Virus record (IMG/VR): IMGVR_UViG_3300027278_000001
Span: 1-64,000 of that record
DNA from: a virus
Lineage: Duplodnaviria; Caudoviricetes
DNA length: 64,000 nucleotides
Strand: one strand, 5' to 3'
In this document: positions 1 through 64,000 of the stretch, in pieces
Position numbering within the stretch: position 1 is the first letter of the stretch
Layout of the letters: the number at the start of each line of letters is the position of its first letter
Position numbers and translations under genes: made by a program
The notes under the pieces: model-generated
The model's database searches: none
Told to the model about the DNA's origin: nothing
Seen by the model: the letters and a program-made list of their open reading frames with translations, nothing else

Positions 1-353
1 GGGTGAAGCGTCGTAATCGTTCTATGAACGTAACCCTGAGCTTGCATCAATATAGCCAGTCGAACTATGTTCTACAAGCACTTCAACGTGCCGATGAAGA
101 AACAGATAATAATGACTGGGTTGTAAACTGCACGATTAAAGATGCTGGCGGACAGACTATGTTCTTTTCCAGCCAAACTATTATCGCAACAACTCCAGAC
201 GTAACACTCTCCACGACCACTGAACAACGTGACTGGACATTCTTCATGTTCAACACTGACAACTACATTGGTGGTAACACTCCACTGGATGCAGCTGCGG
301 TTCAAGCTGTTAACGCAGTTGGTGGTGAAGTTGATCCACGTTGGATTGCATAA
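1..353 (+). CDS. Tail tube-like protein, C-terminal part (starts before the window)
   Basis: Shares the pattern ...TITLxQxSxSN.VL...IKD..G...F.S with the next two ORFs. It is followed by a terminator and lies upstream of the chaperone and tape measure genes. Confidence 0.7.
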   Translation, partial: VKRRNRSMNVTLSLHQYSQSNYVLQALQRADEETDNNDWVVNCTIKDAGGQTMFFSSQTIIATTPDVTLSTTTEQRDWTFFMFNTDNYIGGNTPLDAAAVQAVNAVGGEVDPRWIA

Positions 354-364
354 TTTAGCCTTAT

Positions 365-390
365 AAGGGCTTGAAATATAGCCCTTTAAC
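365..390 (+). terminator. Intrinsic terminator-like hairpin after the tail tube gene
   Basis: AAGGGCT(365-371)-TGAAATAT-AGCCCTT(380-386), followed by TAACT. Confidence 0.6.
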
Positions 391-404
391 TCTAAGGAGA
401 AGTT

Positions 405-905
405 ATGACTAATTTATTTAATTATTGCCCAGAATCAGTGAACTGCCTTATTGCTGGATTCATTCCAATTGAAGGCTATGTTGACGGTACATTCATCTCT
501 GTTGATAAAGATGAAATGCCTTACAGCAGTGTACGGATGCCTGATGGGACAATAGCAAGAAAGTATAACAACAGTCAAACATACACAATTACAATCACTT
601 TACACAACGGTGCTGAGACTAATAACCTCTTAACTAAGATGTGGCAAGTAGATGAGATTACTCAAAGAGGTAAATTCCCTCTTTTGATTAAAGACCAAAG
701 TGGCAGTGACTTATTGTTCTCCACTGAATCTTGGATTGAAGGGGTTCCTAGTCTTACAAAGAGTAATGCAATTGATAGTCGTGTGTGGGTGATTAAGTCT
801 GCATTTGCCACCATCAACGTAGGTGGTAATGAGGAAGCATCTAGTCTTCTTCAAGACATTACAAACATTGCAGTTTCTGCACTACCGGGATTGGGGCTAT
901 TCTAA
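405..905 (+). CDS. Virion structural protein, tail tube paralogue (DUF3277-like)
   Basis: 166 aa with AAGGAG SD. YCPESV...G.F...TITITLHNG..TN..L...IKDQSG pattern parallels the neighbouring ORFs. Confidence 0.7.
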   Translation: MTNLFNYCPESVNCLIAGFIPIEGYVDGTFISVDKDEMPYSSVRMPDGTIARKYNNSQTYTITITLHNGAETNNLLTKMWQVDEITQRGKFPLLIKDQSGSDLLFSTESWIEGVPSLTKSNAIDSRVWVIKSAFATINVGGNEEASSLLQDITNIAVSALPGLGLF

Positions 906-1412
906 ATGTCTAAAGTATTTTGCTATAGTCCAAAAGAAGTACAGCTCACTTTCGGTGGTTACACAGTTACAGGTTGGCAGAGTATTTCAATTGCAAGAAG
1001 TGTAGATGCTTTCAAGCCCATTAGGGGTATTCGTGGTAAACATACACGAGTAAGAAATGCTGACACAAGTTGCATGATTACTATTCCACTGCTTCAAACT
1101 TCTATGAGCAATGATGTATTCTCACGGATTCATGAGCTTGACCTTCAGAATGGTACAGGGCGTATTTCCTTAACAATCTCCGATTTAAAAGGTACAAGTG
1201 TATTCAGTTCTGTAGAAGCCTATATTGTAGGATACCCTGAAGTTGTCTACTCTGGCGAGTTTGAATATCGTCAGTGGAGAATCTTCTGTCAGACTACTGG
1301 TAGTTACACTGTAGGTGGTAATGCACAAGTAAATAACATATTTAGTGGGATTTTCCAAGCTGCTTCTGGTTTGGCTAACAAAGCTGTTGATGCTGTTAGT
1401 GGTATCTTTTAA
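906..1412 (+). CDS. Virion structural protein, tail tube paralogue (DUF3277-like)
   Basis: 168 aa. YSPKEV.LTFGG...ITIPLLQTSMSND...ISDLKG pattern. Confidence 0.7.
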   Translation: MSKVFCYSPKEVQLTFGGYTVTGWQSISIARSVDAFKPIRGIRGKHTRVRNADTSCMITIPLLQTSMSNDVFSRIHELDLQNGTGRISLTISDLKGTSVFSSVEAYIVGYPEVVYSGEFEYRQWRIFCQTTGSYTVGGNAQVNNIFSGIFQAASGLANKAVDAVSGIF

Positions 1413-1421
1413 CAAAATGAC

Positions 1422-1450
1422 TTGCGTTATAGGTTAGTCGCTGCTAGAAT
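1422..1450 (+). promoter_or_regulatory. Sigma70-type promoter of the first free-standing endonuclease
   Basis: TTGCGT(1422-1427)-17 bp-TAGAAT(1445-1450), with TGn extended -10. Confidence 0.6.
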
Positions 1451-1481
1451 ACCAACTCATTTATACATGTGAGGTGCTCTA

Positions 1482-2252
1482 GTGAATCTAAAAGATTTGG
1501 TCGGTGAAGGCAAATTCCTTCCAACAACAGTAGCAGAGGATACTTTTGGTCGCTGTTACCAGTACCAGAATATTGGGTACATTAAAGATAGCCGTGGAAA
1601 CCGCCAAAAAGTTTGTGTTTGTCGTGGTTGCAGTACAAAAGATCAAATTACTTACATTAAGTATAGATCAAGCCCTACATGTAAATGCACAGATGTGATT
1701 ACCGATCAAATGATCCGATGCATATCAAAAACATCTAGTGAGTATAAGACTTGGCCTAAACTTCAACAGAAGTTACTGCCTTGGATTGCTGTTAAGAATG
1801 CCTTCAAAACTGGTGGGCGGTATGATGTTACTGTCATCTGCCCCGCTTGTTTAAGTGATAGGACTTACCATAAATCTAATCTGAATGTTGGGTATATAGG
1901 GTGTGATTGCAACTCCCGATCAAGGCAGACAGAAGCGTACATTCATGGGGTTTATGATAAAACCAGCCTTATTGCAATTAAGTTTGGTATTACCAGTAAT
2001 TCTGCTATGCGATTGAAGCAACAGAACAGTAAGTGTGTCTATGATGTACAACACCTACTGACTTATACATTCCCAGACGTAGTTTCCTGTAAGAAGGCCG
2101 AAAGGGAATGTAAAACAGAGTTGGTGTGCGGATTAATTAGTAAGGATTATATGTCCGATGGGTGGTCTGAAACCACATCTGCACAAAATATTGAAGGTGT
2201 GGTAAGGATATACGAAAAATATGGTGGTACTCAGATAAATGAACACCATTGA
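1482..2252 (+). CDS. Free-standing homing endonuclease-like protein (C-terminal GIY-YIG/T5orf172-like domain, Cys-rich N-terminus), copy 1
   Basis: AYIHGV...IKFGITSNSAMR...FPDVVSCKKAERECK...DGWSETT and CxxC motifs. GTG start after a GAGG SD. Inserted in the tail operon. Confidence 0.75.
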   Translation: MNLKDLVGEGKFLPTTVAEDTFGRCYQYQNIGYIKDSRGNRQKVCVCRGCSTKDQITYIKYRSSPTCKCTDVITDQMIRCISKTSSEYKTWPKLQQKLLPWIAVKNAFKTGGRYDVTVICPACLSDRTYHKSNLNVGYIGCDCNSRSRQTEAYIHGVYDKTSLIAIKFGITSNSAMRLKQQNSKCVYDVQHLLTYTFPDVVSCKKAERECKTELVCGLISKDYMSDGWSETTSAQNIEGVVRIYEKYGGTQINEHH

Positions 2253-2326
2253 TAACATTTTCTAGGGATGTGGTTGTCATGGAAACAACCTCTGTTCTTT
2301 TACAAACTAAATAATGAGAGATATTT

Positions 2327-2653
2327 ATGAGTAAGCTTAATATGGCAGACATTGGTTTGCCTCAGACCGTACTAACTATTGATAATGTAGAATACCTTGT
2401 CAATGCGATGCCTGCAACCAAAGGTCTTCAGTTTATGGAGGCTCAGCAGGAAAGCATTGAAAGTGGCAAAGCTGACCTTGCCCTGATGAAGCAAGTAATT
2501 TGCTCTTACGTTAATAAAGATGGTATGCAGATTACTGACAAATCGTTTGATATCGTATTTGCCCGTAAGTTTGGTCATCTACGTAACCTCTACCAAGCAG
2601 TTATCGAATGGAACTTCGGTGAGGTTTTCGAACAAGACGGTGGCGAGGAGTAA
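2327..2653 (+). CDS. Tail assembly chaperone
   Basis: 108 aa in the conserved position just upstream of the tape measure gene. Confidence 0.75.
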   Translation: MSKLNMADIGLPQTVLTIDNVEYLVNAMPATKGLQFMEAQQESIESGKADLALMKQVICSYVNKDGMQITDKSFDIVFARKFGHLRNLYQAVIEWNFGEVFEQDGGEE

Positions 2654-2898
2654 CAGAGAACGCCCCGTCTACTAGAGCCTCAAATCCTCTGGAAAAACAG
2701 ATAGAAGATAAGTTTTCTCAGTCGTGGGATATTTATAGGGTAGTTACACATGAGCTTGGTGGTTTATGGATGCTCCCTTTATTTGAGACAACATATTCAA
2801 CCAAGCAGCTCTATGATTTAGTTGAAATGTGCGATGTTCACGACACCCTGAAAAAGATGGCTTATGATAAGGCCAAAGCAGAATCTAACAAGAAATAA
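2623..2898 (+). CDS. -1 frame extension of the tail chaperone (G/GT-type frameshift product)
   Basis: The -1 frame is open from 2623 to TAA at 2896-2898 (...VTENAPSTRASNPLEKQIEDKFSQSWDIYRVVTHELGG...KAESNKK) with no early start codon. Candidate slip site G GTT TTC at 2623-2629. Confidence 0.6.
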   Translation, partial: GFRTRRWRGVTENAPSTRASNPLEKQIEDKFSQSWDIYRVVTHELGGLWMLPLFETTYSTKQLYDLVEMCDVHDTLKKMAYDKAKAESNKK

Positions 2899-2909
2899 AG
2901 GAATCTACA

Positions 2910-4997
2910 GTGTCTACTCCTATCGCACGCTACTTCGCATCGATGTCAATACAGGTGGACAAGAAGAGTGTTCTCGCTGTAGATAATACCTTGAATCGGC
3001 TTGAGAAAAAGCTTAAGAATTTCGGTAAGTTTACAAACAAACATCTTAAACTCAACTTTGATATTAATAAATTCACTGTTGATAAAAGAAAGCTTGGAAT
3101 GGTTCTAGGGGATGCTCTAGATCAAGTAAGTATGAAAACCGTGTTTGAGGTTAGCAGATTCTCTGTAAACCAGAGAAATTTGCAAGCTGCAATGATGCGT
3201 TCTATGCGCGGGGTAGTTGCTCCAGCCCCGAGAATTAGCTCAGTAGCTCACCCTCAACAGGCAGCAGTTTCACGTTCACAAGCTAGCAGAGCTGGTGCTA
3301 ATTACCTTCACGCAGGTGGTGCAGCAGGTGCATTCATGCGTTATGGCGCTGGCAGCCTGCCGCTTGTTGGTGGTGCCTATGGTGTGGGAATGTTGAACCA
3401 AGCTAACCAAGAAATGGTTAGCGCCAACATTTCAGCTGAAGCTGTGCTTGGGTCTAATGCTAAGGTGCTTTTAGACCGACTTGCAGAACGCAGTAACTAC
3501 ATGGGCATTAGTTACAAAGATACTCTACCTCAATTTACAAAATTTATGGCATCAGCTACACCTCTGATGGGTGTTGATGCTTCTCAACAAACCTTTGAAA
3601 GTTTTATGCAGTTCGGTCGCACTCGTGGTGCAGACAAAATTTCCATGAACCGTGCTCTGACAGCTGTTGGTCAGATGTCTGCCAAAGGTCAGGTAATGGC
3701 AGAGGAATTGAAAAACCAGCTTGGGGATGCCTCCGGTTTTGGTGAACTACCTCAATTATTTGCTGAAGCCTACCAGATTAAGTCAGGTGGGGCGCTTAAA
3801 GGCGCGGATGCTAGAGCTGCCCTGATGAAGGCTATGGAACAAGGTCAAGTTAAATCTGCTGACGTACTCCCTATTGTTTCTCAGTTGATGAATGAATTGT
3901 CAAAAGGTGGTATTGAACAAGCCAGGAATAGCTCAGTTGCGCAGCAGATGCGAGCAGAGAACGCTTTAATGGGACGTGGAAGTCTGCTACAGACTTTCTC
4001 TGAACAGGGAGGTGAAAAAGGGTTCGCTAATTTCTGGAAGGAGATGACAACACTTTTCAAAGGTGCAGCTCCATTAGTTAAAGCCTTGGCGGGCACTTTT
4101 GAGGACTTAACTAAGACATTACAAGCCCCTGTGTATTTGTTTGGTGAGTTGAACAAAACACTTTCTGCCGTTTCGCAGATGACAGGCATAGCTGAGAAAA
4201 ACTTCACAAATCTTGCCTTGGTTGGCGGGTTGATGATGACAAAGTGGGGGAGAGTAGGTATCATGTTCTCCACAATGTTAATCGTTTTGGAGGATATAGC
4301 TATGGGTGTTTCCGGTGATGGTGATAGTTTTACAGGACGGTTCATCAAGTGGATGGAAGAGTCTGGTGTTGTAATGGGGCCGTTTGAGAAAGGTCTGTTT
4401 GGTGTATCTGCTGGAATGCTTGCAATTGCAGCTGCTTTGAAAGCTATCAGTGCAGCAACTAGTTTGCCAGGGATTCCTGATTTGTTTGATCCTACAAAAG
4501 ATAAGAATGGTAAGACTGGAGGTTCTAAGTGGGGTAAGACTCTGCTTATGATGACGGCTGCTCTTGGCGCTCCTGCTTTGGTTGCTGGCGTAACTGGAGT
4601 GGGTGTGAACGAACTACTTGATCCGCATATCTCAGCTCGTAACACAGTAGCAGAGCGTTGGAATGATCCAATGTCACCTCTGTATCAGAACAGAGACTTA
4701 CAACTGCAAGCTCAAAATGATATTCGTGACCCCTCCAGTAAATTCTACAACAACTTACCACTGTTTGAACAGATGATGACCCAAAGAGGTCAACAAGAAA
4801 CCTTGCAAAAGATGTTGGAAAATCAGGCTGCTGGAATCACACCACTTCCAGGCATCACGCCAATGTCTAGTAAAGTTGATATGACCATCAAGGTTGATAT
4901 TACAGCCGCATCGGCAGAAGATTTCCAAGAGAAGTTTAAAGAGCGCTTGTCAGCAACAATCCAAGAAACTTTACAACAATACGGTCAAAAGGAATAG
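2910..4997 (+). CDS. Tail tape measure protein
   Basis: 695 aa, Ala/Gly-rich and helical. Contains the QMSAKGQVMAEELKNQLGD tape-measure motif and hydrophobic segments, in the expected position. Confidence 0.9.
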   Translation: MSTPIARYFASMSIQVDKKSVLAVDNTLNRLEKKLKNFGKFTNKHLKLNFDINKFTVDKRKLGMVLGDALDQVSMKTVFEVSRFSVNQRNLQAAMMRSMRGVVAPAPRISSVAHPQQAAVSRSQASRAGANYLHAGGAAGAFMRYGAGSLPLVGGAYGVGMLNQANQEMVSANISAEAVLGSNAKVLLDRLAERSNYMGISYKDTLPQFTKFMASATPLMGVDASQQTFESFMQFGRTRGADKISMNRALTAVGQMSAKGQVMAEELKNQLGDASGFGELPQLFAEAYQIKSGGALKGADARAALMKAMEQGQVKSADVLPIVSQLMNELSKGGIEQARNSSVAQQMRAENALMGRGSLLQTFSEQGGEKGFANFWKEMTTLFKGAAPLVKALAGTFEDLTKTLQAPVYLFGELNKTLSAVSQMTGIAEKNFTNLALVGGLMMTKWGRVGIMFSTMLIVLEDIAMGVSGDGDSFTGRFIKWMEESGVVMGPFEKGLFGVSAGMLAIAAALKAISAATSLPGIPDLFDPTKDKNGKTGGSKWGKTLLMMTAALGAPALVAGVTGVGVNELLDPHISARNTVAERWNDPMSPLYQNRDLQLQAQNDIRDPSSKFYNNLPLFEQMMTQRGQQETLQKMLENQAAGITPLPGITPMSSKVDMTIKVDITAASAEDFQEKFKERLSATIQETLQQYGQKE

Positions 4998-5056
4998 TTG
5001 CATTTTCCTTTAATTTGTGAGATGATTCTTGTCTATATAAATAAGGAGGTGGGATT

Positions 5057-6265
5057 TTGGATTTGATTGAGTTGGTTAATGGTGCTGAGATACAACAAGA
5101 CGAATGGAGCTTAACGGCTCCTACGTTTGGTGAAGACGGCCAATTAAAAGTTGTGGGATTCTTTTGGAACACTCAGAGAAAACTTAAAAGAAAATCTTAC
5201 ATTATTCACTGTCAGAAGTGCAAAGAAGACCCTGAGCTTTTTGGCGAAGGATATTTCAAGACCGATAGGGGAGATATTACCCGTAACATGCTTCCCTGTG
5301 GATGCAGCGGCCACGTCAGATGGTCGGCTGGTCAGTATGGAGTCCTTTGCACTCGCAAGGCTGCCGAACTTGGCTACTCATTCCTAGGGTTTGAAGGTGT
5401 ATGGGGGAACCGCAAAACCAAAGTCAGACTTCTTTGTGAAAAGCATGGTGAGTGGGTTAGTGGCAATGTTGGTAACTTGATTAACAATGGAAGGGGTTGT
5501 CCGGGGTGTGGAAGGAAGACTACTGAAGATGCGAAGCGTGTCCCACTAGAAGCCCGTTTAAAGTCTCTGTCTACCCTTTGTGAAGGTACAAGTTGTAGTT
5601 TAGTTGGGGTGCCAGACGATTATAAGCAAGTCTTTGATCGGATTACCATGACTTGCTCTTTACACGGGGATTGGGAAACTAGTATGAAAAAGGCTACGGA
5701 TGGGTTTTTATGCCCTAAGTGCGGTAGACTTGAGGGGGGTAAAAATAGAACCAAGCCTGATGACGTCATGGTTTCAAAGTTCATGGCCACTACAGCGTTT
5801 ACTGAGGGGACCTTGTTTACTAAGCTGGGATACAAAGACAATGGTAAATCAGAGTGGCAAGTTGACTGTCCAGATTGTGGACAGAGTGGTGTCAGCACCC
5901 TAGATAATCTACAGCAAGGTAAACGGCCCTGCTCATGTTCACCAATGCGTCAACAAGAGTGCTATATAAATCTTGTACGTGATGGTGACAACACTCTAGC
6001 TTTAAAATTTGGCATCGCTAACAACAGCTTATCAAGAATTTACGCACAACATAAGGCTTCCGTTTACGATATTAAATCTTTTTCAATCTACAAGTTTCCA
6101 GATGTAGCTTCCTGTAAGAAGGCAGAAAGAGAGTGTAAGAAGGAGCTTCAAACCTGTGTTATCTCTAAGTCTGAAATGCCTGACGGCTGGACAGAGACAA
6201 CTTACGTTTACAATTTAGATAAAATTAAACAGATATACCAAAAGCATGGAGGTATTGAAGTATGA
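5057..6265 (+). CDS. Free-standing homing endonuclease-like protein, copy 2
   Basis: 402 aa with TTG start after AGGAGG. Multiple CxxC/CxxHGxW modules. C-terminal CYINL...LKFGI...FPDVASCKKAERECK...MPDGWTETT. Confidence 0.75.
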   Translation: MDLIELVNGAEIQQDEWSLTAPTFGEDGQLKVVGFFWNTQRKLKRKSYIIHCQKCKEDPELFGEGYFKTDRGDITRNMLPCGCSGHVRWSAGQYGVLCTRKAAELGYSFLGFEGVWGNRKTKVRLLCEKHGEWVSGNVGNLINNGRGCPGCGRKTTEDAKRVPLEARLKSLSTLCEGTSCSLVGVPDDYKQVFDRITMTCSLHGDWETSMKKATDGFLCPKCGRLEGGKNRTKPDDVMVSKFMATTAFTEGTLFTKLGYKDNGKSEWQVDCPDCGQSGVSTLDNLQQGKRPCSCSPMRQQECYINLVRDGDNTLALKFGIANNSLSRIYAQHKASVYDIKSFSIYKFPDVASCKKAERECKKELQTCVISKSEMPDGWTETTYVYNLDKIKQIYQKHGGIEV

Positions 6266-7104
6266 CCTTCGCGCTCGCGTGGGAGGCTGACGAAGTACAG
6301 AGTGGTGGCTTTCTATATTTTGACGCCATCACGTCTTGGAACCGCAGCTTTACTGGCTCTGTAAGTAAGCATCCTGTAGACCAGGGTGGGTCAATAACTG
6401 ACCACTACATTAATAATAATCCCACATTCACAATGTCAGCAGTGATAAGTGGTACAGACCTCTCCATTTCTACGATTGCACTACAGAGTGAAAATGGCGA
6501 TATTCCCTATAACGCCCGTCCTGCGCCAACTGAAGTCTTAGTTAGTTCTGACGATCAAAGCCTTCTAATGAAGTTTATCCCAAATGTTATTGGGCAATTT
6601 TTGCCTGACACCATTCCAGAAGTTGTGCTTGACGACTTCCGAGGGGATACTACAGAAGAGATTCAGGACATCCTTATAGGATTGCAAAGCGGGGAAGGGT
6701 ACAACCAACTCACGGGGCAATTTGAAACTCTCATACGACCTGTCAACCTTTATGAAACAGATGGATTCCTTACACTAATAAAGAAGCTTCCAGCAGACTC
6801 AACTAAAGTTTTGGTCATCACCTCGATTGCTTTTCGTGAAGACACCGAGAGTGGATTTGCGCTTTATGCTGATATTACTTTTGAACTTTGCCGGTTTGCT
6901 AATCTGAAAAAGGTACAGCTTCCAGCAAACCTTGTACAACCTAGTTTGAAGAATAAGGCTACAGGTAAAACTTCTTTAGGTAAAGGTGACTCTACTGAGA
7001 CTAATGTTGACCAACCAGGGCAATCTCCTGATAAGGAGAGAAAGTCAACGGCTGTGAAAGCTTTTGAATCTGGGCAGTCATTGTTAGATGGTTTAGGAGA
7101 TTAA
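6262..7104 (+). CDS. Tail/baseplate structural protein (distal-tail-like)
   Basis: FDAIT...VSKHPVDQG..ITDH motif typical of the gene after the tape measure in myoviruses. Confidence 0.7.
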   Translation: MTFALAWEADEVQSGGFLYFDAITSWNRSFTGSVSKHPVDQGGSITDHYINNNPTFTMSAVISGTDLSISTIALQSENGDIPYNARPAPTEVLVSSDDQSLLMKFIPNVIGQFLPDTIPEVVLDDFRGDTTEEIQDILIGLQSGEGYNQLTGQFETLIRPVNLYETDGFLTLIKKLPADSTKVLVITSIAFREDTESGFALYADITFELCRFANLKKVQLPANLVQPSLKNKATGKTSLGKGDSTETNVDQPGQSPDKERKSTAVKAFESGQSLLDGLGD

Positions 7105-7437
7105 ATGAGCACACTTTATGTAGACCTCCTGTTAGATGATTCTCCTATCTACGAATACTCTGTGTCTCTGGAAGGTAACTCTTACATCATTGAGATGATC
7201 TATAACGAACGTAGTTCATTGTATTTCATGTCTCTTTACGATGCTGATAGAAACCCTATTGTTCTAAGTGCTGCTTTGGTTCCCGGCTATCCAATCATGT
7301 TTGACTACGCTCTGCCGAATCTTACAGGATTTTTCTTGTTGATTCAGAAAGGAACTCTTGAGTCTGAACCATACAAAGAGTTTCCAGATAAGCTTAAACA
7401 ATATTATGATCTTGTCTACACCTATGTAGAGGAATAA
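7105..7437 (+). CDS. Baseplate protein (plug-like)
   Basis: 110 aa. YSVSLEG..Y..EMIYNERS..YFMSLYD pattern and position. Confidence 0.6.
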   Translation: MSTLYVDLLLDDSPIYEYSVSLEGNSYIIEMIYNERSSLYFMSLYDADRNPIVLSAALVPGYPIMFDYALPNLTGFFLLIQKGTLESEPYKEFPDKLKQYYDLVYTYVEE

Positions 7438-7438
7438 C

Positions 7439-8323
7439 ATGCAGCCACAAATCAACAGAGCGTATGAACTGATCGTTGGTAATGCAGTCTCTGGTGAAGG
7501 GCTTCAGATTAATGATCTTCAAGTTACGTTTGATATTAGTAAGTCTAGCAGTAACAAAGATAAGACAAACAGTGCATCTTTGGAAATCTATAATCTTAGC
7601 AATGACAACTTAAAACTCCTAGACGTAGATTACCCAGCAGCGGTGTTTAGTGCCGGCTATCGTGATATTGGTATTAAGCGTCTGTTTGCTGGGCAAGTAA
7701 CAAACGTCACCACACGTAAGAGTGGTACAGATCGTATTACACAGATTCTTATGGGTGGTGTCTATACAGAGCTTAACCATGAGGTTATGAGCAGTTTAGT
7801 CGCTCCGGGTAGGACAGTCAAGGATGTTGCTGAAGACATTCGTAAGGCGCTCCCTGGAGTCTCTAGGAGTGTGTTCAACGGCACTAACCTGAATAATCCA
7901 GTCATCTATGGGTATCCACTTCAAGGTACACCAAAAGATATGCTTAATGAGCTGTCTGAGAAGTATTCTCTAGATTGGCAAATTGATGATGATGTTCTCT
8001 ATGTTCATGACAATGATCGTGGTAACTCAGAGAAGTTTGAAGATGCTTATGTAGTAAGTAAGTATACAGGCTTGATTGAGAATGCTTATAGAGCCTCTGG
8101 TGATATTAGACGTTCTGAGAAAGACAAGGCTAAGATTCAAGCTATTCAGATGAAAATCCTTCTTAACCCTGACATTGTACCGGGAGACATTATTCTCTTA
8201 GAAGATGTACTTTTCAATGGTTACTACAAGATCACTGATCTACGACATACTGGTGATTGGAGAGGGCAAGCTTGGTACAGTGAGCTTCGTGCTACAGCAA
8301 TTGAGAAGGTGAACCGCCAATGA
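7439..8323 (+). CDS. Baseplate hub protein
   Basis: LQVTFDISKS...LEIYNL...AGY...LFAGQVT...WQIDD...LLNPDI.PG...HTGDWRG..WYSEL pattern. Confidence 0.8.
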   Translation: MQPQINRAYELIVGNAVSGEGLQINDLQVTFDISKSSSNKDKTNSASLEIYNLSNDNLKLLDVDYPAAVFSAGYRDIGIKRLFAGQVTNVTTRKSGTDRITQILMGGVYTELNHEVMSSLVAPGRTVKDVAEDIRKALPGVSRSVFNGTNLNNPVIYGYPLQGTPKDMLNELSEKYSLDWQIDDDVLYVHDNDRGNSEKFEDAYVVSKYTGLIENAYRASGDIRRSEKDKAKIQAIQMKILLNPDIVPGDIILLEDVLFNGYYKITDLRHTGDWRGQAWYSELRATAIEKVNRQ

Positions 8324-9114
8324 GTGATCGAGAAGGCTCGTTACAGGAAGTATTAGTTGCTGCTTTCCAGAATCAAATGTCCAACGTAAACACAGCAATT
8401 CCTTGCATTGTAGTTGCTGTAAGAGACTCTTTAAACGGAGCTATGGTTGACATACAACCAACAGTCAATCAGCGTTTTAAGGACGGTACAACTAAGGAAA
8501 GACCGGTGATCCTTGGTGTTCCTGTATCGTTTCCTGTAAGCACAACAGCAGGTTTTACATTCCCCATTGAAGTTGGCACTCCCGGCATGGCTATCTTCTC
8601 TATGCGTAACTTAGACGCATGGAAGAATGGCTCTGGTAGGCCAACAACACCATTGAACTTTGCTAAGTTTGACAAGGGCGATGCTATATTCTATCCCGGT
8701 ATTCAACCTCCGGGTGTAAACGTAAACAACCCATCTAAGCGTACATGGAATCATTCCACAGAAGATACTGTTCTGGTGAATAATATTGGAACAGGTCAAG
8801 AGTGCGAAGTAAGACTTAAAGCCTCTGGTGATATTGTAATCAATACAAACCAGAACGTAGAAGTTAATTGCAACAACGCTACTATTACAGCTCAAGCTGA
8901 TGTTGATGTTATCTGCCAGAACTTCACTGTAGATGCTGCCGGTTCATTCGATGTTACAGCAGCAACAGGGACTATCAACATTCCTACTACAAGTTGGAAT
9001 GGTGTTATCAACCACACTGGTAATTATGTGATGACAGGTGGCAGTGCAACATTCAACGGTATTATCTTCAATACACACGATCATAATCCAGGCCCAGGCC
9101 CATCCAACCCGTAG
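8320..9114 (+). CDS. Baseplate central spike (phi92 gp138 / P2 gpV-like)
   Basis: Gp138-like N-terminus (TAIPC.V...VDIQP...PV.FP...FTFPI..G..G), beta-helix-like repeats, and a C-terminal HxH iron-binding motif (THDH). Confidence 0.85.
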   Translation: MSDREGSLQEVLVAAFQNQMSNVNTAIPCIVVAVRDSLNGAMVDIQPTVNQRFKDGTTKERPVILGVPVSFPVSTTAGFTFPIEVGTPGMAIFSMRNLDAWKNGSGRPTTPLNFAKFDKGDAIFYPGIQPPGVNVNNPSKRTWNHSTEDTVLVNNIGTGQECEVRLKASGDIVINTNQNVEVNCNNATITAQADVDVICQNFTVDAAGSFDVTAATGTINIPTTSWNGVINHTGNYVMTGGSATFNGIIFNTHDHNPGPGPSNP

Positions 9115-9123
9115 GAGAGTTAC

Positions 9124-9507
9124 GTGGATTTACTTATAGATAACAATCCAATTAGCCCTTCTTATGGTGATCTTACATTTAAGAACGGGCCACTTACACC
9201 AGATTTTACTACACAAAGTAGAACAGAAGTAGTTGCTCAAAGACTGTATATACTCCTCCGCACATTTTCAGGGGAATGGTTCTTAGATACTGAATATGGT
9301 GTTCCATACTGGAGTATCTTAGGGCGTAAAACAAGTAAATCTGCTGTAGACCTTATCTTTCAGAGAGCAATTCTTTCTGAGAATGGAGTAAAAGAGATTA
9401 CGTTCTTTGAGTCCACTTTTGCAAACAGACAATACTCCCTAACTTTTAGGGTGAAAGTTACAACTGGTGATGAGACAGAAAATATCACCATCACCCCACC
9501 AAATTAA
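9124..9507 (+). CDS. Baseplate wedge protein (gp25-like)
   Basis: QRLYILLRTFSGEWFLDTEYGVPYW motif. Confidence 0.8.
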   Translation: MDLLIDNNPISPSYGDLTFKNGPLTPDFTTQSRTEVVAQRLYILLRTFSGEWFLDTEYGVPYWSILGRKTSKSAVDLIFQRAILSENGVKEITFFESTFANRQYSLTFRVKVTTGDETENITITPPN

Positions 9508-9530
9508 GGAGGACGCCTTACGGCATTTAT

Positions 9531-10973
9531 ATGGCTGGAGTTGAAAATACAGGTTTTGTATTAAAGCGTCTACCTGAAATACTTTTAGAATTACAACAAG
9601 AAGCAGCAGAACTTTTCCAAGACCTTGTAAAGCCGGGAGAAGTAGTAGATACATCCACTAGCTCTGCTCTTGGTCGATTGATTGCCCTTGTTTCCCCTTC
9701 AGACGCTGATCTTTGGGAAGCTGCTCAAGAAGTTTATGCAGCATTTGATCCAAACTCTGCTGTAGGTATTGCGTTAGATAATCTTGTTGCTTATGCAGGT
9801 ATTACACGTATTGAAGAAACTTTCACCGTAAGTCCCCTACTCCTTGCCGGTGATAATGGTACATTCATTACAGCAGGAAGTACAGTAAATAGTGACATTA
9901 CTGGTGAAGATTTTAACACTACAATTGGTGTTGGTCTTACTCCAAACTCTGCTTCTGGTATCACTGTAAGTGTTGTAAGTGTAGCTGATAGTACAGATTA
10001 CACCATTACTTACGCAGGTAGTGTAAACACTCAGAGCATTACAATCAACTCAGGCATTAGTGCAACAGTATCAAGTATTCTTGCAGCTTTGCAAGCAGAG
10101 ATTCTATCTGCTCACCCAACACTTGTTTCTTCTGTGGTTGGGACTACACTTGTCATTGACCGAGTTGATGTATTCCAAAGTGTCACATTCTCCGTCACTG
10201 CCAATCTTGGCATTACAAAGGTTCGTAAGGTCGGTGAAGGTGTTGCTGTAAATAGTGGCCCTATTGCTCAACAAGCAAATACAATCACAAGTATCACCAC
10301 ACCGATTCTTGGCTGGGACAGTGTAACAAACCCTATTGCTGCAACTGAAGGCCGTCTACGTGAGACTGATGAAGAACTTCGTCTACGTTTCCGCAATAGT
10401 AAGTTTGAACGAGCTACCAACACACTTGATGCTGTTTACTCAGCTCTTATTGGTGTAACTGGTGTAGAACAAGTAATCATTTATGAGAATGATACAGACA
10501 TTACCGATGGTAATGGTGTTCCTGCTCACAGCTTTCTTCCCATTGTAGTTGGAGGCACTAGTGTTGATATTGCTAACGCTATTTGGCGTAACAAGCCAAT
10601 TGGCATTCTAAGTGATGGTAACACTACAGTAAGCATTAATGACATTCAAGGTTTTCCTCACGACATTAGTTTTGAAAGGCCGAATCCTGTTGTAATCCAT
10701 ATCAACATGACTTTGACAACAGACGCTTTGTTTCCTGCTAATGGTAAAGATCAGATTAAAGCAGCCATTGTGCAATACTTTACTGATAACTTTGGTATTG
10801 GTAATGACGTCATTTACAGCCGTCTATTTACACCAATCAACTCTGTTCCGGGCCATCAAGTAGATGCTTTGACAATTGGTTTGGCTCCACTTCCTGTAGG
10901 AATGGCGAATATTCCAATTGCTTTCAACGAAGTGGCATCAATCTCTGATGTAAATATCGTCATAACGGTGTAA
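9531..10973 (+). CDS. Baseplate J-like protein
   Basis: GIALDNLVAYAGITR, ETDEELRLR, and GV..V.IYENDT...G.PAHSF..IV.GG motifs. Confidence 0.9.
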   Translation: MAGVENTGFVLKRLPEILLELQQEAAELFQDLVKPGEVVDTSTSSALGRLIALVSPSDADLWEAAQEVYAAFDPNSAVGIALDNLVAYAGITRIEETFTVSPLLLAGDNGTFITAGSTVNSDITGEDFNTTIGVGLTPNSASGITVSVVSVADSTDYTITYAGSVNTQSITINSGISATVSSILAALQAEILSAHPTLVSSVVGTTLVIDRVDVFQSVTFSVTANLGITKVRKVGEGVAVNSGPIAQQANTITSITTPILGWDSVTNPIAATEGRLRETDEELRLRFRNSKFERATNTLDAVYSALIGVTGVEQVIIYENDTDITDGNGVPAHSFLPIVVGGTSVDIANAIWRNKPIGILSDGNTTVSINDIQGFPHDISFERPNPVVIHINMTLTTDALFPANGKDQIKAAIVQYFTDNFGIGNDVIYSRLFTPINSVPGHQVDALTIGLAPLPVGMANIPIAFNEVASISDVNIVITV

Positions 10974-10975
10974 AT

Positions 10976-11719
10976 ATGTTACCTACTAATCCGTTTACAA
11001 CTTACGATTATTTACAAGAAGCTCGTGATCGTGTAACTGAACAATTTAAAGACAAGGAAGTCTTTGATAAATACTTGCAACTAATGCTTTATGCAAACCT
11101 TGAGCTGCAAGAAGTATTCAAAGACTTAATGCAAAAGCGTAGCCTTGATACTGCCACTGGAGCACAGTTAGATATTATCGGTGACATTGTTGGTCAACCA
11201 AGAGAGTTGATTGATACAGCCTTGATTGAATACTTTGCCTTTGATGGCTATCCAGATGCCCAATCTTATGGTGACTTGAATGATGGATCAGTTGGTGGTT
11301 TCTACTACAGTTTTGGTGATCCACTAGCAGGTAATACATTACTTAATGATGAGCAGTATCGTCTGTTTATCAAAGCTAAGATTATTAAGAACAATACACA
11401 AGCTACCCCAGATCAGTTCTTAGACTTCATCTCATTTGTGTTCGGTGCAACTGTAAACAACGTAGTTGCTGAAGGTAATGCATCTTTCACTATCATGGTT
11501 GGTAAAGAGCTTAACAGTTTTGAGAAAGCACTACTCACATATACATCCACTTACAACGGGTACGCATCTCCATTTGTTCCAAAACCAATTGGTGTAAGAG
11601 TGAACTTTGGTCAGTTTGACTTTGAGAATTACTTCGGCTTCCAAGGCACACCTAATGCAAAAGGATATGGAGACTTAGGTGATCCCTCTGTTGGTGGTAA
11701 GTATGCTCAGTTGTTCTAA
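10976..11719 (+). CDS. Baseplate wedge protein (DUF2612-like)
   Basis: LDTATGAQLDIIGDIVG and LNDEQYRLFIKAKI motifs. Confidence 0.8.
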   Translation: MLPTNPFTTYDYLQEARDRVTEQFKDKEVFDKYLQLMLYANLELQEVFKDLMQKRSLDTATGAQLDIIGDIVGQPRELIDTALIEYFAFDGYPDAQSYGDLNDGSVGGFYYSFGDPLAGNTLLNDEQYRLFIKAKIIKNNTQATPDQFLDFISFVFGATVNNVVAEGNASFTIMVGKELNSFEKALLTYTSTYNGYASPFVPKPIGVRVNFGQFDFENYFGFQGTPNAKGYGDLGDPSVGGKYAQLF

Positions 11720-11756
11720 GCAGTCTTTTAACATTTCATTTCTAAGGAAATAAAGC

Positions 11757-12803
11757 ATGGCATTAATTACAAAACCAGATATGGAGTTTATCTGGGCATC
11801 TGGTGGGGCTATTGTAGAGCCATCTGATGTTAAAAAGCAAACAGGGTGGACACCAGAAGTCCCTCCACATCAGTGGGAAAACTGGATTCAGAATCGTCAA
11901 GATAAATACCTTGCTCACATCAACCAGCGTGGTATTCCTGAGTGGGATGGTAATACTGAATATGAAGCTGCTAGCTTGTCTTATGTACAAGGTAGTGATG
12001 GTGTAGTATATAAATCTATTGCTGCCAGTGGCCCTGCAACCACTGTACAAGACCCTACCACTGATGTTTCTGATACATATTGGACTGTAGCATTTGCGTC
12101 TACAATGCAGGCTTCTGAGACTGTACAAGGTATTGTTGAACTCGCCACAACAGCAGAGGCTCAGACTGGCACAGATGATATTCGTGCCATGACACCTTTG
12201 AAAGTTAAGCAGGCAATTGAACAATTTGCAGGTGGTGACTTTTTAAACAAAGCAGTCGCCACGGTAGCCGCTTCAGGAACCATCGACCTTACAACCGGAG
12301 CACCCGACACCAGCCAGCTTGCAATCAGCGGAACTGGCGTAACGATCAACGGGTTTACGGTTGCGGCAAATCGTTTTTTTGTTGTCAAGATGACCGGCGC
12401 TACAAACACTTTGGTCAACAGCGCGTCGTTGATAACAGGTCGCGGTGCAAACATTCCTGTTGCAGCTGGCGACAGTTTCCTTATGCGCTCCACCGCAGCA
12501 AACACGGTTGAGATTTTGTGCGGTAATTTTGTTGCAGACTCCGCCGTGGGCACTCGCGGCCAAACATGGCAAAACGTAAGTGGCAGCCGCGCCGGCGGTA
12601 CAACGTACACGAACACTACCGGCAGGCCGATACAAATCCTAACAAGCAGCACCGGCGGCACGTCGCCAATACTCACTATTAACGGCGTGACAGTTCAGTA
12701 TATTTTCCCAACTTCTACAAACGCTGGCTTCTCCGCAATCATCCCCGCCGGGGCGACCTATTCAATATCTACAGGTCAACAAACATGGCTTGAACTTAGG
12801 TAA
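11757..12803 (+). CDS. Tail fibre protein
   Basis: Conserved myovirus fibre N-terminus (WASGG...QTGW...RGIPEWD..TEY), fibre repeat ASETVQGIVELAT.AE, and tip motif GQTWQNVSGSRAGGTTYTNTTGRPI. Confidence 0.9.
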   Translation: MALITKPDMEFIWASGGAIVEPSDVKKQTGWTPEVPPHQWENWIQNRQDKYLAHINQRGIPEWDGNTEYEAASLSYVQGSDGVVYKSIAASGPATTVQDPTTDVSDTYWTVAFASTMQASETVQGIVELATTAEAQTGTDDIRAMTPLKVKQAIEQFAGGDFLNKAVATVAASGTIDLTTGAPDTSQLAISGTGVTINGFTVAANRFFVVKMTGATNTLVNSASLITGRGANIPVAAGDSFLMRSTAANTVEILCGNFVADSAVGTRGQTWQNVSGSRAGGTTYTNTTGRPIQILTSSTGGTSPILTINGVTVQYIFPTSTNAGFSAIIPAGATYSISTGQQTWLELR

Positions 12804-12814
12804 GGAAAACTAGA

Positions 12815-13147
12815 ATGAAATATTACCTCGACCCTGCTTTAGGTGTCCGAGCCTTTGAAGAAGATGGCTCTCAAGACTTTCTTATCACTCCAGAAATGCG
12901 ACCTATGACGCCAGAGGAAGTGGCTGCCCACGTTTCCCCTCCGCTGACATACAAGCAAGCGCTGGATGCTCTGAACGCTAATTATCAGGCTGATGTTGAT
13001 AAATTCAATCGTTCATTTGCTCTAGCATTCCTCGCTGATGGCCCTAGTGAGGCAAGTAAAATGGCAGCTATTCGCACAGCATACGAAGCTCGCCGTACAC
13101 AACATACCGCAAATATCGCGGCTTTAAAACTGGAATACGGAGTATAA
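12815..13147 (+). CDS. Tail fibre assembly chaperone (putative)
   Basis: 110 aa directly after the fibre gene. MKYY....VRAFE.DGSQD..I...M pattern. Confidence 0.65.
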   Translation: MKYYLDPALGVRAFEEDGSQDFLITPEMRPMTPEEVAAHVSPPLTYKQALDALNANYQADVDKFNRSFALAFLADGPSEASKMAAIRTAYEARRTQHTANIAALKLEYGV

Positions 13148-13151
13148 AGTT

Positions 13152-13322
13152 ATGACTATCCCTGAATTTTGTCCTAGTTGCGGCGCTATTATGGAAAAAG
13201 TACCTATGAACACTCAAGGCACAATCTACGATTTCTGGGTATGCCCTGAAGGTGACTGGGAATCTCCGGCAAGCGTAGAAGCCGAGCTTGCAATGGCTAA
13301 AAAGGCCGAAGAATCCCTCTGA
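13152..13322 (+). CDS. Small Cys-containing protein (56 aa), not in the ORF track
   Basis: ATG at 13152, TGA at 13320-13322. MTIPEFCPSCGAIMEKVPMNTQGTIYDFWVCPEGDWESPASVEAELAMAKKAEESL. Confidence 0.6.
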   Translation: MTIPEFCPSCGAIMEKVPMNTQGTIYDFWVCPEGDWESPASVEAELAMAKKAEESL

Positions 13323-13332
13323 GGTGAAGTAG

Positions 13333-14028
13333 TTGGATATTTTAAGAGCTATAGTAATATGGCTCTTTCAATTCATCACACAACTTGTGGGTATTATACT
13401 GGGCATCTTCTTGATGCCCATTTTCCTATTGTTTGTAGATGATTCAAAGAAAGAGCCTACTTATAAAACAGATGGTGTAAATGAGTGGTGGTTGAGAACA
13501 CTACCTAAGTTTGCTCTATTCTGGGATAACAAAATTGATGGAACATTAGGAGATGATGATTATCGTTATGCTTCAAGGGATATTCCTTTTGGTTTAAAGA
13601 ATACATCCTTCCTTGGGCAGTATTGGTGGATGGCTTTTCGTAACCCATTTAACTACTTTAAACGCTTTATCCTTGCTTGTGATGTTCGTAAGGATATTGT
13701 AGAAAAGGTTGCAGGGCAAGATTATGTTCGTGATGATCTTAATTCTACAGGCTGGCAATTCTTGAAGTGTGGGAAATTCTACACTTTCTACGGGGTTTGG
13801 CTTTATCCTGAGCATAAAGTTTATACACTAGGTTTTGAAAAGGTTGACTCTTGGTACAAATACAAGCTTAAAGTTAACACCTATTTGAATACCTCCAAGT
13901 CTCTTGTGATGCAACTCGGTAATAAGTTTGACCTACAAGATAATCTCAAAGCATACCCTATTGAGCAAGAGTATAAGTATTTCAAGGGTTTCACTTTTGA
14001 AATTAATTTGTATAAGGATATTAGTTAA
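13333..14028 (+). CDS. Hypothetical membrane protein
   Basis: TTG start after GAGGTG. N-terminal hydrophobic helix, Trp-rich. Its stop overlaps the endolysin ATG (TAATG). Confidence 0.7.
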   Translation: MDILRAIVIWLFQFITQLVGIILGIFLMPIFLLFVDDSKKEPTYKTDGVNEWWLRTLPKFALFWDNKIDGTLGDDDYRYASRDIPFGLKNTSFLGQYWWMAFRNPFNYFKRFILACDVRKDIVEKVAGQDYVRDDLNSTGWQFLKCGKFYTFYGVWLYPEHKVYTLGFEKVDSWYKYKLKVNTYLNTSKSLVMQLGNKFDLQDNLKAYPIEQEYKYFKGFTFEINLYKDIS

Positions 14029-14612
14029 TGAATAGTATCCGGCAAAAACTGATTGCCTCTTTCTTAGCGGCTGGTATTGGTGCTAGTGGTGCTTTTGTTG
14101 CTTATGACCTTACTCTCCCATCTGAAGGGCTAGAACAGAAGGTCTACATTGACCCTGTGGGACTTCCAACAGTTTGTGTTGGCCATATGGACAAATCTCT
14201 AAAGCTTGGTCAAACATTCACTATCGAACAGTGTATGGATATGTTTGCTAAGGATTGGAAGAAGCATCAGAAGCAATTAGACGGTGTTGTGAAGGTTCCT
14301 TACAAGTCAGAGTGGCAGCGTGAGGCTCTTACGGACTTCACATTCAACTTAGGCATTGGTAATGTTCAGAGCAGTACCTTACTATCCCTTGTCAACCAAA
14401 ACAAGCACACAGAGGCTTGCAGGCAGCTTACACGCTGGGTTAAGGGTAAGGTGAGAGGAAAGATGGTTACGCTCAAAGGTCTTGTCACTCGACGTGATAA
14501 AACAATGCCCTATTGCCTTGGGGAGCTAAGTTGGGATAAGCAACAAGAATTCAAACAATTTGAGGCAGAATATAATGAAGCTCTTAAAAGACAGACGAAA
14601 GATACTCCGTAG
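14028..14612 (+). CDS. Endolysin, GH24 lysozyme with SAR-type N-terminus
   Basis: E-x8-D-x5-T triad (SEGLEQKVYIDPVGLPTVCVGH) and FTFNLGIG. Gly/Ala-rich N-terminal segment LIASFLAAGIGASGAFVA. Confidence 0.9.
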   Translation: MNSIRQKLIASFLAAGIGASGAFVAYDLTLPSEGLEQKVYIDPVGLPTVCVGHMDKSLKLGQTFTIEQCMDMFAKDWKKHQKQLDGVVKVPYKSEWQREALTDFTFNLGIGNVQSSTLLSLVNQNKHTEACRQLTRWVKGKVRGKMVTLKGLVTRRDKTMPYCLGELSWDKQQEFKQFEAEYNEALKRQTKDTP

Positions 14613-14802
14613 CTACTCCTTTCTTTCCATGCTAGGTAACTTTCTTATTGCTCTCAGCATCAGTGGATTAGGCGTTATCGGTGTTTTGTCCGCTGACATT
14701 GCCTTCCCTCTTCTTGCATCTCTGGCAATTAGCTTTGGTTTATTTGGGTTGGTTGGTCGCTTTATCGACCAACAACTAGAGGATAACCAAGATGCTGAGT
14801 AA
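14575..14802 (+). CDS. Holin/pinholin candidate (two TM segments)
   Basis: ATG at 14575 with GAGG SD. Basic N-terminus, two hydrophobic segments, acidic tail. Lies between endolysin and spanins. Confidence 0.6.
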   Translation: MKLLKDRRKILRSYSFLSMLGNFLIALSISGLGVIGVLSADIAFPLLASLAISFGLFGLVGRFIDQQLEDNQDAE

Positions 14803-15223
14803 ACCCTTCATTATTGCCCTATTTGTCTCAATCTCTCTTAACTGCTTGTTTGGCTATTTGTCTTACTCTTTCTACTCTGACAAAGCTGTAGCTGAATCGC
14901 AATTGACTACTGCTGTAGATGCTAACAAGGCTTTGAAAGAGTCTTTAGACAATAAAGAGTCAGCTTGTAAAATAACAGACGTTATTGTTTCTGAATATAC
15001 GAAAGAAAAACAAGAGATTGTTAAAGAAACAGATGGTGTTTTAGGCGCTATTGATAAGATGGTATCAACACCTTCCCAAGTAGAAAGCAAGCCAAAGAGG
15101 CAAGAGAATGTTAAGGAAAAAAGTAATGTTGTCAGCCTTGATGATAAGCTTCCTGCTGATCTTGTCAGGCTGCTCTCAGAAGTATGTCTACGTGCAAAAG
15201 GAAGTGCTTGTGATGACACCTGA
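14792..15223 (+). CDS. i-spanin (Rz-like)
   Basis: N-terminal TM segment followed by a coiled-coil-like periplasmic part. Confidence 0.75.
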   Translation: MLSKPFIIALFVSISLNCLFGYLSYSFYSDKAVAESQLTTAVDANKALKESLDNKESACKITDVIVSEYTKEKQEIVKETDGVLGAIDKMVSTPSQVESKPKRQENVKEKSNVVSLDDKLPADLVRLLSEVCLRAKGSACDDT

Positions 15224-15389
15224 GAGTCTTCTAGTTGATCCCTGTGAGGCGATTAGTGCTGGGGATACAGTGAGGTTGCTTGCAAAGGGATACGTCGCTA
15301 ATACAAGCTGTTTGGGGCAGTACAAGCTACTCCTTGAAAAGCAGCGAAGACACAAGAAAGAAATGGAGCTGATTTATGAGCAGCGTTGA
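15126..15389 (+). CDS. o-spanin (Rz1-like lipoprotein), overlapping the i-spanin
   Basis: ATG at 15126 after AAGGA. Signal peptide with lipobox LSGC. Pro-containing mature part. Confidence 0.8.
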   Translation: MLSALMISFLLILSGCSQKYVYVQKEVLVMTPESLLVDPCEAISAGDTVRLLAKGYVANTSCLGQYKLLLEKQRRHKKEMELIYEQR

Positions 15390-15660
15390 AACTGGTCAGA
15401 GGATCAATAACTACATTGAACGTATTGCTATTGGTCTTCTAGTTATTCTTCTTAGTCTTATTCAAACTCAGTATTGGGCAGACAAGGCTGAAAGTAAGCA
15501 AGAGATTAAAGAGCTTAACACTAAAGTGCTTGAGCTTTATAGAAACTCTGTAACCAAACAAGAGCTAAGGGAATTGGAAACACGTCTGACAGAGAACGGG
15601 AATGCATTGCGCTCTGATGTTCGGCAGATTCTTACATTGTACTTAGACCAGAAGAAATGA
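15376..15660 (+). CDS. Single-TM membrane protein in the lysis operon
   Basis: IAIGLLVILLSLI segment followed by a coiled-coil-like region. Confidence 0.65.
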   Translation: MSSVETGQRINNYIERIAIGLLVILLSLIQTQYWADKAESKQEIKELNTKVLELYRNSVTKQELRELETRLTENGNALRSDVRQILTLYLDQKK

Positions 15661-15661
15661 T

Positions 15662-16021
15662 ATGGATAGAAGGAAGGACAGTTTGTTTTGGAAAACGTTA
15701 AATTTGGTTGTGAATCTTACTTTCCTCCTTCTTGCTGTTACAATTATGACTATCTTGCTCAAGAATGATAATTATAGAACGGATATGTCTAACTATGAGA
15801 TTGCTTTATCTGAGCTTAGACGAGATGTGGATAAGGTCAATCAAAGTAATTTTGTATATTTGGAAAATAAAATAAATGCAGTTGCCACCAATCAAGATAG
15901 TTATCAAAATAATACAACAAGACGTGTAGACGTATTAGAAGAACGTCAGAAGATGGTGGAAGCTCGTAGTAAGGCATCCCCTAGGATCATTAATACGAAC
16001 ACTGCTACAGTTACGAAGTGA
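15662..16021 (+). CDS. Single-TM membrane protein in the lysis operon
   Basis: Basic N-terminus, LNLVVNLTFLLLAVTIMTILL segment, polar helical C-terminus. Confidence 0.65.
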   Translation: MDRRKDSLFWKTLNLVVNLTFLLLAVTIMTILLKNDNYRTDMSNYEIALSELRRDVDKVNQSNFVYLENKINAVATNQDSYQNNTTRRVDVLEERQKMVEARSKASPRIINTNTATVTK

Positions 16022-16134
16022 CAACCTGTCACAAAATAATTATAAGAGTTTGCGTTTAGTAAGCCGTCTTTCGCAAGAAAGAGTCTCTCGTGTAGACATA
16101 ATTGTCCATGCGATTATGTCTCCTTAGAAATGAT

Positions 16135-16180
16135 AAAGCCCCGGAGAGCCAATGAAGGTTCTTGCCGGGGCTTTCTTTTG
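16135..16180. terminator. Terminator at the convergent late/middle junction, probably bidirectional
   Basis: AAAGCCCCGG(16135-16144)...CCGGGGCTTT(16165-16174)CTTTTG. Confidence 0.8.
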
Positions 16181-16189
16181 TCTGTAACT

Positions 16190-16605
16190 TTAGTTTGTAG
16201 AAACAATCATCTGATCTTCACCTTGCGCAATCCCATCTTTCTTATAGATGGTGAACGCTCCACATGTCCAAAGCTCTAGAACAAAGCTATATTGCTTATC
16301 TGTATACTCCTCAAGCTCCTTGCAAATAGCAATCCCTTGTTCAAGAGTAAGTCCGTTGATTACTGTTTGGTAATGCTGGTTGTACTGGTTATCTATTTTG
16401 AGTAGCAGTTCTGCAAGGCTCATTTAGTAATCTCCCATACGTGTTGAGGATCAGGCACAAAAGTCATTGTAATTCTAAGATCATAGCCTTGGTGCAGCAA
16501 CCTCCCATCATCTGAAAAATTAGATACTTCTGAGTAAGCTTTTACAAGCCATCCACCATGTACTTCAGCACGTTCATGATAGGCATCAATTTGTTCCCAT
16601 TCCAT
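16190..16605 (-). CDS. Two small hypothetical proteins (16190-16423, 16420-16605)
   Basis: ORF track. ATGA-type overlap and SD upstream. Confidence 0.65.
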
Positions 16606-16619
16606 AATTCCTCCTAGTC

Positions 16620-16655
16620 AAAAGAACGCCCCACAACCAGAGGCTATGGGGTTAA
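16620..16655 (-). terminator. Terminator after nrdB
   Basis: Minus strand CCCCATAGCC-TCT-GGTTGTGGGG followed by CGTTCTTTT. Confidence 0.6.
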
Positions 16656-16678
16656 GAATAGCACGTTAGATTTTGTTG

Positions 16679-17695
16679 TCAAGCACGTTCAGTGAGAATG
16701 TGTAGGTATTTATTGTAGTTCACTTCCCCCGGCAATTCCTTATGAACATAATCAACAACTTTGGCTTCAAAGAAGTTCTTATGTCTGCCAGCACTAAGTA
16801 GCCACTCCATCCACTCCAAAGGATTCTTAGGGACTTCTGTAAAGCTAATGTACCCACGCTGGAACAATCGAAGCTTCCCTAGATAATGAATAAATCCTTT
16901 CATTCCCTCCACAGTCAAATCCTCCCCACCACCAAGCTCAAACACCAAATCAATGTAAACATCCTCAGCTTCTTCAAACTTCTCAACAAGCTTAAATGTA
17001 ACATCCTTCAGAACTAAGCGTTCAACTTCTGTCAAATCATTTTCCATTTCCTTGACAGTACGGATATTGTTGGTCACGTGTTCTTGCTCATCCTTTAGTG
17101 ACCACTCATTAATATCATTGAAACCATTAAGGATACCCGAACGCTTCTGATTCAGCAATGTTGCAAAGGCACCAAACAAACCAATGCCCTCTCCCATAAG
17201 AATCTGAGTCAGCTTAATTGCAGCACGGAGTTGATCACTCGCCCCAACTGGCGTCAAATCCTCTACCATAACATCTAACTTATCTGCCATCTCTTTATAT
17301 GAAGCAAAAGCAGACCAATCATCGTTACTAAAACCAAAAGTCTCAGCAGCTAGAGCATATGCACGTTGGTGAATAACCTCACGAGCTGCAAAAGTCATAA
17401 GCATGTTTCTGATTTCATTGTTCTTAATCAGATGCAAAACTTCTGTATAACCACCACCAACAGTCTTGTCCATCTCTGTAAATAGACACAAAGTCTTATC
17501 AAGGATATTCTTATTCTGCTCGTGACTGATACTCTTCGTCTTCAGACCATCCTTGGAAAAATACTGCTGAATATCATCTTGCAAGTTAATTTGATGTACG
17601 TCCCAATACATATCAATATTGTGTTTCTGAGCTGCCTCCGCAGCCCAAGAATACGTGAATGGGCGATACGATTTACTCTCTTCAAAAACTGACAT
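16679..17695 (-). CDS. nrdB: Ribonucleotide reductase class Ia beta subunit
   Basis: Di-metal ligands FTEMD, REVIH, EGIGLF and DEQEH, plus the radical Tyr in HQRAY. Confidence 0.95.
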   Translation of the reverse strand: MSVFEESKSYRPFTYSWAAEAAQKHNIDMYWDVHQINLQDDIQQYFSKDGLKTKSISHEQNKNILDKTLCLFTEMDKTVGGGYTEVLHLIKNNEIRNMLMTFAAREVIHQRAYALAAETFGFSNDDWSAFASYKEMADKLDVMVEDLTPVGASDQLRAAIKLTQILMGEGIGLFGAFATLLNQKRSGILNGFNDINEWSLKDEQEHVTNNIRTVKEMENDLTEVERLVLKDVTFKLVEKFEEAEDVYIDLVFELGGGEDLTVEGMKGFIHYLGKLRLFQRGYISFTEVPKNPLEWMEWLLSAGRHKNFFEAKVVDYVHKELPGEVNYNKYLHILTERA

Positions 17696-17703
17696 AGTTC
17701 TCC

Positions 17704-19557
17704 TTATGCTTCACAAGCTACACAGCCATTATCATATTCAATCTTCTTTCGTACACTGACAGCATTGAGCGGTTTATCTGCACCTGTACCAATGTTCGCC
17801 TTATCAGCACCTTCAGCACGACAGTAGTATAGAGTTTTAACACCCTTAGCCCAAGCAGCCATGTGAATATCCGACATTTCTTCTTTAGTAATATCAGCAG
17901 TAACGAAGATATTAACAGATGTGGCCTGACAGATATGAGGTGTCCGTGCTGCTGCTTGCTCAATAATGTACATTGGACTTACTTCAGACGATGTTTTAAA
18001 CACTTCTTTTTCAAGGTCACTCAGGTAGTCCAAGTGCTGAACACTTCCACCATTATCCTGAATACTTTTCCAAGTTTCTTTTGTGTTTTGACTATACTTC
18101 TCCAGAGTCTTCTCAAGGTATTTATTCTTGATTAGAAATGCTCCAGCACGACCATCAGCAACAAAACAATTATCCTTCCACGGCTCAATACTAGGGCTAA
18201 CACCAACCAAAGAAGATGAAGACGCATTAGGAGCAATTGCTAGCAGGTGGCTATTACGCATACCACTGCCAACACAATCAGATGCTTCCCCACGCTCTTT
18301 AGCCAACATCAGGCTTGCAGCGACAGCTTTCTTTTTAATGTTCCCGTATACCAAATGGGTGTGTTGAATTGCACTATTAAATCCGCCACTCTCAAATGGG
18401 ATCATTTTACTTTGCAAGTATGAGTGCCAGCCAAGTGTACCTAAACCAATAGCCCTCTCTTTACTTGCTGAGTAAACGGCCTTACTAAGTTCTTTTGGAG
18501 CAAGACGAATAAAGTATTCAAGCACATTATCCAGATAACGAACCAAGTCTTCAACAATTTGCGTATCTTTCCATTCATCATACTTGTCAAGGTTCAAACT
18601 GCTCAAGCAGCAGACAGCAGTTCTTTTCTCAGAAGTCCAAAGTGTAATCTCACTGCACAAATTACTTTGTCCCACATGGTAGTGAGGGTTTTTAATCCAT
18701 TCAGGAATTGCCCGATTAACTGTGTCCTTCCACATGATGTAAGGCTCACCAGTTTCAAAGCGCATCTGTAGAATCTTTTCCCACACCTCTTTGGCACTCA
18801 GGTAACGTCCAGTGGGGCCATGTTTAGGGTCAACCAGTTCGTAGTCTTCCCCTTTAATCACAGCAATCATAAACTTGTCAGTGATTGTCACTGCGTTGTT
18901 CATGTTAAAACATTTCTTATTCTGATCACCGCCAACAGGGTCACGCATACCAATAAACTGCATAATCTCAGGATGATCAATATCAAGATATGCTGCAACA
19001 CTACCACGTCGAGAGCCAGTTTGCTTGTATGCAAGTGTATCAGCATCATACCCGCTCATGTGGGCCATAACACCAGTAGACTTTTCATCCGGACTACGAT
19101 TAGCAGCCCATACACCGATACCACCCCCTGCCATTGAAAGCCACTTAGTTTCACAGCTTGCCTCTACTAACCCTTCCTTGGTATCAGGAATCTTTACAAG
19201 GAAACAAGAGATTGGCATACCCTCAGGAGAAACATTTTCTTCCATCCAATCGCCAGCTTCATCAAACTGCTCCTTGGTGAAAGTTGGCCACTCGACCTCA
19301 ACAGCATTACTCAGAACTGGACTTGCGTTAGTATACCAACCTTTACTTGCATAGTCATAAATACGCTGAGCAAAGTCATAGTCACCAAAACAGTAGCAAG
19401 TCGCAGCTCGTGCAAAACCTTCTTGTGGGCTTGTCTCCCAGTCCTTCTTATAAAACCCTTTTCGGGTTAACATTGAGAAACCCTGCTCTGGAATGTCAGA
19501 GTCTCGTGAGTAATCAATCAAAATACCAAGGTGTTGCTTTACATTCCCCTCTTTCAA
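17704..19557 (-). CDS. nrdA: Ribonucleotide reductase class I alpha subunit (no ATP cone)
   Basis: PISCF, SNLCSEI, AIAPNASSS, KTLYY and C-terminal CVAC. Confidence 0.95.
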   Translation of the reverse strand: MKEGNVKQHLGILIDYSRDSDIPEQGFSMLTRKGFYKKDWETSPQEGFARAATCYCFGDYDFAQRIYDYASKGWYTNASPVLSNAVEVEWPTFTKEQFDEAGDWMEENVSPEGMPISCFLVKIPDTKEGLVEASCETKWLSMAGGGIGVWAANRSPDEKSTGVMAHMSGYDADTLAYKQTGSRRGSVAAYLDIDHPEIMQFIGMRDPVGGDQNKKCFNMNNAVTITDKFMIAVIKGEDYELVDPKHGPTGRYLSAKEVWEKILQMRFETGEPYIMWKDTVNRAIPEWIKNPHYHVGQSNLCSEITLWTSEKRTAVCCLSSLNLDKYDEWKDTQIVEDLVRYLDNVLEYFIRLAPKELSKAVYSASKERAIGLGTLGWHSYLQSKMIPFESGGFNSAIQHTHLVYGNIKKKAVAASLMLAKERGEASDCVGSGMRNSHLLAIAPNASSSSLVGVSPSIEPWKDNCFVADGRAGAFLIKNKYLEKTLEKYSQNTKETWKSIQDNGGSVQHLDYLSDLEKEVFKTSSEVSPMYIIEQAAARTPHICQATSVNIFVTADITKEEMSDIHMAAWAKGVKTLYYCRAEGADKANIGTGADKPLNAVSVRKKIEYDNGCVACEA

Positions 19558-20408
19558 ACCTCTTCCCCTTCTTCACCATATTTATCAATCAAATCACCAC
19601 TAAAGTTACTACGCTTACTCATCACCATTAGCTCTGCTTTCATGTAAGAATCAGTGGTGCTAGCAATCTGATCTTCAAGAGACATACCCACTCGTTTCCA
19701 TTTATCATCTCGACGTTGAACACCAGAGAATCGAATTGTGTCTACTACCTTATTCTGAAGGTTACGATGAAGTAGACGTTCTGTGTGCCAACCAAGGCTT
19801 ACATCAATACCGTTTTCATAAAGAATACGCTCTACACTTTCAATATCGTTTGCTTTCCAACCCTCAACAAGCATCAAGTCTGAGAGGGATAGAGAGTAAT
19901 CAAAATTCACATCATCTTTATAGTTTTTACTTTGCAATACATTATTCATATTATTCCTTATTAAATGCTTTTCGAGCTGCGTCTGTACGACTCAGGATTG
20001 GAGAAGCAATACTACGAATGGATTTGAGAAACTCCCGAAGGTGTTTTTCATGTGGTTCCAAATAGTGTTTACCTAGATTCTTGTAAAACATCTCAATGAA
20101 AGCATCATCACCGTAACCTGCTAGTGCTTCTAGAGCACGAAGCTCACCTTCTGAGACAGTAAATTTAGCTTCAAGGTTTATGCTGTGACGTTCTGTAATC
20201 TCTGCCATTTAATAACCCCTTATTCAATCATTTCTTTATAGGCTGCTTGAGGCTGAAGACCTTCTTCATACATCTCAAGAAACTCCGTAATGTCTTCTAC
20301 GATAATCAGCAGAGCATCTTTCTTCTCAATAAAATCTCGTGTGGCAATAATATCTCGTAGGTCAATCATCCATGTGGAGAGTGGGTAGTCATCTCGTTCG
20401 TTAATCAT
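19554..20408 (-). CDS. Three hypothetical proteins (19554-19949, 19951-20208, 20220-20408)
   Basis: ORF track. Tight packing on the operon strand. Confidence 0.65.
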
Positions 20409-21086
20409 TTAATCACCTCCAGTCAATGCTTTCCAACTTACAGGGAATAGCTCTGCAATCTTCTCACCAACAGGCTCTGCAAGGAGTCGTACTTCATACT
20501 GAGCAGTAGCTTCTGTACGTTTGTTGTAGAAGTTGGCAAAGCTTACCAGATTGCCAGTCCAAATCCAATTAACAATTGCACCTTGAGGGAGAATAAACCG
20601 TGCTTGCTCAGGGCATACACCTTTGTCAACCATGTCAGTGTAGAGTTGTACGCACATTGTCGAGTAAGTCTTATATTCCCTCTTCCAGTAATCTGATTTA
20701 GGATGCTCACCAGCACTTCCTTGTTTAATACTCCCTTCAGGCTTTGCACGAAAGAACTCAGGAATATAAATTTCTGGTGTAGAGCTAATATACCGGCGGC
20801 TTTCTTCATTCTCAACCATGCCGATCTTGTGCTTAAAAGCTTGAGTGCGAATAGGCACTGGAGCTGAGCAACGGAACTTCAATGCTGTGTGAGCAAATGG
20901 AGTCCAGTGATCGTATTTAGCAAGGTAGTTGATAAGATTCTTGTCTGAGTCTTTCAGATTAAATTCAATACCCGGAAACTCAGTCTCTTCCCACTCACTT
21001 TTCTTATTGAAACTCACTCGCGCTGCGTCAACAACAGCCAGATCATCACCCATGTAGTCTAGCAGTTCTGCTTTAATCTGTGTCAT
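20409..21086 (-). CDS. thyX: Flavin-dependent thymidylate synthase
   Basis: VDAARVSF, HWTPFAH, KHKIG...ESRRY and PEQARFILPQ. Confidence 0.93.
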   Translation of the reverse strand: MTQIKAELLDYMGDDLAVVDAARVSFNKKSEWEETEFPGIEFNLKDSDKNLINYLAKYDHWTPFAHTALKFRCSAPVPIRTQAFKHKIGMVENEESRRYISSTPEIYIPEFFRAKPEGSIKQGSAGEHPKSDYWKREYKTYSTMCVQLYTDMVDKGVCPEQARFILPQGAIVNWIWTGNLVSFANFYNKRTEATAQYEVRLLAEPVGEKIAELFPVSWKALTGGD

Positions 21087-21517
21087 TCATCCTCCTTATT
21101 CAACTATCCAACCGACTAGACGCTTCATAATTATCTGCTCTAGTATTCTCAATATATTCTACTTTAGCTTGATAAGCAAGGATTTCTTTCTCAGCTTCAA
21201 ACCAAGACAAAGGCAGATCAGGATAGCACACCCAAGCAATCCCTGATGCCACCGCTATATCATAATCTCTTTTGTTCTTAACGTACAGTCTGTAGTCTAC
21301 ACGTTCTCTGTCTGTTGGAACAAATGCATGAATCATTTTAGCACCATATCTACAACATCTTTATAGATTTCCCAGTCGTGTTCAACCACAACACAATCTA
21401 CAGGTTTAATATTGTTATCCCATATTGTACACCAAAGATTTGCAATCTGATCTTCATCTAATCCCTTCAACTTAACCACAACATAACGCTCTTCCAATCT
21501 ATTATCCATAATCCCTC

Positions 21518-22003
21518 CTACGGAATAAATTTATCCAATTCTACAGTAACAAAGTCAACAGGTTTGCGAATTTTATTACGTGCATCACGAACAGTGTAAA
21601 AAGGAAGTCCATTATAAACAGATGTTTCAATAAAGAACTCATCGTCTGGATGTTTAACTTCCAAACCTTCCTTGGCACTACAAGCTTCGTAGTAACTATT
21701 AAATACTTTCTTACTGTTATTGTCAATTACTTGTTGCAAGGCACCCGCTACATCAAAGCCTGCTTTAGTGTGTTGCTCAATACGCCAAGCTAGAACAAAC
21801 AACTCATCACACAGAGCATCAATGCTCTCTACAGCGTCATGAACATTAGCTGCATCAAAGCCTTCTGTGGATTCTTCAATCATCAAAGTAGACTGATTCT
21901 CTATAGCTCGCCAGTATTCAAGTGTATCGTATTCTGGAACCTTGTTACCAGCTTTGTAATTGAAGCTGATTGCTTGCTCCAGCAGGTTTACTAAATCTTT
22001 CAC
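21518..22003 (-). CDS. MazG/PRA-PH-like NTP pyrophosphohydrolase
   Basis: All-alpha acidic motif EESTE...DALCDELF and V..NN.KK. Confidence 0.7.
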   Translation of the reverse strand: MKDLVNLLEQAISFNYKAGNKVPEYDTLEYWRAIENQSTLMIEESTEGFDAANVHDAVESIDALCDELFVLAWRIEQHTKAGFDVAGALQQVIDNNSKKVFNSYYEACSAKEGLEVKHPDDEFFIETSVYNGLPFYTVRDARNKIRKPVDFVTVELDKFIP

Positions 22004-22305
22004 TTACCCTCCCAAATAATTTCAAATTCATATTCACCACCAAGAGCAGGGTCTACTAGCACTTCAACAATACCATAACTCTCATCCTCTGGCATAAAGA
22101 AGACTGTAAATCCTGCTGTACCAGAGTAATGTATGCCCCAATCTTGTTTTGCAGATTCAATTACCCTATCAATAGAGCGTTGAATATCAGCCTCAAGTGT
22201 CTCAATAGTTGCTGACGCTAGGTAGCGGTTACTATATGCAAGCCAACGGGCTGCCCTTGATATAGATTCTTTGTTGATACTAATTTGCCTATTCATTTAA
22301 CACTC

Positions 22306-22854
22306 CTATAAATATAACTCACACAACCGTTCAACCACCCCAGCATTCCACTCGGAGAATGAATAAGCTACATTGCATTCTACAGATTGTGTGTAGTTGG
22401 TGGCGAACAGTACACGTTGATCATAGTCGAACCCTTTCAAATGGTCAAGACGATCATCAACATGTGCCACAACACTCCCTTTCATCAAATGCTTCTCTTT
22501 GGTTAAGAGCACACCCACATTAAACGAAAAGTGCTCCTTGAGCCAGTAGTATTTGTTCTTATGGTGCGTACCCTTTGCTTGGCTAATGAAAGCAATGTCA
22601 AAGTGTTTTGACAAAGCCTCCAAAGCTTCTACAGACCCCTCCAGTGGCTTGAACTGGTTATAGTCAAGTGTCCTCCAGTATTCATATGGATCAGCTACAG
22701 TTGGGTACATCTTGGAAAGATCGTACTCTAACATTCCATCTGTTCGATGTACAACCTTTCCAAAACCATTGAAGTATTTAAGATAATTCATCCACCCAAT
22801 ATCAGACGGGCAAATTGTCAAATCGCAATCAACTCCAAGAATGGGTTTACTCAT
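22306..22854 (-). CDS. HAD-family 5'(3')-deoxyribonucleotidase-like protein
   Basis: DxD motif ILGVDCDLTI, K..WLKEHF and HVDDR. Likely ATG at 22854. Confidence 0.8.
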   Translation of the reverse strand: MSKPILGVDCDLTICPSDIGWMNYLKYFNGFGKVVHRTDGMLEYDLSKMYPTVADPYEYWRTLDYNQFKPLEGSVEALEALSKHFDIAFISQAKGTHHKNKYYWLKEHFSFNVGVLLTKEKHLMKGSVVAHVDDRLDHLKGFDYDQRVLFATNYTQSVECNVAYSFSEWNAGVVERLCELYL

Positions 22855-23794
22855 TATCCTTAGCCTCAATCAGCATGCGCTCACCAAAGAATACCACTTT
22901 CTCAGAGTCATAGACACCATTGTCATAGCCCTTCTTCTTAACACCTTGGCGGGCTTTAGCCTTACGCCAAATTGCTTTGAAAGCATTACCTTCAGCAAAG
23001 GTCATTTGCAGGGACTCAATTATGTCATTGCACTCAGCTTCGTATGGATCAGGCAGAGTTGTTGGATGTTTGACATACACTTTGTAGTAGTCCGAGCTAG
23101 AGCCTGTGTATTGTTCTGTATTTTGCACAGCAGCTTTACTATCCACCAAAACCCAAACACCTTCCTTGATTCTTGTTTCTACCATCTTCTTCCTATGTGT
23201 TTGACCCTCAGAGAAGATTTCAGAGTCAGATAAACGTACAAAGTAGTGGTCTTCATCATGATCGTGAATTTTATAAATGTAGCCTTCACCCTCGACCTGA
23301 AACTCTTTGCCTATAAAGTTATCGGCAACCTCCTCTTTTGTATTCAATAGGATTAAAGGGTTGTTACCAAAACTTCGTGCATCAATAGTGTAATCTGACT
23401 CATGATTTAGCAAGTCGCAATCATAACCCTTTACAAACCAACGCTCTCGTCGCTCATCATACCCTGTCAGTTCTACATACTTTTCAATATTACTTGAATC
23501 CAATCCCCAACCACCGAAAGCAACCAAAACAACATCACCTACCTCCAACTGATAATTGCGTTCCACATTCTCCTCCTTTCCTGCGTGTTCAAAGTAAGTC
23601 TGATCCATATTCAACAGGATTGTATCACCCTTTTCTGTTTCAAGATAACGAATCTTTTTCGTATAACCTGTATGCAGCTCTTTGACGAAATAAGTCACAC
23701 CATACTTCAGCTTCTTAAACTTGTAGTTCTTATAATTAGGGTGAATCCTTAAGGCGTCACCCACATTGATTGTAATATCTTCACCGTAAGGCAT
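22847..23794 (-). CDS. Multidomain protein with C-terminal DUF3310-like domain
   Basis: C-terminal SSDYY...EC.DIIE.L.M.F.EGN.FKA.WR...D..K..FFG. The long N-terminal part is unrelated. Confidence 0.55.
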   Translation of the reverse strand: MPYGEDITINVGDALRIHPNYKNYKFKKLKYGVTYFVKELHTGYTKKIRYLETEKGDTILLNMDQTYFEHAGKEENVERNYQLEVGDVVLVAFGGWGLDSSNIEKYVELTGYDERRERWFVKGYDCDLLNHESDYTIDARSFGNNPLILLNTKEEVADNFIGKEFQVEGEGYIYKIHDHDEDHYFVRLSDSEIFSEGQTHRKKMVETRIKEGVWVLVDSKAAVQNTEQYTGSSSDYYKVYVKHPTTLPDPYEAECNDIIESLQMTFAEGNAFKAIWRKAKARQGVKKKGYDNGVYDSEKVVFFGERMLIEAKDNE

Positions 23795-23805
23795 TTGGTT
23801 TCCTC

Positions 23806-24732
23806 CTAGCTTGTAATATTTGAAAGCAAGCTTTCTCGCTTCTCTTTCGTAAGCAAGTTTACTCTACTTCGACGTTGAACACCAGTGATTTTGTTACGAT
23901 AGCGTTTGTATTTACCAAGATTACTGTAATGATAACCATCCTCTTCCCAAACATTCATGTCCAAAACCTCATCAACATAAACATCAAAGTTTGGAAGTGT
24001 ATTATCCCAAGAGCTGAGAATATCATAAAGCTCTTCCAAAGACAACACATCATTGATGTTATAAAGCTTCATCACCGCCCAAGCTTCTGGATTGTTCTTC
24101 ATGCATTCTGCCCAAAGATGATGACCAGCAAACTTACCATGTTCAAGCTTCTTGTGACGTGTGCAAAGTTGATCTGTCATGTACTGAAGTTTGTTGCTTG
24201 TGAAGCCAAACTGAGCCTTAGCAATGTTGAGCGTGTCGATCTGCCTGAATGTACTTGGTTTTGGATAACCATTCAGTACAAGGCGGGCATTGATCTTTTT
24301 CACATCAAATCGCTTACTGTTCTGCCCTACAACAATATCAGCTTCGTTCAAGATCTTCCACAGGCTTCCCAGAAGCTTACTATCATCCTCAAAGTCATCA
24401 GAGCCTTGCAAGTCTTCGTAGATAACATCATCACTCCCTTTCCACTTAGCACAATAGGAGAGGATAGACCAATCTTCTTGGATTTGATTCAAACCAACAT
24501 TCTGGTCAAACAGTCGCCACACATGTGCAAGGATAGGTTTCGTTTCAATGTCGATGAAAAGAATCTTTGGGCCTTGTTGCTCAGTAGGGCTGACTTGCTT
24601 ACTGTCAAACATAAACTTAAAAAGATCATTTACCTGAGTCTTACTTTTACCAATAATATTAGCAATTGCACGACCACTGAAACCCTTGTCACGTAAACTT
24701 AATGCTTCTTCGTGCCATTCTTTTTTGATCAA
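23806..24732 (-). CDS. DEDD 3'-5' exonuclease (RNase H-like) with N-terminal HTH
   Basis: ILFIDIET, GQNSKRFD and YNINDV. N-terminal GFSGRAIANIIGKSKTQV HTH. Confidence 0.85.
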   Translation of the reverse strand: MIKKEWHEEALSLRDKGFSGRAIANIIGKSKTQVNDLFKFMFDSKQVSPTEQQGPKILFIDIETKPILAHVWRLFDQNVGLNQIQEDWSILSYCAKWKGSDDVIYEDLQGSDDFEDDSKLLGSLWKILNEADIVVGQNSKRFDVKKINARLVLNGYPKPSTFRQIDTLNIAKAQFGFTSNKLQYMTDQLCTRHKKLEHGKFAGHHLWAECMKNNPEAWAVMKLYNINDVLSLEELYDILSSWDNTLPNFDVYVDEVLDMNVWEEDGYHYSNLGKYKRYRNKITGVQRRSRVNLLTKEKRESLLSNITS

Positions 24733-24744
24733 AACTTCTTCTCC

Positions 24745-25678
24745 TTACTCTGGCTTCTCAAACGTAAAATTACTTGGACTGTCACAACGATATTCATCAA
24801 ATGTGTTATTGAACATGGTATAACAGTCTTGCTCACCAACAGACAACATTTGATTAAACACAATTGACATACTTGCAGGAATCAAATACCAGTGACAATC
24901 ATCGTCTTTGATAAAGCGATAGCGAGCTTCTTCAGTCATCTTTCATCCTCTCAATTAATTCGTTCAATATTTCCAAATTGAACTGACTTACGCTTTCATA
25001 AAGCTCAGCCTTTTGCCAAACAGAATACGAATCCCATTCTCGCAAGCTTTTATCAATCACTTTCTTATAAGCTTCAACGTCATTGATAGCATTCTGAATC
25101 TTGAATAAAGATTCTTGTTTAAGCTTATGTTGAGATAGATCAATTACGTCAGACATAAATCTCTCCTAGTTAAACGCCAATGGAAACCAAAGGAACAACC
25201 GAAAATAATAATCCACGATCATTGCATTGTAGTGGTTGTTCCAGAAGTCGTAGAACAAGTATGCGTATGCGTTTTTAATTAGTTTCATCTTTATTCCTCC
25301 AGTTTAGTAGTTGAAATACAATCTGCAAGCTTCTGGTTATTACTCCACACTTGGACAGTTCCTGCATCACTGAGGCTGCCTTCTTTAAGTGCATAACTTG
25401 AGTGAGCGGTGATTGTCCCTTCCTTAACAGGCTGCATAGCCTTCAACATTTCAATGCTGCGCTCAATATTCTCAAGACGTTTGTTCAAGAGTTCCCAGTC
25501 ATAGTCAGTCACCATCTTCTTGTTCCTCAAACGGAATGTGTAAAGGTTTCAATCCAAGTTCTGAACAAGTCTGCCAATAGTCTAGCGACTTATCACTGTT
25601 CAACCGGCAAGCTACAACCATTATGTCGTAATAAGGGTGCAGTTTTCTAGGTTCAAAATAATTCCACTCGTCAATCAT
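24745..25678 (-). CDS. Cluster of small hypothetical proteins (24745-24939, 24932-25156, two further short ORFs, 25291-25515)
   Basis: ORF track plus manual reading of two ORFs under 60 aa with overlapping starts and stops. Confidence 0.55.
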
Positions 25679-26255
25679 TCTCTTTCTCCTTTAACACATT
25701 ACGAACAGCATCTCTACGAGCATCTTTGTTTTTAGTATAACCTGTCACACCATTCTCTACAAGGTATGCGTCAATGAGTTTAGCAGGTTGCTTACAGATT
25801 GCAATTACTTTCTTCTCTAGTCTTGCATCCTCTATAGAAATACCTTGAGACTCCGCTAGGGTCTTGCAAGCATGGTCGTCACGGCATAAAATCTGAAGCT
25901 GATCAAACCCAACCATCAGGATATTGTTGAAGTAATTCTCAAAGTCCTCAACCTTGGTAAAAGTGTGGTTGCCAAACTTGTGATCAATCTCTACGTCAGT
26001 CAGCTTGAACAACTCACCACACATCTCACACCTCACCAACCACTTTGTACGTGTCTTATCATCCATGTCTGGAATCGTATTCATGTACAAGTAAGCAAGC
26101 TTCACATCACTCTTCATCCAAGCTGAGCGTATAGCTCCTCTGACGACGCTCAGGACGTGTTTTTCTTGAGGCTTGCCGTCTGCATCAAGTTTCTTTAAAA
26201 ACTGCTGTAGCTTCGCCTCACGCTTCTTAATGTCTGCTTGTGATGGGACTGTCAC
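25671..26255 (-). CDS. HNH-type endonuclease (core replication-module type)
   Basis: CEMC...VEIDH...LQILC..DH..KT. Confidence 0.8.
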   Translation of the reverse strand: MTVPSQADIKKREAKLQQFLKKLDADGKPQEKHVLSVVRGAIRSAWMKSDVKLAYLYMNTIPDMDDKTRTKWLVRCEMCGELFKLTDVEIDHKFGNHTFTKVEDFENYFNNILMVGFDQLQILCRDDHACKTLAESQGISIEDARLEKKVIAICKQPAKLIDAYLVENGVTGYTKNKDARRDAVRNVLKEKEND

Positions 26256-26589
26256 TCAATTACCCCATACAGGTACAAACACTTCTGTCTTCTGCTTAGT
26301 AACATAATGAGCTTCAATGATTTGCTCTGGAACAAGCTCTTGATACTCTTCTACTTTACAGAAGTCCATAGAATCCCATTCTGTACCATTACTGTCATCC
26401 CACATACCATTCAGAGTAATGCAGACATTCAGGAAATCAGAAGCATCAACATCTTCATTTTTCAGCTCTTCAATATCTGTCTGAGTGATTGTGTAAGTAG
26501 CTGAGCAATAGAAGCTTGAATATTTACGATGCTCTTTCTCAAACTCACCCATATCTGCAACGTAGTCTTCCAAGTACGACTTAGTAATT

Positions 26590-27549
26590 TTATTCATAGA
26601 TAGTTCCTCTCAAATATTTATTCAAATCCCATCCATCCTTCTCATACCGTAGCAAATACAAGAAGAATCCATTTTCATCTAGACACTCTTCCCAACCCTC
26701 TTCCTCACCGTACATTGCAGAATAGCATTCAAATACACGAGAAGCTAAATCAACTTCTGTCTTGCAATCAGCAAGAATCTTCTTAGCCGTAGCAGGGCCA
26801 ACGCCTTCCACTTTAATACCAAAACGTTCCTTGGTGATCTTAGAAAGCTTTTCAATGCCCGGAATATTATCTGCACTGTCTCCAATTAAAAGCTGTGTAG
26901 CAAAGTTATAAGCCTGTGTGAAGCCATCATTCCAGAAGATTCCATTCTCAAGCTTGTTGTAGTTCAATAACCACCCACGACTGTTGGCAGCGAGGTCTTT
27001 ATCGCAGAAGGCTAGAACAACATCACACCGACTTTTATCACCTGATTCTAAACCCTTACGATAACTCTCCCAAGCCATGATGTTGCACGTATCATCTGTT
27101 TCACGGCCTTCAGAAAGAATCACACGTCCTTTATACTTCTTCAGAAAGAACTCTCTGCACTCTTCAAACAAGATAGGTTTTTCACTACGTTGTCCCTTGT
27201 AATCTACAAACCTAGACTTGAAGTCTTTACGAAAGTTCCCTTCTCCTTCAATACAAAGAACAAAATCATCACAACCAGCAGCGTCAATGATCTTATCCAC
27301 TTTCTGCTTAATTGATTGGAAAGCAAATCGAGGTTCTGCATCTGGTTTAACCTCTGAAATCACTTCAAAGGAGTAATTCGCTTTGTCTCGGTTATTCTCC
27401 TTAGCCCAATCATTAAAAGCTGTCTTAGACTCAAATAGGCGCTGCGAACCATGTTCAATGTTTGTAGCTAGACATTTGTTTAATTGTTGTTGGGCTGCTG
27501 AGCTATAGAGGATAGTGTCAGCATCTACAACTAAAAGTTTTTTAGTCAT
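26590..27549 (-). CDS. 5'-3' exonuclease (T5/T7 flap endonuclease-like)
   Basis: VVDADTILY, NFRK...YKGQR, ETDD, DKDL and GDSADNIPGI. Confidence 0.9.
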   Translation of the reverse strand: MTKKLLVVDADTILYSSAAQQQLNKCLATNIEHGSQRLFESKTAFNDWAKENNRDKANYSFEVISEVKPDAEPRFAFQSIKQKVDKIIDAAGCDDFVLCIEGEGNFRKDFKSRFVDYKGQRSEKPILFEECREFFLKKYKGRVILSEGRETDDTCNIMAWESYRKGLESGDKSRCDVVLAFCDKDLAANSRGWLLNYNKLENGIFWNDGFTQAYNFATQLLIGDSADNIPGIEKLSKITKERFGIKVEGVGPATAKKILADCKTEVDLASRVFECYSAMYGEEEGWEECLDENGFFLYLLRYEKDGWDLNKYLRGTIYE

Positions 27550-28533
27550 ATTTATACCGCCATCTTGAGAGAGTAGTTCTCAGTTCTTCATATTCACGCA
27601 GCATCTGTACCACCATTCCGTGTCCTTGGTAAGTTGGGCCGTTCTCAGGATTAGAATAGGCAGCGACCCACCACTGAATGCAATCTAGAGGTTGCATAGA
27701 GTCTGTTAATTCTTCTTCCAAGACCCCGCCGAGAACAAAACCTCCATCAAGAAAAGCACCCACTAGCTTGCGGGCGATGTGCTCACAATCTGACTTATTG
27801 CCACGATAAACCTCTTGTTCACCATCCCCTATATATACAGCGTAGGGGAAAATACCCTTGTCTGTTTTCCTAACTTGGTAACGATTATTAGCTATGTTAT
27901 CCATAACTTCATGAGGATAATCACCAGACATGAGCACCCCCACGAACACGAGGCTTCACACCAGTAAGCAATTCAAATTGATGTGCTGTCTCTTTAACAA
28001 CATCCCACCAATCTTCATCTACTTGTTGAAAGTTTGGAATACGAAAACCGAGAAACTGTTCATCAAGTGGTGAATCATAGTAATGACTTGCGGTTTCAAA
28101 ATGCTCTTCAACAAACTCTTGGTAGCCTAAGTCTTGTTTCTCAGATTCAAGAGCAATAAAAGCTTCAAGGTCTTTAAAGTCTGCCCCAACAAGCAAACTG
28201 TGACTTACATCAATTCCCATAACATCCTCCTAAATAAAAGCCCTACTTACTACGGCAGGGCTTGTTTGTTGATTAATCTTCTTCGTCCTGAACTATATCT
28301 TCAAGGTCAACCTCAAACGGGTAACTGATACCAAGACTCTCATAAGTACATTCATCAGGAACATAAAGTTCGTCATAGTGAAATCCATCACCATCAATCA
28401 AACCAGAATCATAATCCAGTAAATCTTTGTCTGCCAAAGCTTCAAGTTTTTTGATTAGTTCACCGTCAAACGTGTAATTTGCGCTGCTAGAACCATCCCC
28501 ACAATCCGTAACAAGAACATAAAGTGTTTTCAT
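27542..28533 (-). CDS. Three hypothetical proteins (27542-27949, 27921-28220, 28273-28533)
   Basis: ORF track on the operon strand, with GGAGG SDs. Confidence 0.6.
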
Positions 28534-28542
28534 AATCCCTCC

Positions 28543-28791
28543 TTACGAATAAGTCTCTTGAATTTCCTGAAGCTCATTAAGCTCATCAGCTTTAGTCTTC
28601 AAATCATCTTCCTTAGCTTTGGCTACAACAGCTTTGATAATTTTCTTCACGTCTTTCTTATCGAAGCCTTCAGTGTTGTACTCTTTATCATAAGCAAATT
28701 CTGTAACCAACTCTTTCAAGTCTTCTTGCAGAGTGATGATTTCTTGAGCCAGTTGGTAAGCTCGGGAGTAGAGGTTCTGTTTATCTTTCAT
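28543..28791 (-). CDS. Small dsDNA-binding protein candidate (T4 DsbA / GapR-like)
   Basis: 82 aa and helical. I..LQEDLKEL..E....GFDKK..KKIIK pattern. Confidence 0.45.
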   Translation of the reverse strand: MKDKQNLYSRAYQLAQEIITLQEDLKELVTEFAYDKEYNTEGFDKKDVKKIIKAVVAKAKEDDLKTKADELNELQEIQETYS

Positions 28792-28805
28792 GTTCGGTTC
28801 TCCTA

Positions 28806-29057
28806 TTATTTAAATCGAATTACAAAGGATTCATTTTCTTCTAAGTTAACACCAACAGCAGAGTCACCTGAATCATTTTCTACACTGAACACAATACGGT
28901 CGTAGTCGTAAGTGTCCATTTCTTCCTTAGTTAGGTCTGTAAGCTTCTTGTTAATTTCATAGCACTCAGAATCAACAGTGAAACCAAGAAGAATTTGCAG
29001 AGTGTAGGCCTCGTCTTCAGTTAGCTCAAGATTGAAACGGTTTGTCTTAGTTACCAT
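28806..29057 (-). CDS. Hypothetical protein, paralogue of the C-terminal domain of 30488-30859
   Basis: Shared L.L.E.E.YTL..LLG...D.EC..I..KL...DY.R..F pattern. Confidence 0.7.
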   Translation of the reverse strand: MVTKTNRFNLELTEDEAYTLQILLGFTVDSECYEINKKLTDLTKEEMDTYDYDRIVFSVENDSGDSAVGVNLEENESFVIRFK

Positions 29058-29288
29058 GTATTTCTCCTATTCAGTTTTATTAAAGTCCGTGCATTTCACT
29101 TCACGAGTACCATCATCTTTGAAAACACCAATCACTTGCATCTTAGTGAAGTCTAGATGATTGCACTTTCTATGCTTGTGTTCACAAGTGATACACATGT
29201 AGCCCCTGGGGATATGAGATGGATTGGGTTTCATAAGTCTCCTTGAAACAGCCTCCCGTATTTCAGAGAGGCTTTAGATCAACTTAGA

Positions 29289-29972
29289 TCAGAACGGGTC
29301 GTCGAAGTCTTCAGCTTCTTGTTGTACAACCGGAGCAGCTTTAGGAGCTTCTTGTTCAGCAGGCTTAACATCAGCCTTCTTTACTTTGTAACTCACCCCG
29401 AACACGTCATCATCTACAGTATCAGACGATGTAGCACCTTCGTAGACAACATGCTCAAGCACTTGAACAGTGTCCAGAGTTACAACAAGTTGACCATCAC
29501 GATTTTTGTATGCAAACAGCTTAATGTTACACACGCTGCCGTTACCTACGTTGTCAGTGAAAGCATTACCTTCCTTGTCGATTACGTTGATAGTTTGCTT
29601 ATTACCTTTCTTAGAGAACTCAGGACGGGTAACAGTGAAGCCCCACATACCTTCAACTTCATCGTAGCTCAGCTTACCCTCTGCAACTTGAGAGGACAGA
29701 CCATATTTAATACGCTTTGGTGGCTTGGAAGTTTTGGTTACACCCACCTTAGCAAAGGTTTTGTTCACTGCAATTTCATCTTCAAGCTTGTCTTTAGTTG
29801 ATTCATCAATGAAGACAGTGACGCTAAATTCCTTCTCCTCCGATTGGAATTTCTTTTTGACTTCGTGAACCACAGGGTAAAACACTGGAACATTCTTCAG
29901 ATACAGATTGAAGGTTTCCAGATCACCTTTCTTCGGCAGTTCTTTCAGTACAATGCTAGTTTCTTTAGTCAT
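29289..29972 (-). CDS. Single-stranded DNA-binding protein (T7 gp2.5-like)
   Basis: OB-fold-like core with VGNGS.C. Acidic tail ending in Phe (EAEDFDDPF). Likely ATG at 29972 after GAGG. Confidence 0.75.
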   Translation of the reverse strand: MTKETSIVLKELPKKGDLETFNLYLKNVPVFYPVVHEVKKKFQSEEKEFSVTVFIDESTKDKLEDEIAVNKTFAKVGVTKTSKPPKRIKYGLSSQVAEGKLSYDEVEGMWGFTVTRPEFSKKGNKQTINVIDKEGNAFTDNVGNGSVCNIKLFAYKNRDGQLVVTLDTVQVLEHVVYEGATSSDTVDDDVFGVSYKVKKADVKPAEQEAPKAAPVVQQEAEDFDDPF

Positions 29973-30041
29973 GGTTATTTCCTCTTTCATTTTGGGTATG
30001 ATTCTGTCCCGTTAATATGAGACTGTTTTTACTGCATTATC

Positions 30042-31631
30042 TCAAGCTTTCGACTTGAAATTCTTTTTAAGCTCCCGGTACACAGACCGGACGCATACAT
30101 CCATACTTGCTGTGTAGACTTTGAACGATTTAAGCTTCCCCGTCAACACATCAAAATATTGCTTATTGTACACTTCCATTGTGTACGTTGTTTGTTCATC
30201 AGCACCAGATGTACGGGCTTGTTGACGCAGCTTACGAGCTTGTTTTGCATTCATTAATTACTCTCCTCAATAATTTTAGTAAGTTCTACAATGATTTCTT
30301 CAGCCATTGCTGTCTGACCAGTCGAATACCCAAGCTCAACATTATCATCAAAGTGGCTGTTATGCCAATCTGAAATGTCACCATCATTCAGTTGACCTGT
30401 GTAAGTCAAGTAGAACTCATCTTCAAAGGCGTGTTGTTTCTCAAGGCGTTTAATCAGCTCAAGTAGCTTCTCTTTCATATTTCCTCCTTATTTAAACTTA
30501 ATTGTCACATCTTTATCACCATCATGCAACTCTTCTACATCACCATCTCCGTTGATGAATTGGAAGTATAGACGATTGTAGTCATCGCAGTCAAGCTCTC
30601 CTCCTGCAATTTCATCCAACTTAGCGTGAATACTATTGCATTCAGTATCCAAGCAATGACCAAGCAGAAGACGGAGAGTGTACACTTCATGTTCATCTAA
30701 TGTCAATGTATATTGCTCTTCCGAACAATTTTCTTCACTGAAAGGGCTTGGTACAGCATCGTCCTGTTGCATACTCCATTTTACAAAATCATCATAACTC
30801 TCAAAGGTGTGGCTCACCATAACCTCACCAATGCTTTCTGTCTTACTAACGTATCCCATAAATCCTCCTATTACATAAAGTTTACAGCAATACCACCAAA
30901 GATCAAAGTGATGATATTCAGCATCACACCTTGCACCAACACACTCGTAGCACCTTCACTATTACTCAACCCTCGTACACCTTGCAGCAGGCTTGCAAAC
31001 AATGCAATACCATATGCATGAGCCATACCAATAGATTGTACACCGAATGGCACGATGAACCACGTCCACAACGTAGACACTGTAAAGGCGCTAAACAGAG
31101 CCAAGACAATCATCACACCTACAATACCAAGACCTGCCAAAATTGCAACACCTACTTTGTCCATTTTACTCTCCTTATCGAACAAACTCCTCAAATACAA
31201 GCTTAGCTACAATCTGCTTGTGGCCAAATGTAGCAGCATATCGCTTATTAGCTCGTGCTTCCTCTCGTGTCTCAAATACACCAACAACACCAGCTTTGCT
31301 ATCTACACAAGCCCAACCCTTGATGCGATTCTCGTACTTTGCAAACTCTTTGTCAATCTTTTTCATTTGTAGCCTCCAAAGCCTCAATTTGTACAAGAAG
31401 ATCAGCAACATCTTCATCAGTTAGATAACCAAGAACATCATCTGTAATTTCTGTGTCATAGCACAGGTGCCATTTATCACCATCATAGAACTTAATTACA
31501 GCAAGCTCTTTCAAGCCTTCGTCACCACCATAAGTGTAAGTACCTCCCGAGATTACACTAGCTCCATAGCCATTGTCAAACTTGTGTACTGTCTGAGTAC
31601 CACCATTGAGTTCACGTTCAATCAGAATCAT
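30042..31631 (-). CDS. Cluster of six small hypothetical proteins, including one membrane protein (30871-31200)
   Basis: ORF track. Transcribed from the promoter at 31668-31695. Confidence 0.6.
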
Positions 31632-31667
31632 CTTTGTTTCCTCCGTTATTTTCTTTTGACTGCATCT

Positions 31668-31695
31668 ATTATAAACTAATTTACAGCAAGGTCAA
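31668..31695 (-). promoter_or_regulatory. Sigma70-type promoter
   Basis: Minus strand TTGACC-16 bp-TATAAT. Confidence 0.7.
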
Positions 31696-31713
31696 GCGGT
31701 ATTTTGGGTTATT

Positions 31714-33828
31714 TTAGTGAACTTCACACCAAGACTTACCCACCTTCCCTTCACCGGCTAATGGTACTTTCAATTTAAGATGCTGTCCAGCTTTTTCAAT
31801 AGCTTTTTCAATCATTCTGGCTATCTCGTCTGCAATCTCCTCTTCACATTCAAATTCCACCTCATCATGCATGTAGGCCACGCGCTTTACTACATATCCT
31901 TTGTACAAATAGTATGGTTTACGGTCTTTCCACTTGAGGCCGCCTAGCCAGAGGTCTAGGAAGCACAAGGCATAATCCATGGCGATACCGCCGCACGACT
32001 GAAAGATTGTATTTAGCAAAGCACTCTTTTTGCGCGTGCAGAGCATACGACCATCAATTGCCGGGAGGTATTTCTCACGACCCGTTGTCGTCCAGTATTT
32101 TTCCAAGTTCTCTTTCAGCTTTTTAGTGGCTGGATTTGCTTCCCAGAAAGCTTCAAGTTTATCATTGCCCATCTTCACAGGAATGTTCAGTGTAGCGGCG
32201 AGCTTCGGCCCTGCACAACCATACATACAAGCGTAGTATCCGTTTTTACTCCAATCCCGATAAGGCTTGAAGGTCGGGTCGTCCTTACTGAAGTCAGCAG
32301 AGGTAATGTCAAATTTATTGACCTCTGGTACATGATCATAGAATGCAAATCGGGCGTTCTTTGAGTGTACATCGCCCTTCAACAATTCCTCTGCGGTCGC
32401 ACCTCCATCATACTTGTAACAGTAGTGTCCTTGTACCCGGCCCTCTAATGCAGCGGCATCTCCAGCAGCAATCAACATCCCATCCCCTGCAATCCAAAGA
32501 GAGCGAAACTCCTTTCCAAGTAGAACTTTCTCAGACGCTTTCGGGACATTTACGCATGTACGATGCTTCTGTCTATGGGTCGCGGCTATACCTGTCCTGC
32601 CTGCACCAATACGACCATCCATTTGCAATCTTTCATTTGTCAACCACCCTTCCAGTACAGACTGACGGTTACGAAGGCTCAACCACTTCACAACCAGCTT
32701 AACAATGTCACCCTCAAGCTTCATAAGGTTAGGACAAATCTTACCCTGCTCCTGAATCTTAGGACTCGTCTGAATAAGTTGGCGGGTCTTAGGATCACGC
32801 ATTGGTTTCCCGTCCGCTCCTCGTTGGAAATTCCAGAGTGTCGGTTTCCAGTTATTCTCCAAGAACCAATCTTTCATTTGATCTTGGTTAGCCATCTCCA
32901 TAGGGAGCTTCACATCAAGCATTGAGCCTGCAATTACTGGATACTGCTCGCCATAAAATTCCCAAAGCCCTGTCTCGGAATTAAGAACGCCATTGTGCTT
33001 CTCAACAAACTTATCCCAAGCAGAGCTAAAATCACCATTCTTTTTAAATGGCTTTGCTGGCATTGTGTAATACTTTTCCTCAGACTTCTTCAAAGCCCGT
33101 GGAGGAAGCTTAGGCTCAACTTCAGCACGAATCTCTTCCATCATTTGAGCAATACGTTCTTTAAGTTTCAAGCCACCTTCAACATCAAACTTAAAGCCAG
33201 TCAGTTCCTGACAAGACATTAGGTAGAAGCCTTTTTGTCCACACTTAAAAGCATCAGTAATGCTAAAAGGTTTACCATAAACTTCTTGCCATTCCTTTTT
33301 AAGGTATTCATAAAGCATTACGTTAACATCAACGTCTCGCTCACAATACACATCCATCTCCGGATGCCATTGCATGAACTCTGCACCTTTTGGACTGTCC
33401 TTCTCGATCAGTTCAAGTTCAATTGCTTTTTCACGCCAATCAATCTTGGGCAAGCCCAGAATCTCACCAAAAGCCTCTACGCTGTGGCCTGAACGGTCTG
33501 GGTTGAGAAACATACTTAGATAGAGCGTATCGACAAACTGGCATGGCTTTCCTTCAATTGTGTCTTTACCGACTGTGAATTTAATGTCCAGAAGATTTTG
33601 CAGAACAAACATATCGTAACCAAGGCCAAAGTGGAAACCCACGGTTGGATTTGGTTTTTTAAAGATGAATGAGATTAACTGATCTTTGGCAGTAGTATCC
33701 TTAAATGGATTTACCTTGATCTTCTCACCACTCTGGATATTCGTAGCACATACTGTCCAAATTTTTGTAGATTCAAAGATAAAGCCATTGGCCTCAATAT
33801 CTAGAATAATCTCATTCTCACCTAGCAT
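31714..33828 (-). CDS. DNA polymerase family A with 3'-5' exonuclease (T7-like)
   Basis: Exo I LDIEANG, motif A DAAALEGR, motif B RDWSKNGYYACMYG, motif C HDE. Confidence 0.95.
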   Translation of the reverse strand: MLGENEIILDIEANGFIFESTKIWTVCATNIQSGEKIKVNPFKDTTAKDQLISFIFKKPNPTVGFHFGLGYDMFVLQNLLDIKFTVGKDTIEGKPCQFVDTLYLSMFLNPDRSGHSVEAFGEILGLPKIDWREKAIELELIEKDSPKGAEFMQWHPEMDVYCERDVDVNVMLYEYLKKEWQEVYGKPFSITDAFKCGQKGFYLMSCQELTGFKFDVEGGLKLKERIAQMMEEIRAEVEPKLPPRALKKSEEKYYTMPAKPFKKNGDFSSAWDKFVEKHNGVLNSETGLWEFYGEQYPVIAGSMLDVKLPMEMANQDQMKDWFLENNWKPTLWNFQRGADGKPMRDPKTRQLIQTSPKIQEQGKICPNLMKLEGDIVKLVVKWLSLRNRQSVLEGWLTNERLQMDGRIGAGRTGIAATHRQKHRTCVNVPKASEKVLLGKEFRSLWIAGDGMLIAAGDAAALEGRVQGHYCYKYDGGATAEELLKGDVHSKNARFAFYDHVPEVNKFDITSADFSKDDPTFKPYRDWSKNGYYACMYGCAGPKLAATLNIPVKMGNDKLEAFWEANPATKKLKENLEKYWTTTGREKYLPAIDGRMLCTRKKSALLNTIFQSCGGIAMDYALCFLDLWLGGLKWKDRKPYYLYKGYVVKRVAYMHDEVEFECEEEIADEIARMIEKAIEKAGQHLKLKVPLAGEGKVGKSWCEVH

Positions 33829-33831
33829 TTG

Positions 33832-34497
33832 TTACTCCTTAGTAAATCCAAAATGTTCTAATTCAAGGGCTTCCCTATATTGGCATGCGGCCTCAAAAGA
33901 TGCAAATCTTTTCTTATATACTTTACCTTCTTTATTTAACTGCGCTGTCCAAAGTTGACAGTCAATATCAAAATTAACCCCGGTACGCCCTGACGTATTA
34001 ACCACAGATATGCCCTTATCGTATGCTTGTAAAGAGAGGTTTACCCATTCACAATTCTCTTTGCTATATTCCTTGGCAGCGCCTTTGCGATTAAGTTGGT
34101 AGCCATCAGGCCGCTCTCCCATATCCTCCATAAAATTTAACAGGCCTTGACCTTCAGGTTCCAACCATCTTTCACAAACATAAACACCAGTCGCACCATA
34201 GCGAGGGTAGCTGGTATGAGACTTTACATAACACCTAGAAATCATGCCTCTCCAAATTTTATACATAGGTGTCCCATACAATCCATGGAAGAAGTTTACT
34301 TGTCCAATCTTTTCCCTCGTCAAGCAGCCGCAGGATTTGGTATGCCCCTTCCGTAAATTGGCTCCATTGGTTGTAAACTCTTTCCCACAACTACAGAGGC
34401 AGTCCCACCTAACTTGGCCATGCTTATCTCTGCCTGCCTCGGAAATAACTTTTACTCGGTGAAACTCCATCCCTGTTAAATCAATCTTCTTGCCCAT
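33832..34497 (-). mobile_element. Free-standing HNH homing endonuclease with AP2-like C-terminal domain
   Basis: IDLTG..F....V...WDCLCSCG, WRGMISRC, V.VCERW...F.EDMGERP and SG.TGV.F...W.A...K.F. ATG at 34497 overlaps the helicase stop. Confidence 0.85.
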
Positions 34498-36269
34498 TAA
34501 AACTCCTGTGGATTTGCCAGCAACCAATCTTCATAATCGGAAAGTGTGTGTGTTTCATTTGAGTAGAAGAACTGCCCGGCAATTGGTGCAGTTCGGCCCG
34601 TCCAACGACATTTTGTCATCTTCATTGTAGTCACGTTTCTCAACACGTCATCTTCATGCTCTTTGTTCCGGGTAAACAGCAAGTTACAGGCGCTGCTCTT
34701 AAAGATTGAAGACGACCCCATAAAATCTTCTTCATGCAAATCAGCGCCGGTTGAGTTTGCTTTAGCTCCAGAAGAGCTTTTACGTACATGGCTAATCAGA
34801 ATGAATGTAACTTGATGACTCTTTACCATGCCCTTTAGCCATTTCATGAATACTGACTGCTCTTCGTTACTCATCCCATCAAGTACGTCAGTTAGGGGGT
34901 CGAGAATAATAACACGACAATCGCAAGCGACAATCAGCTCCATGATTTGACTCTTCAAGCTGTCAAGGCCGCCATCACGCTCGTCAATTAGGTGGAAACG
35001 GTGTGTCCCATCATTATTTCGGAAAAGCTCATTAGCCTTTTCTTGAACATCATCAGTGTTAAGGAAATTAACCTTAAGCTGAGAATCATCAATCAGGTCA
35101 ATCTTTTTACTAATATGCCGAGAAAGAATTTTTGTCCCATATTGAGCGCAGTCACTTTCAAGACTCACAATACCAATTTTGTGTGGACTATTAAAAACCC
35201 AATAATACACCATCTCCTCTGAGATTGTTGATTTACCTGCACCGCTCATAGACCCCATGGTTAAGATGGTTCCAAGTGGAATACCTCCTGCCATTAGGTT
35301 CTGGAGTTTGTGCATAAAAGGTGGAAGCGGAATTTTAGGAATCAGAGCAGCTTCCTTAATCCGATTCATCAGCTCCCCACTGCCAACAATGCCGTCAGGG
35401 GTGTAAGAGTTTGCCGTAAAAAAGGAATTAATAAATTGCTTTTCTTTACCAGCCTCCAACATGCAGTTTGCATCTTTCATTGGCAAAGCCATAACAAAGA
35501 TTTTACCCTTTGGAAGAACTTTTGCAATCTTATCCACTGCTTTCTTGCCAGCCTCATCTTGATCTGCACAGATAATGATCTTAGTAAACCGAGAGAACCA
35601 TTCATACTGAGCTTGAATTTGCTTTGCAGAGCCAGCTTCCCCAATTGTTGCACTCACTACTGGGATAGGCTCATACCCTTTTGTCTTCTGATAGTCTGCA
35701 AGCATCTGGAAGCAACTGAGGGCATCAATTTCTCCTGCTGCAATAACTACACGTTGCTCGGTTGTGTTTTTAAATGCAAATTGCATAAACATCTCACAAT
35801 CTTTACCTGTTTCGCCAACAGCTTCAAACCGTTTAGGATGGTGACGCACCTTGTACCCGCTAATCTCATAATTTTGAGTAGTTGGATAATAGGTTGCTGA
35901 TACACTACCATCCTCTTGAGAATAGGAGTATCGAACACCAAAAGGGCGAGAAATATCACTACGAATCCCACGATAGCCTTTACTGTCAGCGCCAGTTTGT
36001 TTCTTAATCTTCTCATTAACATCTAAATCAAAATAACTTCCCACTACATACTCCTCTTCATCATCTAAAATTTCACCATGTTCTGCAAGCCAGTCGTCAC
36101 TTGGTATTGTAAACTCACACGCCCAGCAGAAGGCTCCTTTACCTTCCCCGTAGACGTGCAAATTATTCAAGGATTTATCGCCTCCACGCCGAATACAACG
36201 GGGGCAACCAGTCTTGTGTTCATGAGACATGTCAATCCCGTATTTGTTACTCAAGCCACAGTCCTCCAA
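34497..36269 (-). CDS. Primase-helicase (T7 gp4-like)
   Basis: Zn finger CPRC...CWAC, TOPRIM GEIDALS and DQDEAG, Walker A SGAGKST, LDPL and LISHVRK. True start is probably TTG at 36254. Confidence 0.93.
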   Translation of the reverse strand: MEDCGLSNKYGIDMSHEHKTGCPRCIRRGGDKSLNNLHVYGEGKGAFCWACEFTIPSDDWLAEHGEILDDEEEYVVGSYFDLDVNEKIKKQTGADSKGYRGIRSDISRPFGVRYSYSQEDGSVSATYYPTTQNYEISGYKVRHHPKRFEAVGETGKDCEMFMQFAFKNTTEQRVVIAAGEIDALSCFQMLADYQKTKGYEPIPVVSATIGEAGSAKQIQAQYEWFSRFTKIIICADQDEAGKKAVDKIAKVLPKGKIFVMALPMKDANCMLEAGKEKQFINSFFTANSYTPDGIVGSGELMNRIKEAALIPKIPLPPFMHKLQNLMAGGIPLGTILTMGSMSGAGKSTISEEMVYYWVFNSPHKIGIVSLESDCAQYGTKILSRHISKKIDLIDDSQLKVNFLNTDDVQEKANELFRNNDGTHRFHLIDERDGGLDSLKSQIMELIVACDCRVIILDPLTDVLDGMSNEEQSVFMKWLKGMVKSHQVTFILISHVRKSSSGAKANSTGADLHEEDFMGSSSIFKSSACNLLFTRNKEHEDDVLRNVTTMKMTKCRWTGRTAPIAGQFFYSNETHTLSDYEDWLLANPQEF

Positions 36270-36314
36270 TTAATTACCCAAACACAACTACCCAAAAATC
36301 TCTAGCTTAGCCTT

Positions 36315-39300
36315 TCAATACCCATCATAATGATCATCAAAGTCATCATAATCCTGACTACCTGCCTCATCCTTCATAATCTCAAGAAGCTTCTCTTCAA
36401 TCAACTCAGAATATTCTGCAATATCTACTTGCACTTCTGTTTCATTCCCATCTTCATCACAATCTAGCACTTGATTGCACTCCCAATCAATCTCTGTATA
36501 CCCATAGCAATCCCAGTCACTGTCCGCTGATGGGCCTAGAGCTGGTTGGTGATGATAGCCTGTAACATTAACAAAGAATGTAAAGCTGTCGATGTATAGT
36601 TCATAGGATTTATCCATTTTACTCATCACTCATTCTCCCAAACCAATTTATATTCTTTAAACCATTCATTCCTATGTTTATTAGTCTGCTCATGAAATAC
36701 TGCGTACTGAGATAAATAATGAGCAATCACCAACATATCCTGCTTTGTCAAGCTGTCTTGTGCATAACGTAGCTTCCACTGAAGCTCCCTACAATGTTCT
36801 ACAGAGGGAATAATACGTCCACTTGGAGCTAACTTTGCATAACTCATCACTTATTCTCCTCATAATACTTAATCAAAGCCAAGAAGTCACTAAAATAACT
36901 CAACTTCACCATAGCAGCCAAACTTATCAGCAATCTTATTCCAAATGTCAACTTTAGATTGGTGTTCTTCTGCATGAAGAAGCTCAGAGAATACTTCCCC
37001 GTCTGTTGTTTTATACACAGTAATGACCTTACTCATTTCTCACCTCCACCTTGCTTCAAAGCATAGCTAGCCACAATCTCTAGCTTCTCACCCTTGATTA
37101 CATGAATCTTATAATCTGCTGGGTAGTTCCCTTTAATCTCAATTACACGATTCAAAGTCTCTCGCTCAGAGTCGTATTGCTCAAGCTCCAGTTCGTAATC
37201 ATAATCACCAAATAGGACGAAGTATTTCATTGTTTGTTCTCCTCAAGTACAGCAATATCAGTCCACTCATACTCAAATTCTGCACCATTGTTGCATTTGA
37301 GAGAACTAAAAGGTCCATAACCTTCTTCAATCTTCTGCCAACCACCGTTAGTTGCACAAACCTCTTCAGCATACTTAACAGAATATGGGTGTATTGCTGG
37401 TTCTAGGCTCAGAACAGTCCAAACCCATACAAGTAGTGCAAATATGCCAATAGCACTTGGATCATCGTTCATTTCCCATCCTCCTCTTCACAATCAATAC
37501 TAATTGAACTACATCCTAAATCATTCAGATGGCCATTGCAACCACCATCAAAACACATTGTTTCGCTGTCTAGAACCTCTTCTGAGAGGCTTTGAGCTGC
37601 ATCTCGTAGGGTAGCCTCACTTTTCAGTTTGCGTTGCTTAGAAGCGATTACAGAAGGCTTGTTGAAGGTGTAAAGATTCTTGGCTACTGGATTCCTCATG
37701 ATTTAGTTGGCCAATAATAATGAACAATACAACCTACACAAAAGATTACACCAACCCAGCTCAATGTGCAAACGAATAGCGTAATGATAATGTCACTTTG
37801 TAAATCCTTTGCGCAACCCGCTTTGATTTCGATCCAATGCAGGAACAAACATAAAATAATACATGCCGACACACCAATCAGATAAATTCCCATAAATCCT
37901 CCTAAACTTTATTAAACGAAAACGGACTCTTGGCACTAGGCTTCAAATCCTTGATATGCTTATCATAGCCCTCTTTTGTGAAAGGTACAAGCCAAACATT
38001 CCAATTCTGATCTTTACATTCTACAGTATACACGTCACCCTCAACAGAAATTAGCTTGTGCCAGAGTTGTTCAGTGGCCCAGCAGTCTTCAGCAAAACCC
38101 TCCATCGTGTGAGTCTTACCTTGTACAGTGAATTGTACAATCAGTTTTGAGGCGTCAATTAGCATAAGTAATTCCCCTGTGGAATAGGCAGATTCCTACG
38201 CTTCAGCTCTTCATTAATCTTCCTAAACTCAGCCGAACAAGCTTCTCGCATAGAACGCTCTTTATACCATGATTCTCCCTCAGCTGCATTCAGATAGGAC
38301 ATTTCACGAGCTTGTTTGTGCCAGAGCTGTGTAAGTTCATCGTCTGTAGTGTTTTCAAATGTCATTCAGACTTCTCCAACTTTACCAGCTGAGACTTCAA
38401 CCACTTAGTATACTCAGCCTTCCATTCGGGATCATCAAAATCACCGCTAAGTAAATCTACAGTCAACTCAACAGCATATTTACCCAAAGCTTCTGTGAAA
38501 CCCCAATCTTCCTCTCGTTTGTCGATAGCAACAACAAGTTCAACGGGACTAACAGCTTGTAGAGTGTGCGAACACACCAATTCGTATACGTTTGTCTTTG
38601 CATAACCAAACGCTGCTGGGTATTCAACTATAGTTTTAAAATCCCAAAGGTTTTTCTTCCCGGCTTTCTTGAAATCTTTCAAATTACTCATCACTTGTAA
38701 TCCTCACAACAGTAGGAAAGAAACTCATCTTTATACAGAGCATTCACTTTATCAGAAAACTCCTCATCCAAAAACTGATGTGTCCAGACAGAATGTCCCA
38801 TACGCTTCTCAACATCCTCATGGAATGCACTGAAATTTGTAGTGGTGATGCCTGTGACCCCATGATTGCTAGAGCTTGTTCTTTAGTGAACTTCATTAGT
38901 TTCTCCTTCAGTTTGTTTTGATTGCCAACTAGAATACCACACATTCCTACAACGTCCAATGGATTATCGCTATGGCTTTGTGGGTGGTGATAGGCTCAAT
39001 CTTGCTTCAACCTCTCCAAATAAATGTGACACACTTACTCTCTTTACGGGCTGCTAGAAAAGCCATGATTGCTTTCAGTAGGCTCTCTCCCCGATACTGA
39101 GAGGTATTTTGCCAGCAATCATCAATCTTTACAATTTTATTCACTTCATATGTCCAACCCATCAGTTAATCTCCAATTTAATCATCAACACTTGCTCTGC
39201 ATTTTCAAGCTTACAATGGACTATCCAATCGATAAGATTTCCCAAAGTCCATTTATCAGGTAAAATATAGCTGGATTCTTCATAGCATATAGAACCAGTC

Positions 39301-39640
39301 AACATGTTTTCATTTTTCATATGAACCGAAATGACCATTAATCACCCTCCTGTGCAAGCCCCAATCATACCAACCAAAATTATTACAATAAAAATAATTA
39401 AAAGCAGCCAGAACTCTGCATTGTCTGCGTCCATAAACCCTCCTCTTCTCAAGATTTCAGAATGATGTATCTCAAAATCTGCTTGATTTCACTATCAAAT
39501 ACAGGATTTCCGGTTACAGGGAGATTCTCAATAGCCTCAAGAACATACTGACCTTGTAATTCTCGTTTGCACCACATACGAGCTTCCCCCGGTTATGTCT
39601 TGCAGATTATCAATATCTTCTTTAGTAGGTTGTTTCATCA
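36315..39640 (-). CDS. Cluster of about 15 small hypothetical proteins
   Basis: ORF track and manual reading. Several are acidic or carry one TM segment. Promoters at 38931-38959, 39671-39699 and 39866-39894. Confidence 0.55.
38691..38896 (-). pseudogene. Small gene apparently broken by a one-base deletion in a G run
   Basis: MKFTKEQALAIMG continues in the -1 frame as VTGITTTNFSAFHEDVEKRMGHSVWTHQFLDEEF...DYK, ending in a TGA that overlaps the next start. Confidence 0.55.
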
Positions 39641-39670
39641 TTCCTCTCCTTTGTGTACTGTATACGAAAC

Positions 39671-39894
39671 ATTCTAGCAGCCTTGTTACGCTTGTGCAAC
39701 ATTTATTGTGCTCTTGGGCTACAATTTATGTGTTATTGGCTGATTTTGTGGCCGAGAAGCTACACAGTAGCGACTACCAACGACCTTGTACCCACAAATC
39801 AGCATGATTGCAAGGGCTGATCATCGTAACGCAGTATTCATTCCAAAATCCCGCATTCCTCTGAGACTATAGCCACCTAGTGAATACTTGTCAA
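39671..39894 (-). promoter_or_regulatory. Two leftward sigma70 promoters
   Basis: Minus strand TTGCAC-17-TAGAAT (39699-39671) and TTGACA-17-TATAGT (39894-39866). Confidence 0.75.
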
Positions 39895-40892
39895 CCATTT
39901 TCTTGCAAAATTCCGCCGTTACGTTCATAAATTTCTATGATCTTTTCTAGATTGTAAGCCCACGTTGTTTCTGTATGCCCATCAGGCATGTCATACTTGC
40001 TGAGAACACCACACTCTAACTCCTGTTTACACTCCCTCTCTGCCTTCTTCGTAGAAGCGGTATCTGGAAACTCATGGAAGGAATGCTGTATTATCTTATA
40101 AAGAGATTTGGTATTTTGTTGTTTAGCCCTTTTTACGCTGTTTCGTGCAATGCCAAATTTAATAGCCACCACATTTGTATCGTCCATAACCAAGTTTACA
40201 TATGCTTGCTGTTGGCGTTGCACATTACAAAAGCACGACCTTCTCCCTTGCTGTAGACCGGAACTCTGAGACTCACCTTGTCCTCCACACTCAGGACAGA
40301 ATACATGCCAGTATATTTTGTGACCCATATTATTCAGTCTATCACTCCTCCAGAACTTAGTATCTGGATGAAATGCCCCAGAATCAAAGAATGACTGAAT
40401 CATGACATCGTCAGGTTTTGTATTAACTTTAGAGATAGTAGTCAGTTGACATGCTGGGCAACCACGTCCAACATTAACTAGTGTGGCCACAATCCCACTC
40501 ACCCACTCCCCATGTTTATCGCAGAGCATTCTAGTATTAGTTTTCTGATTAAGCCACTTACCCTCAAATCCAAGAAATGTATAACCCAGCTCAGAAGCTT
40601 TGCGTGAGCATAATATAGTGTATTGGGCTACAGTCCACAGCGGGTGGCTTCCACAACCACACGGAACACTACCCTTTAATAGGTTGCTTTTTAAACACTT
40701 AAAATAACCCTCGCCAAACAGATCAGGGTCTTTGGAACACTCATGGCACTTCAGGATATAGAACTTATTAGACCCTTTCCCGTTATCGTGCCCTACCACC
40801 TCTAACTGTGTATCCTTACCGAGTAGGGATACTTGTTGACTCCACTCGTCTTTCTGTAAACCTTTGTCACTAATCAAGTCTTTCAAATTCAT
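39891..40892 (-). CDS. Free-standing homing endonuclease-like protein, copy 3
   Basis: Likely ATG at 40892 (MNLKDLIS) with its own promoter TGGACA-16-TATAAT (40951-40924). Same modules and C-terminal KFGI...FPD.AS.KKAERECK...MPDGHTETT domain as copies 1 and 2. Confidence 0.75.
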   Translation of the reverse strand: MNLKDLISDKGLQKDEWSQQVSLLGKDTQLEVVGHDNGKGSNKFYILKCHECSKDPDLFGEGYFKCLKSNLLKGSVPCGCGSHPLWTVAQYTILCSRKASELGYTFLGFEGKWLNQKTNTRMLCDKHGEWVSGIVATLVNVGRGCPACQLTTISKVNTKPDDVMIQSFFDSGAFHPDTKFWRSDRLNNMGHKIYWHVFCPECGGQGESQSSGLQQGRRSCFCNVQRQQQAYVNLVMDDTNVVAIKFGIARNSVKRAKQQNTKSLYKIIQHSFHEFPDTASTKKAERECKQELECGVLSKYDMPDGHTETTWAYNLEKIIEIYERNGGILQENG

Positions 40893-40987
40893 CAACTTTA
40901 CCCATAAAATAATTAACCCAACCATTATACACGACTTCACACCAATGTCCACAAATAAATTATTTTCTTGTGTTGAGTAGAAAAATG

Positions 40988-41015
40988 TTGACAGTAATCA
41001 GAAAGGGTGTAGAAT
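40988..41015 (+). promoter_or_regulatory. Sigma70 promoter facing a non-coding segment
   Basis: TTGACA(40988-40993)-16 bp-TAGAAT(41010-41015). Confidence 0.75.
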
Positions 41016-41021
41016 GGTTGC

Positions 41022-41300
41022 CGTTGAATCATTTAACAGAAATGACACTTGGTTCAGCTCGTGTGGGAGTTTTTGGGTAAACCGCCTTGTACCACATTAA
41101 AGAGAAAAGGAAAGCAGGCTCAAACGTGGGAGAATGCCTTTAATTAGGTTGCTAGCACACGGCTAAGACTCCAGCAACGGAGGAAGGCTAGCACGGAGAA
41201 AGACTGGTTGCAAGGTCTTATCTGTCCCGCACCATTTTGGTGTGTCCCCTGTAGAGGGAAGAATCTTGTGGCTCCGGGCGAATAGAGAAATTTCTATTTT
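41022..41300 (+). ncRNA. Candidate structured non-coding RNA containing a CCA-ending cloverleaf-like domain
   Basis: Own promoter, no ORF above about a dozen codons found on +, many hand-folded stems, and a weak AT-rich hairpin plus T-run at 41281-41303. Folded by eye only. Confidence 0.5.
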
Positions 41301-41305
41301 ATTGG

Positions 41306-41334
41306 TTGACAGGTTCTGAGGATTGTTCTATAGT
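41306..41334 (+). promoter_or_regulatory. Sigma70 promoter for the rightward early operon
   Basis: TTGACA(41306-41311)-17 bp-TATAGT(41329-41334). Confidence 0.8.
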
Positions 41335-41450
41335 TCGGTCTAGGCAGAGAAATTCTGTATGGCTGGGCTAAGGGAGAATCTGTCCAGAATTTGTTCACCA
41401 AGCGAATAGAGTAATACTAGATAGTAATAAATACATAGGAGATTAGAAGA

Positions 41451-41759
41451 ATGAGTAGCTGGGATTATCAAACAGAATACACCAAATTACTTTCCAAACT
41501 GGAAGGTCACACTGGGGATTGGATCAGCGTAGAAACACAAAACCCTCCCACAGAGGGTACACCTGTTTATTTCATGTGCGGTGTTGACTACAAAGGTGAA
41601 GCTCTTTATGATGTTGGTTATTGGGCTGATTACACAAATACACATTGGTATCAGCTCTGTCTAGAATCTGGTGAAAATGCAATTGCTGGTGAATGGGATA
41701 CTGAGTTTGGCAATTGTGAAGTTACTACAGCTTGGAAGTTTGTGGAGTATAAGAAATGA
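41451..41759 (+). CDS. DUF551-like protein
   Basis: WISVETQNPP...V.F...W...VT.AW pattern, with GGAG SD. Confidence 0.55.
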   Translation: MSSWDYQTEYTKLLSKLEGHTGDWISVETQNPPTEGTPVYFMCGVDYKGEALYDVGYWADYTNTHWYQLCLESGENAIAGEWDTEFGNCEVTTAWKFVEYKK

Positions 41760-44700
41760 TCACACAACTAAATATGCACACAACTGTAGCAGGAGAATTA
41801 CCTAAGCTTATCCAACAAAACAAAGCTCAAACATTTATTCCTTATGCTGATGTATTGAAGCTTAAAGACGAATTGGTTGCAGCTTACGAGCGTGAAGGAC
41901 ATACGGTCTATCAGAATGCTTGTTGGGTATCTTTCCTATTGACAAAGGCGGGTTTGAAATGATCAAACACAACGGAGAATACTACACTTGGGAAATGGTG
42001 TACAAAATCTCAGGACTCTCTGGTGAAGATTTTCTACATGATAGTGTAGGCAGTTGGGAACATTTCATTCATTGTCTTGAGAAATGGGAGGATAAATCAT
42101 GATCGTATCAGAACTAATCGAAACCTTGCAGAATATGCCGCAGGATGCTAGAGTCATGTCACTTGATGACAGCTATTACATGAGTTATGCTGAAGTGAAT
42201 GCTGTTAAGCAAGAAAACGTAGGTTGGGATGCCGTGAATAATGAACCAATTGTTGAGGTGTATATTCTATGACTAAAATCCCTTACGGAAGTCCGGGTAA
42301 TATTCCACCAGTTGAAGGCGTGATTTCATCACAATGTAAAGCAGATGAGTTTGAGAACTACATACGTGAGTTTGGTGTAGTAAATGCTTGTGAGTGGTTT
42401 AATCATAGTTATGATAGTGAATTTACTAAGGAGACTATTGAACTGCTGCTTGAGCGTAGTGGTCTGGAATATTCTTATCACTGAGGCTTGACACACCAAC
42501 ACAGATGCCCTAGACTATCCTTTCATTAACGAACGGAGCTTTACAGATGAACTACTACACAGCAGACATGAGTGATGACGAGTTTGAGGCTAACCGTAAG
42601 AGGGCTTATGAATTTTATGAATACTACGTCTATGGTTCTGGTTGTGCTCCAAGCTTCTCCAGTGGAATTTGTGAGTCTGTGACAGCAGGCTATGGACGAC
42701 TTGACTACTACGGCTACTGGGAGTATCCTCTAATTGTTGATCAAGAAACCTTGAGAATTATCCCACTGGAGTCAAAGCCTTGAACTTATTCGCCACCAGC
42801 CAATGCCCTGTACAGTCTGCAAAAGAACATTGCAACGTACATAACGTGAAAATGATTTTGGAAGTGGCACAGATGCTCAGTACAGCTCATTTCGTTTTAG
42901 ATGGTGTTCAGGTTGGTTATAAGCCTACCCATAAAAATCATCCGTGCAGCGTTTTCGTCCGTAGCACAAGCGAAAACTACAAATGGCGTATGAGCATCTA
43001 CAAGCTTTGCTATCTGAATACACATTCAGAACAGGCAAAGTGCATAAGTCGTCTGAATTGCTTATTTCCTTAGCAAAACAGCCCTCTAAAATCGAGATTG
43101 GCGAGAGGACGGGCTTTGCTATGACTATGCCTGAATCCTTTCAAAGACTGGGCATTTTTGACCAGACAAAAGCGTACCAAAGTTACTTGCGTTCCAAGTT
43201 CACCGAGTGGCAACAGCGTGAAAAGCCAATTAAAGTGTGCTGGGGCTTGCGTGGTTCTCCAGATTGGTATAAAGTGTAGTTGTTGATTAATCACTAGGAG
43301 AATAAAATGAATTTTAAAGAGTTGCTTGACTATCCTGTTGAAAGTGTAGATAACGATGCTTATGTTCTCGTTGGTTTCTATTACAACCATCTGCAAGGTA
43401 TGGACGATCTGTATAGTCTCGATGATTCTTTTAAAGCACAGGACAGAATCTCAATCCATTACCTAAAAGACTTTTGCTTTGATGGTCGTAGGGTTTGGCG
43501 TCTTTACTATGTAAAATTTGATGGTCAGCTGGTAATGATTTGCAAGAATGCAGGACGTGATGGGGATGACCATCACGGTAATAAAATCTTCAATACAGAA
43601 GCATATTCTGCAATGATCCGTTATATTAAAAGTTTTGAAACTGTTGATGATTGTGATCAAATGGCTGCAACTTTAGAAGATGATGCCTCTGAGTTTGTAA
43701 GCTTCTACGGTAACAGTCTTGGTAGTTATTTTGAAAGATACTAGGATATGACTAAATGAACCGTACAATCGAAGCAATCCAAAAAGATATATCCAACGAC
43801 TTTGCTTTATCTGACTTGCTTTCTGAGCGGATTAAAGCCAACATTCAATCTGTTGCAGATGAAGTGCTGATTAAATATCCCTATCACAAGGATGCAATTG
43901 ATAGTATTAAGCTGGGAGCTGCTGAAGCTTGGGTGAGTAGGTTGTGTGGGATGCTCACTACAAAAGACAGGGATTATTTGTTGCAGCTTTTACAAAATAT
44001 TGGTTGACAGCAGACGATATGCTGTCTATGATCGTACACAGGGTACAAACACATTAACGAAATGTTGGAGGAAATAGAGATGCACAATCCAGACAAAGAA
44101 TTTGCCGAATTTCTTATGTGGATAGTCGTGGTTGGTGGTATTGCGCTTAATATCTTTGTTGACCGCAATGTATACCCACGAGAAATTATTAAAGCTCAAG
44201 AACTTTGCAAAGAAGCAAATGCAGAACTTAAAGAGTTTAATGTAGGGAGCCTCTATATAGATGTTCTGTGCAGCAATGGTGCCAAATTTAGATTTGATGC
44301 TCAACAAGTACCAGACTCAGAGAAGGAAATCTAAATGCACCAGTCCACATACGAATCATGGACAGCTCTTAACAAGCAAATGTCCAAGGAAAAACCACTA
44401 CAATTCGCTGTTTCGTTTGATAGTGATGAAAAGGTATGGACTTATAGTCGGCCAGCTGTTTATGTGTCAATTTAATAAGACTTTATAGAGGAGAAATATT
44501 ATGGTAGTTCTTTCTGTCTGTTTGTGGATAGGTGCATTTTGCATTGTAATGTTCATTAAGAACGAGTTTACTTATAAGATTCAAATTGGTTGGGTTAATG
44601 ATGTTTACAACAATCAAGTTAACGGAGATGGCACACTTGATTACTCAGATATTCCAACATATATGTCTACCCTGTTTAATCCGTTTCTTTGGAGACATAA

Positions 44701-47700
44701 ACCACTTAGTGAAGTTTTAAGTAAAGGCTCAAAATAGAAAATCTATCAGCCCCAGACGATCAATAGAAATTATTGCATTGTGCTGGGGCTTCTTTATGCC
44801 TATAATTTGACGTAACAGAAAACGAAAGAGGGTTTTACAATGAGTCGTTACTTCATGGTACAGAGTTGGGTGGGTTCACATGAAAATGAACCTGACTACA
44901 ATGGAAATCAATGTGGCCAGCGCAATGTACGTTCGTCTGAAGTTGTCCCGTTGTATGATCAATACGGAAATGCAAATATTAAAGCGTTCAGCGATGAAGC
45001 TTTGTTAGCAAAGAAGAAATCACAAACTAAGAAAACCAGCGCGTTCGATAGCATCATGCTCGCTGATCGTAACTACTCACGTCTTTGTGGCTTATCTGAA
45101 CAGTTAGATGCCGAACTTGACCAAGGCTTAATAGACTTAGAAAGCTGGGCAGCAGCTAGAAAGAACATTGACCAGAGACTTGCTAAAGCATGGGCAAGAG
45201 TGCAGCGTGAACGGGGTTGGGAGGGCCAAGAAGAGCTTTTAGCGCTTGAGCAATACCCTAGCCAGCCTTTAGACTTTACGCTTGATATAGGGCATTCTAG
45301 GGCGCTTAGAATCAATGCTAATCCAATAGACTACAGTGTTTTACCACAAGATAGCCTGTTCAACAGCTTGAGTGATGAAAATTTATTTAAAATTAGCTAC
45401 ACAAAGCTGTTGACAGCTGTGAAATGGATGGCTAAGATAGCTGCAACCGGTAAGAAAATTCTAGAGGAGGGTTTGGTATGAATTTTGAAATGGGTTATAT
45501 TGTAGGCTTTGGTAGCATGATAGGTTTATTGCTGATTTTAACTTTTCAAGAACCAACAAAAGAACAAATCGGCTACACATATCAGCAGCTTAAAGAAATG
45601 AAAGCAGAATGTGAAAAGGATTTGCCACGATCTACAGAATGCAGTATTGTTGTTTACTATCTGCCGCAGGCTGAATTGGAGAAGACAGAATGATCAACAT
45701 TTGGGATTTGAAGCCTGGGGACTTATTTAAAGTGGAAGGTTCCGATGTGATCCTCGAATATGTTAAAATTGATGGTATGTATTCTCAGGCGCTTACACGA
45801 GATGGTCAAATGACTTTGATTGGTTTGTGTCGTGTAGAGTTGGTTCAAGGTAAATAACCGAGGGGTAATGATTATGAAAATTGGTGATCATGTAACAATT
45901 TCAGCCAAGTATAGCACATTCGATAAGATGACCGGAGTCATTACTGACATTGTAGAAGGGACACCTTTGCCTTTTACAGTGAAGTTTGACAATCCAGAAG
46001 ATGACGAAGAAATGTATTTTAGCGAAGAGGAGTTGAATAAATGAATATCAAACAGGCAATTATTAAAACCAATGATGTGTTGGTTTACATTCTGTTAACC
46101 CTAGTTGTCATTACAGCAGCTTTGGTTGCTATTAGCGGTCAGCCTATTTATGGAACTATTGTTCTATTGGTTGGGTTTGTTATTGTCAGCGTTCTTTCTG
46201 GTTTTTGGATTGCTGTTAGTCAGATAGCAGACTCCGCACAACGTAGCGCAATCCTGCAAGAACAGCATCTAGAGGCGATTAAGAAATTTAATCGAAGCCT
46301 TGAAGCTCATAGAGAATTACAATTTCCACATGAATGAGTTTGTGCTATTCTTTAAACATTGAAGACAAACACAGAGGGCTTAGAAACATGGACAAAGTAA
46401 GAGCTTTAATCATTCGTGCATGTAAAAGCAACAACACAGAGCGCAGATTAGAAAGGATTTACAAATCTGTTTATTACGGACAGTTTGATGAGCGACACTT
46501 GCTTATAATCCTAGCCAATATCGTAGGAGATTATCAACTCATTCGTCCTGTCAATCTTATCATGGAGCTGAACCCGCAACAGGCATGGAAATATGGCGGC
46601 AAAGAGTCAAATTCTTATGAAAAGAATGCTTGCATGTGCCTTCAGAGTGTTATACGATTAACAGAAGTTAGCAAGCTGCCTGATTATCCAGTGCCGGCTA
46701 AATTCAGAAAGGACTAAAACCATGTTCACACAGACAAGCTTCAATAATCCTAAATTCGCTAAGCGTATCAAACGTGGCTTGTGGCTTGCTAAGCTTCAAA
46801 GCATGAAGACTGGCAAACGCTCTACAGAATATGTAAAGAATCGCAAAGGAAGTGCCTGTATTCGTATAGACGTGTATTCTGATGGTAGTATGGCTGCTTA
46901 TGCTTCGGGAATGGGTAGCAAAGATATATCGAAAATGATTTTGAAAGCACTTGACAACTAAAACACAAACAACTAAGCTTTACACAACACAAACAGCCTA
47001 GGAGGCTAGAAAATGAAAGCAATGAAAATGCAATCGAATGTACAAGCTAACACCATGAATGCTTGGGAGTATGAAGCCGAAAAACGCCAGCAAAAGAAAG
47101 CAAATAAAAGCTTGCGGGACATGAAGAAAGGTCGTAAGATGCAATGGCAAATCGAAGCTTAAACGACATAGTCTTACAATGTGTCGCAATTCCTTAGAAT
47201 TTAGAATATAAAGAGATTACACAAAATGCTCAATCAATTCAGCCTTGACCAACTGGCACACAAAGCAGATTGCGAAGGTAATCTATTAGCCTTGGTCATT
47301 CTTGATAAACTCGATGATGAAATTCAGGAAGCTGTAGAACAGGCAACAGAAAAGAATGATGCAGATTATTATTATGAAATTTTCGATGCTGTAAATGCTG
47401 AAGAGTTTTTGATTAGTGCAGAATGGTATAAACTAGACGACATAAAGCAGACAAAAGACAGAATCATTTACATGGTGCAAGGATTGCACGAAGACACAAG
47501 TTGTTATAACAATCAAGTAAAGCTTTGGAAATATAAAGGTTCGGATTGTTGGCATCTTGAAGTAAACGCTGGGCAGTATGGCGAACAGCAGGACAAAGAC
47601 AAGTTTGCAGCCAAAGGGTTTAAAGAGGCACAAGAATTAGCCACTAAAAAGCTTGTGTATTGGATAAAGAAGGGTTTGGAGTTGAATGTAAGCAATTAAT

Positions 47701-50700
47701 AGAATCTATAAGGCACTGGCTAAGGTATTGAAAAATACTATTGGTCAGTGCCTTTTGTTTTGACTAGAATAACCCCATCGAAACGAAACAACAGGAAGCA
47801 AGACAATGAAACGCGAAGAATTCTTGATCACCAGTACAGAAGGTCATAGCACTGTTAAATACAAATGGAATTCAGCACGCAAAGAAGTGCAGCGTCTTAT
47901 GCAGGAATTCGTCAATAAAGAGGGCGAAAGGGAATTACTATCGTTTCTTGAGTACGAATTGACAGAGAACAAAAGCGAGAAACAAGGTTTTCATTTTGTG
48001 TCTGGCGTTATGGGTTGGAAAGAGAAAACGAGCGGGAAAGAAATTTCCTTTTTCATCACAAAAATTGCTTGATAAGCTGAAGCGCTAGGTCTAGAATCTA
48101 GCCATACAAAAACGAAAGAGGCTTTATTATGAAAACACCAGACATTACATACAAAGATCACGGACTGTTTACAGCTTTCTACGCAGAAACAAAAGAAGGC
48201 GAAAACGCATGGCGTGAACTGGCAAGCCTAACAGATGGCACGGGTAAAGTATTGACAATTCAAGCTAAGCAATTTATTGCAAGCCTTCGCAAAGCTGGCT
48301 ATGTAGTGCAGAAAGCTAAAGAATCAAAGCAAAGTCTAGACGACATTTTTGCAGAATTGAGTGAATAAAAGCTTGCAGCGCCTCGAAAGGGGCGCTATTA
48401 TGTACGCAACAAACAACAAATTAGGGATAAAATCATGGATTATTACGAAAGCGCAGAAGGCTACACAATCAGCAAAGAACGTGCAAAACAAGAAATTGCA
48501 AAGCATGGTTCTAACTGGCTTGAGTTTATCGCTGATATAGGTGATGATGAGAGCTATGATGCTCAAGCTGTGCTGGCTTGGTTAGGGTATTGATTATGGC
48601 TGATTTTATCATCGAAAATGCCATACAGGCTGTAATCTGGCCACTACTTAAGCAGATAGCAGCAAACCGGAAGATTAAAAATAAAGCAAAATAGTAGTTG
48701 ACACAGCATCCAAAACTGCTAGAATTACCAACAGAAGCGCTTTACACAAACAGGCGTTTCGATTAAGATTCTTTCCAACGAACAAAACCCCTAATACAGG
48801 TGACGTATGCAAGCCATTAAATTTGACCTTCGCAAACTGAATAACGAACAAATCCGCAGTCTTTCTGCTACCCTTGAAATTAAAGCAGCAAAGCGCAATG
48901 GTTATACTTGGTTCCGTGAGTCAATCAACGGGCGCTGGTCTAATGATCGTTTCTTGTATGTGTCCGGCAATGCTATCGCATACGGCAATTACCCTTTCAA
49001 GTTTGAGCGTGTAGAGTTTGAAGATAAGACAGAACAATTTAAGGCAATTTGGAAATAACTGACATGGAAACGACATACATAGAGTTCTCAAGTTCACAAA
49101 CACTTTATAGCGTGTTTAATGTGTTAAAGGCTTATGGATTGGCTGGCAAAACACCTTTATCAGACGCCAAATTTATGTCGGTTTGTGGTGTGACCGGTCA
49201 AATAAACACCAGTAATTCAGATAAGATTATTTTAAGAGGGCATGAGAATTTTATTTATTTTCTTGACAAGCCTAGTGCTATGGGCGAGAATAGCTACAAC
49301 GAAAGGCAAACAGCATTGGAGCTAGAGAGATGATCACTCGACAAGAATACGAAAAAGCATGTAACGAATTTAAAGCTAATCGTGCCAGTTTGAGTGTATC
49401 TGACTTTGACACAGCAAAAGCTAAGCTTAACAAAATGTTTAAGGATATGCAGATTGCTGAAGCTGTTCAGTCATTCAAAGCAGGCGATAAGATCGAATCT
49501 CAAACATTCCTTTGGCTGTGCAAAGTCTACAACGTAGAAATAAACGAAAGTTTTAATGATCTTATGCAAAATAGTGTTGTATCTGTTAGCACAAGCGGTT
49601 ATGATAGCTACAAGATCAGCAAGCAACAATTCAAACAGCTGCAAGCATTCATCATTAAACTATTGGAGGCGATACAATGAAATCCTTTTCTGAAGCACTG
49701 GCTGAATTACCTTTCGAGCGTCAGTCTGAAATTGAAAATATACTGCTAAGGATGGTAAACGATCAAAAGAACGGTGATCAACTCTATAAGGAATTGATCC
49801 GCGAAGGTAAGATTCTAGAAACAAAACGATTCACATATAACGGCGACTATTACCGCCAGGACGACATTCTACATGATGGCAGTGTCTATGTGGTTGAGAT
49901 GCGGAATGGTAGCCTGAAAAGAATTACAAAATAAAGCTTGCAGCCTTCGGGCTGCTTTGCTATTCTAGACACATACCAACCAAACAGAGATACCAGCCAT
50001 GTTCGATTTTCGTAGCCATTACGCCCTAGTAAAGTCCGTTATGCAAACCAAGGCTAAAGAAGAGCACAAGCCAAGTCTAGACAATAAGGCAAGCATGGCA
50101 GCTTATGCCAAAGCTACTGGTAACACTGGTAAGGCTAAATTCATCGGCATGGATGATGAGCTGGCTTGCTATCAACTCGACTTCACTTTGTAAGGCATAC
50201 CATCATGATCTTTTATCGTTGGCAATTAGTTGTTCTAGGCATCTGCTTTGCTATGCTCTTATGCCTAGTCGGCTCTTATGACTATGAAGCGGAGCTTGCT
50301 TCGCAATCTCTTTATTGCGATATGACAACTGAGGGAAGCTGGCCAGCTTATGATAGTGCTATTGATTGCAGCTATTAGGATGATGCAGAGCTATAGAAAA
50401 TGGCAATTGTACAGCTTATCCTGATCCTGTAGAATGACTACATCGAAAGCAAACAAGTAAACAGGAATACAAGCCATGAAATTCGATCAAAAGAAAAACT
50501 TTCGCATTGTCTGGAATCAATTCAAAGCAGACGCTTTTATCAACACACCTAAAAACATTACAAAGGAATATGCTTTTATCCTGCAAGTGAATTATGTTCT
50601 CGCCCGTGCCTTCAAGGCTTCAATAGAAGTAAGCGACCGGTATGCCATTGAAAAGGCACTCACTGACATGGACAATAAAGGCATTAAGCTTACCTTTGCT

Positions 50701-53571
50701 GGTCTTATGATGCACAAGACAATTTTCGAGTAAACTATGAAAACAGTAGAAAAATGGTTAGAGCAAAGTCCTTTGCCGGTAGTTGCTAGAATAGTGGACA
50801 GCGCGGACGACGTTCGGATGATAGCACTAAGCGCCGCAGTATATAGTAAAGGCACTTTATTAGTGATCCCTATAGAAACATTAGAACAATTGGTAAACTC
50901 TATCCGAAAGGCATAAAGCCATAGAATCTTTCAATTGTACAGCTTGCCAGATAGGCGTATGCTTAAGCCATACAAACAAACAACAGGAATAAAAACTATG
51001 GAAAAGCAAAACATTCTTACCCTTTGCCGTATGATCCAGCATTGCCACAACAAGAACAATTCTTTAGCAGTTCGCCAATGGACAGCAGTCTGTGGCAAGC
51101 GTGCTTTACTGACGTGGACTACCCTTCGCATTATCTAAAATAAAAGCTTTACAAGCCCTCGAAAGAGGGCTATTATTCAACCATACAAACCCAAACAGTG
51201 AGGCAGCATCATGAAAAAGCCATTTTCTTTTGAATGTATCAATTGCCATCAAGTAGTCACTGAGAAATTTAGCCCCATCATGCTTGAGATGGTTAAACAA
51301 TCCGGCGCTTGCTGTGATGCTTGCTGCAATGGTGCCGAAGCATACTATGCCAGCCCAGTTTATCAGGCGTTTGAAGAGGCAGAAAATAGTTCCGATTGTT
51401 ATGCATAAAGGGCTTTACAAGCTCAGCCAATACGCTACAATGAACACAAGCCAAGGGGAATAAGCCCCAAGGCACTTAAGCAAAGGAAATCACCATGTCA
51501 AACTTCAATATCAACAACGTCACTTTCTTTCGTGGTCACACTGTTACCAACGGTCAAGTAGACATCAGTGAGTCTGAATACGCAGACTACATTGACGAAA
51601 TTTATCCGACTGTCGAAGTAGCAGGCTTGACTTTTGATGCTAGTCGCATCATCCAAGAATGTGATCCTACAGCATTCCGTTGTGGCTTGGGTGACTATGA
51701 ATCAGAAATTCAAAGCGAGCTTGAAGATGCCATCGAGAATGAAGACGAAAGCGATATTGATTGGGAAGATGGTAAAAGCCCTTATGAGCTGGACGCACTA
51801 GAAGACGAATAAATCAAAATAAAAGCTTGACCCATACGCTCACAATGCTAGAATGATCACAAGCCCAAGCAATCAAGCAAGGGCTACCACTACCAAGGGA
51901 TCACCATTATGCAAACCATTACCACTTCCTACGCTGGCCCAACCAATACCAAAGGCAGCCGTATCATGGTTAAAAGCTGGCTTAAGAATAAAGCTTTCGG
52001 CTGGGACTACTCGCTCAATAGCGAAGCTAACCACAAGGCAGCAGCCCAGCAGATGGTTGACGTGTTGAACGCTGATCGTATCAAGAATGGTCATGGTGAT
52101 TATCAGTGGTCTATCGTTGCTAGTGGCTCGATGCCAGACGGCAAAGGCAACGCCTACATTATTGATTTGATCGAAGCAAAATAAATCAAATTCTCTTCAA
52201 AAGCCCTGGCATTAGCTGGGGCTTCTGTATTCTAAACCCATCGAAGCAAACAACCTCAAGCGGAGTAACTAGAATGTACACACTAATGACCCAAGAACAC
52301 GCCACCAGCGCACAAGAATTCCGCACCATTGAGTCAGTAGCCTTTGCTCACTCCATGGGTGAAAACGGCGGATTCTATAAAGTGCAATTGATTGATGAAA
52401 ACGGCGTTATCTTGACCGAATGGAAGGTATAAATCATGCAAACAGTAAAACTTAAAGGCATCGAAGGCGACTACCATATACAAGCTGAACATGGTGTGTT
52501 TCTCACCCTTCTTGCTATGCAGTGGCAGAACATCAACGGTGAATTATTCTACTTACCGACTAAAATCGGCTTTAAAGAATGGCAATCCCTAGGCGGTAGC
52601 CTATCCAGTGATGCCCCGGTACGGTATAGCTATGGCAATCTAACCTGCCATAAGAATCAGATTGTTTAAGCCGACGAACGGTAGCAGATAAAGCTTTGCA
52701 GATACCACAGCTGTGTTATAGTGCGCACACGGAAACAGAAAACTCACTACCTCGGAGCAATGTAACATGACAAACACTACCAGCATCACCCGCCTCGTCA
52801 CTGTTTTGATTCAACGCGCAGACGATACCAAAAATCAAGGTATCATCACTCAAGGCGAGCACGTTCTTTTTGTTGAGAACGTAATAGGCATTTACATGAC
52901 GTATATGAACGGCAAGGATGATGCAGAAACAGCCCGCCAAGCAATGCACAAGCAAGCCATGCGCTTTGGCATTATCTAACATCACAACAGATTGAGGCTC
53001 ATCCTATGTCATTCCAAACCAAAGCAGCTCAACAATTCTACTTTGATTTCTATTCTTACTTGAAGACCCATGGCCAAAGCTTACCAGCCCATAAATACCT
53101 GAATTGTGAAAGCATGATCAGCCTTGAGGCTGTTGTTATAGACCAAGGTAGGCAGTCTGTAGATGAGGCGGTTACCAGTATTCACTATTATCTAACTCTT
53201 ATCGGGGTATAACCAAAGGAGGCTTTTTGCCTCCTCTTTTATTCCAAAAAGATTTGCACAAGCCTAACAAAAGCCGGTACAATCCTCACCATGGACAAGC
53301 AATTCAGCAAGTCCATACCAGCCCGGAGGCTACCATGGCAATTCACACCCCTATCACCTTCGAAGTTAAAGCCTATAACGCCAAAGGCGTATGCATTGAC
53401 TCCAAGGTCTACCACACTCCAAAGCTTAATGCCTTTGGTGGCCACTGGACTGTCTGCCAGCGTATGGCTATCACGCTTGGCAAGAACAAGAAAGTGAAAA
53501 GCATCCGCTACTTTATGGATGATGTTGAATACGTCTACAACTCAGACGAATGCGAATTCGTAAAGGCGTAA
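41756..53571 (+). CDS. Early / host-takeover region: about 40 small ORFs, mostly hypothetical
   Basis: ORF track plus short ORFs. Nearly all are on +, preceded by SD sequences and repeated promoters. Confidence 0.65.
42780..43279 (+). pseudogene. Pyrimidine-dimer DNA glycosylase (T4 endonuclease V/DenV-family-like), split by a frameshift near 42985
   Basis: ORF1 (MNLFA...HC..H.VKMILE.AQMLSTAH...YKPTH.NHPC...R...ENYKW) continues in the -1 frame as AYEHLQAL..EYT.R.GK.HKS. Confidence 0.7.
51495..51812 (+). CDS. Highly acidic small early protein
   Basis: By my count 29 D/E versus 4 K/R in 105 aa. Has its own promoter (51414) and AAGGA SD. Confidence 0.8.
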   Translation: MSNFNINNVTFFRGHTVTNGQVDISESEYADYIDEIYPTVEVAGLTFDASRIIQECDPTAFRCGLGDYESEIQSELEDAIENEDESDIDWEDGKSPYELDALEDE

Positions 53572-53588
53572 ACCTTCGAGCTACAAAC

Positions 53589-53616
53589 AAGCCCGCCTTA
53601 TGCGGGCTTTCTTTTG
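53589..53616 (+). terminator. Terminator ending the rightward early region
   Basis: AAGCCCGC-CTTAT-GCGGGCTT followed by TCTTTTG. Confidence 0.85.
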
Positions 53617-53699
53617 TCTATCAGAAAACATTCTATTAACTAACATTATATTGAATTATATAGTGTTATCTGTCGTCATTCTATTGTCACTACCCTCCT

Positions 53700-54270
53700 G
53701 CTAATACGTCAATTATCTGTCTATCAGGTAGCCTATCTATTCCCCTCTTTTATCCCTATCTATAAGCCCCTTAAACAAGCGCATAAGCCTTAGCCATACT
53801 AGCCTATGGTATAGCCTGTAATGCTGGCTAAATACGTCTGTAAACAGGCTCATTTGAGCTTATTGTGGCTAGTATAGTGTTGCCTATTATGGTGATTACA
53901 TACCTTATGTGGTTAAGCCTATTCACTCTCCACTACCAACCTTCAGCATCAACTCAGCACAATTCACCGTACTTTGTACAAAACATACGCTGGCTAGTCA
54001 CTTGGAATACACATCCTCAGCTATTAGCTTTGCCTATGTCATCTTGCCTGCACTATCTGGTCGAACCTATGTCCTGCTATGGGTGACCTATAGATCATCG
54101 TCTAGTGAGCTTGCCAGATAGGATAGTGACGATATTTCTAGCAGTCTGGGGCTTATGAGGGTGGCGGCTATTTGTTGCTAAGACCCTCAGCAATAGAGAC
54201 AGTAATTTCTTAGTAAACATAAGCTGCCTATAGATATTTACAGGTACGAGAAAAGGAGAACACCTATGAA
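53700..54270. repeat. Non-coding region with clustered CCTAT-core repeats (origin or terminus candidate)
   Basis: GCCTAT at 53731, 53802, 53882, 53917, 54032 and 54226. ACCTAT at 54065, 54086 and 54262. CCCTAT at 53754. Confidence 0.6.
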
Positions 54271-54283
54271 AGCATGTTCTCCT
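54248..54283 (-). terminator. Terminator ending the leftward unit
   Basis: AGGAGAACA(54254-54262)/TGTTCTCCT(54275-54283) stem, with a T-run on the minus strand. Confidence 0.7.
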
Positions 54284-54400
54284 GAGAGTGGGGTTTGGGA
54301 ATTTCTTACTTTTCCAGAATCTTTCTTTAAGGATGCTGCCCGCAAAGCCCCGTTCTAGAGCCTTCCGTGAGTCAAGTTGGTTATAACCTAAACCAGACAG

Positions 54401-55624
54401 TTATTTTGAGTACAGCCATTCCTTGAATAAGGTCTCCATTCTCTTGGGTAGGATGTATAAATCTATAGGTTCATCTTCCCTAATACGAGTCCTCCATATC
54501 CACTGAATCATCTCAGATAAAGCAAACTGATCGTCATCTGGAATTGCATCTAGCTCTAACCCATAATCTTGCAGATACGACTTAACAACAAGGTTTACAT
54601 AACGATTGTAAGCATGGAAGGCTACAGACTTGTGTTTGTACTTGTTTGTTGCTCTAGCACCACAGTAAAGGAATACATCTTCAATGTTGATATTTGGATG
54701 TACGACAGTCCTCTTGCTTTCTTTGTTAGCATTCTCTTTTGGTAGGGTGATGAGTAAGTCATCTTTACCAACCTTCCTGTAAACAGAACGGATTGCTGAT
54801 GCAAGCTTCTTCAGTTGCTCCTTAGTAGCTGTTGTGCTGTACCATGTACTACTCATACTTAAGTTTCTAACAGCGTTAGTGCTAGGAGAACTACATATTG
54901 TAACCAGCTCCCTTGCTTTTGCTATTACATCCTCAGTCTTTTTCATTAGCTGCACTTCTGTAAAATCTACAATATCAATCCCTTTTAATTTTAAGAATGA
55001 TTCCATAACACTACCTTTGAACAGGTAAGACAGAATGATTGTTCGCTTTGCTGATTCAACTAAAGACATTGGTAATTGTGTAACCATCATCTCTCTGTTA
55101 CGCTTGGAACAGTACAGCATGTCAATTGAACACAGACGTTGTAAGCCAGAGTATTGAGTATCTTCACTCATTTCTTTCCAAAGCCATTCCACCTTACCTA
55201 GATTGTCCTCATCTACTTTGATGTGACCAGCTTCTTCAAGAGAGATAATGTCTCCTTTCTTGTATCTGCCTTGGTATGGCTCAATCAGGCTTACTTCCTC
55301 ATCAATGATCATCACATAGCTGTGTCGTGCAATCTGGTCTAAGTGCTTCTTAGACAACTCACTAAACAAGCTGTGAGTGAAGGAGATGTTACAGCCTTCT
55401 CGTAGTAGCTCTAGTAAGTGCTCTGATTTGGTTCTGTGATCATCTGTTGTTGGGAATGTAAACTCCAGAGCTTCACAAGCTTCTGGTATTCGTTCTTCTA
55501 CTTCTGTCAGCATTGGGGAGATGTACAAGTATTTATTGTTTGGATTAGACAACATCCATTTGATGATTCCCTGTGTCTTCCCACTACCCATAATTGCATC
55601 CAGCACTTCGATCTTTGTTGTCAT
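54401..55624 (-). CDS. Superfamily 2 helicase-like P-loop ATPase
   Basis: Walker A DAIMGSGKT, Walker B IIDEE, motif VI-like QWIWRTRIR. Likely ATG at 55624 (ATGA overlap). Confidence 0.8.
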   Translation of the reverse strand: MTTKIEVLDAIMGSGKTQGIIKWMLSNPNNKYLYISPMLTEVEERIPEACEALEFTFPTTDDHRTKSEHLLELLREGCNISFTHSLFSELSKKHLDQIARHSYVMIIDEEVSLIEPYQGRYKKGDIISLEEAGHIKVDEDNLGKVEWLWKEMSEDTQYSGLQRLCSIDMLYCSKRNREMMVTQLPMSLVESAKRTIILSYLFKGSVMESFLKLKGIDIVDFTEVQLMKKTEDVIAKARELVTICSSPSTNAVRNLSMSSTWYSTTATKEQLKKLASAIRSVYRKVGKDDLLITLPKENANKESKRTVVHPNINIEDVFLYCGARATNKYKHKSVAFHAYNRYVNLVVKSYLQDYGLELDAIPDDDQFALSEMIQWIWRTRIREDEPIDLYILPKRMETLFKEWLYSK

Positions 55625-56026
55625 TTGCGTTTGGACTTCCATTCCCACTCTTTCTGAGGCATTGCCATCTTGATGTAATATGAATTTACATCTTCATTGT
55701 TTTCGTTGTAGTAGGCGACTAACCCTTCCGCTTGCTCCTTAGATGTGGCATAACCAATCTCAAAATCTCTACCATCATTCTTAATCTTTTTGATTATCTT
55801 ATACTTCACTTACAACCTCCATCTTTATATTTCTCAGGATATTTACACAGCTTACCAAAGTTCCAAGCCTTGTCACAATCACAGATGTAGCTGTCTTTAG
55901 CTTTGTATAGCACAAACTCCAGAACATCATAATCCTTTTCCAACTTATCAAACTCTTCCTTGAGCTTTAGTTCAAACTCATCTAGCATAATTGATTCCTT
56001 ATTCTAAGAACAAACCATTTGCCCTC

Positions 56027-56746
56027 TCATATACGTTTATTAAGCAACGCAGTCAGAAACACAAACCTTCTGGTTGCCCATCTCCAATAATCTTCTGCAT
56101 CTGTCAACCAATCTTCCATGAGTTTGTCGTGCTTACTCAGGTTGCACCTTGCACAGAGTAGTTGTAGATTCTCAATAAAGTTGCTACCTCCCTTAGAAAC
56201 TGGAAGCACGTGATCAATATGGTACTCCTCTGAAATATCTGCTGAGCATATCGGACAAGTGCTGTCATGTAAATACTCCAAATGCAACAACTCATCTGCT
56301 GAGAAGCTTCCACCATGTTCACCCACCAAAGCTCTACGTCTTAGACTTGCTGCTCTTTGTACAGCCTTACCCTTCTCTGTTGCGTAGTAGTTTAAAAACC
56401 ACTGCTTACGTCTATCTTTATTAAACTCTCTATACTTCTTATCACGAACCCTCTTATTAGCCTTCTTGATAGCTGGATTCATAGGAGTGCGTTTTGGGCG
56501 TGTCAGCTTTTCCTGTTCTCGTTTAAGCTTCGCCTTTTCTGTTAGTTCATCTTTATTCTCGCTGATGTAAGCCTTCCTATATTCAGCTATATGATCTGCA
56601 TTCAATTCTTTGTAGTTTCTTATGCATTCAACACACCTTGTAGTGCTAACCAACCTTTCCGATAGGTGTCCATACTTACAAGGTTTACCTGTGAAGTACC
56701 TCTTCATCTTGAGGCTTCTCGCCTCTTCCCGACTTATCACTTCCAT
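56027..56746 (-). mobile_element. Free-standing HNH endonuclease
   Basis: CPIC...HIDHVLPVSKGGSN...NLQLLCARCNLSK. N-terminal RYFTGKPCKYGH...C..C module. Confidence 0.85.
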
Positions 56747-56914
56747 CTTCTTTCCTTATTAAAATAAATGCTTCATGTTGTAGAGGGAGGGATTCTCTAC
56801 ACAACAATTCAAAGTCTTCGTCTGTCATATTTTCAAAGTCGTACATTAAATTACTCCTACTCACACCATTAGACAACAGAAACAAGAAAAAGTTCCCTGA
56901 AAAGAGAAAATATT

Positions 56915-59072
56915 TCAGATACCCGACGAACGGTCAATAGACAACCACTCCCTCTTAGTCTTATATGTTTCACCATTAACCCTCATCCAAATATCAACAA
57001 TCTCTGGTGTTGTGCATTTCCAGAAACACTTTGGTGTCTTAGCTACAAACTTAGTACCCTCTGTTGGGAACATTGTGAGAATAAATCTAGCTTGTAAAGC
57101 TTTCAATGGGTCATCTGAGTATTGGTCAATCTTACATTGCTCATATTCTTCTTGATTCATAATCCCTCCTATTCTTTCGTATAAAGCTTTTTAAGACCGT
57201 AGTCTAGGCCAACATATTCCCTTTAGCTTGAAACCTCTTAGAGAGCCTTGTAGGAGCTTCTGGGACTATTCAGTGTCTTGTTTATTACTCTCCCAAACTT
57301 CTTTGCAGATATTCAACATCTCTTTCATGTACACTTCGTTGTACTCATCCAACTCAGCTTGTGTTGGAATACTCTCACGAATTTGAGCATTACGACCGTC
57401 TTCACGACCAGCAGTATAGAAAATGGAGCTGAAGCAAATGAATACCACACCCCACCAATTGATTTTATATTTCATACACCCTCCTAATTTAAATAAACAA
57501 CCCGTGGTATTTCAAACATGACTGATAAACCATCTTCTCCAGCTGATCAACATCCTCCTGTGTAACATCATAGCCAGCAGAAATCTTTGCGTCAATGATA
57601 GCGAATGTAATGAGCAAACTTTCACTCTTACACTGATTCATAACAGCATTCTGCCAAGAAGCTGTCCAATGACTAGAATATACAACATTCTGCTTTGTTG
57701 TGCAAGCAGAAACTAGTAGCAATACAGCTAGGAAGAAGATTTTCATGGGATGCTCCTACGCTATGGGATTACCAAACAACTTTCGAGCCATCTTCTTCAA
57801 GAATATCAATCTCCAAACCATGAGCACGGAGGATACTTAAGTGATGAGACTCTGAGTTAGCTGTTGTGGTCAAGTTATTTGTTTTAGCAATGTCGTAAAG
57901 ATGGTCCCCAACGTACCGTTGTGCATTACCATTCATGATCCAAAGGTTGGAACAACCATCAAACTTAATAGTATAGTTCATAACAATCTCCTATTTCCAC
58001 AATTGATCTAAAATATCCTGCTTCTCTTCTACAGTCAAATTACTTTCGTTAATAATCCTAGTAAACTTAGAGCAAGCTTGACTGTATGCAAGGGAGAAGC
58101 GTTGTTCTGCCTCGCGGATTTTGTCTTGGAGTTGTCTGCGTTCTGAGGGCATTAGTGGACGTGTGTCATAATCATTCATTTGAAGTACCCTCCGAAAAAA
58201 GCTTATTTTGTTTGTCAATCACCTTATCAAAATACTCTTGTGTACGACCTGTCAAATCTAGCCATCGCCACTTAAGGTCAAGAAATGAGACACACTTAGA
58301 CTTGAAAATTACTTCTGTGTTGAAAATAGTCTCAGTGTCAGGGATACCTTCGTAGTCATAGGAGTTTTCCCATGCGATACCAATCTGACACACCACTTTC
58401 CAAAGACCGCCAACACTGTCAGATTCCTCACCAAACACATCCTGCCAGAAATCTCCATAGCAATCAATGTAAGAATTCTTAATTTCATCAGACAAGTACA
58501 AGTCTTCTGTATCCAGAGCTATGTAGGTTTCTGAATAAATCTCTTTACGAAGAGGACTACACCAAAACTCACAAATGACTTCCATCAATTACCTCCATAA
58601 TTAAATGGTTGATACTGCAATACGTATATGCGTTTCCCGTCCAAACTACCTACACCAAAGCGTCCAGATTCTACTTTAAAGATATTTACGTAATCAGTCA
58701 AGCCTTGTAGTGTACCAAAGATGCGCTCCGATACACCAGCGGGGATGTATTCGCCCTCAATGAAGGATTTCTCGTTTTCAATTTGTTCAGTCACGATATA
58801 ACCTCCACTTTGATATTCAAGTCTTTTGCAACCTGCTTAAGTTCATCCAACCGCATACAATACAGACCTTCTCGGTGTTCATCAGTTACATCTTCTGTAC
58901 CAAGCTCTGTCAGGATAGCTTGATAATAGCAGCTTTCATAATCATGTGCAGAGCCTAGGTTACAATCTGTATCTTCTGAGTTGTAGCATTCCATGTAAGT
59001 GCCTTCACAACAACTGCAACCCGGTTGATCGTAATAGCCATCATCCCAGAACGTATAAGTCTTAGTCATCAC
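56915..59072 (-). CDS. Cluster of small hypothetical proteins, including a lipoprotein-like ORF (57489-57746, LVSAC)
   Basis: ORF track with overlapping starts and stops. Confidence 0.6.
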
Positions 59073-59614
59073 TTCCCTCCTGTATAAAATTTATGAGCAC
59101 CTACGTTTGCAACAAGCTCTTTGTGTTTAGCCCAAAAAGGCTTGATACTCTTTTCGTGATAGAAAGTCATATCACCTTCCACTTCTATATAGCCATGCAA
59201 TAAGTTGAAAGCAATGCTACTTGCCTCTAACCAATCACCGTCTGTCGGAGTACGTTGCTTGTGCATATCTTCAATGTAGCTAAATTGCTTTGGTTCATAA
59301 ATCACTTCCTTGATTGTATCTGGCCATGATTTATGCTCTACACGATTCAGTACAGTTTTAGCTACAAGACGTTTACCCTCTAAAGGCTCACTACGAGCTT
59401 CATATACTATCAGCTCAGCAAGGAGTTTACAGTCTTCCCAAGCATTGCACAAGATTTGCTTCTCAGACTTAGTGAGGGGTTTCATCTCTGGGATTTGCTT
59501 TACAGACTCTTTACGTTCTGCAAGGTACACATCTAGCATGAACATGATTCCTGCAATCAAGATAGCCCAGCTCCAGAACTCAAGGCTGCTCATGTTTCCG
59601 TTTTGGTTGTCCAT
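59069..59614 (-). CDS. Cell wall hydrolase, SleB/Hydrolase_2-like, with N-terminal TM anchor
   Basis: YEARSE...VA.TVLNRV...WPDTI.EVIY...QFS and H.FY. TM segment WSWAILIAGIMFMLDVYL. Confidence 0.85.
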   Translation of the reverse strand: MDNQNGNMSSLEFWSWAILIAGIMFMLDVYLAERKESVKQIPEMKPLTKSEKQILCNAWEDCKLLAELIVYEARSEPLEGKRLVAKTVLNRVEHKSWPDTIKEVIYEPKQFSYIEDMHKQRTPTDGDWLEASSIAFNLLHGYIEVEGDMTFYHEKSIKPFWAKHKELVANVGAHKFYTGGK

Positions 59615-59616
59615 AG

Positions 59617-60404
59617 TTAAACCTCCAGAATATCATGGTAAAGGCTTTCGGGAAACACATAACCTTCTTGCTCAAGTGAATCAACGATTGTACATGCGGC
59701 GTCTTTACTCAACCCATACCAACTCTCACCATCGTATTGTAAGCCGATTGGTTCACGCTCAGCTGTATCAAGAAACTCCATCTGTGCTTTATATGTGGAG
59801 TACAACAGTTCCGCTGAAGACCAATCAATAGCTGGAACATCACCAACCACACGATTTGATGCTACATGAATGGCAATCCCATCGTCGGCTTCATAAATGT
59901 AAAGGTCACATTTAAAATCCATACTACTCCAACGACAATAGCTCATAAATCCTCCTGTTTGTTTATCTAGGTTCCAGAATAGCAAAAGCCCCAATGCGTG
60001 TCAACACAAAGGTGCTAAAATAATCACTCATCTTTGAAAAACAAATCAGCTTGCTCAGGATGCACAAATTTTACACGATGGTCTTGAACAATCACACCCT
60101 TCTTACGGCTGTATTGCAGCTTTACACGCAAGAGAATCTTAGCCTTACGAGCTGCTTCAAACCAACCCTCTGGGAATAAAGCAAAGCAACCATCATGGAA
60201 ACGATTACCATGCCAATCTGTCAGTGTACCATTATATAATTTCACGGCTGTATTGAATGACACATATTGTCGTCCACGATTCACCCACAAACCACTTTCA
60301 AAGCTGTGTGTAGGCATCATGTAGCTGTAGCCAAGCACTTGCATAAACTTCGTCAAGCTTGCAAGCTGAATTTTACCGCTGTCTTGTGGTTTCCATTGTT
60401 CCAT
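59617..60404 (-). CDS. Two hypothetical proteins (59617-59946, 60024-60404)
   Basis: ORF track. Promoter TTGACA-17-TATTCT (60004-59976) places the first start at ATG 59946. Confidence 0.65.
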
Positions 60405-60474
60405 AAATCCTCCTAGGTTTATCTTTTCCTAAATACATTCACTAATAGTGCGAGTAAATCAAATCTTGTAAACT

Positions 60475-60915
60475 TCAGTCTAGATAAAACACATCCACCT
60501 TAGCTTCTCTGAGCTGATTCAAGCTGTGTTGAAACTCTTCACCGTATTTATAGTGTGTCCAGTCAGGCTCTGGTGAATACACTTTCGTAACACCAGCGTT
60601 GATCAACTGAGCTGTACACACTGGACACGGAAACATTGTAACAACAAGAGAGCTTCCGTTTGTACCCCTTCCAAGTCTTGCAGCATTAGCAATAGCCGAA
60701 GCTTCTGCGTGTGACGTGTAGAGGTACTTCAGTGGACGTTGACTGCGTTCCTCTGTGTGTTCCACCCCTCGTGCTAGGCAATTATATCCAATACTGATTT
60801 CTACGCAATCTGTTTCGGAAAATAGTACAGCACCAACCTTAGTATTCTCATCCCTACTCATCTCAGCACGCTTGTGTGCCAAGTCGATAAACTCTTGTAG
60901 CCAGCGTTCTTTCAT
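60475..60915 (-). CDS. dCMP deaminase
   Basis: TKVGAV, HAEASAI and PCPVC zinc-deaminase motifs. Confidence 0.92.
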   Translation of the reverse strand: MKERWLQEFIDLAHKRAEMSRDENTKVGAVLFSETDCVEISIGYNCLARGVEHTEERSQRPLKYLYTSHAEASAIANAARLGRGTNGSSLVVTMFPCPVCTAQLINAGVTKVYSPEPDWTHYKYGEEFQHSLNQLREAKVDVFYLD

Positions 60916-61228
60916 GTTCTCTCCCTATCGTGGTGGCTTACTAGACCCTTTAGCTCGTGTGGCTGTTGCGTACACTGACTGTCCACCATTCTCTTGTTTA
61001 CTCTTACCTTTCAAATCACGAACAACACGAATCTTGTATTTACCAACTCCCCAATCTTCATCAGCTTGCTTCTGTGCAGCTAGACGGTCTTTAGTCTTGT
61101 AATAACAACGCGAACCAATAGCCAGAAGCACATAGAAATTACTTGGAGCATTCAATACAAACGATTCACTAACTTCATCCCAGCATTCTGCTTGCTCTTC
61201 TGGGATAATGATACTTTCAATTGGTTTG

Positions 61229-61957
61229 TCAGTCATTAAGAATACGCTCCTTAGCAGTGTTAAAGTAGGTTCCATCCATCTCAACACCAATAAATTTGCG
61301 GTTAAGATTTTTACAAGCTAGTCCGGTTGTTCCAGACCCCATTGTAAAGTCTAAAACTGTTTCCCCTTCATTAGTGTATGTGTGAATCAGATATTCCATT
61401 AATTCTACTGGTTTTTGGGTTGGGTGTACTTTACCATGCTGGTTGGCATTGCTTATGGTTATAATTTGATTAGGGTGCTTAGTATCTATAATCTTGGACA
61501 CTTTACGTTGCTTTCCGTAGTTCTCACTGTGCTTATTGGAGGTCTCAGAAACCCTGGGTTTTTGTTTAGTCATTTGCGGATTATAGTTTGAGTGGTGGCA
61601 ATTAAATACCATGATATTCTCTACCATGCACATTGGCATTCTTTTAGCATTCAGGTGTCCACTTGGTTTCACTTTATTCCAAACCCAATCATACTTGTAA
61701 TTATCTAGGTTACTAATCCTTAAAGCGCTACTGAAAGGTTCCATTCCAAACAAGACGATAGCACCATTGTGTTTTACAATACGGTTAAGCTGAATCCACA
61801 TGCTCTCAAAATCAATAACACTGTCCCAGCTACTTTGCGTCTTCTGGTAAGGAGGATCACAAATAATAGCATCAACACTCCCATCTGGAATCTCTTTCAT
61901 TCGCTCAAGGCAGTCACCCTGCATTAGCCAAAAATTCTCATCCTTATAATCACTCAC
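61229..61957 (-). CDS. DNA amino-methyltransferase (beta class, N6A/N4C)
   Basis: GDCLE.M, DPPY, HPTQKP..L.EYLI and VLDFTMGSGTTG. Confidence 0.92.
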   Translation of the reverse strand: MSDYKDENFWLMQGDCLERMKEIPDGSVDAIICDPPYQKTQSSWDSVIDFESMWIQLNRIVKHNGAIVLFGMEPFSSALRISNLDNYKYDWVWNKVKPSGHLNAKRMPMCMVENIMVFNCHHSNYNPQMTKQKPRVSETSNKHSENYGKQRKVSKIIDTKHPNQIITISNANQHGKVHPTQKPVELMEYLIHTYTNEGETVLDFTMGSGTTGLACKNLNRKFIGVEMDGTYFNTAKERILND

Positions 61958-62072
61958 TCTGCATCTCCTCCATTAAGGCTTCACTCAAGTTCTCGCCCAA
62001 TTCACAAGCAATCCAACTTTGTTGGTGGGACATTAGATCAAGGAATTCATCATATTCTAGTTCTAGCATATG

Positions 62073-62372
62073 TTAAAACTCCACCTTTGGTTGTACGGGA
62101 CGTGGATAAGCCACGAAGCAGATATTGTCCAGAGGACTATCTTCTACATTATATTTGATATTGTAGGTTTCAAGCCGACTACCATTCTGATGTTTACAAG
62201 GCAGAGTACAATATATGAAATTACCAACTTTGACAGCAGAGAGACTATTCACCCACCCTTGATTGTGTGTTTTGTAGATAAGAGCTGTTCCAACTTTGTC
62301 TAGGTTGTCATTGTAGATGCGCATGTATTTACTTGCGCTGATGATCTTACGTTGCTTTGAATATTTGTTCAT
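62073..62372 (-). CDS. Hypothetical protein with its own promoter
   Basis: ATG at 62372 after AAGGAGG. Promoter TTGACA-17-TATGAT (62429-62401). Confidence 0.65.
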   Translation of the reverse strand: MNKYSKQRKIISASKYMRIYNDNLDKVGTALIYKTHNQGWVNSLSAVKVGNFIYCTLPCKHQNGSRLETYNIKYNVEDSPLDNICFVAYPRPVQPKVEF

Positions 62373-62432
62373 AAATCCTCCTTCGTTTGAATGTGGAGTA
62401 ATCATACAAGCTACTCCACAAGCTGTCAAACT

Positions 62433-63299
62433 TTATTTATCGTCTTTGCTGAAATCATACCCAGCAACGATTCCGTAATCGTCTTCTTTGGTAATATTTG
62501 AGAACAACTCCTTGACACTTTCTTGTTTAGCAACAGCCTCCTCAAAAGACTTAACCAGAGGTTCTTTCTTCTTAGCAGGAGCTTTCTTAGGCTTCTCCTT
62601 CTCAGTGAGCGTGTACTTCTTCAGCACAGCAGCCAACCCCTGTTCCACTCCAGATGCTACAGCGGTTTCAATAATGCTGTCAATAGAAGGTATGGAGTCT
62701 TGGTTGCAATCGGTACATGACTCATCGCCACATCCTTGTTCAGCATGGTAGTCGTAGAAACGCATCATACGCTCTTCAAGCTCTTTTGCACCAAACCAGA
62801 ACTCTTTCCCGTCATTACACTGAGAAATTTCCTCTGGTGACAACAGGCCGGCGTAAGTGGTTTCAATTTCTTCCTCCATCTGCTTGATCCCAAACTCTGT
62901 CTGAGATTTCACGTCTGGATTCTTGCCTACTGATCCCCACCACGCGCAATGTGCCATAAATTGAATATGCTCACCCCATCCGTGTGCACTGCACGCCAAG
63001 AATACGCCTGTAGCAGCCGACATGCAGTCATACTCGATGAATCCCTTAACATTAGCTTGAGATTCCAAGATCGCGTTTACGATCATTCTCTCAGATGACA
63101 CAAAACCCCCTCTCGAATTTATTCGGATGATTACTTCATCTTGAGGGCCAGCTGTTCGCAGAATATTGCACAAATCCACATAGTTCTCAGGAGCTTCAAT
63201 TGGGCCAGTGAGGTAGTAGGTGAATTGAGTACCACGAACTTCAGTTGTGAATGTATTGGTTGCCTGCATCATTGGTAGAAGCTTGAAATCATCACTCAT
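62433..63299 (-). CDS. ClpP-like serine protease
   Basis: YLTGPI, INSRGG, catalytic SAA and MAH motifs. Long C-terminal extension. Confidence 0.85.
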   Translation of the reverse strand: MSDDFKLLPMMQATNTFTTEVRGTQFTYYLTGPIEAPENYVDLCNILRTAGPQDEVIIRINSRGGFVSSERMIVNAILESQANVKGFIEYDCMSAATGVFLACSAHGWGEHIQFMAHCAWWGSVGKNPDVKSQTEFGIKQMEEEIETTYAGLLSPEEISQCNDGKEFWFGAKELEERMMRFYDYHAEQGCGDESCTDCNQDSIPSIDSIIETAVASGVEQGLAAVLKKYTLTEKEKPKKAPAKKKEPLVKSFEEAVAKQESVKELFSNITKEDDYGIVAGYDFSKDDK

Positions 63300-63991
63300 T
63301 AATTATTCTCCTTTTCAAAGTAAAATGCTTTTACAAGCGCCTTGGTTAGTTTGCTACGACGACCACTATCCTCAAACGTGAAGTTTACAAACCCAATATT
63401 ATTCTCAAGCTCATAAATGTCTTCTTTGTCTAGGAACTTTGGAGGATTTGTTTTAATCGCTTCCAACAGTTGACTTAAATACAGAAGCCCTGTTTCTTTA
63501 CGAATATCTTTTTGACGCCAATCGCCCGTCAAGCAGAGTTGGGCACCATCACCGACCCGAGTAGTCATCATCTGCATAAGGTCAGTATCAAAGCCCTGCG
63601 CCTCTTCACACAAAACGAAAACACCATCTTCAAAGGAGTAGCCGCGCAACCACTCGACACTTTTAAACTCAATCACCTTTTTCTCAAGCATGTAGGCAAG
63701 TTGTGCTTTACCAAGAAACTTGCTCAAGTGCTCTAGAATGCTAGTAAAGATTACAGCAAGCTTCTCATTTTCTGTCCCTGGAACTGCCCCGATAGTTCGG
63801 CCACAAGACTCGTAAGGGCGAACAAGGAATAGCTTGTGAATACTCTTCTCACGCAAAAGGTTAGCAGCGTGCCATGCAGCAAGAATACTCTTACCACCAC
63901 CTGCTGGCCCTTGCAGTGCTACAATCTTACGACCTTCTTGCAAGTAATAAGCACCAAGCTTCTGAGCATCCCCTACTGGGGTGAATGGCAT
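63299..63991 (-). CDS. phoH: PhoH-like ATPase
   Basis: GPAGGGKS, LVRP, IGA.PG...EKL, LRGYSF, EEAQ, TRVG and GDWRQ.D. Confidence 0.92.
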   Translation of the reverse strand: MPFTPVGDAQKLGAYYLQEGRKIVALQGPAGGGKSILAAWHAANLLREKSIHKLFLVRPYESCGRTIGAVPGTENEKLAVIFTSILEHLSKFLGKAQLAYMLEKKVIEFKSVEWLRGYSFEDGVFVLCEEAQGFDTDLMQMMTTRVGDGAQLCLTGDWRQKDIRKETGLLYLSQLLEAIKTNPPKFLDKEDIYELENNIGFVNFTFEDSGRRSKLTKALVKAFYFEKENN

Positions 63992-64000
63992 TGCATTGAA

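Follow-up and report, generated by a model that had tools for sequence, protein, structure and literature searches.

The window analyzed here is a stretch of 64,000 nucleotides. It belongs to an 84,057-bp IMG/VR virus record (IMGVR_UViG_3300027278_000001). The closest cultured relative of this phage is Pseudomonas phage vB_PsaM_M1 (Ounavirinae, 89 kb, from seawater; here M1). The window genome and M1 have mosaic blocks in common, with 65 to 88% identity. The RNA element described below lies in a gene-free region (Table 1). Two divergent strong promoters are located at the left edge of this region, and the GC skew flips sign there.

The left neighbor of the region is a homing endonuclease gene. 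Its product is 56% identical (query residues 21 to 351) to an M1 endonuclease that is encoded elsewhere in M1. Because the homology begins at residue 21, translation probably starts at the ATG near 40892, which lies downstream of the leftward promoter (40951 to 40924). HNH or homing endonuclease genes adjoin the element in three of the six genomes that carry it. On the right, the product of the first early gene had no family match. Farther along the plus strand (42780 to 43279), the homolog of the 167-aa pyrimidine dimer DNA glycosylase of M1 is present as two overlapping ORFs in different frames (42780 to 43073 and 42983 to 43279), which suggests a frameshift or an assembly error. ARAGORN found zero tRNA genes across the 84,057-bp genome; M1 has three (Pro, Asn, and Thr). 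A second gene-free block, at 53757 to 54300, is conserved with M1 (68% over ~590 nt; M1 16662 to 17230). It lies between convergent gene blocks and is a better origin candidate than the region of the RNA element.

Table 1. Features in and around the gene-free early region, by position in the window
Feature	Position	Strand	Description
Homing endonuclease gene, left neighbor	39891-40952	-	phrog_681, free-standing
Gene-free region	40953-41450		498 nt; contains the RNA element
Early promoter P1	40988-41015	+	TTGACA, 16 nt, TAGAAT; 11/12 consensus positions, sigma70-like
P0, 5'-terminal hairpin	41023-41058 (41023-31/41050-58)	+	9 bp; from minimum-energy folds; begins at the predicted 5' end
P2 hairpin	41058-41104 (41058-60/41102-04; 41061-66/41092-97)	+	Conserved loop containing UGGGUAAACC
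A-rich single-stranded linker	41105-41124	+	Unpaired in consensus folds; partly conserved
Junction core	41125-41276	+	P4, P5, P6, P7, P8; covariance model R1 and alignment A6
Core arm P4	41136-41149	+	Compensatory changes
Core arm P5	41150-41193 (apical stem 41169-82)	+	Compensatory changes
Core arm P6	41194-41224	+	Compensatory changes
Candidate kissing-loop contact	41174-41211 (41174-78/41207-11)	+	GCAAC (P5 loop) with GUUGC (P6 loop)
Core hairpin P7	41228-41244	+	Covaries
Core hairpin P8	41247-41258	+	Model R1 and alignment A6
Tail 1/anti-tail	41278-41291/41292-41300	+	Weak hairpin T1, then a U-rich run
Domain 2	41292-41411	+	Long imperfect hairpin, ~45 bp; base extended by anti-tail/tail 2 pairing
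Promoter P2	41306-41334	+	11/12 match; within the 5' strand of the domain 2 hairpin
Tail 2	41402-41415	+	Copy of tail 1; from comparison of the tails
First rightward early gene	41437-41453 (start codon 41451)	+	AGGAG ribosome-binding site; 102-aa protein

The element was retrieved from six genomes by BLAST and pattern scans. These are the window, M1 (81% identity), and the IMG/VR contigs L100, L101, L102, and L212 (68 to 76%). A search for relatives had been proposed when the locus was first read from its sequence, and it gave five relatives that carry the element with covarying helices. The six sequences represent about four lineages, and many of the compensatory changes counted below derive from one or two events. 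The element is single copy in each genome, with no extra copies in the window genome or M1. Strict pattern scans did not find it in 185,579 prokaryote genomes and returned only the known members from IMG/VR. A single loose viral pattern scan added one true homolog, L212, alongside 115 chance loci. A metagenome scan with a 17-nt pattern returned chance matches only. A search anchored on the protein of the first downstream gene retrieved zero relatives. A search anchored on a DenV-like gene recovered L101 and L102, together with a relative that lacks the element (L103/G001). In our literature search we found no paper on phage M1 and no RNA described at the locus of the element.

The flanking genes on both sides vary among the genomes, with a different first downstream gene in each. 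The conserved unit is therefore the noncoding block. In L100 and L212, the first downstream gene encodes an HNH endonuclease. In L101 (contig 3300033074_001499), the product of the first gene after the element (L101:4100-4483) is a 127-aa protein whose C-x5-R motif (VCVCSAGLLRS) is typical of low-molecular-weight phosphotyrosine phosphatases or ArsC-like enzymes.

In all six genomes, the element is preceded by a strong promoter of the sigma70 type in the equivalent position. The equivalents of P1 were located by a promoter scan in M1, L102, and L100, and the hexamers were read directly in the upstream sequence of L101 and L212. P1 itself had been proposed in the sequence-only reading, and its near-consensus sequence and its presence in all relatives bear this out. 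Transcription would start near 41022, as judged from the position of P1. The same reading took the next promoter, at 41306, as the right-hand limit of the RNA. The promoter itself (here promoter P2) holds up with its 11/12 match. It is not a limit, as the RNA runs through 41306 and conservation and covariation continue to about 41415. The 279-nt stretch from 41022 to 41300, as originally delimited, folds no better than its shuffles (z, -0.96). Promoter P2 is present in four of the six genomes (the window, M1, and L102 by scan; L101 as read in its alignment row). It is missing from L100 (scan) and from L212 (alignment row).

The element is noncoding. No ORF is conserved across the homologs, and the stop-free stretches vary in strand and frame. 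Substitutions among the homologs show no 3-base periodicity, and the indels are mostly not multiples of 3. These results agree with the original view that no credible ORF lies here. The small ORFs in the element were rejected, including M1 CDS 3441-3614. This CDS (L001:3217-3390) encodes the 57-aa hypothetical protein UZS00817.1 and lies entirely inside domain 2 of the structured RNA. The window has no open frame that corresponds to it, and the annotation is probably spurious.

The fold of the element is plus-strand specific. A consensus structure computed for the six sequences has an energy of -67.9 kcal/mol on the plus strand versus -29.7 kcal/mol on the minus strand. It contains 112 G:U or U:G paired cells (19% of the paired cells), which would be A-C mismatches on the other strand. 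Compared with shuffles, the whole element reached z scores of -2.5 to -5.0 when folded as the plus strand; for the minus strand the range was -0.1 to -2.9. Covariation extends over 390 nt of helices. A plus-strand structured RNA of ~390 nt, spanning about 41023 to 41415, is well supported by these comparisons. This agrees with the earlier proposal of a promoter-driven, noncoding, structured RNA of an undescribed family, as the six homologs covary, the fold is plus-strand specific, and the Rfam searches were null.

The element may instead act at the DNA level without any RNA function, as a replication origin, an operator set, or a recombination cassette between the divergent early promoters. 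Its position between these promoters, at the sign change of the GC skew, would fit such a role, and the mosaic flanks suggest recombination around the element. We consider this very unlikely because of the strong strand asymmetry of the fold and its G:U pairs. The helices that covary over 390 nt also argue against it, as does the repeat island at 53757 to 54300, which is conserved with M1 and is the better origin candidate.

The RNA folds into five parts. From the 5' end, these are a terminal hairpin, a second hairpin, a multi-helix junction core, a three-part alternative-pairing region, and a hairpin of ~45 bp. The structure is well supported; the function we infer. All six genomes have a 5' hairpin of 6 to 9 bp. 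Its sequences are unrelated among the genomes, and it always ends 3 nt before a conserved UCG. The 9-bp stem at this conserved position (P0) displaces the stem TCATTT/AAATGA of the sequence-only reading. The second 5' stem of that reading, GTGTGG/CCACAT, belongs to the P2 hairpin and is backed by compensatory changes; it becomes GGATAGG/CCTATCC in L101 and L102. In the P2 hairpin, 94% of cells are paired and 5 pairs have changed on both sides, compared with 33 to 50% pairing in slid controls. A long-range helix closing domain 1 (41057-61/41275-79) was dropped because P0 and the P2 hairpin occupy its 5' strand.

The junction core follows the linker. It has 85% of cells paired, and 18 of its 41 pairs have changed on both sides, counts that lean towards the structure of covariance model R1 because alignment A6 was fitted to that model. 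None of 500 shuffles reached as high, and slid controls gave 38 to 50%. The counts for domain 2 and the P2 hairpin come from an unfitted MAFFT alignment and are in agreement. The helices of the core vary around invariant single strands: ACNCGGCUA (41157 to 41165), UGCAA, and AUNUUGNGGCUC (41263 to 41274). These invariant junction nucleotides suggest a bound factor or ligand. The P4 loops are of the GNRA type in most homologs (GCAA, GUAA, and GAAA). An RNase P-like GGAAAG motif was considered and rejected; it is not conserved in L101 or L102.

The loops of P5 and P6 may form a kissing contact. In a fixed register, 87% of cells pair, versus 0 to 37% in slid controls. Both loops are altered in L101 and L102, where the pairing still amounts to 6 bp and one bulge. 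Mixing loops from different genomes gives less stable pairs than the cognate combinations. The contact is suggestive only, because the compensatory support comes from one lineage.

The sequence-only reading had described the segment from 41126 to 41234 as a cloverleaf with a CCA end and proposed a tRNA mimic or decoy against tRNA-targeting defenses. Folded in isolation, these 109 nt do form the cloverleaf as their minimum-energy structure (-36.4 kcal/mol; z, -2.15; 4/200 shuffles as good), and its three arms (P4, P5, and P6) are backed by compensatory changes. M1 also encodes RNA ligase and kinase genes, which are associated with tRNA repair. The acceptor stem fares worse. The acceptor-like stem (41126-30/41226-30) can pair in 90% of cells across the six sequences and has one covarying pair, but this is not above shuffled controls, and in the 279-nt fold the stem is replaced by the hairpin CGCACCA/UGGUGUG. 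The proposed CCA end is found in two of the six genomes: the window and M1 have ACCA, L101 and L102 carry ACCT, and the sequence in L100 and L212 is unrelated. The ACCA is not a free 3' end, as it sits in the 5' strand of the covarying helix P7. The loops have 6 to 9 nt and no tRNA features; the absence of a 7-nt anticodon loop and a TTCRA T-loop had already been noted. The probable loop-loop contact is between arms 2 and 3; in tRNA, the first and third arms make the elbow contact. ARAGORN retrieved no tRNA or tmRNA genes from the window, from the whole 84-kb genome, or, with the threshold relaxed from its default, from the cloverleaf segment, and Rfam gave no tRNA, tmRNA, or Y-RNA match. We give the mimic or decoy almost no credence. 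The cloverleaf is an internal junction of a larger RNA, not a tRNA mimic.

The closure of the core is ambiguous, with two or three alternatives. Two candidate closing helices use the same 5' strand (41125 to 41130). It can pair with 41226 to 41230, forming the acceptor-like stem, or with 41272 to 41276, forming a helix here called helix B. Helix B is 97% paired but invariant. The acceptor-like stem overlaps the P7 helix by 3 nt. P7 is fully different yet complementary in L100 (CAUCUAC/GUAGGUG) and L212 (ACACAUC/GAUGUGU). The acceptor-like stem and helix B may be alternative conformers.

A CsrA/RsmA sponge that uses repeated GGA motifs had also been proposed for this RNA. Five A-N-GGA motifs are present versus 2.6 expected, a count reached by 45/500 shuffles. 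The total of 9 GGA motifs does not exceed the 9.7 expected from shuffles. Of the nine, eight are in helices and the other is in the linker; no hairpin loop contains one, and several are not conserved in L100, L212, L101, or L102. A sponge is extremely improbable on these counts.

The 3' half of the element contains two tails and one anti-tail. Tail 1 comprises the ~10 nt that follow the core, and tail 2 those that follow domain 2. They are the same within each genome and different between genomes, because both are complementary to the one anti-tail. The tail motif was rejected as a genome-wide site; it has only two occurrences in the genome, with near-matches at chance level. T1, the hairpin of tail 1 and the anti-tail, has an energy of -7.5 kcal/mol in the window and -5 to -12 kcal/mol in the relatives. 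A clear U-run follows it only in the window and M1, and T1 is a poor terminator in four of the six genomes. The extended form of T1 is in competition both with helix B and with the domain 2 base. For a transcription-terminating riboswitch or attenuator, the comparison shows conserved alternative pairings, a weak T1, and a U-run in two of six genomes. The sequence comparison identifies tail 1, the anti-tail, and tail 2 as a conserved alternative-pairing device that has coevolved within each genome.

Domain 2 has the same shape in all six genomes, with energies of -43 to -54 kcal/mol and z scores of -5.0 to -7.4. It is 84% paired and contains 16 pairs changed on both sides, a level reached by 1/500 shuffles. 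The anti-tail and tail 2 add 5 to 8 bp to its base. The hairpin ends 26 nt upstream of the ribosome-binding site of the first early gene. It places a long imperfect duplex of at least two helical turns between the early promoter or promoters and the first gene, as expected of a phage early RNase III processing site. L100 and L212, which do not have promoter P2, keep the basal helix of domain 2 by compensatory changes (UUGGUUGAC/GUUCACCAA in the window and CUUGGAGAG/CUCUCCAAG in L212). The basal helix can form only in transcripts from P1.

As the most economical reading, we favor a cis-acting early leader that contains a conformational switch. The leader would probably be processed, and its compact 5' domain may persist as a stable RNA. 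We rate this model as evenly balanced between right and wrong. Host RNA polymerase would transcribe the conserved plus-strand RNA of ~390 nt from P1. During transcription, the anti-tail would pair first with tail 1 to form T1, and this hairpin would compete with core closure. Some transcripts may stop at T1 in the window and M1, in which a U-run follows it. Transcripts that read through would fold domain 2, and tail 2 would then capture the anti-tail and lengthen the duplex. RNase III cuts long hairpins in the early transcripts of T7 and lambda, and the long duplex of domain 2 is by analogy a likely substrate. Its cleavage would yield a compact 5' RNA protected by the terminal hairpin and, separated from it, the early mRNA with a defined 5' end. 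The choice of conformer may depend on a host factor or ligand at the invariant junction nucleotides. Several observations count against this model. T1 is weak, and the closing helix of the core is ambiguous. The sampling is thin, at six sequences in about four lineages. Promoter P2 gives the downstream genes their own promoter in four of six genomes, where the leader may be dispensable, and G001, a complete 90-kb relative, does not contain the element.

The main rival is a trans-acting stable noncoding RNA. The compact 5' part (about 41023 to 41300), set free by termination at T1 or by processing, would bind a host or phage protein and divert it early in infection; the sole role of domain 2 and promoter P2 would be to restart the mRNA. 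This RNA is possible but somewhat doubtful. Its single-stranded junction and loop nucleotides do not change although the helices do, and the candidate kissing loops and the GNRA-type P4 loops of most homologs are features of tertiary contacts. The 5' hairpin is typical of stable RNAs. The dispensability of the leader where promoter P2 is present would also fit, as would the conservation of the element regardless of the neighboring genes. Endonuclease genes adjoin it in three of six genomes, as they often do beside conserved essential sequences. Against this, T1 is a poor terminator in four of six genomes. The covarying base of domain 2 and the tail/anti-tail set show that read-through transcripts are under selection.

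The core may also be the catalytic or binding pocket of a new class of self-cleaving ribozyme or ligand-sensing riboswitch, with T1 and domain 2 as the alternatives of its expression platform. The multi-helix junction, the invariant unpaired nucleotides, and the probable loop-loop contact are consistent with this model. So are the conserved exclusive pairings (the acceptor-like stem versus P7, helix B versus extended T1, and tail 1 versus tail 2). Several ribozyme and riboswitch classes occur in phage noncoding regions. However, the Rfam searches found no resemblance to a known ribozyme or riboswitch. With Rfam 15, the window had no match at the gathering score, and the plus-strand element had none at E values up to 10. 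Three homolog loci were searched at E values up to 5, and the only overlap was a sub-threshold freshwater-2 match at the 3' edge of the element in L102. This match is at chance level (25 bits versus a gathering score of 49.9; E, 4.7). No Rfam family matches the element, including 6S, RNase P, tRNA, tmRNA, Y RNA, riboswitches, ribozymes, and GOLLD/ROOL/HEARO. The downstream genes differ in every genome, so the gene context gives no clue to a ligand. A ribozyme or riboswitch of this kind is quite unlikely.

A broader role for the core can be formulated. It would be the sensor or catalytic center of a new large phage RNA class, either a switch that responds to a factor or ligand or a self-cleaving ribozyme. 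In the first seconds of infection, it would set the shares of transcription from the strongest early promoter that go to a stable RNA and to the early mRNA. This is a speculative and rather unlikely role.

To our knowledge, descriptions of large structured RNAs from virulent phages are very few, and hardly any concern an RNA at the head of an early operon. The element is a good experimental subject, with covarying helices, invariant junction nucleotides, a probable kissing-loop contact, and a coevolving three-part pairing. M1 has been cultured and its host is known, which makes the predictions directly testable. Binding of a host factor or ligand by the core would reveal a new RNA-based layer of early phage control. 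If the element is only a processed leader, it would still explain why an intergenic block is conserved while the surrounding genes are shuffled.

Three kinds of known RNA resemble parts of the element. T7 R0.3, which follows the tandem promoters A1 to A3, and the lambda N leader are RNase III processing hairpins in phage early transcripts. They have in common with the element tandem strong host-type early promoters, a noncoding leader of several hundred nucleotides, and a long imperfect hairpin before the first early gene. They have no sequence relation to it. In the element, the upstream leader is itself a conserved, covarying multi-helix fold, a promoter lies inside the hairpin, and a tail/anti-tail switch flanks it; cleavage here is only predicted. 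Riboswitch and attenuator leaders (for example, the lysine and cobalamin classes) resemble the element in their junction with invariant unpaired nucleotides, kissing-loop candidate, exclusive pairings, and small hairpin with a U-run. Unlike these leaders, the element has no Rfam match at E values up to 10, its downstream genes differ in every genome, its terminator is weak or absent in four of six genomes, and no ligand is suggested. tRNA and the tRNA-like RNAs (tmRNA, bacterial Y RNA/YrlA, and the phage T4 stable RNAs C and D) have three consecutive arms, linkers of 0 to 1 nt, and a short closing helix, as the core does. The element differs from them in that its CCA end is not conserved, its loops are not of the tRNA type, and neither ARAGORN nor Rfam detects it; its junction is internal to a larger RNA.

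We found no described RNA family to which the element belongs. Fremin, Bhatt, and Kyrpides (2023; PMC10690425) reported 10,006 candidate structured RNAs from IMG/VR intergenic regions, most without a function. Their catalog resembles the present work in its data source and in its covariation in phage intergenic regions, and it includes motifs upstream of genes. The element may be present, unnamed, among these 10,006 candidates.
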